IMG/VR virus record: IMGVR_UViG_3300030339_000003
Location: 167,367-231,366 of that record
Direction: 5' to 3' (one strand)
Length of the DNA stretch: 64,000 bases
Shown here: positions 1 through 64,000 of the stretch, piece by piece
How positions within the stretch are numbered: the stretch's first letter is position 1
Layout of the letters: each line of letters starts with the position of its first letter
Program-made: the position numbers and the translations under genes
The notes under the pieces: model-generated
What the model was told of the DNA's origin: nothing
Database searches by the model: none
The model's input: the letters and a program-made list of their open reading frames with translations, nothing else

Positions 1-1
1 G

Positions 2-202
2 GTTGAATCCAATACGTACGCTGTTAAACAGATCGCGCGTTCGTTCCTGGCACGTATGCCTTGGTTCAACCCATCTGGTCAGCAAGCTCCATCTGCGTTT
101 ATGAACCGTACCGCAATCCTGGAATCTATCACTGATACCGGCTTGCTGGAAACCATGTCTCTGCAGAAAGCTAAAATTGTTTCTCCAACATACATCGGTT
201 AA
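2..202 (+). CDS. C-terminal fragment of an upstream late gene, possibly tail tube protein (phiKZ gp30-like)
   Basis: Open frame from window edge, VESNTYAVKQIARSFLARMPWFNP...SPTYIG*, high-expression codons, followed by hairpin; tube call from recalled C-terminal resemblance and synteny only. Confidence 0.35.
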   Translation, partial: VESNTYAVKQIARSFLARMPWFNPSGQQAPSAFMNRTAILESITDTGLLETMSLQKAKIVSPTYIG

Positions 203-224
203 ACAAAAAAAAATAAAGATAACA

Positions 225-254
225 ATAACTCCTACCCGTGAGGGTAGGAGTTAT
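225..254. terminator. Bidirectional intrinsic terminator (ACTCCTACCC family, GTGA loop)
   Basis: ataactcctaccc-gtga-gggtaggagttat between convergent genes, A-run and T-rich flanks. Confidence 0.8.
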
Positions 255-386
255 ATATTGTTTATGTATTTATTAATTACAGAACTTATTGACGAATTTT
301 CTAACATAATAAACAATGACCGCTGCCAAAATTAATATCAAAATTATTTTCATTTAACACCTTTCTTATTATAGGGTAAGAGTAAA

Positions 387-917
387 TTACACGCTGCGAT
401 ATAGCGGAGCTTTTAAAGGCAAGTATTTCGCAGTGGGCATGTTTTCGTGGATATACATAATACTTTTTAATGCATATCTATTATTGCGCATACAACGTAA
501 AATAGCACGATGATGAGCAGGTACTTTAAACAAGGGAACTTCTTCCAAGTCTAATGTGTAGTAATACAACAAAGTAGCGCGTAATAATTCTAACGCCTCT
601 TTGCCTTTTGCCGCATAGTGTTTAGAAATCTCCACACTGTGTAGCCAATTCAATATTTGATTCGTTGTCATCTCAACAGGAACCACAAAACTAAAGTGAT
701 CGAAATTCTTTAGGATGGTAGGTTTCTTAATAGAATCAGAACGCCTCAGTACAGCACGACGTTTACTGAATCCATGTTGATAGTGTAAAACAATGGATGC
801 ATTTAAGTAAGTAACACTGACGCGGAAAGGTTTCCACACAATCATAACAACAGTGTACAATACCAAAAATGTGTAAATACCGATCAAACACAGATTGATA
901 ACATCATCGTAATACAT
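387..917 (-). CDS. Hypothetical protein with N-terminal transmembrane helix
   Basis: 176-aa ORF, hydrophobic residues ~8-28, own early promoter. Confidence 0.7.
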   Translation of the reverse strand: MYYDDVINLCLIGIYTFLVLYTVVMIVWKPFRVSVTYLNASIVLHYQHGFSKRRAVLRRSDSIKKPTILKNFDHFSFVVPVEMTTNQILNWLHSVEISKHYAAKGKEALELLRATLLYYYTLDLEEVPLFKVPAHHRAILRCMRNNRYALKSIMYIHENMPTAKYLPLKAPLYRSV

Positions 918-960
918 GGCACATATCCTTATAAAGTTTAACAGCTAAGTTTACTACTCC

Positions 961-980
961 TAAGTAATATAGATTTAAAA
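961..980 (-). promoter_or_regulatory. Early (virion RNAP) promoter
   Basis: Minus strand TTTTAAATCTATATTACTTA matches phiKZ-type TATATTAC motif. Confidence 0.75.
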
Positions 981-1024
981 CGTTATGTAATCTAAATTCC
1001 CCACCCTCTCAGGCAGGGAATCAG

Positions 1025-2125
1025 TTACTTAGGTAAGTGAGCAAGTGCGTGTCCCAACAATGATAATACGTCATCTAGATCTGCATAAGCCGAATTAATA
1101 GAGATCTTAGAATGAGGAGAAATCAAATCACTATTGATGACTGTGGTGTAACCAATACCGTTAGGTGTTTTAAGAAGACCCACGTAGGTATTAGCTTCTT
1201 TGATTTGAACAGCCGCATTAAAGTAATTGGTACCCACTAATAAGTCTTGATCAATACCAACGTGAATATAGTGATTCTTTTCCAAATTAGGATTATCGAT
1301 AATAACACGAACTAATTTTTGTAAAGCATTTTGAACTGAAATTAAGAACTCTTCCAGTAATGCTGAACGTTGACGGTCATATGGGTGGCTACCATCTATT
1401 AGGTCCCGAACCATTAAACGATGCCAACCAAAACGTAACACTAAAACGTGTTCGCGTTGCTCTTTGTAATCCCGAGCTTTCAGGTTAACACTGATAGGGG
1501 TAAATGACGACTCTAAGGTACCTACATTTGTTTTATTTACCATACCGCGATAATACGCCGACGATAGTTGTAAATCACGAGCATAGTCCTTAGGTTCAAC
1601 AATCGCACCATGGAACTGCCAGTTTTCAATTGTCTCTTTAATTGAATCTAACCAATTCAAGAAACGCATGACTTCACTAAGCGACCGCGTGTTCATTAAG
1701 AACATCTTGGTATTTTTGTATACTAATGTAACTTGAGTACGACTAATTTCAAAACGCAATGAAGCAAAGCCAGTTTCACCAATAACACGCACCCATTTTT
1801 TAGCTCGAGGGTTTGATTGTTTGATGTCTTGCAGTGAACCAATGATATTGCTCATTTCGCCCAGTACGTTAATGTCTGGGTTAATGAACGAATTATCACG
1901 ATAGTTACGAATAACCATTTTAACTTGATGGAAAGGAATGGCTGTTTCGCCAACAGGCGTTACACGTTCGAGCAGTAAACTGAATACTGTTTCTGCGTCG
2001 TTATCTATGAGATATCTGTATTCCGCATGCGGAACAATATCTGGATAATCGTTATAGTCCATACATTCATCCATTACAAAAAAATAAATAAATATTACAG
2101 GGATCCTAAGACCCCTGTAATTCAT
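1025..2125 (-). CDS. Hypothetical protein (true start probably ATG 2074)
   Basis: Long ORF; 5' extension overlaps a hairpin at ~2095-2120. Confidence 0.7.
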   Translation of the reverse strand: MNYRGLRIPVIFIYFFVMDECMDYNDYPDIVPHAEYRYLIDNDAETVFSLLLERVTPVGETAIPFHQVKMVIRNYRDNSFINPDINVLGEMSNIIGSLQDIKQSNPRAKKWVRVIGETGFASLRFEISRTQVTLVYKNTKMFLMNTRSLSEVMRFLNWLDSIKETIENWQFHGAIVEPKDYARDLQLSSAYYRGMVNKTNVGTLESSFTPISVNLKARDYKEQREHVLVLRFGWHRLMVRDLIDGSHPYDRQRSALLEEFLISVQNALQKLVRVIIDNPNLEKNHYIHVGIDQDLLVGTNYFNAAVQIKEANTYVGLLKTPNGIGYTTVINSDLISPHSKISINSAYADLDDVLSLLGHALAHLPK

Positions 2126-2138
2126 TATTAAAGTTTAC

Positions 2139-2579
2139 TTAACCGAACAGCTTGGCAGCGGCTTCGCTGTTAGAATTTGACATTTGTTCACGGTAGTTGT
2201 TCAGGTCATCGGAATAGTTATAATCGATTGACGTGATTGCTTGACCGTACAGTGTGTTATCGCCGACTTCCTGTTTCAGGAAATGCTGGCTCTGAATTTG
2301 TGCGTACCCCAAATCGAGCGTTGAATCGAAACTGATATTTTCATTATTTTCATCGAAAGCTGAGCGCGCCAATTGCGCGGTAGCTTGTTCAGACTGCGCC
2401 ACCAGGTTGTTCAGGAAATTAAGGTGAACACCCAGAGAATCCTGAGTCACTTCTTCATTGAAGATTTCTGGTCCGGCCTGGAAAGTCGCATGCGAAGTAA
2501 CATTGTTAACGTCTGCACCAGCAACTAATGCAGTAACGCCATTTTCCATAATTTCATCAAAATTGGTATTCAAAGACAT
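2139..2579 (-). CDS. Acidic hypothetical early protein
   Basis: 146 aa, GAGG RBS, early promoter at 2670-2689. Confidence 0.8.
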   Translation of the reverse strand: MSLNTNFDEIMENGVTALVAGADVNNVTSHATFQAGPEIFNEEVTQDSLGVHLNFLNNLVAQSEQATAQLARSAFDENNENISFDSTLDLGYAQIQSQHFLKQEVGDNTLYGQAITSIDYNYSDDLNNYREQMSNSNSEAAAKLFG

Positions 2580-2669
2580 GAGGATTTCCTTTAGATTAAC
2601 GGTTGAATTAATAAAGACAAAACAGAGGTAGCAGTCGCATCCTCTTGAACTCTTGTTCGTTGTGTCACC

Positions 2670-2689
2670 TAAGTAATATAGGTTTGAAA
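2670..2689 (-). promoter_or_regulatory. Early promoter
   Basis: TTTCAAACCTATATTACTTA. Confidence 0.75.
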
Positions 2690-2745
2690 TTAGTTTAGAC
2701 TAACAAATATATTGTCAAGTTAAAAAATAAATATAAAAGAATATA

Positions 2746-2777
2746 TACTACTCCTACCCGCAAGGGTAGGAGTAGTA
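2746..2777. terminator. Intrinsic terminator (ACTCCTACCC family, GCAA loop)
   Basis: tactactcctaccc-gcaa-gggtaggagtagta. Confidence 0.8.
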
Positions 2778-2790
2778 GGATTACTGTAGT

Positions 2791-3243
2791 TTAAGGACGG
2801 AAAATGCCTTTAGTCAAACGTTTACTATTCAGATGATTGACTACAGAAGTAGGATCACATAAATAAGCATGTTTGGCTGTATCGCTAAAAACAACAAACG
2901 ATGAAACATTAGCCAACCCATTGTGTTCCACGATAACCGAATATTGTACAGTATCGTTTAGCACGTCAAGTGAATCAATGCTACCGCCTTTATCCTTTTC
3001 GATGTTAGCCAAACCCGTTTCAGTAATTGGGTTACTGACATCGGCAATAATGACATTACTACTGTCAACAGCTTTTACGTTCACATCAGTACCAGAACGC
3101 GCTGCGACTACAGTGCCACCATCTGCCAGTTTACATTGAAAAAGAATACCCTCTGCAGCATTAGCACTAAAAACTGTCAACATGTACAGCGCTACAACGC
3201 TAACTAATGTACAAAGGAATTGCTTTACCATGTGATACTCCAT
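2791..3243 (-). CDS. Secreted/periplasmic protein with signal peptide
   Basis: Hydrophobic N-terminus ending ANA-AE; two Cys in the mature part. Confidence 0.7.
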   Translation of the reverse strand: MEYHMVKQFLCTLVSVVALYMLTVFSANAAEGILFQCKLADGGTVVAARSGTDVNVKAVDSSNVIIADVSNPITETGLANIEKDKGGSIDSLDVLNDTVQYSVIVEHNGLANVSSFVVFSDTAKHAYLCDPTSVVNHLNSKRLTKGIFRP

Positions 3244-3307
3244 TTTAAATCATGAAAGGAAAAAGATTAAAGCGATAAAATCTACCAACGCACCAAACTT
3301 ACGTTCT

Positions 3308-4048
3308 TTATTGGATATTGGCGGCATCGCTTTCGGTAAGCGTTCTGATAACGGTTTGCAAGGCATCGAAGAAATCGGTTCCGTCTTCGTAGCCGGTGTG
3401 GATGTGGTTGAGGCATGCATTAACAAGCTCCTCACGCTTTTCGAGATACGGATATCCGCTTAAAGCTAACACCGTATCTTCGCAGGTAAATGACCAGTCT
3501 TCAGGAGTAACAATGTCACCCGTCATACTGCCTAAGAACCATGTTAAAGCTTCTGCGCGAGTTTCGAGATCTTGTGCAGGCAGCAATGCAAAGTCTACCA
3601 AGTACGGATCAAAACAGACCAGTTCGGTCATAACCGCTTTGAAAAGATTTGCATTGTTATCGTACTGTCGATGTGACAACAGTGAAATAACAGCTTTGCG
3701 ATGGTCGACGCTCAAAGTGAAAGCACGCTTAGCAAAGAGGCTAAGGTTAGGATGCTTGCTTTCAATAAACATTTGAACGACTTGCAGTGCATAGTCCGAG
3801 ATAGCGGTGAGCTTCCCGGCGTCATTACCCAGCTTCCGTGCGATCATGTGTCCTTCGGATTGGAGATCAATAGCGCGATCCCAAATCTTTTCGGATTCAT
3901 CAAAAATTGAACGAATCAGATTACCGTTACCAATGGCGTTACCCAAACCAATGAAATACCCGGCCATCAATTGTTTGTTCAAGTTCAGATCTTGCATATA
4001 TTGTCCTTTACCTAAGTTGATTAAATTGACTAAGTTAATTGTCCACAA
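3308..4048 (-). CDS. Hypothetical early protein (likely start ATG 3997)
   Basis: ORF with early promoter 4102-4121; AAAGGA RBS before MQDLNL. Confidence 0.75.
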   Translation of the reverse strand: MWTINLVNLINLGKGQYMQDLNLNKQLMAGYFIGLGNAIGNGNLIRSIFDESEKIWDRAIDLQSEGHMIARKLGNDAGKLTAISDYALQVVQMFIESKHPNLSLFAKRAFTLSVDHRKAVISLLSHRQYDNNANLFKAVMTELVCFDPYLVDFALLPAQDLETRAEALTWFLGSMTGDIVTPEDWSFTCEDTVLALSGYPYLEKREELVNACLNHIHTGYEDGTDFFDALQTVIRTLTESDAANIQ

Positions 4049-4101
4049 TATACTTAATCGTGTAACATTTCATTCACATAGAAATAAATGTTGGACACTC
4101 T

Positions 4102-4121
4102 TAAGTAATATAGACTTATAA
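4102..4121 (-). promoter_or_regulatory. Early promoter
   Basis: TTATAAGTCTATATTACTTA. Confidence 0.7.
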
Positions 4122-4177
4122 TTATTTATAATCTAAAAGAGAAGTTAAGTTGCGGGCTACCGCAACTTAACCATTAT

Positions 4178-5032
4178 TTAAAAGATACTCAGCGGGTTAG
4201 CACGCACTAATGTGTGTTTGGTATTACGGGTAGCAGCCAAACGTTGCATCATTGCTTCTAAGCCAGTAAATGATTCCATACCGGCGTAGCGCTCCATTAC
4301 TTTAGGGTTAGAACGAATACGTTCCCAGCTGTCCAACAGATCTTCGGTTTCTACAACAAATTCAGATTCTTTATCGTAGATATCCATACCGTTGTTTGCT
4401 GCTGCTAAGAATTGTTCACAACCCGCAGTAAGGTGTTTACACGCAGTATGTTCGCCAGGTTCCCAAACCAAATCAACACCAGTGAAGTATTCGATTTGAC
4501 GGTCTTTCCCTTTTACCTGAGGAGCAGTAACAGTACGCATACTTAACGCAGTATTGATATCAGGATTCGTTAATGAGTCCTGAGCAATTTGCTTATGAGT
4601 ACCAAACGGAATAACTTCTGCTTGTAACTGCACCGGGTCATAACGACCGCCCATCATGTTGAAGTGGATCTTACGGATGTGTAATGCGACGTTATCATCC
4701 ATAATAGTACGGAGACGCATAATCCATTCGAATTCTTCAGTAATAGGTGTACGGCAAACTACACCATTAACCTTTTCAAAATAGAAAGGTTTAGGGTGCC
4801 CCAGTTCTGCATAAACTTCGCCACGTGCAACACGACGGTGTAAATCAGAATTAGGATTCATACATTCCATTACATAATCATTGACCACGTAACGGTGACC
4901 TAAACGTAACGGAGCATTTAACATCCCCGCATTCATAAGGTAATACCCGGTATCATCCATGGGTGACAAAGCACCCTTCTTACCAGTTTGGGCTAACAAG
5001 GTATTACCGAATGTTAAAGTATTAGTCGACAT
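4178..5032 (-). CDS. Prohead (head maturation) serine protease, phiKZ gp175-like
   Basis: GEVYAELGHP (His), TALSMRT (Ser), VDLVWEPG; position upstream of vRNAP genes as in phiKZ-like phages. Confidence 0.9.
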   Translation of the reverse strand: MSTNTLTFGNTLLAQTGKKGALSPMDDTGYYLMNAGMLNAPLRLGHRYVVNDYVMECMNPNSDLHRRVARGEVYAELGHPKPFYFEKVNGVVCRTPITEEFEWIMRLRTIMDDNVALHIRKIHFNMMGGRYDPVQLQAEVIPFGTHKQIAQDSLTNPDINTALSMRTVTAPQVKGKDRQIEYFTGVDLVWEPGEHTACKHLTAGCEQFLAAANNGMDIYDKESEFVVETEDLLDSWERIRSNPKVMERYAGMESFTGLEAMMQRLAATRNTKHTLVRANPLSIF

Positions 5033-5756
5033 CAGTCGGTATCCCTCTAATCAGACGGTCTAAATTAGACACTTTATCGGCAGGCTTAATAATTGCTGAT
5101 AACAGGTTGTCCGCTAAATAACCACCCATGATCTTACTGAACGAATCATTAATCAACATGGATGGGTTATTCAGACCTACGATAACTGGCTCTCTGCCTT
5201 CTTTCATCGCTTTACTACCACGATAAGGTTTTTCCAAGTCATCCGGGTCACGGTAAATAATGGATGCCAATACACGCATAACGTGAGGACTGGAACCCAC
5301 TGCTTTACCTATTTCAGAGCGCGCTGAATCGAAAAGAGAACTGTGTGCTTTATAATCCATATACCAAGGTATTTTGGCATAGTTCACAAATTCCATGAAA
5401 TAGAAATAAGGAACGTTTGGATCTATAGATGCTTGAATGTTTTCAAAGACAATATCGCCTTCACGAAACACCATGCAAATATATTTGTCGCCTTTAACAC
5501 TAACATCACGCATTTCACTTGGGAACATACGCATTGGAAGCATAGACGTCCAGCACATATAACACTCATCAGGAATAACAAAACCTAATACCGGCAATAC
5601 CGAAACGTAGTCAATAACTTCCGCCATTTTGTTTTGTATAAACCGTTGAGGGAAATATACATTCAATTCACGATTGGCAACTACTGAACCGTCATCCAGA
5701 ACAGTAATTGCCTTACGCACTTTATTCGGGTCTTTCACCAAATCAGTGAGTTCCAT
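5022..5756 (-). CDS. Virion RNAP small subunit (beta' C-terminal part), phiKZ gp176-like
   Basis: Size, synteny next to protease, motifs YAKIPWYM, IYRDPDD..PYR, SKIMGGY. Confidence 0.7.
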   Translation of the reverse strand: MELTDLVKDPNKVRKAITVLDDGSVVANRELNVYFPQRFIQNKMAEVIDYVSVLPVLGFVIPDECYMCWTSMLPMRMFPSEMRDVSVKGDKYICMVFREGDIVFENIQASIDPNVPYFYFMEFVNYAKIPWYMDYKAHSSLFDSARSEIGKAVGSSPHVMRVLASIIYRDPDDLEKPYRGSKAMKEGREPVIVGLNNPSMLINDSFSKIMGGYLADNLLSAIIKPADKVSNLDRLIRGIPTDVD

Positions 5757-5768
5757 AATTGGTCCGCG

Positions 5769-7283
5769 TTATTTATTGGTAAACAGCATGTTAACTAAAT
5801 AGTTAATTACTGCAACGTGTAGGACTTTACGCTGGTCAACTTCAGTTGCCGTGTGGTGACTGTGAACGCCGACTTCACGCAAGATCTGACTAGCGTCTTT
5901 ACAGCCAATGCCATCTAAGAAATTGTTAACTAAACCGCATTCTTCAATAGCAACAGAAACGTGTTTGTTTTCACGCGCTACAGTGTAATTGATGCTTTCG
6001 CCGTAATTAACAGGTAACACTTTTGTAATCAATGCATCAATGTTACCCGCGTAAACAGTTTTAACAACTTCATCCAGTTCCGGAGAATGTTCAACAAAAT
6101 GGATAATGGCTTTACGAATCGCGTCGTTCAAAACGGAAGAACGTTCTTTTCCGACAACTTCGTTAAGAGCATTAACAATATTGTTATAACCTTTACGAGC
6201 AGAACTAAAATCAGCAAAATAACCACGAGCTTCTGCACCATTCAGACCCACATATTTAGTCCAGAAATACGCAGTAACAATTTCAGACATAGTGATCTTT
6301 GATTCGACACACATGTCAACACCAGTTGTGTTATAGAACACATTGGCTTTTGCTTTAACGCGTTTGAATGGACGAACACCAGCAACAGGAGCAACTTCAC
6401 GAATGCTACCGTCAGTCAGTTCAACAACACGTAATGGAGAATCAGCCAGCGTAGAAGCGGCGACCTTCAATTCAATCAATGCTTCGGTATAGGCGTCAAA
6501 CAAAGTACCCACTAAAGCACGATACGCTTCCAGAGAACCTGCAGTCAGACCTTCGAACGGTTCATCTGTCTTTGCCATTTTAGCTAAGAAAATGTACTGA
6601 ACGAAAATGGTATCCATGCGTGTAATACGTGGCTGAGTAAAGTCAATAGATTCTTTCTCGTAATCGACTGCAAACGGTAAAGAATAGAAATTTGACATAC
6701 TGGACAGCGCGTCTGTCAAATCAACGTTTGATGACATCAACAGCTTTTTGATTTCTGGATTATCAATATCCAACCAATCAATGATCTTACGCGAATCCCA
6801 ACGTGCAAATGTAACTTTCGGGAAATTCGTTTTGCGGTAATCTGCAAAGCTTAAAGATGGGTTAGACTTTGCAGTCGGGTAATACAGTGAGCTAAAGAAT
6901 GGATGATCGGTTTTAACAAATTCCAGTTCCAGGTCATCTGATAAGAAGTTATTCAGACTGCCACAGAAATCGTTTTCAAACACCGGATATAAACGTTCTT
7001 CGAGCAACGTCGCAAAAGGTTTGGCGTAAGCGCGAATTTGGTCAAAGATAGTACGAACTTTTTCTGATAAAATATCTGTTACGTTCTCAAACGTATTCAG
7101 ATAATCACCATTGGTCGCAGAGTTCTGTGTTACGACCGCACGATAGTTGTCGCTAGTGATTGGAAGAGCGCCACCTAATTGATCGTTTAACGCAATAACC
7201 ACCGGACTAAGACGTGGGGTGATATCTTTATCAGTTGATACTGCCAATGTTTCAGCAATAGCAAGGTTTGTTGTATTGATCAT
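5769..7283 (-). CDS. Virion head protein, phiKZ gp177-like
   Basis: 504 aa; synteny between vRNAP subunit and beta gene. Confidence 0.55.
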   Translation of the reverse strand: MINTTNLAIAETLAVSTDKDITPRLSPVVIALNDQLGGALPITSDNYRAVVTQNSATNGDYLNTFENVTDILSEKVRTIFDQIRAYAKPFATLLEERLYPVFENDFCGSLNNFLSDDLELEFVKTDHPFFSSLYYPTAKSNPSLSFADYRKTNFPKVTFARWDSRKIIDWLDIDNPEIKKLLMSSNVDLTDALSSMSNFYSLPFAVDYEKESIDFTQPRITRMDTIFVQYIFLAKMAKTDEPFEGLTAGSLEAYRALVGTLFDAYTEALIELKVAASTLADSPLRVVELTDGSIREVAPVAGVRPFKRVKAKANVFYNTTGVDMCVESKITMSEIVTAYFWTKYVGLNGAEARGYFADFSSARKGYNNIVNALNEVVGKERSSVLNDAIRKAIIHFVEHSPELDEVVKTVYAGNIDALITKVLPVNYGESINYTVARENKHVSVAIEECGLVNNFLDGIGCKDASQILREVGVHSHHTATEVDQRKVLHVAVINYLVNMLFTNK

Positions 7284-7292
7284 TATCAGCCC

Positions 7293-7463
7293 TTATTCTT
7301 CAGCAGTTAAATGACGGTTGATAGCCTTGCTGATCTTTTCATCTTTGATCGCAGGTTCCAAAGGCGCCATGAATTCAAGGCCGATTTTCTTAATGGTGGC
7401 GTTGACTACGGCTTCAATGTTTGCAATGCTGATGACATTACCAACGAATACATCATTGTCCAT
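7293..7463 (-). CDS. Small protein (56 aa) not in ORF track
   Basis: MDNDVFVGNVISIANIEAVV...HLTAEE*, TAATG overlap with endolysin stop, fills the gap exactly. Confidence 0.65.
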   Translation of the reverse strand: MDNDVFVGNVISIANIEAVVNATIKKIGLEFMAPLEPAIKDEKISKAINRHLTAEE

Positions 7464-8332
7464 TATTTAGTTCTCCGGTTAACGAGTTGCATACCTTCAA
7501 AATAAGACGCGTAAATACGCTGACTGATTTCGCCAATGGTGATGAGGTTATCTTTATTGACGTCAAGCCCGGCGTTCTGAGTATAACCCGTTTGACCTTT
7601 AGTAAAGATCACTTCATTTGGATTATGCCCAATAGCTTTAGGATAGAAGACGCTCAGATAGAAATCATCAAGACGAGTAAATTTACCGTACTGTTTCATA
7701 CGCATTTCAAAATACTTGAATACGTATTGCAATTGGTCACGTTGGCTCAGACCTTTCAGGAAGGCCAAGGTTACGCCCATGTCAGAAGCAGCACCTTTCA
7801 TGAACTGAATCAGGCCGTAAGCTTCAGCACCCGCCATATTTTGTTTAGCAGGGTCAAACGTACCAGCCGACTCAAAGCCCATAATACCCATACAACAATG
7901 AGCGCCACGCCAACCTAAACCAACTGTCGGTTTATCAGCCCAGTCTTTAACGTCCTGAGTAAATTCAACAGGAACACGTTTAGACCAACAAATATCCCAT
8001 TCCGGTAATTTGTTATCTGCACGGTATTCTTTGTTGATAGTGTAGAAGGCAAAGGATGTACCGTCGCCATAAAGACCATCGGCTGTACCAGAGTAAAGAC
8101 CCAATACTTTTAACGCTGTTTGTAAGTCTTTCAAAATGCCGTCTGGAGTAAGGGTGCCGAACAGGCCACCCGGAACAGTTACATTACGTTTCTTAGCGGC
8201 TAACGCTAATAACATGTTAGCCGCTTTAATGCTACCGCCACCCCAAACGCCATCAATGGCACCTGCATATAAACGTGATTCGCTCAAGCCTACTTGCAGA
8301 TCTTTAATTGCATTGATGCCGCTGTTAATCAT
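7463..8332 (-). CDS. Modular endolysin (peptidoglycan-binding repeats + lytic transglycosylase), EL188-like
   Basis: Two PG_binding_1-like repeats (IDGVWG, ADGLYG); catalytic FES...AYGLIQFM; same locus as EL gp188. Confidence 0.9.
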   Translation of the reverse strand: MINSGINAIKDLQVGLSESRLYAGAIDGVWGGGSIKAANMLLALAAKKRNVTVPGGLFGTLTPDGILKDLQTALKVLGLYSGTADGLYGDGTSFAFYTINKEYRADNKLPEWDICWSKRVPVEFTQDVKDWADKPTVGLGWRGAHCCMGIMGFESAGTFDPAKQNMAGAEAYGLIQFMKGAASDMGVTLAFLKGLSQRDQLQYVFKYFEMRMKQYGKFTRLDDFYLSVFYPKAIGHNPNEVIFTKGQTGYTQNAGLDVNKDNLITIGEISQRIYASYFEGMQLVNRRTK

Positions 8333-8335
8333 AAA

Positions 8336-11300
8336 TTACTTCCCTCTATAAATGCTAATAAATTTATCTTTAACCGCATAACTAAATTCAGTAACAACGG
8401 CTTTGTTACGTAAACTTATTACCATACGTTTAAACATGGATTTGAAACTGAACTTTAATGGTACAGGACGACCGTCTTCGGTAAACATTTGTTTGTCAGT
8501 AATGTGACCTAACGTACCTTTCATCTGGTTACCAAATACATATTTATTTGAAATCGCCCCAGTGCCTGTAGTTTCGATAACGATATTGATGCGGACGCTG
8601 CCATATGGAATACTGGCTTTCTTAACGTTGATACCTGTACCGATACGTACGCTGTCAGGTCCTTTGCCCAGTAACTTACTTAAGCCACGTTGCTTCTTAT
8701 CATGTTCACGAACCAATGCCTTAATTGATTCAGACATATCTTCTTCCGCTGCATTATAAGCAACTTCGATTGCAATGACTTTACCATGATAATGAGACTT
8801 GATTTGTTTGATGCCGTACTTATTAGCTTCACTCAGGATATCGTCTTCCGTCATATATTCATCAATATAGGCTTCGGAGATTTCGCATAAAATCGAGTCG
8901 TACTCAACACTATCCCCAATTTTGCGTTTAAAGCGAACAGATTTGTCTGAATCAACAAGGAATTCATTGTCCTTAGGTAATGGTGTAATGAATTCCTCAG
9001 CCAGACCACGATAGAACTCCATGGAGTCTTCATAGACTGTCTGGTCTTCAATAAACAACGCGCGTGTCATACGACCCGTTTTAAGGGACACCTGGCCAGG
9101 GTTGTAAATATCAGGAGCAAACCATTCTTCATCGTACGCCAATACACGACCTACAGGGAATTTATCCCCAGCAGACAATGACGTAACTAATGTGTGACGA
9201 TAAAGATCACCGTCAGCTTTACCTAAACGCAAACCTAATTGACAACTATCGGTGGTACCGTCTTCATAAGTGACCGTAATACCATCTTTAGTTATCGCCG
9301 TAACCGTACCCGCTTTCTTAGCAACCTTAGAATAGATATCATCTAAACGGTGAGCTGCTGTAACATCACCACCTGTACGGATAATGTTGGGGGTATAGTT
9401 CTTTGCAGATATTGCATGACTTGACTGTATGGAAGAGAACGATGAACGTTTAGGGTCATCAAGCAAACCACCATAACGTAAACTACCGATAGAACTTAAA
9501 AGCTGAGCACCTTTACTTTGTTCTTTGGTGTCAATACCACCACGGAAGTCTTCGATGCGTGGGTCCGATGTTAAGAAAGCACTAAAGCCAACTTTACCGG
9601 AGTCTTTGTTAGCCTCAGATATTACGCCTTTGTAAGACTTAAGTTGTCCACGTGTGCGTTTCAACATCGTTTGTTCGTCACGACCTTTGAACCCACCAAA
9701 GGTTACATCTTCCTGACTTTTCAAAGCATGGAACGGAGACATTTCTTTGACATCACCTTTGGACGAGTCCGTAATGATATTAGTAATGACCGCCTCAGGG
9801 TTTAAATCAAATGTCTGATTACCCGTCTTAGGCTTGCTTTGGAATTGCCTATTAGACTTACACAGCTCAGAATAGATGTGACTAACAAAACGCTCGTAAC
9901 CGATAACTAATTGTTCTTCAATTTCTACTTCATGGCGAGTATGGTCATTAACCAACATCTTAACCGCATCAATCAAAAGGTAATGGAACGTTGTACTGTA
10001 ACCCATCCCCTTTAAACGTTCTTTGGTGATTGGGTCAATAAACAGATCGAACATGTTTTTCATTTCGTTGAAATGATTAGGCCGCACTTTAGGGTCACCC
10101 ATTAAAGGAACCCAAATGCCACGCTTGTTCAAATCTGCACGACTGAAGTTAATCATGTTGTTTAACTTAGTCATCCCACCAAAGACTAATGCTGTCAAAC
10201 GATCGCGTTTGTTAAAGATTAAACGCTCGTCATTAAAGTCTAACGAATACTCGTCTTTATCCAGTTTATAACGTTGACCAGAAGGAATAGTGCGATAGCG
10301 TGCTTTCAGAACTTTTAACAGTTCATCAATACCGAAGTAATAACACAACACAACACCAGCAGGGAAACGATAACCGCCAATATTAATTACAGAATACTCG
10401 ACTGGCATCTTAGCCATATCGATACCTAACAGGTCTTCAAAAGCACCTAAGGTTTCTGTACCCACACTGATGTTACCGTATTCATCAACACACATGGCTT
10501 TGCCACGATATGTCCCCACAACCCAGTTATCCGGCTTATTCAAGTTCTTCCATTCAGGATGTTGCTCGATTAAACCGTGGGTATCGAAATCAAAATCTAA
10601 TGTGCTTTCTTTATAAGGAACCACAATGGTTTTAAATTTGCGACTTAACATGGTGACGTAACGAGGACTGACGACAGAACGATCGACCAAGTTACCGATA
10701 GAGATAAACAATTTCTTTTGACGTGCTAACAACTGAATACGTTTAATCAATTCATTACCGTAATTATCAGCAACAAATTCACTACGTGTAATGTTAACTT
10801 TCTTATCGTAATAAGAAGTCAATACCACACGGTCTTCAGCGATCTTACGAATGGGCTTTTCGATACGTTGGAATTGGAAATAAGATTTCACACCATCGAC
10901 CAAAAACATCCCATTGTCGTCAACTGTAGGGAAACGGAATACACGCACAGCGGCTTTACCATTAACCGGCATCAGCTGGACTTTAATAACTTGGTAAGAG
11001 CCTTCGATATCTTCTACTTGGTCAATTTGGTAATCGGCCAAAATAATGCCTGTATTCTGAATGTTCAGAACAGCAGCAGCGATATCTTTATGCATGAACT
11101 TTTTAGGGTAATCGTTACGTAACGAAACAACACGTTGACGTAATAAGGTTTCATCCAATATGGTAGTAAAATCACCACGAATGTCACCACCAATGTCTTT
11201 CAGTTCTTCCGGAGTAATCTTAATGAAGTCTTCCAACGATTGACCATTAGGCATTCCGATGGTTTTATAAGACTCTGCTTTCTTTTCGTAATACTGTTGT

Positions 11301-12688
11301 TGTTTAACAGTAAGTGAACCTTCTTTAGCCAGTTCACGCAAAGCAAGCTTAATACCGGATTCAGGAGTATCAAAGATATCACGTTGAGTTGCAATAGCTT
11401 CGCTCACTAACATAGGTTCTAACAACGCATCATCAATTGGACTTAACCAGTTTAATGCGTCTTCATCACCTAAGGTATCTGCTGTTCCTTCTCCTTCTCC
11501 AGTTTTTGGAATAACAGGGTTTCCTGTTCCCTCAGTTCCATTGCTTGTCGGAACAGATGTGCTTCCTTTACTGCTACTGGTTCCGGTGTCAGTCCGAGGA
11601 ACCTCTTTAGGCTTGCTGAAAAGATCAGTAATAGAACGAGGACTAGTATCGTCCTCCCCATTGACATCTTCGCCAGCTTCGACTTCGTCAGATGGTATTT
11701 GTACTTGTCCTTCTCCTCCAGCTGAGTCTTCAGTCTTTTCCGTTCCTCCAGCCAGTCCTCTATTATCTTGTTCTTGGTCATCGGTAATTTCCGGGGTATT
11801 GACATGTTGCGTGTTATTAACAAAGTTAATCAATAACAAATAGAAACGTTTAACCGCAACAGTAATTTTGGCTTCAGTGTCTTGTAGTGGTTTATACCAC
11901 GACATCAACATACCTAAGTTAATGATTATTGTACGACTACCTGTTACAAACATAAGGTGAACTTTATCTAAGACGTTAGGATCCAGTTTACCAAACAATG
12001 ATTGTTCAGTGTTACCAGATAAATACATCCACAAGTCCATCAGCCAATAACAGTTCTCAGCTTTAGTAGCGTGCAAGAAACTATTATCAGGAACAGGTAA
12101 TCCTTCAACAAAGCTCTTTTCATAACGCACAATGTCAGCTGTTAATAATTTCCAGCCTGGCATGTTCAATGGTAAATCAATACGAATAAATTGATTACGC
12201 ATTGGGTGGTTGTGCCCGGTTTCATTAACGCAGCTAAACAACATGTTCCAGTCGTTATAAGCTTTAAAGAAGTTAATGTATTTATTCGGACTGTATTTCC
12301 ACCCACGTTGTGCCAAGGCATGGTTTTGTACAACTAACCGCGAATCTTTATTATAAACAGCAGAAAGATCACGCATCCATTTATAGTTGTAATGTTTGTT
12401 ACGATAGAACTTAATTACCGGCGTACTGTTAAAAGTAACAGGATGACCTTTACCCAAAATGGGAGTGAACCCGAATTGGAAGTCAATATACGTTTCACCT
12501 GGGTAATTACTGATAAAGGTTTCTTTAACGCCAGGACCTTCGTCTTGTTCATGCTTAGGCATATAGTGAATCAAACTACCACGCGGTAAAATGATATCAC
12601 TAACAGGATGATTGCGTGGAGCCATAATGTCTTGCTTTTTACGTAAGACGTAGGCTTTGAAGAATTCAGCGTAAGTATAAAGTCTCAT
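8336..12688 (-). CDS. Virion RNA polymerase beta subunit (N/middle part), phiKZ gp178-like
   Basis: 1450 aa; GISEANKDSGKVG, SSIQSSH, EDSMEF, GNQMKGT RpoB-like motifs. Confidence 0.92.
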   Translation of the reverse strand: MRLYTYAEFFKAYVLRKKQDIMAPRNHPVSDIILPRGSLIHYMPKHEQDEGPGVKETFISNYPGETYIDFQFGFTPILGKGHPVTFNSTPVIKFYRNKHYNYKWMRDLSAVYNKDSRLVVQNHALAQRGWKYSPNKYINFFKAYNDWNMLFSCVNETGHNHPMRNQFIRIDLPLNMPGWKLLTADIVRYEKSFVEGLPVPDNSFLHATKAENCYWLMDLWMYLSGNTEQSLFGKLDPNVLDKVHLMFVTGSRTIIINLGMLMSWYKPLQDTEAKITVAVKRFYLLLINFVNNTQHVNTPEITDDQEQDNRGLAGGTEKTEDSAGGEGQVQIPSDEVEAGEDVNGEDDTSPRSITDLFSKPKEVPRTDTGTSSSKGSTSVPTSNGTEGTGNPVIPKTGEGEGTADTLGDEDALNWLSPIDDALLEPMLVSEAIATQRDIFDTPESGIKLALRELAKEGSLTVKQQQYYEKKAESYKTIGMPNGQSLEDFIKITPEELKDIGGDIRGDFTTILDETLLRQRVVSLRNDYPKKFMHKDIAAAVLNIQNTGIILADYQIDQVEDIEGSYQVIKVQLMPVNGKAAVRVFRFPTVDDNGMFLVDGVKSYFQFQRIEKPIRKIAEDRVVLTSYYDKKVNITRSEFVADNYGNELIKRIQLLARQKKLFISIGNLVDRSVVSPRYVTMLSRKFKTIVVPYKESTLDFDFDTHGLIEQHPEWKNLNKPDNWVVGTYRGKAMCVDEYGNISVGTETLGAFEDLLGIDMAKMPVEYSVINIGGYRFPAGVVLCYYFGIDELLKVLKARYRTIPSGQRYKLDKDEYSLDFNDERLIFNKRDRLTALVFGGMTKLNNMINFSRADLNKRGIWVPLMGDPKVRPNHFNEMKNMFDLFIDPITKERLKGMGYSTTFHYLLIDAVKMLVNDHTRHEVEIEEQLVIGYERFVSHIYSELCKSNRQFQSKPKTGNQTFDLNPEAVITNIITDSSKGDVKEMSPFHALKSQEDVTFGGFKGRDEQTMLKRTRGQLKSYKGVISEANKDSGKVGFSAFLTSDPRIEDFRGGIDTKEQSKGAQLLSSIGSLRYGGLLDDPKRSSFSSIQSSHAISAKNYTPNIIRTGGDVTAAHRLDDIYSKVAKKAGTVTAITKDGITVTYEDGTTDSCQLGLRLGKADGDLYRHTLVTSLSAGDKFPVGRVLAYDEEWFAPDIYNPGQVSLKTGRMTRALFIEDQTVYEDSMEFYRGLAEEFITPLPKDNEFLVDSDKSVRFKRKIGDSVEYDSILCEISEAYIDEYMTEDDILSEANKYGIKQIKSHYHGKVIAIEVAYNAAEEDMSESIKALVREHDKKQRGLSKLLGKGPDSVRIGTGINVKKASIPYGSVRINIVIETTGTGAISNKYVFGNQMKGTLGHITDKQMFTEDGRPVPLKFSFKSMFKRMVISLRNKAVVTEFSYAVKDKFISIYRGK

Positions 12689-14301
12689 TTATTTAACCCA
12701 CTGGTCGCCGCTTTCAATAAGAACGAAACTGGTTCACTGAAAGGATCATATAAGAAATCGCCTGAACCACTGATGTAGTATTCACGTTTGTTGAAAAGTT
12801 CTCTGATTTCATCTTTAGAGTCTTCACTACAAATAGAGTTAGTTGTTAACTGGTCACCATCATGGTCGGCATCGAGCGGAGCTGTACGGGTCGGGTCTAC
12901 ACTCAGTGAATCGAAGTAATCTGGCTTATCTGTTTTGTGCGGGTAATGTAACAGTGTGTCAGTGGGTTCCCAATACTCGTTTAATACAACGCGCTGCTTA
13001 GCATTTAACATTGTTTTTAAGTTTACCATCGACGGGTAAATAGAACCAATCCCGATGATAGGGTAACGCGTTTGTTGGATAAAGGATTCCATGATAGGAC
13101 GCGCACAATAAATATAAAACATTTCAATGTATGTCAAAGGTGTAACGTATTTACGGTCACGTCCTTCTGGCAAGTCGTTAATATCAAACAATACACTGAC
13201 TTCTTTACCGTCATCATAAACTAAACCTAAGTAACAACCATTTACGGTAATTACGCGGTTACGCACACTGGGTTCTTTAAACCCGTTAAACATTTTAATC
13301 AAGCCTTCGGTGGTTGTCCATTTGTCCAACACACTTGGATTCAATTCTTCATAGGTATAGCTTAACGTTTTAGGGTCAATCAATTTCACGTTTGCAGAAC
13401 CCATGGTGAAAACTTGTTCAATAAAGTTTTTCATTAAAGCATGGATACACACATACTGGAAATTCATTAATCCTTGGTACAACCCGATATCTGAAGAATT
13501 TGGGTTTACGCCATCATCATCATCTAAACGTTGACGACTGACTTTACGTGCTGTGATGATATTACGAACACCACCAATAATACCACGCGTACCAATCTTA
13601 CGTTGAATGAAACCACCTTTACCATCTAACAGATCAAAGACATAATCGTCGATGGTGTTCATTGCAGATTGTAATCCCCAGCGAACATTGTCATATAAAG
13701 GGTTAGCTTCATCACCAGGCGAGATATTTTGTACTGCGCGGGTTTTAAACATTAACTTACGATACAGTTCATTGATCTCGGGTTCAGTCACTTTACCAGA
13801 AGGTGAGAACTCGATGTCGCGTAAGCCAGCTGGCGGAACGATGATGCGATGATGTAGGGCAATGTCCTTATAATCGTTTACAACCTGTATACGCTGTTTA
13901 CGACGCGAGGATTGATTAAGTTTAGGATCGATCACACCGAAGTATTGCATAAAGAATGAAAAACCGGTTTGACCATCCAAAACGTTGGATTTTATGAAAT
14001 CCTTTTCGACAGGATCCCACACAGCATATACTGCGCCTTTAATAATTCCGGCGTATAGTGCTTTTAGTTTGATCAAGGAATCAAAGTAAGTGGGGTTAAA
14101 GATAGGAAGGTAAGTGCGAATAAACGCTTCCGTAGTATCACGCGTATCAGTGCCGACGCGACCAAAGATTTCAACAGAAAACAATCCATCTGGATTAAAG
14201 TTTTGGGTCATGCCCTCAAAACTGTCTGTAGAAGAAACCTCTTTATACAGTCCTGGTACAACAGTATTGGGATCCAATAAAGAAATTTTAGTGGGTTTCA
14301 T
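12685..14301 (-). CDS. Virion RNA polymerase beta' subunit with catalytic motif, phiKZ gp180-like
   Basis: GLFSVEIFG, VPPAGLRD, RYP, catalytic LDADHDGD (NADFDGD variant). Confidence 0.93.
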   Translation of the reverse strand: MKPTKISLLDPNTVVPGLYKEVSSTDSFEGMTQNFNPDGLFSVEIFGRVGTDTRDTTEAFIRTYLPIFNPTYFDSLIKLKALYAGIIKGAVYAVWDPVEKDFIKSNVLDGQTGFSFFMQYFGVIDPKLNQSSRRKQRIQVVNDYKDIALHHRIIVPPAGLRDIEFSPSGKVTEPEINELYRKLMFKTRAVQNISPGDEANPLYDNVRWGLQSAMNTIDDYVFDLLDGKGGFIQRKIGTRGIIGGVRNIITARKVSRQRLDDDDGVNPNSSDIGLYQGLMNFQYVCIHALMKNFIEQVFTMGSANVKLIDPKTLSYTYEELNPSVLDKWTTTEGLIKMFNGFKEPSVRNRVITVNGCYLGLVYDDGKEVSVLFDINDLPEGRDRKYVTPLTYIEMFYIYCARPIMESFIQQTRYPIIGIGSIYPSMVNLKTMLNAKQRVVLNEYWEPTDTLLHYPHKTDKPDYFDSLSVDPTRTAPLDADHDGDQLTTNSICSEDSKDEIRELFNKREYYISGSGDFLYDPFSEPVSFLLKAATSGLNK

Positions 14302-14326
14302 TTGATATTCCTGAAAGAGGGTTCAC

Positions 14327-17300
14327 ATGAGTGACAATTGGAATGACGATCCTTTTAATGGCGATATCGATTTTGATTCTGATTTTGATTCCGACAAGAA
14401 AGGATCGAAGTTAAAATCATTCGCTATAGGATTTCTAGGAGGTGCAAAAGACGCCCTCGTAGGATCAACCGACGCCAAGATTAAAACAGTTAAAATGGCC
14501 CTTCCGGCATCGTTCCACGGGACATTTGAATTCATTAACGATACACGTCGTTTAGTCAGTCAAGTCACTGACGAATTCAAAAAGAACACCGCTGGTTCAA
14601 TGCAAGATATCCAGCAGATTATGGAAGGCCGCAAAGGACGCATTAATGATTCGACTGGTGGTGTCATTTCTAGCCAGTTGGATAAGTTCAGCCAATACGA
14701 CTTTAGTACTTGGAATACAGGAGGGACAACCACTTCTGAATCCACAGGTCAGCAAGACACGACTGATGAAGAAGTTAATGAGCTAATTGGTGTAACAAAA
14801 CAAACATCATTACTTACACTCGGCGGATTAAAACAATTAGGCGGTGATCTCACTAACGCCATTGTATCAGCTGGCGCAGCACAATCATCTGCATTAACCG
14901 GTATTAACGTTGGATTAGTCAAGTCTAACGCTTATTTGAAAAACTTAGTCGACTATCAAATTAAAGTTCAAGCTAAGAACGATGCGATGAAAATTAATTT
15001 GTTAGCTCGCATGCATTTAACTAATGCTAAGTTCTACAAATTCGTTGAAGCTTCCAACCACATGATGATGAAAGAATTCAGAGACATCGCTAAGTTTAGC
15101 AAAATGCCTGACTTCCAGAAAATGTCAATGACTGATGAAGTCAAGAAACGTATTCGTGGTACGTTCTTTGACACCGTCCGTGGCGGCATGGGTGGTATCG
15201 GTGGACTGGTTAATGACCGTGTAGGTAAATACGCACGTGACAACGGTTATAACGCGTTAAGTAACATAACCTCATCTCTTGCTATGGCTAAGGATATGAC
15301 CGGCGGTATGTCGTCTCAGGACCTCATGCAGATGTTCGGTGGCATGGTAGGTGGTGGCGCTATTGATATGCTTCCACGTATGATGAACGGACCTATGGCT
15401 GCTAAGTTGAAACAACGCTTTAGTAAAGCCAATCCGGCCATGGCCAGACGCATGGGTAAGAACTGGGGCAAATTGACAACTCGTGGCAATCAGCTCAGCT
15501 ATGGTTTACAAAACATGGAAGGGATGTTTAATACGCTGTCACAAAACTACCAGGGCGGTCACTTCTTTGATGAGGACGAAGGAACTTACGAGGACTATGT
15601 TGCAGCTTTACCTCCAGACCAAACACCAATGTCTAAACGCAAATGGTCTATGTCTAAGTGGGGCAAATCTGCGGCTAATAAAGGGTTAGGTGCTATTTTA
15701 GATCAAACTTACGGTTCTGGTAAAACCAAATACGAACTCAAGAAACGTACACTGTCTGATAACCCGGAACAACACATCTGGACTCGTCAGTCCGATCGTA
15801 CGTTAAATGAAATCATTCCTGCATTGATTACCCAAACAAACTTGTCTTTAGAGATGATGCGTACGGGTAATAACAATTTAAAACCAATGCGTTATGATTG
15901 GACTAAAGGCCAGTTTATTAACCCTAATCAGGCTAAGGCTTTAGTTACTCGCGACATCTATGGTGAGAACGCTTTAGGCTCTGCAGTTTATAGTGCGAAG
16001 TCTGCGGCAGGCACCATCGATAAAGAAAACCAATTATCTAAAAGTGCGAAAGATACTTTAGCGTTACAACTTGCTAAGAACTCGCATGCTAAATTAGATT
16101 TCTCTCCTTACCATTTATTGAACTTAGAAAAAGACGGTATTGATCCAAAGATCGCTAAAGAAATCCGTGAGATGACTTTAAAGAACTTTGGTATTACGAC
16201 CGATAATCTTAATCAGTTCACAAATGGCACTGACCGTGACCGTGCTAAGTTATTAGCCTTCATGCCAGGCAAAGGTGCCGCATTAGCAAACGAAGCGTTA
16301 CCGATGGTTAAGGACATCCGTCGTGGACTTTCTGATTCTAGCGCGATGATCGACCAATACCGTAATTCTGGTCATTATGACACATTACGCGAAGCAGGTA
16401 TTATTACTACTGATAAAAATGGTCGTGAAGAAATCGATGAACAGAAAATGTGGGATATGTTCAAGCTTCAACAGAACGATCCTAACTTTAATAAAAAGCT
16501 TACACAGCAGTACGCCAAGAAAGGTCGTAAACCAGGTGCGACTGTTAACCGTCCAGGAGTATTAGGCGGAGACGCTGGTGAAGCCCCAGACTTTGGTGAA
16601 TTGACCGAAACAGTAAGTCAACTGAATACCAACATCAAAGGGTTAGGCGCAGGCGGTTTAGGCGGTTCTGCTAACAGTGACACCGGAGCTTATTTTAATA
16701 AGTTATCTGGGCAAATGGACACACTGATTGGGATCCAAACTAGCCACACTGAAATTTTCCAAAAGCTTTTAGAAAAACAACCAACTATTATCCGCTCTAA
16801 ACGTGCGAAAGCCGAAGAAGAGCAAGGTAAGAAAACACTGATGGATCGTATTAAAAGTATTTCACCACGAAATATCTTTAATAAAGGTGTTGAGACGTTG
16901 TTAAACAATGAACCACTTATTTTGGGTGGGTTAATTGGTGGTCTGGGTGCGTACGCTTTACATGACCCTAAGACTGCCGCATTGTTAGGCGCCGGTGCAT
17001 TAGCCATGGGTGCTTATTCTAAAGTCCGTTCACTAAACGCAGCTCGCTTTGCAGAACAAGAAGATCTGTATGAGAACCCGGGTGACGAAGAACCATTGTT
17101 ACGGGGTGAGCGTTTAAAACGCGGGGATTACTTTGACAGCGCTACACGTAAAGTATTAAAGACTTGGAGTGACGTAACTGGCGCCATCATTGATCGTACC
17201 GGCAATATCGTTGCTTCTGTTAAACAGTTAGGTGGTAAGCTGTTTGGTAAAGACGGTCGTGCAGTTATGTTGAAAGGGTTAAACAAACTTAAAGCTTTAG

Positions 17301-20300
17301 GCTTGAAAGTGTTTAATGCCTTTGACCCGATTGGTCGTACCAAGAAAGCCTTTAATAAACTGGCTACTCGCTTTAATCAAATGGATGTATATAAAGCGGG
17401 TGAAAAGACACCTATCTTGATCGGTAAGAAATTCGATACAGGTTTTTACTACAAGCATGATGCTGACGGTAAACCTGTGATGTTAAAAGGTTGGAACGAA
17501 ATTGATGGCCCTGTCTATACCAAAGACGGTGAATGTATTGTTACTCAAGATGATTTTGATCGTGGGTTGCGTACATCTATTGGGGTATCGATTAACCGCT
17601 TGGGTTCTATGTCTAAAACAGCCGGTATCTTTGGTATGGATCTCTTAGGGAAACTTAAAGATAAAACCATTGCTGGCGGTAAGAAAGCATACGACAAAGG
17701 TAAGGAATTCGTTAAAGCCGATTATACACCAATCGTAAGTTCTGTTGACCGTATCTATTACCTGTTGTGCTCTAAGTTTGGTATCGAGCCCGCAACATTA
17801 ACTAACGAAGAAAAACTCCAAGTTGTTAATGCAGCAGGTAGCGGTAAGAAACTCTTTGAACATCCGAAAGATCCTGCTGAACGTTTGAATTCATTGGAAG
17901 ATGAAAAACGTCAGAAAGCCGCTAAGAAGGAAGAAAAGGTTAAGGACTCTATCATTAATATCGCTGATTCATTAGGTGGTATGAATAAGGGTGAGAAAAA
18001 GAAAGAGAAGAAAACAGGATTCCTTGGCTTGCTCATGGGCGGACTTGGAATGATTAAAGGCTTAGCTGAAAAGATCTTTGGTAAAACAATCATTAATGGT
18101 TTCACCACGCTCTTTAAGTTTGCCGGCATGGGTCTGTCTGTGTTACCAAAAATCGGTGGCGGCATCATGTCCATCGCTAAGTTCTTTACGGGTGGTAAGG
18201 AAGAAGCTAACCCGCTCGAAGAACTGTTAGGCGGTTTAGGCGGCGGAGATGACGAAGAAGAAGAAGGTAATGGACGCCGTCGTAATCGTCGTGACCGTAA
18301 CCGTGGCGGTGAAGAAGGAGATGAGGACACCCGCACTGGTCGTCGCAGGAATAGGCGCCGTAACAGACGTCGCAATGGTCGAGGTGGACGCGGAGGGAAT
18401 GGACCGACTCCAGGTAATCCGCCACCAGCACCAGATGAAATAAATGATCGTGCCAACCCAAATAGACGTAACCGTAACAGACGTCGTCGTCGTGGACCAG
18501 GCCCGGGGCCTACACCTCCTCCATCTCCACCACCATCAAGAGGTCGTCGTTTATTAAACCGCTTTAAGAAAGTCCCTAAAAAGATTGGTATTGGTGGTTT
18601 ATTAACGTCAGGTGCTTTAATGGCAGGCGGTGCATTGGCCGGTAACCTCATGGACAGTGAAACGCTGGAAACTGCAGGTAACGTGGCTGGTCTGTATTCG
18701 TTAGCTTCTACAGTAGCGGGTGCGGCTGGCATTGATATCGGTATCGGTGCGTTGGCCTCAGGCGCAATGACGGGTCTTGGTATGGCCGGTTCTGGCTTAG
18801 CAGCCGCAGGTACCGCAATAGCGGGTATTATCTCGGCTCCAGTATTAATTGGTGCTGCGGTAATAGGTGGTTTAGGTTTAGCGGGTTATGGTTTGTACAA
18901 ATGGTACACCAAAGGAAAATACCGCCAAGTTGATATTCGTTTTGCACAATACGGTATTAAAGATGTAGATAGTGACTTAGGTAAGAAAATCTTTGCTATT
19001 GAAAGTATGCTTACCAAACACGTCATTGTTAATAATGGTGGTGCGTCATTTACAACCGATACACCTATCCAAGAAATCTTTAAAGCGTTGTCTGTAGACT
19101 CAGAAGGAAAACAGTCTGCAGAAATTGGTAACGTGTTCAGTTGGTTTAACGGACGTTTCAAACCCGTCTTCTTAACGTATATGTCTTGTTTAGACACCTT
19201 GAAAATTAAGTCACTTGAGGAATACGATAAGTTAACCGACAAGCGCGCGTATGATATCGCTTACCAAGCAACGCAGGCTATCGTGGGCATGCCTTCTCAG
19301 CCGTACACCATTACTCCAAACATTGATTCTAAAATTGAATTGATGGGTAAAGATGAAACGACTGCGGAAGTAGGTCAGTACTTGGAAGAACTGAAGAAAT
19401 ACACATTAAAAGACAAAGAAGGTGCTAAGGTCCGAGATGTGATGGTTCAAACCGAGTCGATGAGTAAGTTGGCCAGTGAAAAATCAATGCTCGAAGAAAA
19501 GCTTAAACATAAGTCTTTCTGGGGCGGCGGTGGCACAACATCTTACCTTGAATCCCAAGATGCTGAAAACCGTATTAAAGAAATCGATAAAGAAACCAAA
19601 GCTTTGTCTGACGCCTATGGTCCAGGTAAAGTAGCTGGTAACGTCGATGTTAAAGACCTTATTCCTGAAACCGGAATATTGGAAGCTTTCACTGCAGTAC
19701 GTATGAACGCCTATGGTACGTCTTTAACATCAGGGGCAGAATACGGCGCAGCAGTAAATGCGGGATGGAAGTTTGAAGCATTAGCACGATTAGAAAGACG
19801 TTGTGAATCCTTAATCCAAGTGATTGGTAAAGATGTTCGGTTTGTCGGTAAGACCGGTGAATTGTTCCAGGAATTCAAAGCAGCTTTCCGTGTTAAAGAC
19901 AGCAAAGCAAATGATTGGTGTTTGTGGTTCCGTGACCGTTTCTTACCGGTCCTGATGACTTACATGCGTCAGTACAATGCTTATGGCCATGGACGTCCTG
20001 GCGCTAACTGGAAGGCTTTGACAGCTACAGCTAAGTACCAGATCGCACTAGCCATTGTTGACTCACGTTCGCAAACTGATAAGAAACAATTTATTCCAGT
20101 TTGGAACGTAGCAGTCAGTCCGTTTGAAGGTGGTTACTCTATACCTAAGACGGGCGAAGTCGACAAGCTAATGAACTCCATGGAGGAATTGTCTAATCAG
20201 GCAAAACTCCGTAACCCTGTATTGGAAGCAAGCAAAACCAGCTCATTGCAAGGCGTTAATGCAAACACTGCTCACGCAGTTGGTGGTGGTGTTACTGACA

Positions 20301-22039
20301 AGCTATCTGGAAGTGGGGCACCAGGTACTCGTTTAGATCTAGCTTCTCAACAAAGCTTCTACATTAACCCTCCGACGACCAACTATGCACCGCTAGGCGG
20401 CAACACTGATCTTAACCAAGTGGATCTGTCTGGTGTTAAACCTTCTGCTGCGGGTAACGATACAGGTGTTACTGTACCGCGTGCTGCTGCCGAACAGTTA
20501 ATCATTAAGGAAATGATTGCTGAAGGATTTACGGATCCTCGGGCTATTGCAGAAATGTTGGCGTTAACTAACTACGAATCACAAGGTTATACCCAAACCA
20601 CTGAGAACATGCGTTACCGTGACCCTGCTCGTTTAATGTCTTTGTTTAAGAACGTAACGAACATGGGTACTGCACAACAGTTAGTACAAGCCGGCCCTCA
20701 GGCAATTGCTAACTTTGTTTATGGTGGCGCCAAAGGTGCTTCATTAGGGAACGTCAATCCTAATGATGGTTGGGATTTCCGTGGTCGTGGTTTGGTGCAA
20801 TTAACGGGTCGTGCTAACTATCGTAAATACGGACAAATGATCGGTGTTGATCTGGAGAAAAACCCAGGCTTAGCATCTAGTGATCCTAAGGTAATGGCTA
20901 AGTTGGCTGTGGCGTTCTTTAAAGCCAACAAACAGCTTCAGTCCATTACTAATAACAATAACTTCGGTTATAGTGCATTGGGATTAAATGGCGGTAATGC
21001 GTTACCAGGAATGGAAAAACGTTTTGCTCTGTACAAAGATTATTTGTCACGTCTCTCTAGCGGTCAATTAAAACCAGACGGTAAAGCGACTGATACGACG
21101 GCAACACCTAATGCTCCGGCAACTCCAACGCCTCCGGCTGCTTCATCTCCAGCAGGTAACCCGGCAAGTGTTGGTCCTGTTGGTGGTGCTAACGTCCCTC
21201 TTACACCAGTTAGTGGAAGTGGGTTAGATGGCGGTGCTCGTAATGGAGGCGGTGTTAACGATGCGTTCCAAAAGGTTATCGACACGACCAGTGTTGCTTC
21301 TGGTTCAGGTTCTGTTGATTTCAAAGATCTGAAAGTTAAGTCTGCGGAAACAACAGCGGGCGGTCCTTCACATCCAGGTATCATTCGTTTAGCGAAAGAA
21401 GTTCAGCAACGTGTATCCGACTTCAATCGCTTTACTGCGTTAAATGATGCTTACCATCATCGTGCTAACCCAAGGTCTAAACATGCTCAAGGTCTGGCTT
21501 TTGACTTTACTACAAATGGTGGTGTCGGTACTTCTGATGCAGCTATTGGCGTATTGAACAAAATCCTTTCTGATGCAGGTATGACTCCGGGCGACTTCAA
21601 AATTATTAATGAATACAAAACTCCGTCAGGTCATGCGACGGGTGGTCATGTTCACTTTAACTTTGAAAGTACTACGGCTGCTGACAAGTATATGCGTACT
21701 GCAGGTAATAATACTGCGGTCACTGCACGTACAGCAACTGAAGAAGCGATGAATGAAGCGCCTCCGGTATCACCAACTACTGGTGTTCCAACGGGCGTTC
21801 CTACTGCGCCAGTGCGCCAGACCAACCCTGATCTTCCTCAGCAATCAAATGAGGGTCCGGATTACTTGCAACAAGCCAAAGATCAGAAAATGGCTGAACG
21901 TGTTGCTGCAATGTCTCCGGAAGAAATGGCTAAGGTGATGGCTGACGCTAACGCTAACAATGATAAATTGTTAAAAGCAATTTTGGAACAATTGAAACAA
22001 AATGGGCAAAAACCTACGCCTGTAGTTCATCCTGTTTAA
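14327..22039 (+). CDS. Tail tape measure / virion-associated lysin (phiKZ gp181-like) with GH19 and M15-type peptidase domains
   Basis: 2570 aa, divergent from vRNAP beta'; GH19 motifs NYES..TTENMRY, DGWDFRGRGLVQLTGRANY; LAS motifs SKHAQGLAFD and GHVH. Confidence 0.88.
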   Translation: MSDNWNDDPFNGDIDFDSDFDSDKKGSKLKSFAIGFLGGAKDALVGSTDAKIKTVKMALPASFHGTFEFINDTRRLVSQVTDEFKKNTAGSMQDIQQIMEGRKGRINDSTGGVISSQLDKFSQYDFSTWNTGGTTTSESTGQQDTTDEEVNELIGVTKQTSLLTLGGLKQLGGDLTNAIVSAGAAQSSALTGINVGLVKSNAYLKNLVDYQIKVQAKNDAMKINLLARMHLTNAKFYKFVEASNHMMMKEFRDIAKFSKMPDFQKMSMTDEVKKRIRGTFFDTVRGGMGGIGGLVNDRVGKYARDNGYNALSNITSSLAMAKDMTGGMSSQDLMQMFGGMVGGGAIDMLPRMMNGPMAAKLKQRFSKANPAMARRMGKNWGKLTTRGNQLSYGLQNMEGMFNTLSQNYQGGHFFDEDEGTYEDYVAALPPDQTPMSKRKWSMSKWGKSAANKGLGAILDQTYGSGKTKYELKKRTLSDNPEQHIWTRQSDRTLNEIIPALITQTNLSLEMMRTGNNNLKPMRYDWTKGQFINPNQAKALVTRDIYGENALGSAVYSAKSAAGTIDKENQLSKSAKDTLALQLAKNSHAKLDFSPYHLLNLEKDGIDPKIAKEIREMTLKNFGITTDNLNQFTNGTDRDRAKLLAFMPGKGAALANEALPMVKDIRRGLSDSSAMIDQYRNSGHYDTLREAGIITTDKNGREEIDEQKMWDMFKLQQNDPNFNKKLTQQYAKKGRKPGATVNRPGVLGGDAGEAPDFGELTETVSQLNTNIKGLGAGGLGGSANSDTGAYFNKLSGQMDTLIGIQTSHTEIFQKLLEKQPTIIRSKRAKAEEEQGKKTLMDRIKSISPRNIFNKGVETLLNNEPLILGGLIGGLGAYALHDPKTAALLGAGALAMGAYSKVRSLNAARFAEQEDLYENPGDEEPLLRGERLKRGDYFDSATRKVLKTWSDVTGAIIDRTGNIVASVKQLGGKLFGKDGRAVMLKGLNKLKALGLKVFNAFDPIGRTKKAFNKLATRFNQMDVYKAGEKTPILIGKKFDTGFYYKHDADGKPVMLKGWNEIDGPVYTKDGECIVTQDDFDRGLRTSIGVSINRLGSMSKTAGIFGMDLLGKLKDKTIAGGKKAYDKGKEFVKADYTPIVSSVDRIYYLLCSKFGIEPATLTNEEKLQVVNAAGSGKKLFEHPKDPAERLNSLEDEKRQKAAKKEEKVKDSIINIADSLGGMNKGEKKKEKKTGFLGLLMGGLGMIKGLAEKIFGKTIINGFTTLFKFAGMGLSVLPKIGGGIMSIAKFFTGGKEEANPLEELLGGLGGGDDEEEEGNGRRRNRRDRNRGGEEGDEDTRTGRRRNRRRNRRRNGRGGRGGNGPTPGNPPPAPDEINDRANPNRRNRNRRRRRGPGPGPTPPPSPPPSRGRRLLNRFKKVPKKIGIGGLLTSGALMAGGALAGNLMDSETLETAGNVAGLYSLASTVAGAAGIDIGIGALASGAMTGLGMAGSGLAAAGTAIAGIISAPVLIGAAVIGGLGLAGYGLYKWYTKGKYRQVDIRFAQYGIKDVDSDLGKKIFAIESMLTKHVIVNNGGASFTTDTPIQEIFKALSVDSEGKQSAEIGNVFSWFNGRFKPVFLTYMSCLDTLKIKSLEEYDKLTDKRAYDIAYQATQAIVGMPSQPYTITPNIDSKIELMGKDETTAEVGQYLEELKKYTLKDKEGAKVRDVMVQTESMSKLASEKSMLEEKLKHKSFWGGGGTTSYLESQDAENRIKEIDKETKALSDAYGPGKVAGNVDVKDLIPETGILEAFTAVRMNAYGTSLTSGAEYGAAVNAGWKFEALARLERRCESLIQVIGKDVRFVGKTGELFQEFKAAFRVKDSKANDWCLWFRDRFLPVLMTYMRQYNAYGHGRPGANWKALTATAKYQIALAIVDSRSQTDKKQFIPVWNVAVSPFEGGYSIPKTGEVDKLMNSMEELSNQAKLRNPVLEASKTSSLQGVNANTAHAVGGGVTDKLSGSGAPGTRLDLASQQSFYINPPTTNYAPLGGNTDLNQVDLSGVKPSAAGNDTGVTVPRAAAEQLIIKEMIAEGFTDPRAIAEMLALTNYESQGYTQTTENMRYRDPARLMSLFKNVTNMGTAQQLVQAGPQAIANFVYGGAKGASLGNVNPNDGWDFRGRGLVQLTGRANYRKYGQMIGVDLEKNPGLASSDPKVMAKLAVAFFKANKQLQSITNNNNFGYSALGLNGGNALPGMEKRFALYKDYLSRLSSGQLKPDGKATDTTATPNAPATPTPPAASSPAGNPASVGPVGGANVPLTPVSGSGLDGGARNGGGVNDAFQKVIDTTSVASGSGSVDFKDLKVKSAETTAGGPSHPGIIRLAKEVQQRVSDFNRFTALNDAYHHRANPRSKHAQGLAFDFTTNGGVGTSDAAIGVLNKILSDAGMTPGDFKIINEYKTPSGHATGGHVHFNFESTTAADKYMRTAGNNTAVTARTATEEAMNEAPPVSPTTGVPTGVPTAPVRQTNPDLPQQSNEGPDYLQQAKDQKMAERVAAMSPEEMAKVMADANANNDKLLKAILEQLKQNGQKPTPVVHPV

Positions 22040-22084
22040 TAATACGTAAGAGTCAAGGACGACTCTTTTATTAAGGAATTTATT

Positions 22085-24316
22085 ATGGTTACCACTGTAC
22101 GTGATAAAGACATTATCACGAAATCATTTCGCATGTTAGCGTCTGAAGGGAATACCGTAGCACTTTTAGATAATTACAATTGGAGTAATTACTTTAACGT
22201 GTTCAGTTCCGCTACTGGCGATAATCGTTTTGTTAACCCAGTCACTCAATTTTCGCCCGCTACAGATCCACGTTACGATCGTTTTATGAAAAGTTCTGAA
22301 GGCGGCATGGGACCAATGTATAAAACGTTGTATGACAACAATGCTACTTTGTTAACCATTATACCAGGCCAACCAGAATTTGCAGGGTTATTAAGTTTTA
22401 TTACCAATATGTTCGACCCCGTCTCGGCTATTATGGCTAACAAAGGGCGTCGTCCGTATCTGACTTTCTATATAGGACAAGCGGCTTCCAGTATCGCGTT
22501 CTGGCCTATGCAGTTGTTCAGTGTGTCTTTACAGTTCTTGCAGTTTTTGATGGACTCACCTAAGAACAAGTTCTATACCGTTAAAGCTAACATGCCTGAT
22601 TACATTATGATGGCATCCGGCGTATTAAACGATATCATGACTCGCTTAGGTTATATCGATCCAGTATTGCCTAATAATCAACAACAGCAAACAGATCCTT
22701 TATACGGTATCAACCCGTCAAGTACGTCATCCAGTAAAGTTGCTTTGCTAAACAAAATGTACAGCGACGTTATTTATGAAGATGGCACTATCGACTTATT
22801 CCGCTTAGTGGCTCGTGGTGCTCGTAAACACCGTTTCCAATTAAAAGCATTATCCGATTATGATAATAATTTGGCTAATGGCAGTACGATGTCGGTTAAA
22901 CAAAAGTATACGTTAATCCGATCTTTAATGGAACAAACCACAATGGAGTTGGGGACTTCTACCGCGGTTACCCAGGGTTCTCCTACTGCTCCACAAATTG
23001 AGAAATACGTTAAAACAGTTGGTGCATACCGTACAGGCGAGGGCTTATACCCAGAAGGTCAATCAGCTTATCTTAATGAAAAGATATATGCTGACCCCAA
23101 TGTAACAGCTACGGGAGCAACAGGTTTAGGGAATGACGAAACGGGTACTAACGCAATTCAATCCGTTCAGAACCAGTTAATGCAATCCCCTCCTGCTGCT
23201 AACAACCCTCAGGCTATTCAAGCAGCTTCCACACAAGGAACGTTTAGCAGTGCCACTGCAGCTCAAACGAATCCTAATGAAGGTGGTAAGGCGGATATCC
23301 CAGACGCTAATGCATTGTTGACCGATTACAAAACTCCACCGAGTACAGCTTACGCCGATAACACGATTGACAGTAGCTGGGCAGGTGGCGTTTATGATTA
23401 TCTGAAGACAGCATTAAACGGCGGCTTGGATGCATTGACTTTCCGTGTAGAAGGTGGGAGTTCTCCGGTTTCTGATACGTTCAGTAACTCAGCAGGACCG
23501 TCACCTATTGCTGATAAGTTTAACTCCATTGTACGTCAAGCTCACGATTTCAACTTTGATATTGCGGGCGGTGCAACAGGGTTCGGTATTATCGATGCTG
23601 TAGTTGACCGTGTTAAAGACTTAGGTTCCGGTTTATTAGCAGGTTCGGTACTGGGGAACATTCCTTTAGCGCTGGCTAATAACTCGTACATTAAAGTTCC
23701 CGACCACTGGCAATCGGCTTCTGTTAACTTGCACCGTGAATCATACGAAATCGCAAGTTATTGTAACTACGCACATCCGTATGAACAAGTCATGAAAATC
23801 TGGGTTATCTTTTCATTACTTCTGCCTCTGGTGGCGCCAGTCAGTTCTGGTGGTAGTTCATATACGTCACCTCCACTAGTTAAAGTGTTCTGCCAATCCC
23901 GTCAGTTGATTCGTGTCGGTATGGTTGAATCCATGAACTTTGTGTTTGGTGAAGGTGAATGTGGTTGGACTCGTGACCGTAAACCATTGAACTTTAAAGC
24001 CCAATTAAACTTTGTGGACTTGGAGCCTTTGGTGTCCGTTCCGATTAACCGTGCATTGACTGTGTTGGATGTGACTAACCCGGCCGCAGTAGTTAAACGA
24101 TTAAGCGATGATTCGGCGTATAACGACTACCTGGGACGTTTAACTGGTATGTCTTACTTGGATACTGTTTTACGTTATAGTCGCTTAAACCGCATGCTGA
24201 CCACTGCAGGATTGGACTTTAAGTCTAGCTTCCGTGCTGACGCTGTAGGTGCTATGTTAAGTGACAACTTAGTGGGTGATGTTCTGCGTATGTTTGCTAA
24301 ACCAATTGCTCGTTAA
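22085..24316 (+). CDS. Tail/baseplate structural protein, phiKZ gp182-like
   Basis: 743 aa immediately after tape measure; VPDHWQSAS, YTSPPLVKVFCQSR, GMVESM hub-like C-terminus. Confidence 0.75.
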   Translation: MVTTVRDKDIITKSFRMLASEGNTVALLDNYNWSNYFNVFSSATGDNRFVNPVTQFSPATDPRYDRFMKSSEGGMGPMYKTLYDNNATLLTIIPGQPEFAGLLSFITNMFDPVSAIMANKGRRPYLTFYIGQAASSIAFWPMQLFSVSLQFLQFLMDSPKNKFYTVKANMPDYIMMASGVLNDIMTRLGYIDPVLPNNQQQQTDPLYGINPSSTSSSKVALLNKMYSDVIYEDGTIDLFRLVARGARKHRFQLKALSDYDNNLANGSTMSVKQKYTLIRSLMEQTTMELGTSTAVTQGSPTAPQIEKYVKTVGAYRTGEGLYPEGQSAYLNEKIYADPNVTATGATGLGNDETGTNAIQSVQNQLMQSPPAANNPQAIQAASTQGTFSSATAAQTNPNEGGKADIPDANALLTDYKTPPSTAYADNTIDSSWAGGVYDYLKTALNGGLDALTFRVEGGSSPVSDTFSNSAGPSPIADKFNSIVRQAHDFNFDIAGGATGFGIIDAVVDRVKDLGSGLLAGSVLGNIPLALANNSYIKVPDHWQSASVNLHRESYEIASYCNYAHPYEQVMKIWVIFSLLLPLVAPVSSGGSSYTSPPLVKVFCQSRQLIRVGMVESMNFVFGEGECGWTRDRKPLNFKAQLNFVDLEPLVSVPINRALTVLDVTNPAAVVKRLSDDSAYNDYLGRLTGMSYLDTVLRYSRLNRMLTTAGLDFKSSFRADAVGAMLSDNLVGDVLRMFAKPIAR

Positions 24317-24342
24317 TTTTTTACTATGAAAGAATGATATAC

Positions 24343-24368
24343 GCTGCTACTCCTTCGGGAGTAGTGGC
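24343..24368. terminator. Intrinsic terminator (TTCG loop)
   Basis: gctgctactcc-ttcg-ggagtagtggc. Confidence 0.7.
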
Positions 24369-24420
24369 TATATTTAATTATGCTGGAAGAAGATATTATG
24401 TATTCAAATGAATACACTAA

Positions 24421-25824
24421 GTGAATCAAATGATTTGCTTTATCTTATTTAAATTAATGAGGTTTAAAATGTCAAACACAAATGCTGTTGAACCAACCAC
24501 TATCCCGCTGTATGAAAAAGATGAACTGACTGTTGTTGGCTATCCGACTCATAACTCTAAAAATGTAAAAATCTATTGGGCTGGTGGGTTACTTGCAAGT
24601 GCTCCAGATTTGGTAGGTGCTGTAAGTAACGCTTATATTGGCATTCGTTTAATGTCACCTAAACACAACGCGTGGTTAAAAACCGTTGAGTTAAGAAATA
24701 AGATCTTAAAACACTTGATGGACATGGATTGGTTAATTGCTGATTCATTGAGTCGAAATAAAGACGGCATTGCAAAGAACCTGGGCTTGGGCATTACGTG
24801 GCATTTAGGTGAAGACGCAAAAGATCAAAAATCTGATCCTCTTTATGGCTATATCCATGAAAAGCACCAGCTTGATAATGTTGAGCGTATTAAATCAAAA
24901 GATATTTTAAATTACGAACATGATCTCTTAACGGTAAGCATTGATTTTAAAGATATGTGCTTCCCGCATGATAGTTTTACTTCTGTTCGTGGTTTAGCGA
25001 TTGATGAATCTTTTGATGACCAAATTACTTTGTTGTTACAATCAGTAGCAGGTAATACCGTTATTCGTCATCGTAATGCTTGGCGTGGTGACACTAAGTT
25101 AACCCGTCATCAACTCTACGCCATCGATGGTTCATATCCGTCTTGTGGTTATTACACCACAAGAGAAGACTTTATTAATGTTTTGGCATCAATCCCGGAA
25201 TGCTGGAAAAAGGCAAATGTTATTGCTGAAACCGAAGAACAAAAAACTTTACTGACTGTCCACGATGCTTCACCAGAAGACATCGAGCGTTGTAAAACTG
25301 AGTTCCTTAAACAGAATTCAGATAATGGCGAAGTGATTGTTGGCCGGCTTGAAAATACTACCATGCAATTTAATCCTGATATAAAAGGAATGGTCGTCAA
25401 TAACGGTAACGGAAGTACTGTTCATATCGACGTAAGTAATGGTGAGATAACAGCTTCTTGTGGTCATGAAGGATCTTTAACTATTTCTCCTGGTGTGACT
25501 ACAATCAAAACTGATCGTTTGTTTATTTCATCTGATTTCATTCGTAATATCCCGCCATACGTTCATAGTGCTTTTGAAATTATGGCAAAACAATTGTGTG
25601 CAGTGCGTCCATCTTTAAATATTGTACAATATTTAGAAAATACACTTTTGTGGGATTACCAAACAGTCCCATTTAATGAATACGTTATGTCTTCTCAATT
25701 CTTTACGGTAACTAATGATCCAATTGATAAACAGTTTTTAGAGACTGTTGCTTCCGAATACCGGAAACATGGAAAAGGATGTAAGTTACTTGCAGAAACA
25801 ATGAAAGATATGTACAAAAAATAA
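24421..25824 (+). CDS. Hypothetical protein (likely start ATG 24469)
   Basis: Long ORF; GAGG RBS before MSNTN; bounded by two terminators. Confidence 0.75.
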   Translation: MNQMICFILFKLMRFKMSNTNAVEPTTIPLYEKDELTVVGYPTHNSKNVKIYWAGGLLASAPDLVGAVSNAYIGIRLMSPKHNAWLKTVELRNKILKHLMDMDWLIADSLSRNKDGIAKNLGLGITWHLGEDAKDQKSDPLYGYIHEKHQLDNVERIKSKDILNYEHDLLTVSIDFKDMCFPHDSFTSVRGLAIDESFDDQITLLLQSVAGNTVIRHRNAWRGDTKLTRHQLYAIDGSYPSCGYYTTREDFINVLASIPECWKKANVIAETEEQKTLLTVHDASPEDIERCKTEFLKQNSDNGEVIVGRLENTTMQFNPDIKGMVVNNGNGSTVHIDVSNGEITASCGHEGSLTISPGVTTIKTDRLFISSDFIRNIPPYVHSAFEIMAKQLCAVRPSLNIVQYLENTLLWDYQTVPFNEYVMSSQFFTVTNDPIDKQFLETVASEYRKHGKGCKLLAETMKDMYKK

Positions 25825-25835
25825 ATAACTAATAC

Positions 25836-25867
25836 TAGCTACTACTCCCTTGCGGGAGTAGTAGCTA
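25836..25867. terminator. Bidirectional terminator
   Basis: tagctactactccc-ttgc-gggagtagtagcta between convergent genes. Confidence 0.8.
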
Positions 25868-25878
25868 TATGTTTGCTT

Positions 25879-27009
25879 TTATTCTGATTGGTCTAACATA
25901 GGAACATTTGGAAAGTTTTGCTGGAAAGCACTAATAGCATTCATAGATGCAAACATGCCGGAAGTACAAATCAAAGGAATCAATTCAGGATACGTTTCAT
26001 TACACAACATAACCTTTTTAATATCCGTACTGATTGACCCTAGCATCCCCATATCGTAAGTTTGCCCAAAAGCATTATTACGCAGATACCAGGTCGTCCC
26101 TACTACTTTACCACACACATCCATCAGCTGTTGTTTAATGGCAGGATATTGATCAATAGTGGTATTGGGGTCTAAAGTAAAGTTACCAAAGATTTGACTG
26201 ATCAATTGTGGATACTTGGCATTTAATACCGCGTATTGATAAGGATCAATTAATTCCAATACTTTAGCAATACTGACCAGGTCACCATTACGCAACATAT
26301 AACTTACAGCATTGATTAAAGCAGTCTTTGCATCTTCTTTATCAGTGTATGCATTAACTATTTGTGCATAAGAGTCAGACATCCCATAATCGGCTGCTGT
26401 GTACAACATGGAGTTGTTATAAGCAGTAGCTATCGTGTTATCAAACAAAGAAGTGGAAATGCCTGTGGTGCGTTGTAGCGCGTTTAAGAAGCCATTACCA
26501 AATTGATCACGCCAGTTCTTTGTAATACGGAACGAACCATTATCAGACGTAACCATATTACCAAAATAACCACCCGTCAAATCACCAAATTCTTGGTTCA
26601 TGGTGTTGGTAATTTGATTCATTAACGCAGCGTTACTGGATAAGTCAAAACCAATCTTCGCGCCTAGAGCAGCAGTAATGCCCGCTTTATCAAGGGAAAC
26701 ACCATTTGCCCCAATTTTGATATAGCGTGATAAATCTTTGGTGTCTATCAACCCGCCCGTTAATGAATTAACAATGGAGTTAAGTTTTTCAACAACTGAG
26801 CTTTTATAAGCTGTAATGGTTCCAGTAACTTGGGACTCAGTTGATTTAAATAAAGCAACACCATCTTTCAATTTGTTTTTAACAGGGTCAATGGCTTTAA
26901 CAGCATCACCAGAGTACTTCTTTAACCCTTGTGTAACATTTTTACTAAAGTCGCTAATGTTGTTAGCGGGGTTTAAATTGTCAAATACGGAAGTACTGTC
27001 AAATGCCAT
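25879..27009 (-). CDS. Probable virion structural protein
   Basis: ORF with GGAG RBS before ATG 27009; phiKZ-like core region. Confidence 0.55.
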   Translation of the reverse strand: MAFDSTSVFDNLNPANNISDFSKNVTQGLKKYSGDAVKAIDPVKNKLKDGVALFKSTESQVTGTITAYKSSVVEKLNSIVNSLTGGLIDTKDLSRYIKIGANGVSLDKAGITAALGAKIGFDLSSNAALMNQITNTMNQEFGDLTGGYFGNMVTSDNGSFRITKNWRDQFGNGFLNALQRTTGISTSLFDNTIATAYNNSMLYTAADYGMSDSYAQIVNAYTDKEDAKTALINAVSYMLRNGDLVSIAKVLELIDPYQYAVLNAKYPQLISQIFGNFTLDPNTTIDQYPAIKQQLMDVCGKVVGTTWYLRNNAFGQTYDMGMLGSISTDIKKVMLCNETYPELIPLICTSGMFASMNAISAFQQNFPNVPMLDQSE

Positions 27010-27082
27010 AAAAATCTCCAAAAAATAAAAGACACCTATAAACTTGCCTAAGGTTTCCCTTAGACAAGTCATAGTTTAAATT

Positions 27083-27514
27083 TTAGTCATCTGAATTGTC
27101 AACAGGGATGTCATCTACAGTGCTATTCTTAGCATGTTTAATCATTCCCGATTCAGTTACCACGTAAACTTCGCCTTTTGCATTCTTTACTTCCAACGTT
27201 ATTTTGTACTCAGCCATTTGCATAACTGATAACCCTTCAAATAGCTTCGCTGCCGATAATCTAGGTTTGTGGAAGAACGCATCTCTGATATTGCCGGTTT
27301 TAGTCAATCTGTCAGTTCTCGCTTTGTCTGGATCCTTACTGGTTACTACCCAGTCTAAATAGTCGTTTAAGAACTTAGTCCACTTATAGGGGTTCATATT
27401 CATTTTGTTTAATAAACCCCTAAATAGTTTAGCCGGTGGATCTATAAGTTCCTCATCTGGAATATATCTTTTAGATATAGTTTCCATTTGGTGCTTATTA
27501 GATTTTGTTCCCAC
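27083..27514 (-). CDS. Conserved jumbo-phage hypothetical protein
   Basis: LFRGLL, W...L..Y, TGNI...KPRLS..KLFEGL pattern recalled from phiKZ-like core. Confidence 0.6.
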   Translation of the reverse strand: MGTKSNKHQMETISKRYIPDEELIDPPAKLFRGLLNKMNMNPYKWTKFLNDYLDWVVTSKDPDKARTDRLTKTGNIRDAFFHKPRLSAAKLFEGLSVMQMAEYKITLEVKNAKGEVYVVTESGMIKHAKNSTVDDIPVDNSDD

Positions 27515-28175
27515 CTAAACCCCGTATAGTCAATTCGTACAAAGTAATCAGCACAGTCAATGCTTCATTTATTAGTGTAACAAAATCTTTACGCCCAACA
27601 AATGATTCTGCACCTGGGTACTGTTTCTTTGTGCGTTCAAATAGACCTTCAACTTTAACGTAATCTGAATGTGTGCAATTCATATCAGCTAATGGCTCCG
27701 AAGGGATGTAATCGTTCTCATCAATAACTGGATGCTTGAGTGTATAATTGTAAACACTTAGCAATGAGGGTAAAAATAGTTCGAACACTTCGTTAATACT
27801 TTCTTCGTTGTCATACCAGTCCCCAAAAAACTTCATTTGTGAATCACCGAAAAAGGTCGGGATATTGTTGTACTTAGCATCGTAATGTATTTGACCTAGG
27901 TGTAAACCATCATACACGAGGTCGTTAAAATCAGTGGACGTTTTACAGTAAGTCGTAAGTTTAACCCCGGTAATAACATCAAATTTTTTTAAACTAAAAG
28001 ACTTATAATCGTTTATAAGGAAATTGTATAGGGAACTAGAAACATATACCAATCCTTTTTTAGGCGAAAACAATTGATCTTTTAAATCAATTAGGTAATC
28101 ATGCTGTTCATTTAATACTTTTAAAGACTTACCAGAAGTATTAAAGAAACGTTTAAACAACAGTGAAAGAAGCAT
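27498..28175 (-). CDS. Hypothetical protein
   Basis: 225-aa ORF with GGAG RBS. Confidence 0.7.
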   Translation of the reverse strand: MLLSLLFKRFFNTSGKSLKVLNEQHDYLIDLKDQLFSPKKGLVYVSSSLYNFLINDYKSFSLKKFDVITGVKLTTYCKTSTDFNDLVYDGLHLGQIHYDAKYNNIPTFFGDSQMKFFGDWYDNEESINEVFELFLPSLLSVYNYTLKHPVIDENDYIPSEPLADMNCTHSDYVKVEGLFERTKKQYPGAESFVGRKDFVTLINEALTVLITLYELTIRGLGGNKI

Positions 28176-28240
28176 TGCTTATCTCCAAAAAAGAATTAGG
28201 TTATCCGTATACATCCAGATAATATAGGTTTGAAAAGATT

Positions 28241-28774
28241 ATGGCTAATGAAAATACAACAGATAGTTTCACACCTGTAGAGCGTTTGGATCCATTAGAT
28301 GATCTTAATGCAGCAGGTAAAGAAGTCGATACAATGTTACTGGAAATTATTGGTAACTTGAATCGTAATGAAGATGACGTCGAACAAGACCATTTAACCA
28401 CGTCTTTGCAAAAGCATCGTGCGTTGTTGTTAAAGTTTGCAACATTGGCTTATATGAAAAAGCCGACCAGTGCAATGTTGTTAAGTTCTTTAATCTCCTT
28501 AGTGGGTTCTTTAGAAAAGTCAGTACGTGATGACCGTAAAGAACGTTCCAAGAAAGAAGAAGGTGAATCTAATCAAATTAGCTTTAACCAGATTATTGAA
28601 TCTTTAAATGCGATATCGCAAGGTGCTGTGGTTACACCAACGTTTAACTTGACAAGCTTTATTCTCGACCCTACTAAGTCATTGGTAGACATTGAAAACG
28701 AGTTTAAACCAATACGTGCTGAAGAACTACAACAAGGTAATGCCTTAGTTGATATCGACGGAAATCTCATCTAA
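28241..28774 (+). CDS. Hypothetical helical protein
   Basis: 177-aa ORF, terminator hairpin at ~28787-28814. Confidence 0.75.
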   Translation: MANENTTDSFTPVERLDPLDDLNAAGKEVDTMLLEIIGNLNRNEDDVEQDHLTTSLQKHRALLLKFATLAYMKKPTSAMLLSSLISLVGSLEKSVRDDRKERSKKEEGESNQISFNQIIESLNAISQGAVVTPTFNLTSFILDPTKSLVDIENEFKPIRAEELQQGNALVDIDGNLI

Positions 28775-28814
28775 CAAACATATAATAGGTAAAGGGCTTG
28801 CGCCCTTTACCTAG

Positions 28815-29546
28815 TTAGTTGGTATGGTCATAAGACCAATGCGGAATTGGTTCAAATGAGAAAATAGCTGCTAACGTCAAGCCCATAGCACGCAATACAT
28901 CGGCCGGTTTACCTGTAATGTTCTCAACAGGTTTTAACAGTACGTCAGGTACGAAAAACACCGTTTCAGTAATAGGTTCTGTTTTGATGTTGTCCATAAA
29001 TGCTTTATTATCATTTAAGAACAGATCGTACTTATAAACGTAGTTAAACGAACGATAAAAAGAAGGTGTAGCCAAATGAGCGTCTTTATGTATTAACTTT
29101 ATTTCGTGACGACCTTTAAAGCGAGCACGTAACGAACGAACCAGTTCTTGGCTTTGTTCATTAGTTAATACATAAGGGAACGTGTTGACGATAATTGAAA
29201 ACGACTTAATGTTTGTCAATTGATCGTACGACGCTTCAGTTTCCATAACAGTCTTCAGTAGCACATTGCCTAAATTAGACGGCATGTAATATAAGAAGTC
29301 ATTAATAGAACGATTGTCGTAAGCTTCTTTAAAGTTCTCGGGGGTAACGTTCAGCCCAGGAAAATTAAATATTTCATAACGACGACCCTCGTACATTTTC
29401 TTGGCAAACTTAGCCCACTTATTATCCGCATCTTCCAGACGTTGTTGAGTTGGTAAAGATTGGTCTGCAATGATTTTAAAGATCAACCCTTTGCGGTAAT
29501 CAAACCAACTGTCTAATTCCGTATAGACACTTATTTCTTTATTCAT
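28815..29546 (-). CDS. Conserved jumbo-phage hypothetical protein
   Basis: VYTELDSWFDYR, IIVNTFPYVL; core position before vRNAP beta-C. Confidence 0.65.
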   Translation of the reverse strand: MNKEISVYTELDSWFDYRKGLIFKIIADQSLPTQQRLEDADNKWAKFAKKMYEGRRYEIFNFPGLNVTPENFKEAYDNRSINDFLYYMPSNLGNVLLKTVMETEASYDQLTNIKSFSIIVNTFPYVLTNEQSQELVRSLRARFKGRHEIKLIHKDAHLATPSFYRSFNYVYKYDLFLNDNKAFMDNIKTEPITETVFFVPDVLLKPVENITGKPADVLRAMGLTLAAIFSFEPIPHWSYDHTN

Positions 29547-30013
29547 TATTTAGCCCCTTTCTTCGTTTCCATAGGAACAATCAAATCAATTTGATCAATG
29601 AAGAAACGCAACGCAAACAACACACAACCTGTATAGTCGCGGTGGTCTAAACGAATGTCTAAAGATTCTTTAACCGGATAATAAGTAACTATTGTTTTGA
29701 ATTCAGTCAATAGCTTTTTAAAGTAAGCTTCAGGAGTAACCAAATCTGCAATAACCGCCATCACAAACATTAATGTGTCATTATACATTAACCCGTCACG
29801 GCTTATTAAAGTTTTAAATTCTTCATACGTGTCGTTAAACTTAGCAACAGGTGCCTCGTAGAAAGATTTTTCAACTGCAGGAATAAAGTTCAGGTAACCC
29901 GACTTATTGGTATAACGCAATTGAGCGTACATCCAGTGCTTACAGATGATTTCGCCCAGCACCATTAAGTCAGGGGTATCTGGATGTGAAAATTTAGAAT
30001 CAGCATTAACCAT
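29546..30013 (-). CDS. Hypothetical protein
   Basis: Likely start ATG 30013 overlapping the upstream stop. Confidence 0.65.
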   Translation of the reverse strand: MVNADSKFSHPDTPDLMVLGEIICKHWMYAQLRYTNKSGYLNFIPAVEKSFYEAPVAKFNDTYEEFKTLISRDGLMYNDTLMFVMAVIADLVTPEAYFKKLLTEFKTIVTYYPVKESLDIRLDHRDYTGCVLFALRFFIDQIDLIVPMETKKGAK

Positions 30014-30689
30014 AACGTTTATCCAAATTGTTTTCCAGCAGGCGAGCACGGAACCAATAGTGCGCTGTACGCAATGACTTAGCAATGTCGCCACGTTTTA
30101 AACACGCATTGGTATTAGTCTTGCCTGTTTCGATCAAGTCAGTACGATAGTTTTTAGCTGCACCTACGTCACCGCCTTTAACGTTATAGATTTCATTGGT
30201 AGTATTGAGTAACCCCAATGCCCCACCCATTACGCTGACCTCTGGAATAGAAAGACCTGTTGCACGTGAGTCCATCATTACTTGACCAGTTAAGTCATCA
30301 ACTTTGGAGTCATCTTTAGCGGCATTAACTTTCTTGATCCACATTTGTGCTTGCTGAATTAATTCAGCCGTACCCACAAAGTGTTTATGAGGAGACATCG
30401 ATTTTAAACCAGTATCGTGGTCGTAAGAAATAATACGCTGATATACTGGGCGACCCAAACGTTCACAACGCTTGACCATGTCTTCAAAATCAATGTCTTC
30501 TTTACGATCGGTATTACTTAACCAGATCGCTAAGTCGCCACCGTTTTCCAACCAAACAACAAAGTCATCGAATTCTTTATCGTTCATCATAGATAAACGT
30601 TTCTTATAAATAATACCATTACCCCCACCGGGGGTAATAGCTTGCATCTCCTTGATTAAAAATTCTTCCGCAGCTTTGCGATTACCCAT
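30006..30689 (-). CDS. Virion RNA polymerase beta C-terminal subunit, phiKZ gp149-like
   Basis: RKAAEEF, MNDKEFDDF, VDDLTGQV..DSRATGLSIPE, VKGGD motifs. Confidence 0.85.
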   Translation of the reverse strand: MGNRKAAEEFLIKEMQAITPGGGNGIIYKKRLSMMNDKEFDDFVVWLENGGDLAIWLSNTDRKEDIDFEDMVKRCERLGRPVYQRIISYDHDTGLKSMSPHKHFVGTAELIQQAQMWIKKVNAAKDDSKVDDLTGQVMMDSRATGLSIPEVSVMGGALGLLNTTNEIYNVKGGDVGAAKNYRTDLIETGKTNTNACLKRGDIAKSLRTAHYWFRARLLENNLDKRYG

Positions 30690-30693
30690 CTTG

Positions 30694-31068
30694 TCATTTC
30701 CTTACGTATCCATAAACGTAGATTGGTTTCCCCAGACTGGTAACACATTGATAAGCGCTACTTAAGAAAGGATCGTCCGAGTTTTTGATAATTAACATCT
30801 CATCAAATAACAAAGTCGAATTTTCTAAAGACTGCACGAAGGTAGTTTTGTTCTTTGCATCCATGTCTAATGCCGGAATAGTGACGTCCAAATCACAAAT
30901 ACCACGGTTAGTGGTAATAGACACAACTTCAATGTCACGAGTAGTAGATAAAGCCAATTTAGCTTTAAGATCACTTACGTACTGTTTTGCATCGGTGCAC
31001 TGTTTTTCGAATACACCATCAGTGATAACTAATGTACGAGCATTAATTCTTGGGATTGCTTCGCTCAT
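30694..31068 (-). CDS. Hypothetical protein (possible SLOG/Rossmann-like fold)
   Basis: 124 aa between UvsX and vRNAP beta-C; alpha/beta pattern. Confidence 0.55.
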   Translation of the reverse strand: MSEAIPRINARTLVITDGVFEKQCTDAKQYVSDLKAKLALSTTRDIEVVSITTNRGICDLDVTIPALDMDAKNKTTFVQSLENSTLLFDEMLIIKNSDDPFLSSAYQCVTSLGKPIYVYGYVRK

Positions 31069-32502
31069 TTATTTTTTAGCCTTAAAGTCTGGACTACCTT
31101 CGCCAATCGCAATGCGCATCAGTTCAAAAGTAGAAATAGTTGTTTTCTTAATATCTGGGTTTAAGAACCAGAAATCGACAGTTTCGTTTAATACCCATTC
31201 CCAATCCATCACTTTATTAAGACGTTCAAAGAATTCTTCGATGGATAAGCGATAACGCATAGGAAGGTTAAGGTCGTACTTAATTTTGTTCATGTACTGG
31301 TAAGTAATACACAGCGCGCGACGCAGACGTTGATCTTCATTTATTTGTCCACGAATAGTAGTACGTCCCAGTTTTAAATCAGGCAACAGAACCAATGAAT
31401 GGCTACGTGTGTTATCAGAATCATAACCAAAGAACTTATGCTTTTTCAAGTTATGATAAGCAGTAAGGTCTTCTTGGATGCCCAGGTATTGGCTACCTAT
31501 AAAGGTAGTATGACCGCCAGACAAACCATTCTTGTTACGATACGGACTAACGAAGTATTCCATCAGATCCGGAGAAGCTTTACCATCATCGGTAACAAAT
31601 TCATCTTTACCGTATGGGTCTGGGTACAACCATTCTTGACCGTTCTTCAACGGAGCACCACGAATGATCTCAATACCCAACGCAGGTAAGTTCTTCATGG
31701 TCTTAGGACCAGCGATCTTTTTACCTTGACGCAGGAAGGTGGTTTGTTTTTCCAGCGGTTGACCGGTCATGTTAATAATGTCTTGAACTTGTGCAGTCCA
31801 GGACTGATACATGCCTACTTCGCCACCGAGCTGGTCTGCATCACTGTGTACGATACGTTTAAGGTTACCGAACACCATGTCACGGGTTTTCTTCGCACCG
31901 CCTTCATCAACGTCACCTTCACGGAAATCTTTGGCTGCTTTAGCAAAGTTCATTTCGGTGCCGGAGTCGATATGAGGAATCAATGGCGGTAACATCATTA
32001 AAGGAGACTTACCATCGTTAGAAAGGAATGGTGTAGCAACTTTAAGGTTTTTGTTTTTCTTCATTTCATCTTTAATGAGTTGGTTTTTCTCAATAAAGAA
32101 TTTATGAACATCGGTACCGTCGTATTCGTTACCGTTAAAATAGAAGAAACGCTTATCCAACAGATTATGTTGGAAGTAACTAGGGATGCCGATCTCACGG
32201 TCAATCATCGCAGCTAAGCGACTCACCCCAAAGGTCTTCTCAATATCAAAGAAGAAACCCGCAGAACAGTTTATACGCGCTAATGCACGACCCATTAATA
32301 AAACCAACAAACCTGATTTCTGAGTATTCGAGCCACCCACAATAGCGTTGTTAGGAGTCATACCGCCGTTTAAATAATAACGGCCATCGGTGCCTAAGAG
32401 ATCTTCCCCGTTTAACTGATCGAAAATATAAGAATAAGGAATAAACGGTGTAATGATTTCAGAAGATTTTATACCTTCTAAAAAAGAAAAGGGTGAACTC
32501 AT
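31069..32502 (-). CDS. uvsX: RecA/UvsX-like recombinase, phiKZ gp152-like
   Basis: Walker A variant GGSNTQKS, FFDIEKT, HIDSGTEM Walker B; synteny. Confidence 0.85.
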   Translation of the reverse strand: MSSPFSFLEGIKSSEIITPFIPYSYIFDQLNGEDLLGTDGRYYLNGGMTPNNAIVGGSNTQKSGLLVLLMGRALARINCSAGFFFDIEKTFGVSRLAAMIDREIGIPSYFQHNLLDKRFFYFNGNEYDGTDVHKFFIEKNQLIKDEMKKNKNLKVATPFLSNDGKSPLMMLPPLIPHIDSGTEMNFAKAAKDFREGDVDEGGAKKTRDMVFGNLKRIVHSDADQLGGEVGMYQSWTAQVQDIINMTGQPLEKQTTFLRQGKKIAGPKTMKNLPALGIEIIRGAPLKNGQEWLYPDPYGKDEFVTDDGKASPDLMEYFVSPYRNKNGLSGGHTTFIGSQYLGIQEDLTAYHNLKKHKFFGYDSDNTRSHSLVLLPDLKLGRTTIRGQINEDQRLRRALCITYQYMNKIKYDLNLPMRYRLSIEEFFERLNKVMDWEWVLNETVDFWFLNPDIKKTTISTFELMRIAIGEGSPDFKAKK

Positions 32503-32563
32503 TGTTTGGCCTCAGATTTTATGAATCAATTAAATTATTTATCTTCTATATATAGGGTGTCCA

Positions 32564-33367
32564 GTGATGAATTACAATTTCGTTTCCCAAGTTAAAAATT
32601 CTAATTTGTTAGAGATATCGGGTGTCGAATCGCTGGGTGTGGGTGAAGCACTTCATTTATTTTTCGAAGAGTTCTTTACTGGCACCGACCGTAAATTAGC
32701 CCAATTTCAAACAAGCCTACATACTATTAATTGGCAGGGCACTGAAAAATTACTGAAAGATCGCAACATTAATTTCATTAATAATGCCAATCAACGTATT
32801 ACTGTCCCGACATATTTCCAGGCGGGTGAAGGCGAGATGTTGTATTATGTTTCTAACATCGTAAGCGCTATCACCGTGGTCGAAGGCTTTAAGACTGAAA
32901 TCCAACGTTTCTACGATTGGATGAAAAACGTCATTAAGAAAGGACGTGCCGACAAAGCTTACCAGTGGACCATCACGAACTACGATTCTAAGGTGGGCGA
33001 GGTTGTCGCTTTCATCAAAGAACTGCGTGAAGGGCCTAAGACGGCTACCATGAACAAGGTATACGTTAACTTCCCGGAAGCCTTTGGTTTAATGTCACGT
33101 TATTCTTTAGCAGTGGAAGCAATCAAAGCGCGTGATGCCGAAGTCATGGCTCGTGATCTTAAAAACGTCTATGAAGTGGGTAATCTGTTAGTTGCTAAGA
33201 TCAAAGCAAATGATCTGGTGATTGATGCGTACACATTGAAAGGGATCCAAGACAAAGTATCTCAATTCAATGAACTCACTAATGTGGTGGGCGGAGCTTT
33301 AGGTTTAATTAATGAACTGACTGCAGTATTTAACAGCCAGTTAAAAGAATTCCAAGCTTTTAAATAA
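32564..33367 (+). CDS. Virion head protein, phiKZ gp153-like
   Basis: Divergent from UvsX; N-terminal SGVES protease-site-like motif. Confidence 0.65.
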   Translation: MMNYNFVSQVKNSNLLEISGVESLGVGEALHLFFEEFFTGTDRKLAQFQTSLHTINWQGTEKLLKDRNINFINNANQRITVPTYFQAGEGEMLYYVSNIVSAITVVEGFKTEIQRFYDWMKNVIKKGRADKAYQWTITNYDSKVGEVVAFIKELREGPKTATMNKVYVNFPEAFGLMSRYSLAVEAIKARDAEVMARDLKNVYEVGNLLVAKIKANDLVIDAYTLKGIQDKVSQFNELTNVVGGALGLINELTAVFNSQLKEFQAFK

Positions 33368-33384
33368 AAAAAAATAAAGATAGT

Positions 33385-33416
33385 TATAACTCCTACCCGC
33401 AAGGGTAGGAGTTATA
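33385..33416. terminator. Bidirectional terminator (ACTCCTACCC family)
   Basis: tataactcctaccc-gcaa-gggtaggagttata between convergent genes. Confidence 0.8.
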
Positions 33417-33433
33417 TATTGTTTATGTGTTTA

Positions 33434-33931
33434 TTAACGTTCTAATAAACTAAAATGATATTTGGCGGTAATATCTGTCGTGTTCATATTCGTATAAACT
33501 TCAATACGAACTTCATTACCTTCACTGCGTGCCCAATCTTTTAATTCTTTTAACTCCGTATGAACATCTAAGACAGTATTTGCAAATCTAACATAAGGCT
33601 CATCTTCCCACCCGGTAGGCCAAGTGCAATATGTGATTGCAAGACCATAAAACATATCTTCCGGCCAAAGCTTATCGTGTAACACAATGACTTTGGGAAT
33701 AAGAGTAGGTTTTTCTTCTACGGGGTTACCTTGCATTTGAACAGCTATTTTCTTAGCTGACGCGAATAACTCTTGAATGAGATCATTTGTTTTAAACCAA
33801 TTCACATTGGCATCATCGTCAGGAAATAAAGTAGATAAACGATCTAGATCGTCCAACTTAGCTTTTATCTGAGCCATAATTTTACTATGCTCTTTTTCTA
33901 AAGCAACAATATCTAATTTGACTTCAGTCAT
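33434..33931 (-). CDS. Hypothetical protein (N-terminal coiled coil)
   Basis: 165-aa ORF with AGGA RBS. Confidence 0.75.
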   Translation of the reverse strand: MTEVKLDIVALEKEHSKIMAQIKAKLDDLDRLSTLFPDDDANVNWFKTNDLIQELFASAKKIAVQMQGNPVEEKPTLIPKVIVLHDKLWPEDMFYGLAITYCTWPTGWEDEPYVRFANTVLDVHTELKELKDWARSEGNEVRIEVYTNMNTTDITAKYHFSLLER

Positions 33932-33940
33932 TTCATTTCC

Positions 33941-34546
33941 TTAAGAAAAACTTTCATTGATGTAACTAGGAAAAAGAACCATGGTGTCATATTCGTTTTG
34001 CATACGTAATGGAAGGTCTTGACTGACTTTGCCAGTAGAAGACTTACGCATGCGATGCTGATGACGACGTTTACCTTCTACATCATAAGACGCAGGGATA
34101 GGTAATTTGCCAGAACCTAATTGCCCAGTACGGAATGCATAATCAAGTGTATGTTTCGGTACACGAATATCAAAGCCATTCAGTGTATCGTACATGCTGT
34201 ACCTAATCATGTCACGGAACTGGAACCCAAACGGTCCATAATCGGCCATATTGTAATAAGTAAATGGCACTCCGTCACCGTACCCCGTGTTACGCTCATA
34301 GTGTCGGATTTCTGTAATCTGATAAACGTCTAACGGATAAAGAAAATAACCTTCTGAATTCTTAGCTTTTGCAGGTGGCTCACCGATGGAATAAAGTGAG
34401 TGCATGTGTTCCCGCATTAATAAAGAACGAAATAGTCTTCCCGATGGAACGCCAAACACGTGCGGTATGTTCCACGGATCGCTGAATGATTTAGCACGAT
34501 TGTTTAAAACATTATTGACAACAACACTTAGAATAGAAGATCTCAT
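33941..34546 (-). CDS. Hypothetical early protein
   Basis: 201-aa ORF behind early promoter. Confidence 0.7.
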   Translation of the reverse strand: MRSSILSVVVNNVLNNRAKSFSDPWNIPHVFGVPSGRLFRSLLMREHMHSLYSIGEPPAKAKNSEGYFLYPLDVYQITEIRHYERNTGYGDGVPFTYYNMADYGPFGFQFRDMIRYSMYDTLNGFDIRVPKHTLDYAFRTGQLGSGKLPIPASYDVEGKRRHQHRMRKSSTGKVSQDLPLRMQNEYDTMVLFPSYINESFS

Positions 34547-34587
34547 AACAACCCCTTAATTAATAAACAATACATTAACTATCTACC

Positions 34588-34607
34588 TAAGTAATATAGG
34601 TCTAATA
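34588..34607 (-). promoter_or_regulatory. Early promoter
   Basis: TATTAGACCTATATTACTTA. Confidence 0.75.
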
Positions 34608-34663
34608 AAAAATACATTATAAAGATGAAGAGCCGAAGCCCCTCATCTTTTTTTTATAAAGTG

Positions 34664-34849
34664 TTACTCACCAATTTTATTTTTAATGCATGCTAACATG
34701 GAATGATAGAGTATTGCAGTAATATTTTCGCTCATCCATATCTTCATGTCGGCAACACTACCGTAAGGATTTTTAAACCATTCGGTATCGACATGTTTAT
34801 GTTCCAACAGTCTTGCAGGGTCAGTGATAACAGCTAACTTATTTGGCAT
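34664..34849 (-). CDS. Small hypothetical protein (61 aa)
   Basis: Start MPNKL overlapping upstream stop; hairpin downstream. Confidence 0.55.
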   Translation of the reverse strand: MPNKLAVITDPARLLEHKHVDTEWFKNPYGSVADMKIWMSENITAILYHSMLACIKNKIGE

Positions 34850-35429
34850 CGCTACTTTCCGGTTTAAGCTCGTAAAGATCTTCACGACCGTGTTGTATGA
34901 TGATGCGCGCATAATTTTCAGGTAATTCATTGAAGGGGGCGTATAATCCCCAACCATGCGGCCAACATTTATATTTGGCGAGCAAGTCGTCAAATAAAGA
35001 TTGCCAGTCAGTAATGCCAGGATACATGCGTTCTAAATTCTTCCGCGCAATATCGCCTTCAGTTGCAGTTGCAAATTCATCATTAATGGTCTTAGCGAGA
35101 ATGGAGTTTAAAACCCAATCGTCATTGTAAGAACATAAACTGATTTCTTGCGACCAATCGCCGACCAATTCGTGCAAAATAATGTCATTGTTTTGATCGC
35201 CGGGCGCTTCAGCTATCTTAATTTCTTTAATAACATAGCCTTGTTCATCTAAATACTCAAGACAATTAGAAAGAGAAACAGATAGTTTATTGCTCTTAAT
35301 TGCTTGAATAACTTGTTTGACGTCAACTGGAGTCACATTACGTGATTCAGGATCTTCCTCATCCAAATAATTAACCCACGCTTGTAATAAACGTAATTCT
35401 GGATGTGTGCAATTGATAACTGTAATCAT
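34839..35429 (-). CDS. Hypothetical protein
   Basis: 196-aa ORF, AAGGA RBS. Confidence 0.75.
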   Translation of the reverse strand: MITVINCTHPELRLLQAWVNYLDEEDPESRNVTPVDVKQVIQAIKSNKLSVSLSNCLEYLDEQGYVIKEIKIAEAPGDQNNDIILHELVGDWSQEISLCSYNDDWVLNSILAKTINDEFATATEGDIARKNLERMYPGITDWQSLFDDLLAKYKCWPHGWGLYAPFNELPENYARIIIQHGREDLYELKPESSDAK

Positions 35430-35599
35430 TTAGCGTCCTTATTTTCGGAGTCATACATGTGGGTGAGAAAATTTAACATCCCGCCAAATGCACGTTTAGA
35501 ATCATCAGCCGAAGGAATACTAAATTGTTCATCAACTGGTAACAAAAAGCCAATTGCAGCTTCTAGTGAAACAGTATTATCTCGTTTATCAGAAATCAT
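35426..35599 (-). CDS. Small protein (57 aa) not in ORF track
   Basis: MISDKRDNTVSLEAAIGF...NKDAK*, ATGA overlaps at both ends, GGAGG RBS. Confidence 0.65.
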   Translation of the reverse strand: MISDKRDNTVSLEAAIGFLLPVDEQFSIPSADDSKRAFGGMLNFLTHMYDSENKDAK

Positions 35600-37131
35600 T
35601 TCTTAACCTCCGCTTTCTTTGGTGGTTCTTGGCCTAATTCTTTGATGCTGAGTACGCGTAAGTTGGCTACCGCGCTAGTCTGAATATAAACCCAATCAGG
35701 CGCTTCAATAACACAATAATAACGAATAGCTTTATCGTTCTGTGTGTCGGCAGCAACCCAAATCTTAACATCTTCAGCTAAGACAGCATTAATGTTATTT
35801 CGTTCTGGTAAATCATAACCTAATGACAAATTCAGCTTAACAGGCTTAGCAGCATTACGATGCACAACTGGAACTGGAATAACGGTCATATTAGCTTTAA
35901 AGTCTGGATGCAACTTTCTTTTTACCACACCTTTCTTATTTGTTTCTTCGACAATAAATAAAGAGGTGATATCGTGAAATTGTGTCCAACCTTTCTTATT
36001 TGTTTCATCACGCTCAATAAACAAATCAAATAAGTGACTTACTTTAGCAATGTTGTTACGAATATGGTAAGACAACAACGGAGGGTCAATCATTTCAATC
36101 AGTGTAGGTTCTTCACGACCTGCTGATTCAAATGGGATATTAATATCTTTACCTGCTTTAATACCAGGAAAAGTATCAATAATCCTTGCAACATCCTTTG
36201 ACACAACAGCTTTTAAAATACCCGCACTCAAGTATTCATTTGGGTTGGGGATATTTTTCTTTGTATATTCAAAAAGCTTGTCTAACATTTCAACAGGCTT
36301 CTTACTAAACAAAGTACTGAAGGTCACATCGGGTGTTAGTTTGCCGTAATACTTTTTATCAGGCTCAACCCGTCCGAAGTTATAACCGCGGTAACCATGG
36401 TAATCGTCATAAAAATGAGAACCAGGACCTGTATTAAAATACCAGCGGCCAGCTGTGACGATCTTATTAAAATCCGTTTCAGGCTCTTCATACTCTTTCT
36501 TCGTTAATACTTCAAAAATAATACGTTTCTTACCAGTAGGTGTGGTTTCAATCTTTGCCAACCCTGCCTGCTTAGAACTTAATTTGTTACCCAATCCACC
36601 TTCTACACTGGAATCCACATCGAATAAGATTTTCTTACCGAGTGCTTTCCATTCAGCGTATTGCAGTTGTAGTTTTTCTAACAATGTCACTTCATTAGCC
36701 GACAATGTTGTTTTACCTACAACGTATTCTTTCTCTGCCAGTTTACGTAAATCAGCGTTAATCAGTTTCTCAAATATCGGATGCTGACAAATAAAACAGA
36801 CATTATTAAAACGTGTCTTGTTTTCTTCTTTAGTCACATAATCCAGCATGCTCGTAAGAAGTGTCAATCCTGCATCGATAAGTGTAGCTCCATTTGTAAC
36901 TGTAGTAAGGCAGTACTCCTTAATGTTGATTGCCGTACCTTGTTGTTTAGCGTTACCGAGATAATATCCTAAAGTCGTCGGTACCCCACGTTGTAACTGC
37001 TTTTTCCCTGCTTCGGCGATCTTGTACGTGTAAGCATGATTACCGGCCGTGAATTTTGATTGTTTATTGAACGACACTTCTTGTATCGCCATGTAAACGA
37101 TCATGTTTTCCAATTCTTCGATCATGGACAA
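35596..37131 (-). CDS. RNase H-like protein (phiKZ gp155-like), catalytic residues apparently absent
   Basis: GNHAYTY, PTTLGY, GLGNKLS..A, RWYFNT, YGK..D; synteny between gp153-like and gp157-like genes. Confidence 0.7.
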   Translation of the reverse strand: MSMIEELENMIVYMAIQEVSFNKQSKFTAGNHAYTYKIAEAGKKQLQRGVPTTLGYYLGNAKQQGTAINIKEYCLTTVTNGATLIDAGLTLLTSMLDYVTKEENKTRFNNVCFICQHPIFEKLINADLRKLAEKEYVVGKTTLSANEVTLLEKLQLQYAEWKALGKKILFDVDSSVEGGLGNKLSSKQAGLAKIETTPTGKKRIIFEVLTKKEYEEPETDFNKIVTAGRWYFNTGPGSHFYDDYHGYRGYNFGRVEPDKKYYGKLTPDVTFSTLFSKKPVEMLDKLFEYTKKNIPNPNEYLSAGILKAVVSKDVARIIDTFPGIKAGKDINIPFESAGREEPTLIEMIDPPLLSYHIRNNIAKVSHLFDLFIERDETNKKGWTQFHDITSLFIVEETNKKGVVKRKLHPDFKANMTVIPVPVVHRNAAKPVKLNLSLGYDLPERNNINAVLAEDVKIWVAADTQNDKAIRYYCVIEAPDWVYIQTSAVANLRVLSIKELGQEPPKKAEVKK

Positions 37132-37199
37132 TAAACCTTAAATAAGGAGGACACAATATCCTCCTTATAGTTAATATTTACGCGACGCGCAATTACATT

Positions 37200-37598
37200 T
37201 TAACGGTCTTTAGGTTTCGGACATTGCTCCAACTGAACCCGCAGTTGCTGGTTATCTTGATAAAGAATGATAACTTTCCCAACTAGCGTTTGATTGTCCG
37301 CGTATAATGAAGTTGTCACCCGCTCCAGAGACGACATACGTTGATTTAAAAGCTCGTAGGTGTCACCGTTACGTAGGTAAGCAACATTGAGCTGTGTGTA
37401 ATCTTTTTTTAAGTTATTATAGTCTAAATAACCATTCACAACTTGGAATATAATCAGGGAGTTGGCTAGGGCCAATAAAGCAACCATAGTCGCCAAGTGA
37501 CGCGCAATAATAAACATTCTAATATTGTCTATCACCGTGGTACTCGGGAGCATTAATTCTATGAACCTTTCTAACCATTCCCTGATAATCAGATACAT
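37200..37598 (-). CDS. Membrane protein with periplasmic coiled coil (i-spanin-like candidate)
   Basis: TM helix ~aa 35-55, coiled coil, C-terminal Cys. Confidence 0.5.
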   Translation of the reverse strand: MYLIIREWLERFIELMLPSTTVIDNIRMFIIARHLATMVALLALANSLIIFQVVNGYLDYNNLKKDYTQLNVAYLRNGDTYELLNQRMSSLERVTTSLYADNQTLVGKVIILYQDNQQLRVQLEQCPKPKDR

Positions 37599-37625
37599 GA
37601 TTACCCCCTTTATATAGGCCAGATT

Positions 37626-38975
37626 ATGACAACGACATATTTATCGTTTGCCAGCATTGCAAAATTGCACAATAACCAAAATGCGACGGTGTCTCCTATA
37701 GGGGAGCTGTCTTTGAATTCCAAAACATTTGAAAAAGATCCAGCCGTTTATAGCGTCACGGGATCGTCAGAAATTGTACTGTATAATTTCTTATCCCGTA
37801 AAGATAACACAACTACAACTTTAAGTCAAGCGCTGGCAGAAAGACAAATACAAATCGCAGATTGGCTTTATCAACAGGCGTTAGCAGGTAATATCACTGA
37901 CTCATCAATTGCCACACTAAATGCATTGAAAACAACATTTACTGATGCAATTGAATTTGAAGACGTCGGTGAAATGGCGACGAATAATTCCATTTATTTA
38001 CCCTCCGTAGTACGTGGATTCCATTTAGTAAGCACCACTGTTAACAACATTACCACTACAGACAAACAAGAGTTTTATCTGTGGTTTGCCGATTCCTATT
38101 TTAACGTGCAATATACACACGCGACGTACGGAATTGTACATCCGGTACCGCTAACGGAAATTGATTCGCTGTATGAAATGAATTACCAACAACTGGAAGC
38201 GCGTTTAGCACTCGAAACGCCAGATGTCATCGTCGACCGTGAAACTGCCATTACGGACGGGGCGGCGTACACATCACGCAAAGTATCAAAGTTTGCTATA
38301 TTGGATTTAATCAATACACCAAACAGCGTCTTTGGGTTTTGGCGAATCTTGACCAATGGTAATTATAATGAGGATGACGCGTTAGATCAAACTCGTAAAG
38401 AAATATTGGCTAACAGTAAATATACTGAAACCCAATGGGGAGAGAAAATACCTGACCTTTTTAATCCTAACGAGTACTATGTCATCCCGCGATATGATCG
38501 TTTAGGGTTAGTAAACAAAACAAATAACACTTCTGGTTTGTCTCCAATCGTTGATTTTGAAACCGAGTTAGATTTTGTTAATGTTTACCTGACACCTAAT
38601 ATGTCAAGTGATCATGTCATAAAATCCACTCAATCAATTCCGATGGTATACAAATCGTTCCAGGCAACGATAACGGCCAAAGCTAACAACCGCACTGGGT
38701 TCTTGAAAATCTATGATAGTTATAAAGATTATTCATTAATTCCATCAACAGATTCCGATTATGGTTTGATGGCTGCAAGTACTCGTGCATTTATCGAAAC
38801 ATTGTCTCGTTTAGTATCTGCTGCTGAAGTCACCACTGAATTCTCTATTCCTAAGCCTGGCACCGCAACAGTAACGCGCTTTGGTAAATTGTGGGTCACA
38901 GCCAAAGTAAACGGTATGCGCTTTATGGTGCTGGCTCGTTCACAAATGGTTGATGATGGTTTAGTCGAGGCGTAA
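37626..38975 (+). CDS. Virion structural protein, phiKZ gp157-like
   Basis: SPIGELS, WFADSYF..QY, IPDLFNPNEYYVIPRY; synteny. Confidence 0.65.
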   Translation: MTTTYLSFASIAKLHNNQNATVSPIGELSLNSKTFEKDPAVYSVTGSSEIVLYNFLSRKDNTTTTLSQALAERQIQIADWLYQQALAGNITDSSIATLNALKTTFTDAIEFEDVGEMATNNSIYLPSVVRGFHLVSTTVNNITTTDKQEFYLWFADSYFNVQYTHATYGIVHPVPLTEIDSLYEMNYQQLEARLALETPDVIVDRETAITDGAAYTSRKVSKFAILDLINTPNSVFGFWRILTNGNYNEDDALDQTRKEILANSKYTETQWGEKIPDLFNPNEYYVIPRYDRLGLVNKTNNTSGLSPIVDFETELDFVNVYLTPNMSSDHVIKSTQSIPMVYKSFQATITAKANNRTGFLKIYDSYKDYSLIPSTDSDYGLMAASTRAFIETLSRLVSAAEVTTEFSIPKPGTATVTRFGKLWVTAKVNGMRFMVLARSQMVDDGLVEA

Positions 38976-38976
38976 G

Positions 38977-39642
38977 ATGGCATCAAACACTTTAAACGTA
39001 ATACCGGCATGGAAAGCAGCAGGGTCGTTCGAAGCCAATAACCCTTTTGATGCCGTAGTAAATAAAGATACTTATTACACGATTGAATCAACAAGCACTA
39101 TCAGTGAAATGCAGGGACGTAATACCGACCTGTACACTGTAATCTTTAAACCAGCTGGTATTGCTCAAGAAGATTACCAATCGATTGTTGATAGTATTAA
39201 TGCGGCAGGTGGCGGTATCTTAACACTGATTGCCAAAGACGGTACTCGTGTTTACTTACCTACTACTTATTTGAAGTCATTCCCATTAACAGATGGTATT
39301 TCTTACGAGCGTCTGTGTTTGGTTGCTGACTTGGGAGCAGTTCCTCCAACATTGAAAACGAAAATTGATGACGTATTAACACACGTTAAAAATTATATCG
39401 AGTTACATGTTGGTATTGAATCGGCTACCGTCCAGTTAGGTACAGTGCCTTTAGTTGGGTATGTGACAGCAGAACAAGCAGCAGTATTTGAAGCTACTCG
39501 TCAAACCGCTATTGCTAATGTTAAAAATGATGTATTGACCATTGCTGATCAAGCAACTCAAATTGCATCACAAGCTGCATACATTGCACAACTCGAAGCA
39601 AAAGTTATTGCATTAACAAATGCAAATACAACAACGCCTTAA
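38977..39642 (+). CDS. Virion structural protein
   Basis: PAWKAAGSFEA..PF, VYLPTTYLKSFP, DLGAVP; co-transcribed with gp157-like gene. Confidence 0.6.
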   Translation: MASNTLNVIPAWKAAGSFEANNPFDAVVNKDTYYTIESTSTISEMQGRNTDLYTVIFKPAGIAQEDYQSIVDSINAAGGGILTLIAKDGTRVYLPTTYLKSFPLTDGISYERLCLVADLGAVPPTLKTKIDDVLTHVKNYIELHVGIESATVQLGTVPLVGYVTAEQAAVFEATRQTAIANVKNDVLTIADQATQIASQAAYIAQLEAKVIALTNANTTTP

Positions 39643-39658
39643 AAAAGAAAGAAGTGAA

Positions 39659-39686
39659 TTACTCCTACCCGCAGGGGTAGGAGTAA
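39659..39686. terminator. Bidirectional terminator (ACTCCTACCC family)
   Basis: ttactcctaccc-gcag-gggtaggagtaa. Confidence 0.8.
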
Positions 39687-39711
39687 TAGTTTAAGATTAT
39701 TTATTTGTTAC

Positions 39712-40971
39712 TTAAAAGCTTTCGGTACGCACATCGCCAATTGGACGGGCAGCGATTTCTTTAGGATCGGTTACCAGTTTCATTACCGCGTGTGGACGGC
39801 ACAGTGGATGACGCATTACAGCCAAACGGTTGGTGATCAGTTTCACGAATTCAGGACGGAACTGCAGCATATAACCCGCACCGATATCTTCAACCATGGT
39901 TGGGTTTTTGTCATCGGTATAATCCCAAACTTTCAGGGATGACATATCCAGGCCAGGCTGTGCAGATACAGTTTTGATGTGTTGCAACAGTGCTTCGACT
40001 TCGGTATCGAGTTCTTTAACCATAGAGTCGGCACGCATGTCGTACACTTGTTCGCTCATCGGCATGATCTGTGACCACATACGTTTGAACAACAGATCTT
40101 CAATCAGTGTCAGCGCTGGGTGCTGTTCGACATTTTTAGGGAAATACTTTTCAGCGTATTCGTTAAAGCTATTGAAAGCCGTGGTCAGACGTTTCAGACA
40201 TTGACGACCCAGTTCACCCGTGATAACGTCATCCAGATCACCTTCTTTATATGGTGCCGGAGTCAGTTGGAACTCTTCTTCGTTGTTTGGATCAACTTTG
40301 TATTCCAGACGGGAAAGTGAAACGGCCAACTGGCGCTTATCAAAGTCAATGAAGTGACTGAAGAACAGATTGTGGTTACGAACGATCGTAGTGTCGTTGA
40401 TCAGCGTTACGATATTTGCTTTTACGCGTTTAGCAGAGTCATGGTACGTACCGGCCAGTTTATCGAAGCGAGCTTCCAGTTCTGCAAAGTCACCATCGGT
40501 AACACCTTTCCAGTATTCTTCCGCTTCTGGCGAATACAGAACGCTAATCGGATAATCGCAGCCCAGGTCTTGCATGGCAAACGCTTGACCATAATGATTA
40601 GCTGCATTAGTTGGTTTGATTTCCCAGAAGCGCGGATCTTGGATTTCTGTTTGCAGAGTCGCCACGTCAAGTCCAGGTGTTGACATTTCTTTAACTAGCG
40701 CGACAACTTTAGACCAGTGTTGCTGGAACACGCGGAAGGTGCGGTATTTGCCATTGCTAAATACGAAGTTAACGTCGTAAGCTTTCACGTGGTTTATAAC
40801 ACGTGCTTTTTCGCCAACATAAGTGAATTCACGAATCAGAGAATCGGTAATAATAACATCCAGTACTGAACGGTCATCATGAGTCCCAATGCAGCTGTCG
40901 AAGAAACGAGCGAATGCGAGCTGAGCGGGTTGATGATCTACTGCTGCTTTCAATGTGATAACGTTTGACAT
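39712..40971 (-). CDS. Hypothetical early protein (419 aa)
   Basis: Long ORF, AAAGGA RBS, high-expression codon style. Confidence 0.85.
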   Translation of the reverse strand: MSNVITLKAAVDHQPAQLAFARFFDSCIGTHDDRSVLDVIITDSLIREFTYVGEKARVINHVKAYDVNFVFSNGKYRTFRVFQQHWSKVVALVKEMSTPGLDVATLQTEIQDPRFWEIKPTNAANHYGQAFAMQDLGCDYPISVLYSPEAEEYWKGVTDGDFAELEARFDKLAGTYHDSAKRVKANIVTLINDTTIVRNHNLFFSHFIDFDKRQLAVSLSRLEYKVDPNNEEEFQLTPAPYKEGDLDDVITGELGRQCLKRLTTAFNSFNEYAEKYFPKNVEQHPALTLIEDLLFKRMWSQIMPMSEQVYDMRADSMVKELDTEVEALLQHIKTVSAQPGLDMSSLKVWDYTDDKNPTMVEDIGAGYMLQFRPEFVKLITNRLAVMRHPLCRPHAVMKLVTDPKEIAARPIGDVRTESF

Positions 40972-40998
40972 TACGTAAATATCCTTTGGTTAATGTAA

Positions 40999-41193
40999 TT
41001 AAAAATCTTGTTTATTTTCTAACAAAACAACCAGCGCCTTTAACTCTTGCAAAGTAAAGGTGCCATCTAAAACTGTCTCTTGTTCTTCAGCACGCATTTC
41101 TACGTAACCAAAGTCTTGAGCGTCCGAAGCTTTTTGTAAATATTCTTTAGCTTCCTTTACCGAAAGGAAATTAATTACGACAGGTACACCCAT
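40999..41193 (-). CDS. Small hypothetical protein
   Basis: AAGGA RBS before MGVPVV; first gene after early promoter. Confidence 0.65.
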   Translation of the reverse strand: MGVPVVINFLSVKEAKEYLQKASDAQDFGYVEMRAEEQETVLDGTFTLQELKALVVLLENKQDF

Positions 41194-41259
41194 AAGAAAA
41201 TCCTTAGTATGTGACAATAAAAACATATTACAGTTAAAATTAATTATGATTACTACTCT

Positions 41260-41279
41260 TTAATGATATAGGTCTGAAA
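41260..41279 (-). promoter_or_regulatory. Early promoter variant
   Basis: TTTCAGACCTATATCATTAA. Confidence 0.55.
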
Positions 41280-41299
41280 TTATAACGTACGGAGCTATT

Positions 41300-43363
41300 A
41301 TGTTTGATTTTCTCTTCGATCCATCTATTGAACAAATTAATGACTACTATATTTTCAAAGGCATTCCGTATTACCCTTTATATATGGATTTCCAAAATGC
41401 TTATGGAACAACTTATTTACCTAAAGCCATATTAGAAAAAATAAACCGTTATAGCTTTAGAGTGCATAAGTTTTTCTTAGTGGAATTTCATTACACGTTA
41501 GTACGCATTATTAACCAACGTCGTTTAAAAACACCACTTGATAAGTTACTTAAGTTACAACTAATGATCGAAACCGAAACTTGGTTTGAACGTACGATTA
41601 ACTTAAAGAACTTAGATGACTTCAATAAAGTAAAAGACCAATTTCACACCAAACCCGAACCGCTACAAGATTTGTTCCTTCGTTCTTACAAATCTGTTAA
41701 ATATGCGTATTATTTAAAGGGTTGGTTATTAGATGGTAAAGTAGGGTCAGGTAAAACACTGGCTGCTATTATGTGGTCTGTCATGGTTAATAACTTACCC
41801 ACAATAGTAGTCGCTCCCGACATCGTAGTGAACAGTGTGTGGGTTAAAGAATTTATTAAGCATTTTAAACGACCTCCTAAAGTCTGGACGTCATTAGATG
41901 AATCTTTACCATTAGACTTTGGTTATGACTATTATGTAATCCATTATTCCGCCTTAACGTCTAACCAAGGTGAATCATTCAGTTATTTCTTAAAAGATAT
42001 TACTAAACATTATAAAAGCCCAATTAAATTAATCATTGATGAATCACATAACTTTAATGATGAAACCTCTAAACGTTCTCAGTTAATGACAGCGTGGGCC
42101 GATTCTAATTTCTTTAGTGATACTCTGTGTTTGTCCGGTACACCTTTAAAAGCACAAGGTCGTGAAACCTTTACACTGTTTACTATGATCGATGCGTTGT
42201 TTGTAGGTAAAGCGCGTAAAGCATTCTTTGAACTTTACGGTAAGTCACGTGAAAATCTAAATGAATTACTCAACCACCGTATTGGTCGTAGCAAGTTTAC
42301 CATTCCAGAAGTAACCGGATTAGGGCGAGCGGCTCCAGTAGAAACCATTGACATTGAAATTCCTAATGGTGAACGGTTTACTTTAAAGAATGTTCGTTCA
42401 GAAATGATGTTGTATATAGAAGAACGTATTAAGTTTTACTATGAACATCTTCCTGTATATACGGCTTTCTTTTGGAAGTGTGTAGACGATTACGGTCATA
42501 ACGTAAAGTCAAGTAAAAATGATTATGCTGATTATGAACGTTATGTTACTATTGTTAAACGTTTCCGTGATAAAGGTTACCGTACGTTTGATGAAAAGGA
42601 TAACGCGGACAATCTTTTCTGTAAAAAGATCGAAGAAGAGATTATGGATTTCTTACCGCGTGATATCCGTAAGGAATTCAAGAACGTACGCTCCGCAGTG
42701 AAGTACCTGGGACTTAAAATACGTGGTGAGGCATTGGGCAACGTATTAGGTAAGATGCGCATAGAAGCCGCTACAGCGCTTATTAGACACGCCGGAATAC
42801 CTACCTTAATTAAAGCAGTTAAGAAGAAAACGTTAATCTTTAGTTCTTATGTTGATACGGTTAAATATACTGTTGAATACCTTAAAGAAAACGGATTCAA
42901 ACCAATTGCTATTTATGGCGAAGTGTCTTCTGAACGCGATGCGTCTTTAACTTATTTAGCTGATGACCCTACTGCTAACCCAGGTGTCACTACCTTCAAA
43001 TCTTTAAAAGAAGGCGTGCCTTGTATCTTTGCAAACCAGGTCATTATGACTGATTCACCTTATCGTGAATATATCTTGACACAAGTTATCGCTCGTGTAT
43101 GGCGTAAAGGCCAAGACGAAGAATGTTTCTTCTGGTTATTGAACTTAGACACCGGTAATGAAATTAACATTGCTAGTCGTTCTATTGACATTATGAAATG
43201 GTCAGCAGAACAAGTCGATCAGTTAATCAGTAAAGCGGCAGGTTATGGTGGTATGGATGAGTTGAAAGGTGTTATGGGAGCCGAGTGCTTAGCCTGTGAT
43301 ATATGGGAAGAAGAACAAAGCTATCCAATCATGAAACGTCAAACCACATTTAGCATATTCTAA
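41300..43363 (+). CDS. SF2 (SNF2/DEAD-like) helicase
   Basis: DGKVGSGKT, IIDESHN, LSGTP, QVIARVWRKGQ. Confidence 0.92.
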   Translation: MFDFLFDPSIEQINDYYIFKGIPYYPLYMDFQNAYGTTYLPKAILEKINRYSFRVHKFFLVEFHYTLVRIINQRRLKTPLDKLLKLQLMIETETWFERTINLKNLDDFNKVKDQFHTKPEPLQDLFLRSYKSVKYAYYLKGWLLDGKVGSGKTLAAIMWSVMVNNLPTIVVAPDIVVNSVWVKEFIKHFKRPPKVWTSLDESLPLDFGYDYYVIHYSALTSNQGESFSYFLKDITKHYKSPIKLIIDESHNFNDETSKRSQLMTAWADSNFFSDTLCLSGTPLKAQGRETFTLFTMIDALFVGKARKAFFELYGKSRENLNELLNHRIGRSKFTIPEVTGLGRAAPVETIDIEIPNGERFTLKNVRSEMMLYIEERIKFYYEHLPVYTAFFWKCVDDYGHNVKSSKNDYADYERYVTIVKRFRDKGYRTFDEKDNADNLFCKKIEEEIMDFLPRDIRKEFKNVRSAVKYLGLKIRGEALGNVLGKMRIEAATALIRHAGIPTLIKAVKKKTLIFSSYVDTVKYTVEYLKENGFKPIAIYGEVSSERDASLTYLADDPTANPGVTTFKSLKEGVPCIFANQVIMTDSPYREYILTQVIARVWRKGQDEECFFWLLNLDTGNEINIASRSIDIMKWSAEQVDQLISKAAGYGGMDELKGVMGAECLACDIWEEEQSYPIMKRQTTFSIF

Positions 43364-43378
43364 AAAGCAAACATAAAT

Positions 43379-43408
43379 AACTACTACTCCCTTGCGGGAG
43401 TAGTAGTT
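43379..43408. terminator. Bidirectional terminator
   Basis: aactactactccc-ttgc-gggagtagtagtt. Confidence 0.8.
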
Positions 43409-43429
43409 AGCATTATTCAACTTACCGTA

Positions 43430-44074
43430 TTACATGGTAGCTTGGTAAGCAGTTGCGTCCAGATGACCGTAGTCAGTTGCTGGGATGTCGAGGTATGCTA
43501 CGCCGACCGGTGCATGATAAACTGCATCTTTGATGTAGTTATCAGCAAACACGTAAGTGTTGCCGGAAGTGGTAGTAGTTACAGAATCATCGAAATCATA
43601 GATGATAGCCGCTTTGATTGAAGCCAGTACAGCAGCCTGAGTCGCAGATTCGATTTGACCAGTTGGCGTGCCGCCCGCGATTGGTGCGTGAACTACCAGC
43701 AGTGCAGTTGCGTTGCTCAGTTCAGGAACAGCTACCTGATAAACACCTGCTTCTTCGATGTGGGTAATTGCATCGAGGAAAGAAGCCTGGTCAGTTACGC
43801 CGTCAAGTGTTTTGACAGTATAAGGCAGGATCTTTTGGTTTTGCAGAGTAGCACGAGTCCATGACTGTGCATCGCCGCGGAAGTTTTTGGTGGTGGAAAC
43901 AACGTTAGCAGAAATAACGCCGGTGCCTTCATCTTCAGTGATTGCACTGATTTGAAGATCAGCTTCAACCAAGCCATCAAACAGAGCGGCTTCGGCAGGA
44001 GTGGCGGAATAACGATCTTTGTTAAAAACGCTAAATGCGTTAATAAACAACTCTAGGGACTTTTTAGTAGCCAT
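43430..44074 (-). CDS. Probable virion structural/decoration protein
   Basis: Ala/Thr-rich, high-expression codons, homologous to N-terminus of 58544..59716. Confidence 0.5.
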   Translation of the reverse strand: MATKKSLELFINAFSVFNKDRYSATPAEAALFDGLVEADLQISAITEDEGTGVISANVVSTTKNFRGDAQSWTRATLQNQKILPYTVKTLDGVTDQASFLDAITHIEEAGVYQVAVPELSNATALLVVHAPIAGGTPTGQIESATQAAVLASIKAAIIYDFDDSVTTTTSGNTYVFADNYIKDAVYHAPVGVAYLDIPATDYGHLDATAYQATM

Positions 44075-44139
44075 GGCAATGAATATCCTTTAGTGGACGG
44101 AGGTTGTTGTATTTCGTGTGTACGTACAAATACATAAAA

Positions 44140-44553
44140 TTATATCACCCAGTAGATAATAGCACCGAGTGTTGTGATCCAAAATAAATCAATATCAACA
44201 AATTCATTACTTCGGAGTATGGAATAAATTATGTACAGTAAATGGAAAGCAATTATCCAAATTAAATAAGTGACTACATACATAAAACTAAATGCATTAT
44301 GTATTTTTGTTTCATGATAAACACATAGTGAAAACAACAACATTTGGTATATAAATAAGAAAAATTTCCATTGTGGTGTTAAAACGTATCGGATATGTTT
44401 TCTTACGTTAGAGATAACATGAATAACCGGTTTAAACATAATTGTCTGTCCATCAAAATTAAAAGACGTTATAACTATTATATTTATTACTGTGGCACAA
44501 AATTGAAACAAAAAAATAAAGAACAACTGGTAGAGCGCAATGCGCTCTACCAA
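44140..44553 (-). CDS. Multi-pass membrane protein
   Basis: About four hydrophobic segments. Confidence 0.65.
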   Translation of the reverse strand: MVERIALYQLFFIFLFQFCATVINIIVITSFNFDGQTIMFKPVIHVISNVRKHIRYVLTPQWKFFLFIYQMLLFSLCVYHETKIHNAFSFMYVVTYLIWIIAFHLLYIIYSILRSNEFVDIDLFWITTLGAIIYWVI

Positions 44554-44557
44554 TATG

Positions 44558-44947
44558 TCATTTTTGATTTAAGTAAATAAATGAATAGACTTTGTTCAAA
44601 AATGTAAATGATTTTTCGCACTGGGCTTTTTCTTCCTTTGTAGCCGCAGCGATGTCCAAAATTTCATAATTGTTAATGAGTGTGTACAATCCCGCTTTAG
44701 AATAGTTGCATTGCATTATTTTCTTTAATTCGCGACGCGCTGTGACGCCCAATGGTTTCTTTTCAATTATCTTAATTAAACCATTCGTTAATTTTTCATT
44801 GCGAGTGAATTTAGTTAAGAATAAACTACGGCGGGTTTCTTCTGGTGTGGTAGTATCGTTATTACGTTCATCAACTAACCGGCAATCCACAATGTGTTCA
44901 ATGGACGGAGATTTACTGCGAAAGAAATTTTGAATTATTTTAAACAT
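44558..44947 (-). CDS. Hypothetical protein
   Basis: 129-aa ORF, AAGGA RBS. Confidence 0.7.
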   Translation of the reverse strand: MFKIIQNFFRSKSPSIEHIVDCRLVDERNNDTTTPEETRRSLFLTKFTRNEKLTNGLIKIIEKKPLGVTARRELKKIMQCNYSKAGLYTLINNYEILDIAAATKEEKAQCEKSFTFLNKVYSFIYLNQK

Positions 44948-45001
44948 GACAATTGGTCCTTATAATTACCTGGGGTTTACCACCCCAGGCTAAGGCGTTA
45001 A

Positions 45002-46627
45002 TTAAAAACTTACAGCGCCAGATTTATTACCTAGCATGATGCTAGACGTATTAGCTAAAATCTTAGCGGTGGCAAATGCGCCTTTCAAAGCAGTAATTGA
45101 TGCATAGGCGGTATCGTACACGCCCAGGTATTCAGGTGTTCCTTGTTTGGTTGTTGCTAAGTTGACGATTTCCTTATAGGCAAGCATGGCAGGGAAGTTC
45201 TGACCAAAATCAATTGTTGAATCATAAATGCCCATGTCTTTGGTCAGATGCAACCATTGTTCAAAACAGACTTTTACGAAATCAGCAATCAGTGGTTCGC
45301 GTTCATATTGTAACGCTACAGTAAATGCGGCTTTACGAAGTGCAGTACCACAGCCAGGCAAGATGCCGTTTTCCAATGCGGACCTGACAGCCAACACAAC
45401 GTCATCATAACGGTCTTTACGCTCTTTGATTTCGTTTGGTGTTTCACCGCCCACATACACGGTTACGATCTCACTACGAAGCGCATAGAGACGTTTCTGA
45501 GTAGCACGACCATACGGACTATAACGACGCTGCGCACCTAAAGACTCTAATGAATCTTCGATATGTTTAGCCCGCTCTTCAATCCGTAATTGTGTTTCTT
45601 CGTTCATGCTTTTGATAATGGTTTGGTTTAGACTACTGATAATAGTTTCTTTACAAACCGTTAAGGTTGTAGATTCCAAATCAGTGAAAGCCGGAACTGT
45701 TTCAGCGCCTAACACGGTGGCCACGTCACCCAGAATTGCAGTGCCGATAGAACCGCCAGTCGAAGTACGGAATACTACAAACTTTTTATCGCCATGTGAC
45801 TCAGACAATGCCTGGTTGGTACTCAGAACCAAACCGACAAAACGATTGTCAACATTAGGCGCAACTAACCCGATACGATTGTTTGGATAGGTTTTAGCCA
45901 GCAAACGTAATTGCGTGAAGACTACTGAATCAGTAAGAGAACCATCAATAATTAAATTACGGTTAATGACGGCAAATACCATATCGGTAAATTCCGTATC
46001 AGCACCATTACCAAACGTACTAAACACACCATCAGCCAGAGTCATATGAACTGAATGACCTTGGGACTCCATGATCTTATCCTGCGCGCTGGAAGATTCA
46101 TAAATTTCAACCATCGGGAAACGATCTTTGTTACGATAGATATCCAGAACGTTTTTGGTAATCCCGTCGTCCTGATTAGCTGTGGTCAACGCCATGTCAT
46201 ACAGACGTGCGTCGTCACGAGTCAGATCGATAGTATCCTTCTTCAGTTGCTCGATGGTTTGATGTACCAAATCTTCAATACGCTTAGTGCTAACAAAGCC
46301 AGGGTATTTCAACAACAGATCGTAAAAGTATTTCATAAGAAACACAGTTGTGGTTGTACCATCACCACATTCGTTTTCAGTTTTACGAGCCGCTTCTTCA
46401 ATGATGCGGTTAATGCGTTCAGCGTGAGCGTCGTCCATTTCTAGACAACCTGCTACTGTTGCACCATCTTTAGTGGTTTGAGTTGCTGTACCTTCGGCAT
46501 ACACTACCACATTACCATTGGGACCCATGGTAGAAGTCACAATTTCAAAAACAGTATTCACTGTATCGGTAATTACTTTGCGCGTTTCATCTTTACCCAA
46601 AGCTTTAGGGCGTGTAGTTAAAGTCAT
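45002..46627 (-). CDS. groEL: Phage GroEL-like chaperonin (EL gp146-like)
   Basis: STMGPNG, TTKDGATVA, GDGTTTT, VGGET..EIKERKDRYDD, GILPGCG. Confidence 0.95.
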   Translation of the reverse strand: MTLTTRPKALGKDETRKVITDTVNTVFEIVTSTMGPNGNVVVYAEGTATQTTKDGATVAGCLEMDDAHAERINRIIEEAARKTENECGDGTTTTVFLMKYFYDLLLKYPGFVSTKRIEDLVHQTIEQLKKDTIDLTRDDARLYDMALTTANQDDGITKNVLDIYRNKDRFPMVEIYESSSAQDKIMESQGHSVHMTLADGVFSTFGNGADTEFTDMVFAVINRNLIIDGSLTDSVVFTQLRLLAKTYPNNRIGLVAPNVDNRFVGLVLSTNQALSESHGDKKFVVFRTSTGGSIGTAILGDVATVLGAETVPAFTDLESTTLTVCKETIISSLNQTIIKSMNEETQLRIEERAKHIEDSLESLGAQRRYSPYGRATQKRLYALRSEIVTVYVGGETPNEIKERKDRYDDVVLAVRSALENGILPGCGTALRKAAFTVALQYEREPLIADFVKVCFEQWLHLTKDMGIYDSTIDFGQNFPAMLAYKEIVNLATTKQGTPEYLGVYDTAYASITALKGAFATAKILANTSSIMLGNKSGAVSF

Positions 46628-46676
46628 TTTTAAATCCTTGTTAGTGTGTTATAGAAAATAGCTAATACATTACACT

Positions 46677-46696
46677 TAAGTAATATAGGTTCAAAT
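46677..46696 (-). promoter_or_regulatory. Early promoter upstream of chaperonin
   Basis: ATTTGAACCTATATTACTTA. Confidence 0.75.
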
Positions 46697-47131
46697 TTAA
46701 TTGGTCATTAAAACCAAAGTATTACCCAGTGGTTGTGCGGTGAAAAAGAAACATTCATTGCCAATTGATAAATCGGTAATCTTTAATCCTTTATTAATAA
46801 GTTCATCCGTTGATGTATATTCTGGACAAATGTCCCTGTTCAAAAACGTCATGTTACAAACTGATACCCGAAGCTGAAGACTGGTAGGGTTACGACCACT
46901 TGCTTCGATAATTGTTAAGATTTTCTTTTCACACAAAGTAAACGCTTTTGTATGAGGAATCATCTTAGAATTGCCCATGTAGTTTTTTACAAAATCATGG
47001 ACTTCTTCATTTTGAAGTAAGTCAAGTGCAATTGCATCTATGCGCTTTATCACTTGATCAACACATTTGCGATTAGCATTAACGTCGCGTTTGTTAATCA
47101 AATGTTTAATGAATTTTTTAATCATTTTCAT
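46697..47131 (-). CDS. Hypothetical protein
   Basis: 144-aa ORF. Confidence 0.65.
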   Translation of the reverse strand: MKMIKKFIKHLINKRDVNANRKCVDQVIKRIDAIALDLLQNEEVHDFVKNYMGNSKMIPHTKAFTLCEKKILTIIEASGRNPTSLQLRVSVCNMTFLNRDICPEYTSTDELINKGLKITDLSIGNECFFFTAQPLGNTLVLMTN

Positions 47132-47212
47132 AATCCAAAAAAATAAGGGGAATAGTCCGTTTCCCCTTATATAAAAGTCCTCGTTAAAGGACGGCCAAAA
47201 AACACATTGTAG

Positions 47213-47932
47213 TTAGAGTGCGATCAATAAACCTAATTCTGAAACACGAACAAAATACTGTTCCGCTAAAGTTTCAACAAAATACGGGTTATGATAAAAA
47301 CTCGGTATTGCTTGTTTTGCTTTTTGCACAGGCGGGACATTCATATTAGGCTTAGCCGCCAATGCATCTGCCGCTGCCAAAACTTTATCATTATCCGCCC
47401 CTAGCATTTCTTGAAGCTTATTTAATACACTTTGAGAATGTCTTTCTAAGCTAACTTCAACACCAGCAACGAGATCAGTTATTTCTTTTGGTACTAAGTT
47501 ACCATAAAGACCTGCCATTCGTTTATCTACGAGATCTTGCGTCGCTTTGTCATCACGCACAAAACGTAAATAAGATCGGCCATCAACGACAATTAAATCA
47601 AAACGATACACTGTGCTGTTATCGGTAAAATCATCAAACCGATGAAATACGTCATAGCCCAAATCATAATTATTTTGTATTTCTTTTGAAACAATATGAG
47701 GATATTCTGGAACTTGGTGATTAGTAAATAAATCACTTAGTAAGCGTATAATACGACCCCCCATATCTCGACCAGCATGAGGGCTTATTTCGTCGTGCTG
47801 ACGACAATAATCATTTTGTACTACATCGCAAACACGACGATGATGTTCGGTATAATAACCCGGAATACCGTCAACATTAACTTTTTTTGGTTCTTTATAA
47901 AAATTCTGATCACTTAAATCTCTTACACTCAT
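47213..47932 (-). CDS. Hypothetical protein
   Basis: 239-aa ORF, GGAG RBS. Confidence 0.75.
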   Translation of the reverse strand: MSVRDLSDQNFYKEPKKVNVDGIPGYYTEHHRRVCDVVQNDYCRQHDEISPHAGRDMGGRIIRLLSDLFTNHQVPEYPHIVSKEIQNNYDLGYDVFHRFDDFTDNSTVYRFDLIVVDGRSYLRFVRDDKATQDLVDKRMAGLYGNLVPKEITDLVAGVEVSLERHSQSVLNKLQEMLGADNDKVLAAADALAAKPNMNVPPVQKAKQAIPSFYHNPYFVETLAEQYFVRVSELGLLIAL

Positions 47933-47934
47933 TT

Positions 47935-48216
47935 CTAACTCCTTAATTTACCAGTTGAATACGAAGGCATAACTTTTGCTTGCTCTTTCTTAATACGACG
48001 AGCAGACATTTTACGCTTCTGATTTTTAGTTAACGCTTCACGTACCAAGCGCGTTTTAAAACGAATACCACAGTTTACTTCAGGAGATAATTTACTAATA
48101 GGTACAACGTCTGGTTTAGTATGAAATAAATTACTGCGTTTCGCATACCCCATCAAAATATTTCCGATAGGTAACTCGCGCGAACTAATTAATACAACAT
48201 CTTTATCGTTAGACAT
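47935..48216 (-). CDS. Small basic protein
   Basis: 93 aa, Lys/Arg-rich C-terminus, behind promoter variant. Confidence 0.7.
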   Translation of the reverse strand: MSNDKDVVLISSRELPIGNILMGYAKRSNLFHTKPDVVPISKLSPEVNCGIRFKTRLVREALTKNQKRKMSARRIKKEQAKVMPSYSTGKLRS

Positions 48217-48253
48217 TACGCACCTTTAAATAATGATTACAGGTTTATCTACT

Positions 48254-48273
48254 CTAATAATGTAGGTCTGAAA
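48254..48273 (-). promoter_or_regulatory. Early promoter variant
   Basis: TTTCAGACCTACATTATTAG. Confidence 0.5.
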
Positions 48274-48302
48274 TATTAACAGTGAAAATAAAAATAACGT
48301 AA

Positions 48303-48332
48303 TATTACTCCTACCTCACGGTAGGAGTAATA
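48303..48332. terminator. Intrinsic terminator (ACTCCTACC family)
   Basis: tattactcctacc-tcac-ggtaggagtaata. Confidence 0.8.
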
Positions 48333-48343
48333 GATTAGATCAC

Positions 48344-48853
48344 TTACTCGCGATTTTTACGACGAGCTTTCATGTGTTTAATAACAACATCTTGCAAACT
48401 ACTTTTTGATGCTGGTGTTGCAGCCATAAGAACATCGATTTCACCACGACGTAACCCGCCTTCTGGCATACGGCCTGTTTGTTGGATAGTACGACAATGG
48501 CTCGTTAATGAAGAATGTACAGATTTATCTGCATTTGATTGGCAATGGCATTGTGCGCATTTACCGTCATCTTTTGCTTTAATACGACCGGCCTTTTGAA
48601 TATCGTGCTCTAAAGGCAAAATTGGCGTGAGATATGCACACTGAACGTCAGTGTCAGTGACCTGCTCTTTACGACTGATGTTCATTTCGGCGTCAGTACA
48701 AGGCAGAACCGGAACTGGAAGACCTTTTGCTGCTAACAGTATACGTTGAGCGGTTTTACCGCTAAAATACAAACGAGCCGGAGCACCAATAGCAACCATT
48801 GGTTTCAGTTCACTATTACCCAGGATATCTTTTACTTTGTTTTCTTTAGACAT
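48344..48853 (-). CDS. Hypothetical protein
   Basis: 169 aa; CxxCxC cluster; GGLRRGE segment. Confidence 0.7.
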   Translation of the reverse strand: MSKENKVKDILGNSELKPMVAIGAPARLYFSGKTAQRILLAAKGLPVPVLPCTDAEMNISRKEQVTDTDVQCAYLTPILPLEHDIQKAGRIKAKDDGKCAQCHCQSNADKSVHSSLTSHCRTIQQTGRMPEGGLRRGEIDVLMAATPASKSSLQDVVIKHMKARRKNRE

Positions 48854-48974
48854 AACTTATTTCCTTTTAAACGTTTGTGTGACTAAGTGGGGTTAACGTA
48901 ATATTAAGAATTTCATATAACCCCTTACCCCACTTAGCCGTTGTTTAGTATTTAATATGTTTAACAGTTAAAAA

Positions 48975-49325
48975 TTAATTAACTGTACCGAAAGTAAAAT
49001 TACCTTTGTTTGTTTGTACAACAAACCCAGTATAATTGCAATCGTTATAGATACGATATACTGCGACCGCACCACGTTCTAACACAGCAGGTGTAGCAAA
49101 CTTACCCTTACACTCTGCACCAGCAAAAGCAATGTTAGTGATTGTCAGTTCGTCACTGACGTTAGTAATGATCATATCTTTAAAATGATACGCTTTATCA
49201 CCAGAACGAATATCGCCAAAAGAACTGTAGATCTGAAGCACATTATCAGCAGGGAAAGACTGAGCATTTGCAATACCACACACAAACAAACCTAACCCTA
49301 CAACAGCTGATTTTAACATGTTCAT
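48975..49325 (-). CDS. Secreted protein (paralog of 49782..50156)
   Basis: Signal peptide ending ANA-Q; two Cys; TNKG motif. Confidence 0.75.
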   Translation of the reverse strand: MNMLKSAVVGLGLFVCGIANAQSFPADNVLQIYSSFGDIRSGDKAYHFKDMIITNVSDELTITNIAFAGAECKGKFATPAVLERGAVAVYRIYNDCNYTGFVVQTNKGNFTFGTVN

Positions 49326-49334
49326 TTAATTACC

Positions 49335-49769
49335 TTATTTTTCACGAGAATCTTCAATGAGTACAAACATAACTTCATCGCCGCCACGCTTTTGGTTAAA
49401 GTTTTCCAATGTACGAGCAAAGGCCCGCAATTCGTCAGAGTCTTTACCAAAAATATCGTCCAGGAAACTAAAGGTCAATTCTTCATGAATACCAAACCCA
49501 TACAGATGTTCGGTTAATGGGAGTTGCCAATTTGTTTCCTCTTCTTCAACCAGTTCACGACGCGTCGCCAATAAAAGATCTAAAGTCAACTCATCGATAC
49601 CGACAACCTTTTTACAATCATCAGTTACACTGCTGTCGATTTCATTATAATCTTTGGTAATTTCACCAGAGTTCAAGAAATCAAAAGCATCGTCAACACT
49701 TCCATCACAAATAGTACTCAACACTTCTTCATTCAAAATATACAAACGTGCAATAATTGGAGAAGACAT
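49335..49769 (-). CDS. Acidic hypothetical protein
   Basis: 144-aa ORF. Confidence 0.75.
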   Translation of the reverse strand: MSSPIIARLYILNEEVLSTICDGSVDDAFDFLNSGEITKDYNEIDSSVTDDCKKVVGIDELTLDLLLATRRELVEEEETNWQLPLTEHLYGFGIHEELTFSFLDDIFGKDSDELRAFARTLENFNQKRGGDEVMFVLIEDSREK

Positions 49770-49781
49770 ATTAAACCCCTT

Positions 49782-50156
49782 TTAATTAAAAGAAAAACTT
49801 TGATTACCTTTGTTAGTCAAGATAACCATATTTTTGACAGTACAATCTTTACCTTTTTGAATAATGGGCATACGGTAAATAAGAACATATCCGTCACCTA
49901 TCACGCTAAGATTAGGATTACCCATGAACCCAGTACACGTTGTGTCATCAGCAATCACATCCATAACCAAAAGGTTATTTGTCATTGATGTGATGATATA
50001 ATCCATGACCTGTATTTCTGACCCGTCTTTTGCGGGTAATGTAGTCAGGACAGGACTAACAACTAAAAGCCAGTTATCTTGCTTAGGCGGAACACTTGCA
50101 AAACAACTTACGGAAAACATTACAATAAAAACAAGCAAATATTTAAATGTGTTCAT
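49782..50156 (-). CDS. Secreted protein (paralog of 48975..49325)
   Basis: Signal peptide ending CFA-S; conserved Cys pair and TNKG. Confidence 0.75.
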   Translation of the reverse strand: MNTFKYLLVFIVMFSVSCFASVPPKQDNWLLVVSPVLTTLPAKDGSEIQVMDYIITSMTNNLLVMDVIADDTTCTGFMGNPNLSVIGDGYVLIYRMPIIQKGKDCTVKNMVILTNKGNQSFSFN

Positions 50157-50175
50157 GGGGATCCCTAATTAATGA

Positions 50176-51087
50176 TTATTTGTTTTTCTTAGCATGCTTT
50201 TTGATTTGACGAGAAGTCATGCGTGATTTTTGTTTGGCGGTAAGAGTAATCGATCTCGCCCATTTCTTAACATCAATTGTTCCTTCAGTGTCGTAAAACA
50301 CATCTGGAGTGGATTGTTTAGCTTTGGCGATAATGCTATCCAGGCAAGGAATTGAGTGAGAAAGAATCCCCCCAATGACACCAGCCGAATGTGTGAGTAA
50401 AGAACCGTCAAGAAACGATTTATCGCTTCGAATCGATAACCTTACATTTGAATCACGTGATAATAATTTATCAACCAAATCAAGTTCACCGGGTTTAATA
50501 GTTATGGTTCCTTCAGTTAACGGATTATAGTGCATCGAGTCCAACAAATCTTTTAACTTTGAAATCGATTCAGCGTTCCAAATGCTACCGTTAGCTTTAA
50601 AGATTTCATCCATTTGTCTACGAAGTATGATGAGATCTTCAACATCATTTTCATCTTTACCCAAATCGGACTTATGGAATTCAATAGCATCATTGATTGT
50701 TGCAAACACAATCCCCGATTCAAAGCGTGACACTACCTTTACACCAATGAATGGGTGGCGCTCACCCATTTCTACCTTGCGACGCAGAAGCCCTTCACTT
50801 TTACCGAAAGCCTCTTTACGTGCTTTTAATTCTTGTTCCGCAGTTTCAGCAATATTTAAACCATCGGGGGAAAGAAAAACGGGAGTTTCCAAACTGCTTT
50901 TATTAGAGCGCTCACGCATGCGCTCTGATAGACCATAATAGCGACTACTTTGTAAATTGGCGAGTGTTACCATTTCATCTGGAATGGTAAATCCATCCGA
51001 TTCCGGAGTATCAAAGATATCGTTCTTCAAACCTTTCTTATAATTGGGGTCACGCTTTAAGCTTACAGTCATGGAATAATTCCTCAA
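50176..51087 (-). CDS. Hypothetical protein with basic tail
   Basis: 303-aa ORF. Confidence 0.75.
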   Translation of the reverse strand: MRNYSMTVSLKRDPNYKKGLKNDIFDTPESDGFTIPDEMVTLANLQSSRYYGLSERMRERSNKSSLETPVFLSPDGLNIAETAEQELKARKEAFGKSEGLLRRKVEMGERHPFIGVKVVSRFESGIVFATINDAIEFHKSDLGKDENDVEDLIILRRQMDEIFKANGSIWNAESISKLKDLLDSMHYNPLTEGTITIKPGELDLVDKLLSRDSNVRLSIRSDKSFLDGSLLTHSAGVIGGILSHSIPCLDSIIAKAKQSTPDVFYDTEGTIDVKKWARSITLTAKQKSRMTSRQIKKHAKKNK

Positions 51088-51131
51088 AAAATATAAAGAA
51101 ATACTAAGGGCTCAAACGAGCCCTTAGCTTA

Positions 51132-51254
51132 TTACTTATTCAAGATAGCCTGACGACCACGGTTATCTTCTTTGCAATGCTTAACAAAACTTTTAGCAGC
51201 GGCGAATACAACAACAACTGCGATAGGAGTAATAAATGCAACGATAATAGCCAT
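51132..51254 (-). CDS. Small membrane protein (40 aa) not in ORF track
   Basis: MAIIVAFITPIAVVVVFAAAK...ILNK*, AAGGA RBS, hairpin downstream. Confidence 0.6.
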   Translation of the reverse strand: MAIIVAFITPIAVVVVFAAAKSFVKHCKEDNRGRQAILNK

Positions 51255-51287
51255 GGTAATATCCTTAATAAGTATGTTTAAATTAAA

Positions 51288-51650
51288 TTACAGACGATGT
51301 TGGTTGAGCTTCAACATTTGTTCAAAAGTATCACGTTTCAACAAACGTTCCAATTTAGGATCGTAGGTCTTGTGATCGATTTCCATTTTAACCAGTTCAC
51401 CTGATGCGTTGTTAATCATGGTGACCGTATAATCCATTCCTATTTTGACCATGACATCGATCAAGCGAGGAAGTGACACATGTACAAGACGCATGTTCTT
51501 AATACCCAACAGCGTGCCGTACGGGACGCGTGAGTCACGGGATAACTGCTTAATAGTCCCATGATTCAAATGACGATGCAGATAAGAAGACACCTGAGCA
51601 TAAGCGAACACACGTACTCGTTCGGTAGATCCTTGGCGTACTGTAGACAT
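51288..51650 (-). CDS. XRE-family helix-turn-helix protein
   Basis: IKQLSRDSRVPYGTLLGIKN...SLPRLIDVMVKIG pattern. Confidence 0.65.
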   Translation of the reverse strand: MSTVRQGSTERVRVFAYAQVSSYLHRHLNHGTIKQLSRDSRVPYGTLLGIKNMRLVHVSLPRLIDVMVKIGMDYTVTMINNASGELVKMEIDHKTYDPKLERLLKRDTFEQMLKLNQHRL

Positions 51651-51664
51651 AACAAATACCCTTC

Positions 51665-52087
51665 TTATTTGGTTTTAAAAACGTCGTGGAAAAAATGAGC
51701 ATAATCTTTATTCAGTATTTCCAAGATTTCTGTTTTGTCGCAATCTTCGGAAACATAAGCTAATCCGGCTTCCTCTTCATAGGTAAAGACAATTTGATTA
51801 TTCTTTACATACAAAATATAGTCATACCAGACATTCCCATCAAGCCCATAAATGTGCAATGACCCAGTATAACCCTCAGGACTTTTGATGGCAATTGTAA
51901 GCTCATTACCATCATCAGCCGCTTGCGCGTATTCATTACCAGTACTCACAAAACCCAATTTACCATCAACATCAATAGCAAATTGGGCCAGTGTGCAGCC
52001 GAATTGTTTAGACTGATAATTATCAGAAAGATAAACAATTTTAACTTTGTTATCCTTCGCTACTTTAAAATCATCAAACATACCCAT
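51665..52087 (-). CDS. Hypothetical protein
   Basis: 140-aa ORF. Confidence 0.7.
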   Translation of the reverse strand: MGMFDDFKVAKDNKVKIVYLSDNYQSKQFGCTLAQFAIDVDGKLGFVSTGNEYAQAADDGNELTIAIKSPEGYTGSLHIYGLDGNVWYDYILYVKNNQIVFTYEEEAGLAYVSEDCDKTEILEILNKDYAHFFHDVFKTK

Positions 52088-52165
52088 AATTTTAATTACC
52101 TTTTAAAAAGAATCAAATAAAAGTTTTAGTTAGGCTATCGGCCAAAATAGGATAACGATCATAGA

Positions 52166-52600
52166 TTAAGCAGCCAGGAAATCCTCTGCTAATACTTTGA
52201 ACTCTTCTTCTACTTTAGACGCAGTGTTATAAACACCAGTGACTACCCACAGTTTTTCCAAGCCTTTAACTGTGATGAACTGACGATAAGCAGCCCATGC
52301 TTTGTTCAGGTCGTTTGCAAAGCTTTTAACTACAGTAGCGTTAGCACGCAACCAAGTATAAACGCTAGCCAAACGGTCGTAACGGCTTTCTTCGTTACGA
52401 ATAATAGATACAGCGCGATCAACGTCTTCTTCTAAGATGGTGATTTCTTCACCTTTAGGATTGGACCAGATATAACGACGTTCAGCAATACGAATGATTG
52501 TTGCTTTAGATGCAGTGATGTTAGCACGCACTAATTCGATAAACTCTTTAGATAATACAAATGAAAGTTTCATGGTAATACTCCTAGGTTGGCCGATCAA
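52166..52600 (-). CDS. Hypothetical early protein (likely start MKLSF)
   Basis: AGGAG RBS, early promoter 52627-52646. Confidence 0.75.
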   Translation of the reverse strand: MIGQPRSITMKLSFVLSKEFIELVRANITASKATIIRIAERRYIWSNPKGEEITILEEDVDRAVSIIRNEESRYDRLASVYTWLRANATVVKSFANDLNKAWAAYRQFITVKGLEKLWVVTGVYNTASKVEEEFKVLAEDFLAA

Positions 52601-52626
52601 TAAACATAATTGTTTATTTATATACC

Positions 52627-52646
52627 CAAGTAATATAGGTCTGAAA
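52627..52646 (-). promoter_or_regulatory. Early promoter
   Basis: TTTCAGACCTATATTACTTG. Confidence 0.75.
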
Positions 52647-52662
52647 CCTTCTGTATTATAAA

Positions 52663-53190
52663 TTATTGCTTATCGATACTTACCGCAAAATCAGGTAGTA
52701 ATGCTTTGATTGCATTAAGTACAATCGTAGCATGCATGAGTTCGTCAATATAAATATTAACCAAATAATGCATGTGTTTATCTATGCCAACTAAACGTAA
52801 AGTGATGTATTGATCGGCATCAGTAAGTTTTTCATCATCAGCGATTAAAGCTAACGTTCTTTGTTCCTGGCCAGGACGATTAAACATGTGGCGTGGAGCA
52901 TTACTACTGGATGTCACGTAGCTAATATGACCCTTACAACTTAATCCTAGTGGGGCCGCTCTAGCCAATTCATGATACAGCTCCCAGGTATTAAAACGAT
53001 GATCGGTGAGTTCAGATAATTGACGTTCATTAATAATCGTTTCGGAATAGCCTTCATCAAACAAAGACATAAAGTTTATGCTTTCTTTAATTTCCCTGAT
53101 ACTTTTCCGTGTAGCTTTATTGGATTCAATACCAGCTAGTCGGTCGATAATTGTTTTTAATTGGTTAATTAAAAATTCTGATTCTTTCAT
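52663..53190 (-). CDS. Hypothetical protein
   Basis: 175 aa, AGGAG RBS. Confidence 0.75.
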   Translation of the reverse strand: MKESEFLINQLKTIIDRLAGIESNKATRKSIREIKESINFMSLFDEGYSETIINERQLSELTDHRFNTWELYHELARAAPLGLSCKGHISYVTSSSNAPRHMFNRPGQEQRTLALIADDEKLTDADQYITLRLVGIDKHMHYLVNIYIDELMHATIVLNAIKALLPDFAVSIDKQ

Positions 53191-53201
53191 GTTAGCTCCT
53201 T

Positions 53202-53666
53202 TTACTTTGGCGTAGAAATTGTTTGAACATCGTGCTGTAGTTTAGTTAACAAATCAACAGCATCAGAATTATGTTCAGCTCCCAATAAAAGTTTTACCAT
53301 CCCTAATACATCCGCTTTAGAATAGACAATGTATAAATTATTATCGTCGAATAATCCTTCTCTCCCGGATTCGTCAAATCCCAATGGATAGTCTTTTTGA
53401 TCCAAGTTATTTTTAAGATTATGCAAAATTTCTTCGTACGCTAATGCGGTAACCGTAAAACAGTCTTCGTTATATGCTGGATGGTCTTCTGGGATGTCGG
53501 TATTAATGCAATTTACGGGCTGATAAACAAAATCGATTTGTTCTTCTCCGTTTGACAATTTACAATGTATTGGGTTTGAACCAATGTCACAATAAGTTTT
53601 ATCAAAATAAGAAAAAATAGTTCCAGCGGGCAGTTTCTTAAAATCTTGATATTTATAAATTTTCAT
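53202..53666 (-). CDS. Conserved phage hypothetical protein
   Basis: MKI....F..LPAGT.F ... REGLFD..LY.VY pattern recalled from unrelated phage hypotheticals. Confidence 0.7.
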   Translation of the reverse strand: MKIYKYQDFKKLPAGTIFSYFDKTYCDIGSNPIHCKLSNGEEQIDFVYQPVNCINTDIPEDHPAYNEDCFTVTALAYEEILHNLKNNLDQKDYPLGFDESGREGLFDDNNLYIVYSKADVLGMVKLLLGAEHNSDAVDLLTKLQHDVQTISTPK

Positions 53667-53685
53667 GTTAAATTCCTTAAATAAA

Positions 53686-53713
53686 TATATCCTTACCTTA
53701 CGGTAAGGATATA
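53686..53713. terminator. Intrinsic terminator
   Basis: tatatccttacc-ttac-ggtaaggatata. Confidence 0.7.
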
Positions 53714-53833
53714 GAGTTAATCAATTTCTTTATGAGAACAATGGGGTTTGTTTATTACGCAAGATAATGTCATTGTTAATGATCTTGCGGTAATCTTTAG
53801 TATGGTCTTCGCCATACAGTAAGATCTTGTGCA

Positions 53834-54031
53834 TTATTTCCACCCCTTAGATAGTAGGTATATCCCGACAAAAGCAATAACCAAACCAACCATTACTACG
53901 GTAACAGATTTATAACTTTTACGATACCAACCAGGTTTAAAGTCAGTATGATCTTCATCGTAAATAAAGAAAGATATAAACATTAACCCTGCTGCTACAT
54001 ATAAAAGAATGTTGCCAATTTTGTCAGCCAT
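53834..54031 (-). CDS. Small two-TM membrane protein
   Basis: 65 aa, two hydrophobic helices. Confidence 0.7.
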   Translation of the reverse strand: MADKIGNILLYVAAGLMFISFFIYDEDHTDFKPGWYRKSYKSVTVVMVGLVIAFVGIYLLSKGWK

Positions 54032-54971
54032 TGGTATCGTCCGCGGTGGTTAAATCATTAGGAGTGTTTTCGGGCGTTGTTTGTGGGTGGTTTTTGTCAT
54101 AATAGTCAATGGCTAAACAAATTCTTTCATGCAATTCCATACACTTTTTGTATTCCTGAAGAAGTGTATCCGAGTCAACAACAGTTTTATTTTTTAGATA
54201 TGCATTTAAATTTAAAAATTTACTTAATAAAAATTCTTCTGGATGTTGCAAATCAGAAGGTTTTGCATAAGAGAACTTATCTGAATCAGCAAAACATCTC
54301 CCGTAATCATTAACAAACAATTGTCTGTTTTCATCCCAATCATTTAAATAATTAGGTAACGGGATATCAGCCGCTTTGTATTCTTCAAGTTTAGCGGGAC
54401 TGACATTTGGACCAATCATGTTTAAAACCAAATAATCTCTTAACCCAGGATTTATTCTTTCATAAACAATACGTTTGGTTAAATTCCACAATGGCGTGAT
54501 AATCGGTATCGGATGAACAGATAAACGAGACAACGGATTAACTGTAATTGGATAATGTTTTAATTCATCGTATTGTTTTTCAGTTAAGTCAGAATAATTA
54601 AGAGACGTTTCATAAGCATCTTCTTTTAACCATCCAGCGACAAAAACCACACTATTGTAAAATTCACGGCCTTGTGCGTCAGTTAACATACATGCAGTGC
54701 GAAACTGTTGGTTTACACGCAGAGATTTATTTTCACCTCTATGCGTGCCAAAAAACGACTTAGGAGAATAAACTAACCAAATACTCGCTTTTGGATAAAG
54801 TTCTGTTAATCGTTTATAAGCTCGATAAATTAATGACGCCTCATAAACTTCAGCTGCGCGACCATTAACACAACCATAAGTCAATTCAACGGCATAACCT
54901 TGTTCAATATACATTTGTGCTAAGTACATTGATTCAACACCGCCACTAAAGGCAACAATAGCCGTTTTCAT
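54024..54971 (-). CDS. QueC-like PP-loop adenylating enzyme
   Basis: AIVAFSGGVES, AGWLKED, IITPLWNLTK; no C-terminal Zn cysteine cluster. Confidence 0.7.
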   Translation of the reverse strand: MKTAIVAFSGGVESMYLAQMYIEQGYAVELTYGCVNGRAAEVYEASLIYRAYKRLTELYPKASIWLVYSPKSFFGTHRGENKSLRVNQQFRTACMLTDAQGREFYNSVVFVAGWLKEDAYETSLNYSDLTEKQYDELKHYPITVNPLSRLSVHPIPIITPLWNLTKRIVYERINPGLRDYLVLNMIGPNVSPAKLEEYKAADIPLPNYLNDWDENRQLFVNDYGRCFADSDKFSYAKPSDLQHPEEFLLSKFLNLNAYLKNKTVVDSDTLLQEYKKCMELHERICLAIDYYDKNHPQTTPENTPNDLTTADDTNG

Positions 54972-54972
54972 A

Positions 54973-55278
54973 TTACTTATCCTCTAAGTCTTTATTAAGT
55001 TTCTTTTCAGCAAAATCGATACAACTAAATATTTGTTTCTTTTCCAAACGTAAATTGGCAACAGTAGTATTTAATCGATTGCCGTTATTAACAGTTTCCC
55101 AGTAAATGGGAGATTCTATTTCAGTTACGTTTAGGTTTTCTAACTTTTCATTATTGCGAATGATGTCTTGTAATAATACGATAAGCTCACTATTAACCTT
55201 AACAAGATTTTTCTTCATTCGGTCAATATCGGCAATACGTTTAAGATGCTCTTGTTTGGTCATTATAACCACCAACAA
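54973..55278 (-). CDS. Coiled-coil hypothetical protein
   Basis: 101-aa ORF. Confidence 0.65.
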   Translation of the reverse strand: MLVVIMTKQEHLKRIADIDRMKKNLVKVNSELIVLLQDIIRNNEKLENLNVTEIESPIYWETVNNGNRLNTTVANLRLEKKQIFSCIDFAEKKLNKDLEDK

Positions 55279-55343
55279 TGAATGTGATTAAAAGGGCGCA
55301 GTTACCCACGCCCATTAAAATTACTGATGAGAGACTTAACTCT

Positions 55344-56180
55344 TTAAACTAAAGAAAATTTCTTTGCTTTAGTTGGGTTGGTCAGTAAAACGTAACCCGT
55401 CTTGACTGGGTTTTCGAAGTCTGTGTTATCACCTTCGAATACCATTACACGGCCTGTAGCCGTAATTACATAGTACGATACGTCTTCCTTCTTTTCTTTG
55501 TTGTAGTAGACATTAGCACGACGAACAATCAAACCACAATTGATCACCTTTTTAATATTGTCGTTAGTTGTTGTCTTGACCAAAGTGTAAGTAGTTTCTT
55601 TATGGACACCTTGTTTGATAGAGATCTTTTCTTTCTCTAACAGTTCTTTGACGAAGTCAGGTGTCAAAATAGGTGACATCGGACTAGTACCATGTGCAAT
55701 CATTGTGTTAGTCGCATAGTACGTTTGCATAACGCGATGCTTCATGCTTTCCAAGAACTGGTGACCGAATAACAACGGACGGTCAACACTGTGGTAATTG
55801 TCTTTCTTAAACAGTTGGGTGAAGGACACATTCCCGAAATCCATTTTTAACAGGATCTCTTTATTATCATTAGGAATAATGATAGAAGGCACCAGCAGTT
55901 TGTCAGTGATACCTTTCAACATCATAGAAGAAAGACGAGGCTTGCCGATAAAGCCAGTGTTATTACGGACCAGCTGGGTTGTTACTTGGATACGCATAAT
56001 GCCATCAGTCGCAGTTACTACGGACAATGAATCTGCGATCTTACCATCATCAAAGAAACCACCCACGTTATGCAGGTTATGATGGAAACAGACCAGATGC
56101 GCAACACCAGTTTTTGTTGTCATTGTTTTATTGCCTTTTGTTGTGGGATTAAGAAACTTTACAAGACTTAATATCATCAT
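55344..56180 (-). CDS. Hypothetical protein (likely start MTTKTG)
   Basis: Long ORF, AAAGG RBS. Confidence 0.7.
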   Translation of the reverse strand: MMILSLVKFLNPTTKGNKTMTTKTGVAHLVCFHHNLHNVGGFFDDGKIADSLSVVTATDGIMRIQVTTQLVRNNTGFIGKPRLSSMMLKGITDKLLVPSIIIPNDNKEILLKMDFGNVSFTQLFKKDNYHSVDRPLLFGHQFLESMKHRVMQTYYATNTMIAHGTSPMSPILTPDFVKELLEKEKISIKQGVHKETTYTLVKTTTNDNIKKVINCGLIVRRANVYYNKEKKEDVSYYVITATGRVMVFEGDNTDFENPVKTGYVLLTNPTKAKKFSLV

Positions 56181-56634
56181 AAGTCATGACACGAGCATGT
56201 ATTTTAGTACGACCGTTTAACGACGCTTTCATGATACGATTAAATCCATCTAATACTCTCCAACGTCCGTTGTGTCGGATAACTAAAATAGGGTATACTG
56301 TTTTTGCTGCCTCCACTTTTTCTTTAGTAATTGATGAAAATAACAAAGCGTGCATGACGTCCATAAGTGGGAAATCCACAATAGGTTTAACACTACCAGC
56401 GGCTCTTAATAATAGCGGTGAATATTTGTCGCCCAAAAACAAAACATTATCTTCAAGATTAAAGAATGTTTCACTTTTTGTTGGGTCAGACAACAGTGAC
56501 ATATGCAATTGGGCGAGTTCTTGAAGAGACATATTCTTTTCAGGTTCAATACCCAACCAAGTTACTTTGGAAATAATGTTACCATTACCTCTAACAATGT
56601 GACGAGCTTGATCTACTTTCTTTTCTTCTTGCAT
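56149..56634 (-). CDS. ParB/sulfiredoxin-like domain protein
   Basis: YPILV...WRVLDGFNRIMKA..G...IHARV. Confidence 0.75.
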   Translation of the reverse strand: MQEEKKVDQARHIVRGNGNIISKVTWLGIEPEKNMSLQELAQLHMSLLSDPTKSETFFNLEDNVLFLGDKYSPLLLRAAGSVKPIVDFPLMDVMHALLFSSITKEKVEAAKTVYPILVIRHNGRWRVLDGFNRIMKASLNGRTKIHARVMTYDDIKSCKVS

Positions 56635-56894
56635 GGATTGCCTCTGCGTTTACTGGAACATGTTGCTAATTTAGGTGGACGTAATGAAACAGGTTTACGG
56701 TAATAATGTTTTCTTTGAAGTCGAACTATTCCTTTAATGGCTTTACGAAATGAATTACCAATGTTTTTAACCGCCTGTTCTAAATCGGTTAGACCTTCAT
56801 CGACACTTGCAATACATTCTGCAATATAGGTATCGTCCCAATTTGCCTCTTCAACAATTATAAACTCTTCATCGAAATTAGTAACTTCGCCCAT
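56613..56894 (-). CDS. Small protein, acidic N-terminus and basic C-terminus
   Basis: GGAGG RBS before MGEVT (56894). Confidence 0.7.
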   Translation of the reverse strand: MGEVTNFDEEFIIVEEANWDDTYIAECIASVDEGLTDLEQAVKNIGNSFRKAIKGIVRLQRKHYYRKPVSLRPPKLATCSSKRRGNPCKKKRK

Positions 56895-56904
56895 AATGCC
56901 TCCA

Positions 56905-57336
56905 CTACCAACGTTTAGTTTTATTATTACCCATTTTAAAACGAGTAGGATGTAATTGACCCGTGTGTTGATCGAAATGCTTTCTTTTACCAGGCGCGTA
57001 TGATTGTAAACTTTGGCTGGTAGGTAAATTGATTTCCATAAGCTTAGCGCGCTCTTGGATATCACGATAGGTTTGTCGACCCATATGCTGGATTGTCTGG
57101 AGACTAGGTCCTGCGCCCAACACAACCGTTCTGGTAACATGTGGTTGTGAATGATGATATTGGAAATCTTTGAGTTCAGATTCTTTTACGCATACCACAT
57201 TAACCCGGATTTCGTTATCCAAACATTCTTTAAAGAAAGCTTCAGTGTTTGGAATTTGAACACCTTGTTCGTCAAACAAAACAACTTCATTAGTTATTTC
57301 ACTGGACGCCATAGTCACATTAACACTTTTGCACAT
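56905..57336 (-). CDS. Hypothetical protein ending KTKRW
   Basis: GGTGG RBS before MCKSV (57336). Confidence 0.7.
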   Translation of the reverse strand: MCKSVNVTMASSEITNEVVLFDEQGVQIPNTEAFFKECLDNEIRVNVVCVKESELKDFQYHHSQPHVTRTVVLGAGPSLQTIQHMGRQTYRDIQERAKLMEINLPTSQSLQSYAPGKRKHFDQHTGQLHPTRFKMGNNKTKRW

Positions 57337-57337
57337 A

Positions 57338-57748
57338 TTACCACCGTTTAGTTTTGCGATTAACATCTTTAAAGTATGTTTCATGAACCCACACTTTAGC
57401 TTGACGCTTGGCTGTTTTTTCAATGACTCGCTGACGTGGTTCCCACACAATAACAATGTCACTGTTATTCACAACGATCAACGTAAAGTTATCATCAACA
57501 TCATGATCGTCGATAAAGTCATTAACATCTTCAACTAACGCATCCAGGTCAATACGTTCTTTATGTGATATGTTAACTACGTTACCTGTTTTACGTTTGG
57601 TCATATCACCAGCAGACCATTCTTTTGAATGATAATTGAATACCATTCCACCAAATCCCACTGTACCAATTAGTGTGCTAAAATACACTGGAGATTCATC
57701 AGTCAAAAAATTATTGATGAAGTCTTTAAGCTTTTCACCTGGAGTCAT
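57338..57748 (-). CDS. Hypothetical protein ending KTKRW
   Basis: 136-aa ORF. Confidence 0.7.
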   Translation of the reverse strand: MTPGEKLKDFINNFLTDESPVYFSTLIGTVGFGGMVFNYHSKEWSAGDMTKRKTGNVVNISHKERIDLDALVEDVNDFIDDHDVDDNFTLIVVNNSDIVIVWEPRQRVIEKTAKRQAKVWVHETYFKDVNRKTKRW

Positions 57749-57753
57749 TTCAA

Positions 57754-58431
57754 TTACCCTTTAAAGTTGGTCGCAACATGATCTTTGACTGTTGACATTA
57801 ACAATGGTTTGTTATCTACAACTGAGATAATATTTTTAATAATATCTTTGTTTAATTCAAAACCAAATTCAGGATAAGAACTCCACATGTATCCTGTCTT
57901 TTCTGACAACTTGTCAACCAAATGATCAACAATTTCATTGACCAAATCTTCTTTACTAATAACTCCCCATGCAACTCTTGCTTTCATGCAGCGATCGATA
58001 AGGTCAGTAAGGTCTAATTTACCACGATCTGCTAAAGCTACGTATTCTGAATAGACAGAAGAGTGTACGCCTTTATAACTAGCACGGTGTTCATAACACG
58101 TTTTAGCGATCAACATGGTTTCTTGTTCATTAAACATTTTTGGTGCGTGAATGTCTAAATAACGGAAAGCTAAACCAAAAGAAATCTGGTGATGTGTTTC
58201 ACGATCATAACGGCAACCCAAATCGTGCATTAAACAACCTGCTAAAATAATACTAATTTCTTTTTTAGTAAACTTACCTGCAGCTAATTCCAAACCATAC
58301 GCGCATACATTATAAACATGGTCTACATTATGCGCGGGATCATTACACTTCACGCTAACATAACACGCTTCAATTAAACCCGCTGGTAAATAAGTACCTA
58401 ATAAATCATGATAGTTTTTTGACGATTTCAT
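57754..58431 (-). CDS. HD-domain metal-dependent phosphohydrolase
   Basis: AHNVDHV, LMHDLG, HHQ, YEHR, ALADRG. Confidence 0.88.
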   Translation of the reverse strand: MKSSKNYHDLLGTYLPAGLIEACYVSVKCNDPAHNVDHVYNVCAYGLELAAGKFTKKEISIILAGCLMHDLGCRYDRETHHQISFGLAFRYLDIHAPKMFNEQETMLIAKTCYEHRASYKGVHSSVYSEYVALADRGKLDLTDLIDRCMKARVAWGVISKEDLVNEIVDHLVDKLSEKTGYMWSSYPEFGFELNKDIIKNIISVVDNKPLLMSTVKDHVATNFKG

Positions 58432-58471
58432 TCTATTCTCTTCTTAAAAATATAAAGGTTACCAATACTAA

Positions 58472-58491
58472 TTGATAATATAGATTTAAAA
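58472..58491 (-). promoter_or_regulatory. Early promoter variant upstream of HD gene
   Basis: TTTTAAATCTATATTATCAA. Confidence 0.55.
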
Positions 58492-58543
58492 TATTTTGTA
58501 TTTTGATGATTTTATGTCTCCAATCTTTCAAAAGGAACATTAA

Positions 58544-59716
58544 GTGAGCAAGTTGATTAATCTTTTAACGGATCCCGTGCTGTACAACGGTAAAACATTA
58601 TACCCTTCTCAAAAGAGCAAATTGGATGCTCTGACTGGTGATGATTTTACTGTTTCTAATTTACAAAATATAGATTATTACAATAATGGTTATCAAGCGG
58701 ATTTAATTACAACCGACGGGTTCGTTAGAGCTTCCGCTCAAAAGTGGAATTCCGCCATTCCTGTTAATTTAAAGAATGTGCAAACAAATGGTGTTGCGGG
58801 TAACTTATTGGATTGTATCCAACAACCGTCAAATGCTATTACTTACACTATTGACGGCAATGTAAAGAACGTATATATTTGTGTGGTTGATGGTGCCGAT
58901 GACGCTCAAGTATTAGCAGGGTTACAAACAGGATTGGGGATCGCATTAACTACAGATGATTATACATTATCTACCCCAGCAGCTAATACACCTAATTATC
59001 GTAAAGTTGTTTTTAAATCACCATATTTAGTTGGAAATGTGTATGTTGTTTCTACACGTTTTGAAAGCGCCATATTTGTTACTTTACCAAATCTTAATAT
59101 TGGGCGGGTCACGTACACCGCCACGCAACAAACTCCTTCAGTAGATAAACTTACTGTAGCCTCGGCATTAGCTTGGAATGCTTATTATGCGTCATGGAAT
59201 TCAACTGTCAGTTTAGAAGACATGACTAACCGTTTATCTGGCAATATGTACAACCAATTAGTATTCTTTAATGAACTATATACGTTATATAGTGGCGGCA
59301 CAGGCAATACTTATTTTAATTGTAAAAACGGTTTAATTGACGGCTCCAATACTTGGGGTTATAATAAGTTGACTTACACTGTTTCATTATTTGCTGATTC
59401 TGATTGGTTTGATTTTATTCCTTTAAGCAATTTAGACGACCTAGCGACTATGGATAAAGAAGGTTTTTATTCGGTAGCCGATCAATCCACATTTAAGTTT
59501 TGGTTAATGGTTGATGCAAATTCTGGTGCAATTAACACCATGTTGAACAAACATAGTGAAAAGATTTATTTCATGCCAGAAGACTACGATTTTAGTATTA
59601 GTGGCTCTGGTGATAATGGAATTCCGCAACCAACTTATAAGTATCGTGGTCGCTTTACAATGACCAATGCAATTATGCAAGACGGTTCAATATATGTAAG
59701 ATGGATTGGTGAATAA
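58544..59716 (+). CDS. Probable virion structural protein
   Basis: N-terminal ~170 aa homologous to 43430..44074; Asn/Thr/Tyr-rich C-terminal extension. Confidence 0.5.
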   Translation: MSKLINLLTDPVLYNGKTLYPSQKSKLDALTGDDFTVSNLQNIDYYNNGYQADLITTDGFVRASAQKWNSAIPVNLKNVQTNGVAGNLLDCIQQPSNAITYTIDGNVKNVYICVVDGADDAQVLAGLQTGLGIALTTDDYTLSTPAANTPNYRKVVFKSPYLVGNVYVVSTRFESAIFVTLPNLNIGRVTYTATQQTPSVDKLTVASALAWNAYYASWNSTVSLEDMTNRLSGNMYNQLVFFNELYTLYSGGTGNTYFNCKNGLIDGSNTWGYNKLTYTVSLFADSDWFDFIPLSNLDDLATMDKEGFYSVADQSTFKFWLMVDANSGAINTMLNKHSEKIYFMPEDYDFSISGSGDNGIPQPTYKYRGRFTMTNAIMQDGSIYVRWIGE

Positions 59717-59728
59717 TAAACATTAAAA

Positions 59729-59760
59729 TATATACTCTCAGCGTAAGCTGAGAGTATATA
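59729..59760. terminator. Bidirectional terminator
   Basis: tatatactctcagc-gtaa-gctgagagtatata between convergent genes. Confidence 0.8.
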
Positions 59761-59763
59761 GAG

Positions 59764-60657
59764 TTATAGTTGTAATTCAAATACAACACAAGTCATTGTA
59801 TTTGTTGTTGTTGTCATGTTCCATGTGCCGCCAACATTATTATTATTTGCTATTGCCGACATAGCCAATGGTGTGCTAGCTGCTTTATAATTTCCTGCAA
59901 TTATCCATGGGCTTCCTGATGGCAATGACAATACCAAATCTGAACATTTTGGAATATCAAATTGTAAAGAACGTAATCCCGACATGGTTGCAAATAACGC
60001 TGCCATTTCTGATTTTGCATAAGTATCGTCAAAATTAGTTAGCAGACCGTTACTTCCGGTAATGAATTCACCAAAGGGATTTATTTCGGTGGTGAACTTA
60101 TTGGTGACGTAAGGAAATCTGGCAAGGTAATTAAAGTCATTTAAAGAAACAATTACCCCGTTCGTCACCCTGTCTGTTCCAGCGGCAGGAAATAACTTAC
60201 TCATCACATTAACGGCGTAACCCTGACAATAATAAGAATTAGCAAAATAAATAATACGTCCGTTTATAATCCATTTAAACCATTTAAGTGGGTTTGTGTA
60301 GGGCGGAGGTCCCGCTATCGCTCTTACATCGGTATACGATGGAAGTAATGAAGCATCTACCTCACCAAAATACCCAACTTCCCAATCACCCCTAATTGGA
60401 ACGGCGTTACCGGGTCCTGCATTTGGGAAGTTAGCCAGCGGGATAACAATAGAAGATCCGGTACTTTCATTCAGTGTATTTAATACTTTATAAAAATATA
60501 CCGTATTATCCAAAGCCGAGGTGTCTATATATGAAGTTGTTCCGTGCTCGATAGTTGCTAATGTATTAAACGTGCCATTTCTTGTATCGCTTCGCTGTAC
60601 GATGACTACCTCTTCAGGGTCAAAAACATGCTCAAGCCAATTAACAATAATAGACAT
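59764..60657 (-). CDS. phiKZ gp131-like tail/baseplate protein, subtype A
   Basis: FN3-like N-domain, GPG..RGDW.GYFGEV, WFKWIINGRIIYF, PYVTNKFTT. Confidence 0.75.
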   Translation of the reverse strand: MSIIVNWLEHVFDPEEVVIVQRSDTRNGTFNTLATIEHGTTSYIDTSALDNTVYFYKVLNTLNESTGSSIVIPLANFPNAGPGNAVPIRGDWEVGYFGEVDASLLPSYTDVRAIAGPPPYTNPLKWFKWIINGRIIYFANSYYCQGYAVNVMSKLFPAAGTDRVTNGVIVSLNDFNYLARFPYVTNKFTTEINPFGEFITGSNGLLTNFDDTYAKSEMAALFATMSGLRSLQFDIPKCSDLVLSLPSGSPWIIAGNYKAASTPLAMSAIANNNNVGGTWNMTTTTNTMTCVVFELQL

Positions 60658-60659
60658 AA

Positions 60660-61598
60660 TTAACTCGCTGGTAAAAGTTCCACAATAGGTAAAATAACAC
60701 CAGCTGAAAGAGTATTTGTTGACAACATCATACTGTCAACCCATTGTCCGCCAGTAACTTGTAAAGTTATTACTTTAGCATTGCTTTCCACAAAAGTATT
60801 AGTAAAATAGTTTTGTGCAGCAAAAGTACTCAAAGCAAAATCATGAAAACGCATGTGGTCGCTAACACTTAATGCGTCGACACCTTGTTGTATCGTTTTA
60901 ATGAAAGCCATAAGCTCAGCTTTAGCAAATGTACTGCCTGGATTAATGATAACACCTGTTGATGTATTCGCAGTGATATCATTATTAGGGTTTTGTTCCG
61001 TGGTAACTAATGTAGAAGCGTAAGGTAAACGTGCTAAGAAATTGTAACTACCAACAGTTACCTTGGCTCCATTTGCAATACGATCAGCACCAGCAGCAAC
61101 AAATAATTTCCCAGAAGATATTCCCGGATTACTGGTTACAATACCCGCTGTCATTGATGTCCCAAAGACATTGTTTGGAATAAAAACAATTCTTCCCCCA
61201 ATAATCCATTTAGCCCAAGTAGTCGGAGAAGCTACAGGGGTAGGGGTAATATTGGCAGCAGTTTTGATTTGCGCCCACGTAGGTAATAAAGCGGCAGCTA
61301 CTTCACCGAATAACCCGAATTCCCAATCCCCACGCAGTATTGTAGTTGGGCCCGGCCCAATGTTTGTCACGTTACGCATTGGTATTACGTTAGAATAAGC
61401 AACGTCTGTTCCAATAGCGGCATCAACACGATAAAAATAAAGAGTATCGTTAAGCGCGGTATTATCGGTGATTGACGTTACGCTGCCCGCTACTGAGTCT
61501 ATTAATGTAGTGGGTCCGTTTCTTGTAGTGCTTCGATATATTCTGATGTTGTCTAAAGCAGCAGAATTACGATTTGACCATTTGATTGTAATAGCCAT
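60660..61598 (-). CDS. phiKZ gp131-like protein, subtype B
   Basis: Same motifs; IYRSTTRNGP, PYASTLVTT..NPNNDIT. Confidence 0.75.
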   Translation of the reverse strand: MAITIKWSNRNSAALDNIRIYRSTTRNGPTTLIDSVAGSVTSITDNTALNDTLYFYRVDAAIGTDVAYSNVIPMRNVTNIGPGPTTILRGDWEFGLFGEVAAALLPTWAQIKTAANITPTPVASPTTWAKWIIGGRIVFIPNNVFGTSMTAGIVTSNPGISSGKLFVAAGADRIANGAKVTVGSYNFLARLPYASTLVTTEQNPNNDITANTSTGVIINPGSTFAKAELMAFIKTIQQGVDALSVSDHMRFHDFALSTFAAQNYFTNTFVESNAKVITLQVTGGQWVDSMMLSTNTLSAGVILPIVELLPAS

Positions 61599-61606
61599 AT
61601 GTTACC

Positions 61607-62530
61607 TTAAAGTAATAATTCGTATACCGGTAAAAACGAACAAGGATCGCCCGACAAAATGCGCTGAGCGTATACTTCTTGAATGCTTTGACTGTTGCTG
61701 CCACCAGGCATTGCTGTTTTGTACTGGTCCACGTAAGTGTTTGTTAACCAATAAGTCACGTTATTTCGAAAATTAAATGCAGTGTCATTAACTTTATAAC
61801 CTTTACTTAATTTTGGTGTAGTGACGGATTGGCCAGAAAACGTGTTTTGTATGGCTTGTATTTCAGATTTGGTGATTGTATCATCATTGACGTCTAGATA
61901 AGTTCCCGACCCCGTTACAAATTCACCATTTGGGTTTAATTCCGTTGTGAATTTATTTGTAGCATATGGGCATCTAATTAAAAAATTAAATCCATTTAAA
62001 GGAATTGTAACGCCATTAGCAATACGATCACTACCTGCCGGATAAATAAACATTTTACCCAAAGTGTTATATGCGCCAGACACATCATAATTATAAAACG
62101 TAAAGGGGAAGAAAATAATTCTTCCGTTTACTATCCACTTAAACCACGTACTGGCGTTGTTTGTAGTACCGTCTGAACTTACACCAGTAGCATTTTTTAT
62201 CATGGTAAAGGTGGGTAAGTCAGCAGGCAATACTGGACCAAAATAACCGAATTCCCAGTCCCCACGAATAATACTAGCGGGACCAGGACCACTGTTTGGA
62301 AAATTAGCAGCGGGCACTATTAACGATTGACCGGTATCATTGCCTACGATGTTTTCTATTTGATAAAAATAAACTTTATTATTGACCGCCGTAGTGTCTT
62401 CATAAGTTAACAAAGTCCCGTCTAAAGTAGCTAGTAAGATATAAGTTCCCTTACGTTGATCACTACGCCACACTTTAATGCTATCGGGTGTGGCTGTTCG
62501 TAACGGCAACCAATTAATAGTAATAGACAT
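61607..62530 (-). CDS. phiKZ gp131-like protein, subtype A
   Basis: ANFPNSGPG, PYATNKFTTELNPNGEF. Confidence 0.75.
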   Translation of the reverse strand: MSITINWLPLRTATPDSIKVWRSDQRKGTYILLATLDGTLLTYEDTTAVNNKVYFYQIENIVGNDTGQSLIVPAANFPNSGPGPASIIRGDWEFGYFGPVLPADLPTFTMIKNATGVSSDGTTNNASTWFKWIVNGRIIFFPFTFYNYDVSGAYNTLGKMFIYPAGSDRIANGVTIPLNGFNFLIRCPYATNKFTTELNPNGEFVTGSGTYLDVNDDTITKSEIQAIQNTFSGQSVTTPKLSKGYKVNDTAFNFRNNVTYWLTNTYVDQYKTAMPGGSNSQSIQEVYAQRILSGDPCSFLPVYELLL

Positions 62531-62539
62531 AATTACGCC

Positions 62540-63421
62540 TTAAATAAGCAATTCAAGAATAGGCCAAAACATTGATCCGGAATCCATAGCTAGTGCAAAT
62601 CCAACAGTAAACCCAGACCCATTACGAAGAGTATTCATAGGTCCAACACCCAGTATTCGTGTTGAATCGTACCACGTGTTGGTCATGAGGTATTGCGCAA
62701 TGCCTCCGGAAGACATATCACCCATTCGATTAGGTAAAAAAATACCTGTTTGATCTTCAATGGTAGAACTTGCTATTAAAGCTCCGACTTCGGATTTTGC
62801 TATGGTCGGCTCTAATTTATCGAGCGTAATATCGTTATCTGGATTTACCCCCGTAGTCGTTTTAATGCTGGCATAAGGGCAACGCACCCCATAATAAAAC
62901 CCATTCTTTTCAACTCGCACCATAGAAGTAGGATCCGAGTTAGCAGAGAGTAAAATTCCTTTAGTATTACCGGGAGTGAAATTGGTATAATAGAAATTAT
63001 CTGGAATAAATATAATCTTCCCATTAACAACCCATTTATACCATTTCGTGGGGTTAAGTCCGGTTGCCGTAATTGTACCAGCTGCCGCAATATCACCAAA
63101 GGTTGGTAGATTATCTAAAATAACCTCACCAAACGTTCCAAACTCCCAATCTCCTCGCTTTATACGGTTATCTCCAGGACCTTGAAACGGATAGTTAGCC
63201 ATCGGTATAATGTTGGATAAAGATTCGTCAGAACCAATTACAGAACCTACACGATAAAAATAAATTTTGTAATTATCCGCGGTGTTATCAGTGTATGTTA
63301 ACAAATTACCAGCAATTGTGTCAATAAGAGTTAAAGGACCATTACGGGTATTACTGCGATAAATTTTAATAGCATCTAAAACTGCGGTATTATTATTCAG
63401 CCACTTTATTGTAACGGTCAT
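62540..63421 (-). CDS. phiKZ gp131-like protein, subtype B
   Basis: IYRSNTRNGP, PYASIKTTT..NPDNDIT. Confidence 0.75.
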   Translation of the reverse strand: MTVTIKWLNNNTAVLDAIKIYRSNTRNGPLTLIDTIAGNLLTYTDNTADNYKIYFYRVGSVIGSDESLSNIIPMANYPFQGPGDNRIKRGDWEFGTFGEVILDNLPTFGDIAAAGTITATGLNPTKWYKWVVNGKIIFIPDNFYYTNFTPGNTKGILLSANSDPTSMVRVEKNGFYYGVRCPYASIKTTTGVNPDNDITLDKLEPTIAKSEVGALIASSTIEDQTGIFLPNRMGDMSSGGIAQYLMTNTWYDSTRILGVGPMNTLRNGSGFTVGFALAMDSGSMFWPILELLI

Positions 63422-63444
63422 TTAAATATCCCTTATGACATCAT

Positions 63445-64000
63445 TTAAAATTGCAATTCAAGAATAGGCCACCAAATAAAACGAGTCGTTACGCCATTGG
63501 TTGCAATAACGGTAGTTCCTGGACTAACCAAATCTTCTGTTTTAAATAACAGAGTGTCTGTAATATAAGTATTAGAAATGATACCTTGACTTACGCTAGT
63601 CACGTCATAGTCAGAAAACTTTTGTCCGTTAAGTTCAGCTATCAGAGCCATGTTCCGAACAATTGATGCAAGAATAGCACCCATTTCGGTTTTAGTCATG
63701 TCAGTGTCATATTGAGTAATAACATTATTTTCGTCTACCGCAAACAATCCTCCCGCATTAACAGCGGTCGTGAATTTATTTGTAGCATATGGGGAACGGA
63801 TTAAGAATTGATAATCCCCCTTATTTACAATATTTGCGGATGTTGCAGGGTCGGCTCCAGCTGGAAGAACAGCCGTACCAATGCCCGAACTTCCAGACCC
63901 AAATAAACTATTATAAGAATAGTAGTTATTTGGAATAAAAATAATGCGACCGTTAACAACCCATTTCAGCCATGTATCCATTGTACCGATTTGGTTTATA
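63445..64000 (-). CDS. phiKZ gp131-like protein, subtype A (5' truncated by window edge)
   Basis: Frame open to the edge; WLKWVVNGRIIF, PYATNKFTT, WWPILEL. Confidence 0.75.
   Translation of the reverse strand, partial: INQIGTMDTWLKWVVNGRIIFIPNNYYSYNSLFGSGSSGIGTAVLPAGADPATSANIVNKGDYQFLIRSPYATNKFTTAVNAGGLFAVDENNVITQYDTDMTKTEMGAILASIVRNMALIAELNGQKFSDYDVTSVSQGIISNTYITDTLLFKTEDLVSPGTTVIATNGVTTRFIWWPILELQF

What the first reader, a model, noticed from the sequence alone, without database searches (positions are those of the whole stretch)
52663..58491. Early operon combining HD hydrolase, ParB-like and QueC-like PP-loop enzymes: candidate nucleotide/modification module
Seen: one promoter variant (58472) heads a co-oriented run of HD hydrolase, three basic-tailed proteins, a ParB/Srx protein, two unknowns, a QueC-like enzyme and a membrane protein. 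Known: PP-loop+ParB pairs occur together in IbrAB/YbdMN and phosphorothioate-type modification systems, and HD enzymes degrade nucleotide signals. Inference: this could be an uncharacterised early counter-defence or tRNA/protein/nucleotide-modifying system. No folE/queD/queE/dpdA is present in the window, so classical 7-deazaguanine DNA modification is not supported. Caveat: weak hairpins at ~55290 and 53686 may split the unit.
Basis: partly seen in the sequence, partly recalled or inferred. Interest (0 to 1): 0.6.

Follow-up and report, generated by a model that had tools for sequence, protein, structure and literature searches.

The report
Early jumbo-phage operon of unlinked enzymes

Summary
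A conserved chimallivirus-type early promoter (58475-58490, minus strand) heads eleven co-oriented genes down to 52663, and the next promoter copy lies at 52630-52645.

- **Domain calls.** The HD protein is a YedJ/YpgQ-like phosphohydrolase with all its metal ligands. The 161-aa protein has a ParB/Srx-type core. The 315-aa protein is a PP-loop ATP pyrophosphatase whose nearest folds are Cap9, QueC, YcfA and QatC.
- **Not QueC proper.** It lacks the zinc cysteines and the substrate motifs of QueC. The whole 231-kb genome has no preQ0 or TGT genes.
- **The three-enzyme module is not supported.**
  - Close relatives (one contig and two further metagenome runs) lack exactly the PP-loop gene but keep the HD and ParB-like genes.
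  - In phages Miami, Wellington and AerS_266 the HD and PP-loop genes lie 94-152 kb apart.
  - In EL the ParB-like gene is about 124 kb from the PP-loop gene.
  - EL-like phages do keep an HD-family gene 2-5 kb from the PP-loop gene, but that copy has lost every catalytic residue.
- **Operon structure.** Two conserved terminator-like hairpins split the run into three sub-units.

Best reading: a mosaic early accessory operon of functionally independent genes. No transcript data exist, and the PP-loop substrate is unknown.

The parts
58475..58490 (-). Chimallivirus-type early (virion RNA polymerase) promoter-like motif; variant with core TATATTAT
   Evidence: 9 copies in the window against 0.5 expected, all minus strand. 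Conserved upstream of the HD gene in L003, L004, L005 and L007. Matches the published consensus for 201phi2-1, OBP, N1M2, EL and phiKZ (PMC7058600 Table 2).
57754..58431 (-). HD-domain metal-dependent phosphohydrolase, 225 aa (phrog_3921; YedJ/YpgQ-like)
   Evidence: phrog_3921 at E 8.5e-43. Pfam HD at E 0.002, below the cut-off. Many homologues carry PF01966. Profile A3 hits YedJ 3gw7 at 8e-7, 2pq7 at 2e-6 and YpgQ 5dqv at 2e-3. H34, H38, H69, D70, H80, H81, H115 and D135 are invariant.
57338..57748 (-). 136-aa protein of unknown function with a basic C-terminal tail ...KTKRW
   Evidence: 84-95% identical in L003 and L004. The tail motif is shared with the next gene and with the L006 and L007 homologues. 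No family match.
56905..57366 (-). 153-aa protein of unknown function with the same C-terminal ...KTKRW tail
   Evidence: Start set by L003 and L004. Only the last 16 residues resemble the 136-aa protein.
56613..56894 (-). 93-aa protein with an acidic N-terminal part and a very basic Cys-containing C-terminal tail
   Evidence: Homologues lie immediately upstream of the ParB-like gene in L003, L004, L006 and L007.
56149..56634 (-). 161-aa protein with a ParB/Srx-type core in residues ~80-161 (phrog_17560; motif P-I-L-V...W-R-V-L-D-G-F-N-R)
   Evidence: phrog_17560 at 7.5e-11. Profile A4 hits SbnI 6nr6 at 7e-4 and ParB 4umk at 0.13. Atlas neighbours include ParB_N and 'ParB-like nuclease' clusters. 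The AF2 model is poor, pLDDT 45. No Pfam ParB_N match.
55344..56180 (-). 278-aa protein of unknown function (phrog_32984)
   Evidence: E 1.5e-15. No Pfam, NCBIfam or Atlas lead. Absent from L007 and L006 between the ParB-like and PP-loop genes.
55294..55313 (-). Terminator-like hairpin followed by TTTT, between the 278-aa and 96-aa genes
   Evidence: Conserved in L003 and L004, with a compensatory stem change in L003.
54973..55263 (-). 96-aa predicted coiled-coil protein; its stop lies one base before the PP-loop start
   Evidence: In L004 it is joined directly to the membrane-protein gene.
54024..54971 (-). 315-aa PP-loop ATP pyrophosphatase with a QueC-like fold (motif SGGVES) and a unique helical C-terminal part; no zinc site
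   Evidence: AF2 pLDDT 83.6. VIA Z: Cap9 13.3, QueC 12.8 and 12.4, YcfA 12.3, QatC 11.9, ThiI 11.9, LarE 10.8. Atlas and BFVD neighbours are viral QueC-annotated clusters. Only 31 relatives among 1.84 billion representatives. For conserved residues.
53834..54031 (-). 65-aa membrane protein with two hydrophobic helices; its start overlaps the PP-loop stop by 8 nt
   Evidence: Conserved in L003 and L004.
53686..53713 (-). Terminator-like 12-bp hairpin followed by a T-run
   Evidence: Stem conserved and loop variable in L003 and L004.
53202..53666 (-). 154-aa accessory gene (phrog_11827), absent from L003, L004, X4 and X5
   Evidence: Joint 53184->53661.
52663..53190 (-). 175-aa protein of unknown function, last gene before the next promoter
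   Evidence: No family match.
52630..52645 (-). Next early promoter copy (full consensus, core TATATTAC); marks the downstream end of the unit
   Evidence: Identical in L003 and L004.

Best explanation
The interval is one promoter-delimited early transcription block of an EL-related jumbo phage (231 kb, from a peat metagenome; it also encodes a GroEL-like chaperonin). The block is a mosaic of accessory genes, not a dedicated pathway. Its three enzymes most likely act independently.

(a) The HD protein is a metal-dependent nucleotide phosphohydrolase of the YedJ/YpgQ type. It is nearly universal in this phage group. It probably hydrolyses (d)NTPs or a related nucleotide early in infection (inferred).

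(b) The 161-aa protein carries a small ParB/Srx-type nucleotide-binding core (inferred from profile and motif).

(c) The 315-aa protein is a stand-alone PP-loop ATP pyrophosphatase built on the QueC scaffold. By the chemistry of that superfamily it should adenylate a carboxylate or carbonyl oxygen, which ammonia or an amine then replaces. No conserved cysteine is available for sulfur transfer or zinc binding. Its substrate is not 7-carboxy-7-deazaguanine in any recognisable way. It is dispensable in nature.

Transcription probably starts at 58475-58490 and is attenuated at two conserved hairpins. This gives three sub-units: HD to the 278-aa gene; the 96-aa gene, PP-loop and membrane protein; and the 154- and 175-aa genes.

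Shown: gene content, promoter family, folds and motifs, indels and linkage patterns. Inferred: timing, termination and all enzyme activities.
For: - Promoter family and its match to published early promoters.
- Early motifs in these phages mark virion-RNAP promoters: PMC7598289.
- HD. YpgQ chemistry: PMC8177086.
- ParB/Srx.
- PP-loop fold.
- Independence of the three enzymes:
  - An exact 939-nt absence of the PP-loop gene in L004, and the same joint 54036->54977 in runs X4 and X5 from two studies.
  - HD to PP-loop distances of 94 kb in Miami, 112 kb in Wellington and 152 kb in AerS_266.
  - EL ParB-like gp075 at 85.7 kb against PP-loop gp200 at 209.4 kb.
  - Very different phyletic spread.
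- Other gene-sized indels in the same block: the 154-aa gene, a 205-aa gene in L003, a 170-aa gene in L004, and a swapped N-terminal half of the ParB-like protein.
- Hairpins.
Against: - Within the window's own clade the ParB-like and PP-loop genes stay close. They are adjacent in L006, one gene apart in L007 and two genes apart here.
- An HD-family gene lies 2-5 kb from the PP-loop gene in EL, nine EL-like isolates and 8 of 10 IMG/VR loci. On the PP-loop tree, 11 of 13 informative loci have it nearby.
- No transcript data exist for this phage, so timing and operon structure are untested.
- No activity has been measured for any member of the three families in these phages.
Confidence: 0.6

Rival explanations
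1. The ParB/Srx-like protein and the PP-loop enzyme form a two-component modification system, working like IbrAB, YbdMN or DndBC. The ParB-like protein would bind a nucleic acid or nucleotide and the PP-loop enzyme would activate it with ATP. The intervening small genes would be accessories.
For: The two genes are adjacent in L006, one gene apart in L007 and two genes apart in the window and L003. ParB/Srx paired with PP-loop is a known theme (my own knowledge of IbrAB and DndBC; not tested here).
Against: - L004, X4 and X5 keep the ParB-like gene but lack the PP-loop gene.
- EL separates the two by about 124 kb, or about 87 kb around the circle.
- Miami has the PP-loop gene and no detectable ParB-like gene.
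- The PP-loop protein has no PAPS-reductase signature, and its best folds are QueC-type.
- The co-folding job gave no answer, which counts neither way.
Confidence: 0.15
2. The HD hydrolase and the PP-loop enzyme cooperate in nucleotide metabolism. The HD protein would turn (d)NTPs into (d)NMPs, and the PP-loop enzyme would then aminate or otherwise modify a base, as GMP synthetase, QueC and YcfA act on purine derivatives.
For: HD-family and PP-loop genes are 2-5 kb apart on the same strand in two deeply diverged clades, despite different gene order. In EL and L009 the PP-loop gene abuts thymidylate kinase. YcfA, a top structural hit, binds GTP.
Against: - All EL-clade phrog_3921 members have lost the H...HD...H...H...D residues, so there is no hydrolase to cooperate with in that clade.
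- The genes are 94-152 kb apart in three other genera.
- HD is present in about ten times more phages than the PP-loop gene.
- The PP-loop gene is deleted in close relatives that keep HD.
- The window phage's thymidylate kinase is 67 kb away.
Confidence: 0.1
3. The PP-loop protein is a true QueC that makes preQ0 for 7-deazaguanine modification of DNA or tRNA, using host-supplied precursors.
For: QueC is among the top structural matches (Z 12.8 and 12.4). Homologues in isolates are auto-annotated as QueC, for example in AerS_266, Noxifer and RSF1.
Against: - No Pfam QueC match.
- The zinc motif C(x)8CxxCxxC and the YxQxHxxE, VPxRN and YPDC motifs that define QueC (PMC13329287) are absent from the protein and from the family alignment.
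- The genome has no FolE, QueD, radical-SAM/QueE or TGT/DpdA gene.
Confidence: 0.03

Closest known systems
QueC-family PP-loop enzymes: QueC, Cap9 (type IV CBASS), QatC (QatABCD), YcfA
   Same: N-terminal PP-loop (SGGxES here, SGGxDS in QueC). Same Rossmann-type core over about 170-190 residues (Z 12-13, rmsd about 3 A). Conserved P-L-W...K element corresponding to the family lysine.
   Different: No zinc-binding cysteines and none of the QueC substrate motifs. An extra helical C-terminal part of about 110 residues with no match. No TGT, CD-NTase or QatB-like partner identified. Below every Pfam cut-off. ThiI and LarE score within 1-2.5 Z units, so the QueC assignment is by fold ranking only.
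IbrA/IbrB, YbdM/YbdN and DndC/DndB (PAPS-reductase-type PP-loop enzyme with a ParB/Srx partner)
   Same: A ParB/Srx-like gene and a PP-loop gene in one co-oriented cluster in the window's clade.
   Different: The PP-loop enzyme is not of the PAPS-reductase type. The pair is not conserved: the PP-loop gene is lost in L004, the two are unlinked in EL, and the ParB-like gene is absent in Miami. No cysteine desulfurase or other Dnd component is present.
YedJ (E. coli) and YpgQ (B. subtilis) HD-domain phosphohydrolases
   Same: Profile match over the catalytic core (E 8e-7 and 2e-3). H...HD...D ligands conserved. YpgQ is a Mn-dependent (d)NTP pyrophosphohydrolase (PMC8177086).
   Different: The phage family also keeps two further histidine positions (H80/H81 and H115). 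This fits the extended motif that PMC8177086 links to dinuclear sites. Substrate unknown; only about 20% identity.
Early operons of phiKZ-like (chimallivirus) jumbo phages driven by the virion RNA polymerase
   Same: An AT-rich conserved motif with core TATATTAC/T preceded by TTTCARR, repeated about 20 times on one strand ahead of runs of small genes.
   Different: No transcription start sites have been mapped for this phage. The copy at 58475-58490 departs from the consensus on both flanks.

Membership tests
PP-loop ATP pyrophosphatase superfamily (adenine nucleotide alpha hydrolases) | N-terminal SGGxDS-type pyrophosphate-binding loop | tested here: met
   SGGVES at residues 9-14. S9, G11 and S14 are invariant or nearly so in 30 family members, with E or D at the fifth position. 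The loop aligns to LarE, TilS and Cap9.
PP-loop ATP pyrophosphatase superfamily (adenine nucleotide alpha hydrolases) | Rossmann-like alpha/beta core shared with solved members | tested here: met
   AF2 model at pLDDT 83.6. 158 chains at Z >= 8; the listed top 50 are all PP-loop-type enzymes.
QueC (PF06508), canonical 7-cyano-7-deazaguanine synthase | Pfam model above the gathering score | tested here: not met
   No Pfam hit for the window protein and none in the six-frame genome search. 9 of 30 family members hit QueC only weakly, best E 2.3e-5.
QueC (PF06508), canonical 7-cyano-7-deazaguanine synthase | C-terminal zinc site C(x)8CxxCxxC | tested here: not met
   No conserved cysteine in alignment A1. 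Motif definition from PMC13329287.
QueC (PF06508), canonical 7-cyano-7-deazaguanine synthase | Substrate motifs YxQxHxxE, VPxRN and YPDC | tested here: not met
   Absent from the protein and from the family consensus. The family has its own motifs instead: N-x-x-Q-Q-F, G-W-x-K-E-D and P-L-W-x-x-x-K.
QueC (PF06508), canonical 7-cyano-7-deazaguanine synthase | Genomic company of the preQ0 pathway or a transglycosylase (FolE, QueD, QueE, TGT/DpdA) | tested here: not met
   No match to PF01227, PF01242, PF04055 or PF01702 in the complete 231-kb genome.
IbrA/DndC-type PP-loop enzyme paired with a ParB/Srx protein | PP-loop enzyme of the PAPS-reductase family (PF01507) | tested here: not met
   No PF01507 hit on the protein. 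The only genome hit is weak, at another locus. PAPS reductases are not among the top structural matches.
IbrA/DndC-type PP-loop enzyme paired with a ParB/Srx protein | Conserved adjacency of the two genes across genomes | tested here: not met
   Near each other only in the window's clade. Broken in L004, X4, X5, EL and Miami.
ParB/Srx superfamily | Core strand-turn-strand-helix with a D-G-x-H-R-type motif; match to known members | tested here: inconclusive
   - The motif is V-L-D-G-F-N-R here and D-G-[FVW]-H-R in L007, L006 and EL.
- Profile hit to SbnI at E 7e-4 and to ParB at 0.13.
- Atlas structural neighbours at TM 0.52-0.56.
- Against: no PF02195 match, and my own model had pLDDT 45.
HD-domain metal-dependent phosphohydrolases (PF01966) | H...HD...D metal ligands and a match to the family | tested here: met
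   The ligands are invariant in 25 homologues. The window protein scores 18.7 bits, below the cut-off of 22, but 14 of 24 homologues carry PF01966. The profile hits YedJ at 8e-7.
Chimallivirus early (virion RNA polymerase) promoters | Repeated AT-rich consensus around TATATTAC upstream of co-oriented early gene runs | tested here: met
   Published consensus.
Chimallivirus early (virion RNA polymerase) promoters | Transcription start about 10 nt downstream, active early in infection | not testable with these tools
   No RNA run holds this phage.

The most novel reading that the evidence does not exclude
The zinc-less QueC-fold enzyme (a family seen almost only in chimallivirus-type jumbo phages; 31 representatives among 1.84 billion clusters) may be a phage-encoded ATP-dependent ligase. 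It would attach a small molecule to a protein or nucleotide, as Cap9 and QatC do in bacterial immunity. It might act with the tightly coupled 96-aa and 65-aa membrane proteins of its sub-operon, and might serve host takeover or counter-defence.
Probability: 0.12. Interest if true: 0.7.

Novelty: new member of a known kind. Interest (0 to 1): 0.3.

Why it matters
For the scan, this stops a plausible-looking 'modification module' from being carried forward: co-orientation under one early promoter in a jumbo phage is not evidence of a shared pathway.

What remains of interest is narrower. It is a rare, phage-restricted branch of the QueC scaffold that has lost the zinc site and every deazaguanine-binding motif. 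The QueC fold has recently been shown to perform protein-nucleobase conjugation in CBASS type IV and QatABCD defence (PMC13329287; 10.1101/2025.04.06.647259). A phage-borne, remodelled version is therefore a reasonable target for biochemistry. Cultured phages carry homologues: EL gp200, Miami gp102 and the AerS_266 protein.

The catalytically dead HD-family proteins of EL-like phages, kept beside that gene, are a small puzzle of their own.

Tried and rejected
- **DNA search of the phage collection.** A megablast of the interval found nothing. The phage has no close sequenced isolate.
- **First IMG/VR scan.** A scan with the single PP-loop protein found nothing. The alignment-based scan worked.
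- **Single-sequence searches of solved structures.** HD and PP-loop gave nothing, and ParB-like gave only noise. Profiles were needed.
- **ParB-like structure prediction.** With only 4 sequences it gave pLDDT 45. I did not use it for a fold search.
- **Co-folding of PP-loop with ParB-like.** The verdict was 'no answer' (scores 0.35, 0.00, 0.01). This counts neither for nor against binding.
- **The 278-aa protein.** The Atlas search gave no usable lead.
- **PADLOC.** It gave only weak, probably coiled-coil, hits on the 96-aa and 175-aa proteins. I do not take these as evidence of a defence link.
- **Synteny with EL and Miami by gene size.** EL gp198-gp200 and Miami gp100-gp103 resemble the 278-96-315-65 aa run in gene lengths. 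Only the PP-loop protein, and one downstream 140-aa protein in Miami, show sequence similarity.
- **Rules followed.** No alternative genetic code was used.

Full report
**What the window is**

The window is the last 64 kb of a complete 231,366-bp virus record with terminal repeats. Its DNA is held almost entirely by two peat-metagenome runs. No sequenced phage is close at the DNA level.

Protein matches place it among the phiKZ/EL-type jumbo phages with their own RNA polymerases. The HD protein matches RisingSun, Goslar, Miami/KPN8 and SPN3US-like phages at 30-43% identity. The PP-loop protein matches Miami and EL. The window also encodes a GroEL-like chaperonin at 45002-46627, a hallmark of EL.

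Three metagenomic relatives were recovered:
- L003: 84-97% amino-acid identity.
- L004/L005: 60-100% amino-acid identity.
- L007, a 231,898-bp contig, and L006: 40-48% identity.

**The observation**

On the minus strand a motif of the form TTYARANYTATATTAY occurs nine times in the window, always on that strand. Shuffles give 0.5 expected. Genome-wide, 29 of 32 TATATTAY cores are on the minus strand, and about twenty share a longer consensus. This consensus is the one published for predicted early promoters of 201phi2-1, OBP, N1M2, EL and phiKZ (PMC7058600 Table 2). In phages where it has been tested, such motifs are the virion-RNA-polymerase early promoters (PMC7598289).

One copy, a variant on both flanks, lies at 58475-58490 and is conserved upstream of the HD gene in L003, L004/L005 and L007. 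The next copy lies at 52630-52645.

Comparison with L003 and L004 fixes eleven genes in the interval. It shortens two ORFs that the raw ORF list shows as overlapping: 185 aa becomes 153 aa, and 175 aa becomes 93 aa.

The 'basic tails' are real:
- The 136- and 153-aa proteins share only a 16-residue C-terminal motif ending KTKRW. The motif recurs in L006 and L007 and nowhere else in the genome.
- The 93-aa protein ends in a conserved, cysteine-containing, very basic tail.

The 65-aa protein has two hydrophobic helices.

Terminator-like hairpins followed by T-runs lie at 55313-55294 and 53713-53686. Both are conserved. The first carries a compensatory stem change in L003. The second keeps its stem while its loop varies.

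**The three enzymes**

*HD protein.* It belongs to phrog_3921 (E 8.5e-43). Its Pfam HD score is just under the cut-off, but most homologues carry PF01966. In 25 homologues, H34, H38, H69-D70, H80-H81, H115 and D135 are invariant. A profile of them matches E. coli YedJ (8e-7), 2pq7 and B. subtilis YpgQ (2e-3). YpgQ is a Mn-dependent (d)NTP pyrophosphohydrolase. The extended H...HD...H...H...D pattern is the one associated with dinuclear sites (PMC8177086).

*ParB-like protein.* It belongs to phrog_17560. Its conserved C-terminal half carries the pattern P-I-L-V...W-R-V-L-D-G-F-N-R. A profile matches the ParB/Srx domain of SbnI (7e-4) and a ParB (0.13). ESM-Atlas neighbours include ParB_N and 'ParB-like nuclease' clusters. 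My own model was too poor to use, and Pfam ParB_N does not match. I therefore rate this assignment as probable, not proven.

*PP-loop protein.* It has no Pfam hit and only 31 relatives among 1.84 billion cluster representatives. The family alignment shows an invariant PP-loop (S-G-G-x-E/D-S) and its own motifs. With that alignment AlphaFold2 gives pLDDT 83.6.

Structural comparison puts QueC-type enzymes first:

| Match | Z |
|---|---|
| Cap9 | 13.3 |
| QueC | 12.8 and 12.4 |
| YcfA | 12.3 |
| QatC | 11.9 |
| ThiI | 11.9 |
| LarE | 10.8 |

(All; Foldseek agrees.) ThiI ties with QatC, and LarE follows. Atlas and BFVD neighbours are mostly viral QueC-annotated clusters and jumbo-phage proteins from Miami, Wellington, Noxifer and RSF1.

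Measured against the published QueC signature (PMC13329287), only the P-loop and the conserved lysine are present. The zinc cysteines and the YxQxHxxE, VPxRN and YPDC motifs are absent. The complete genome lacks FolE, QueD, radical-SAM/QueE, TGT/DpdA and any Pfam QueC. 'QueC-like' should be read as a fold, not a function.

**Are the three a module?**

Evidence against a module:
1. In L004, a close relative (HD 96%, neighbours 85-96% identical), the 96-aa gene runs straight into the membrane-protein gene. Exactly window positions 54038-54976, the PP-loop gene, are missing, at a short GATA microhomology.
2. The same joint (54036->54977) appears in contigs of two further runs from two studies (X4, X5). 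One of these may share a study with L004. The HD and ParB-like genes are retained there.
3. HD and PP-loop genes are far apart in three genera: 93.6 kb in Miami, 112 kb in Wellington and 152 kb in AerS_266.
4. In EL the ParB-like gene (gp075, beside the DnaB-like helicase) is about 124 kb from the PP-loop gene gp200. Miami has no detectable ParB-like gene.
5. tblastn finds the HD family in 154 phage records, the PP-loop family in 14-21 and the ParB-like family in 6.
6. The block is generally fluid. The 154-aa gene is absent from L003, L004, X4 and X5. L003 has an extra 205-aa gene and L004 an extra 170-aa gene. The N-terminal half of the ParB-like protein is replaced in L004 and X5.

Evidence for some linkage:
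1. In the window's clade the 93-aa, ParB-like and PP-loop genes stay together. In L006 the ParB-like and PP-loop genes are adjacent, and in L007 they are one gene apart. This clade is broadly syntenic, so the signal is weak.
2. In EL the order is gp200 (PP-loop), gp201 (thymidylate kinase), gp001, gp002, gp003, and gp003 is a clear phrog_3921 member (E 5.5e-46). The same 2-5 kb spacing holds in nine EL-like isolates whose records start elsewhere, and in 8 of 10 IMG/VR loci. On a PP-loop tree, 11 of 13 informative loci have an HD-family gene nearby.
3. However, every EL-clade copy has lost the histidine and aspartate ligands. Whatever keeps the genes together there, it is not HD catalysis.

Counting genera, the two genes are linked in two (with opposite order) and unlinked in three. 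I read this as remnants of an ancestral neighbourhood, not a functional couple. A structural or regulatory tie is not excluded. The co-folding test of PP-loop with ParB-like gave no verdict.

**How it most likely works**

Inferred: the virion RNA polymerase starts at 58475-58490 early in infection. Transcripts are partly stopped at the two hairpins. This gives graded expression of three groups:
- HD, the three basic-tailed proteins, ParB-like and the 278-aa protein.
- The 96-aa protein, PP-loop and membrane protein. These are tightly packed: a one-base gap and an 8-nt overlap.
- The 154- and 175-aa proteins.

The HD enzyme probably hydrolyses (d)NTPs or a nucleotide signal. The PP-loop enzyme, by superfamily chemistry, adenylates an oxygen of its substrate for replacement by ammonia or an amine. 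The absence of conserved cysteines argues against sulfur transfer. Its substrate is unknown.

**Comparison and novelty**

The HD and ParB/Srx proteins are ordinary members of large superfamilies. The operon is a typical chimallivirus early block.

The PP-loop protein is a divergent, phage-restricted branch of the QueC scaffold. Homologues in isolates are already deposited, as 'Rossmann fold-containing protein' or, wrongly, as QueC. It matches none of the clusters described in the text I read of PMC13329287. I did not check its supplementary tables.

I rate the finding as a new member of known kinds, of modest interest. There is a low-probability but attractive possibility that the enzyme is a phage counterpart of the protein-conjugating QueC relatives.

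**Limits**

- No RNA data exist for this phage.
- No biochemistry exists for any of these phage families.
- The linkage survey covers five genera plus metagenomic loci, not the whole family.
- The ParB/Srx call rests on profile and motif evidence only.

Noticed in passing
window 57338-57385 and 56905-56952 (C-termini of the 136- and 153-aa proteins); L006:36-542; L007:6051-6494: Two adjacent, otherwise unrelated proteins end in the same 16-residue motif (h-x-T-x-F-K-x-x-N-x-K-T-K-R-W). It is conserved in relatives at 40-50% identity and found nowhere else in the genome. It could be a shared docking or targeting peptide.
   Followed up: partly
window 56613-56894; L006:551-877; L007:7088-7354: The 93-aa protein has a variable acidic N-terminal part and a conserved basic tail (R-K-H-Y-Y-R ... 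P-P-K ... C-S-S-[KR]-R-R-G-x-x-C-K-K-x-R-K). In every relative seen, its gene sits immediately upstream of the ParB-like gene.
   Followed up: partly
L010:1201-1881 (EL gp003) and the phrog_3921 genes of L012, L014, L015, L017, L019, L020, L021: All EL-clade members of the HD family phrog_3921 lack the H...HD...H...H...D residues (for example L-E-T in place of H-D-L), yet they are conserved and kept 2-5 kb from the PP-loop gene. They are probable pseudoenzymes.
   Followed up: partly
window 58544-59716 (+): A 390-aa plus-strand gene with no PHROG match sits between the tail-fibre-like genes and the HD promoter. L004 lacks it entirely. L003 keeps only the first ~20 nt of it in a 278-nt spacer. 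It is a recent gain here or a loss there.
   Followed up: partly
window 59764-63999 (-): At least five tandem paralogous genes of about 300 aa (30-47% identical to each other) match virion or tail-fibre-like PHROGs (phrog_1062, phrog_3589). L003 has six such genes, with different pairwise identities.
   Followed up: partly
window 45002-46627 (-): A GroEL-like chaperonin (phrog_5725, E 1e-113), as in Pseudomonas phage EL. L007 also carries a Cpn60 gene downstream of the same block.
   Followed up: no
window 56390-56613; L004:2260-2500; run X5: The N-terminal half of the ParB-like protein is replaced in L004 and X5 (60% overall identity against 85-96% for flanking genes; 236 unrelated letters in X5). 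The ParB/Srx core is nearly invariant.
   Followed up: partly
window 50176-51087 (-): A 303-aa gene (TTG start) is absent from L003, where only short remnants of its two ends remain as 40- and 38-aa ORFs. A strong bidirectional hairpin lies at 51103-51128 just upstream.
   Followed up: no
L002:7124-7771 (EL gp201) and L009:7320-7994: In EL-like phages the PP-loop gene directly abuts a thymidylate kinase gene. In the window's genome the thymidylate kinase is 67 kb away (G000 153794-154276).
   Followed up: partly
window 41263-41278 and 48257-48272 (-): Two further one-mismatch copies of the early promoter motif (cores TATATCAT and TACATTAT; the latter is like the published EL consensus). They suggest more early units in the 43-58 kb minus-strand run.
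   Followed up: no
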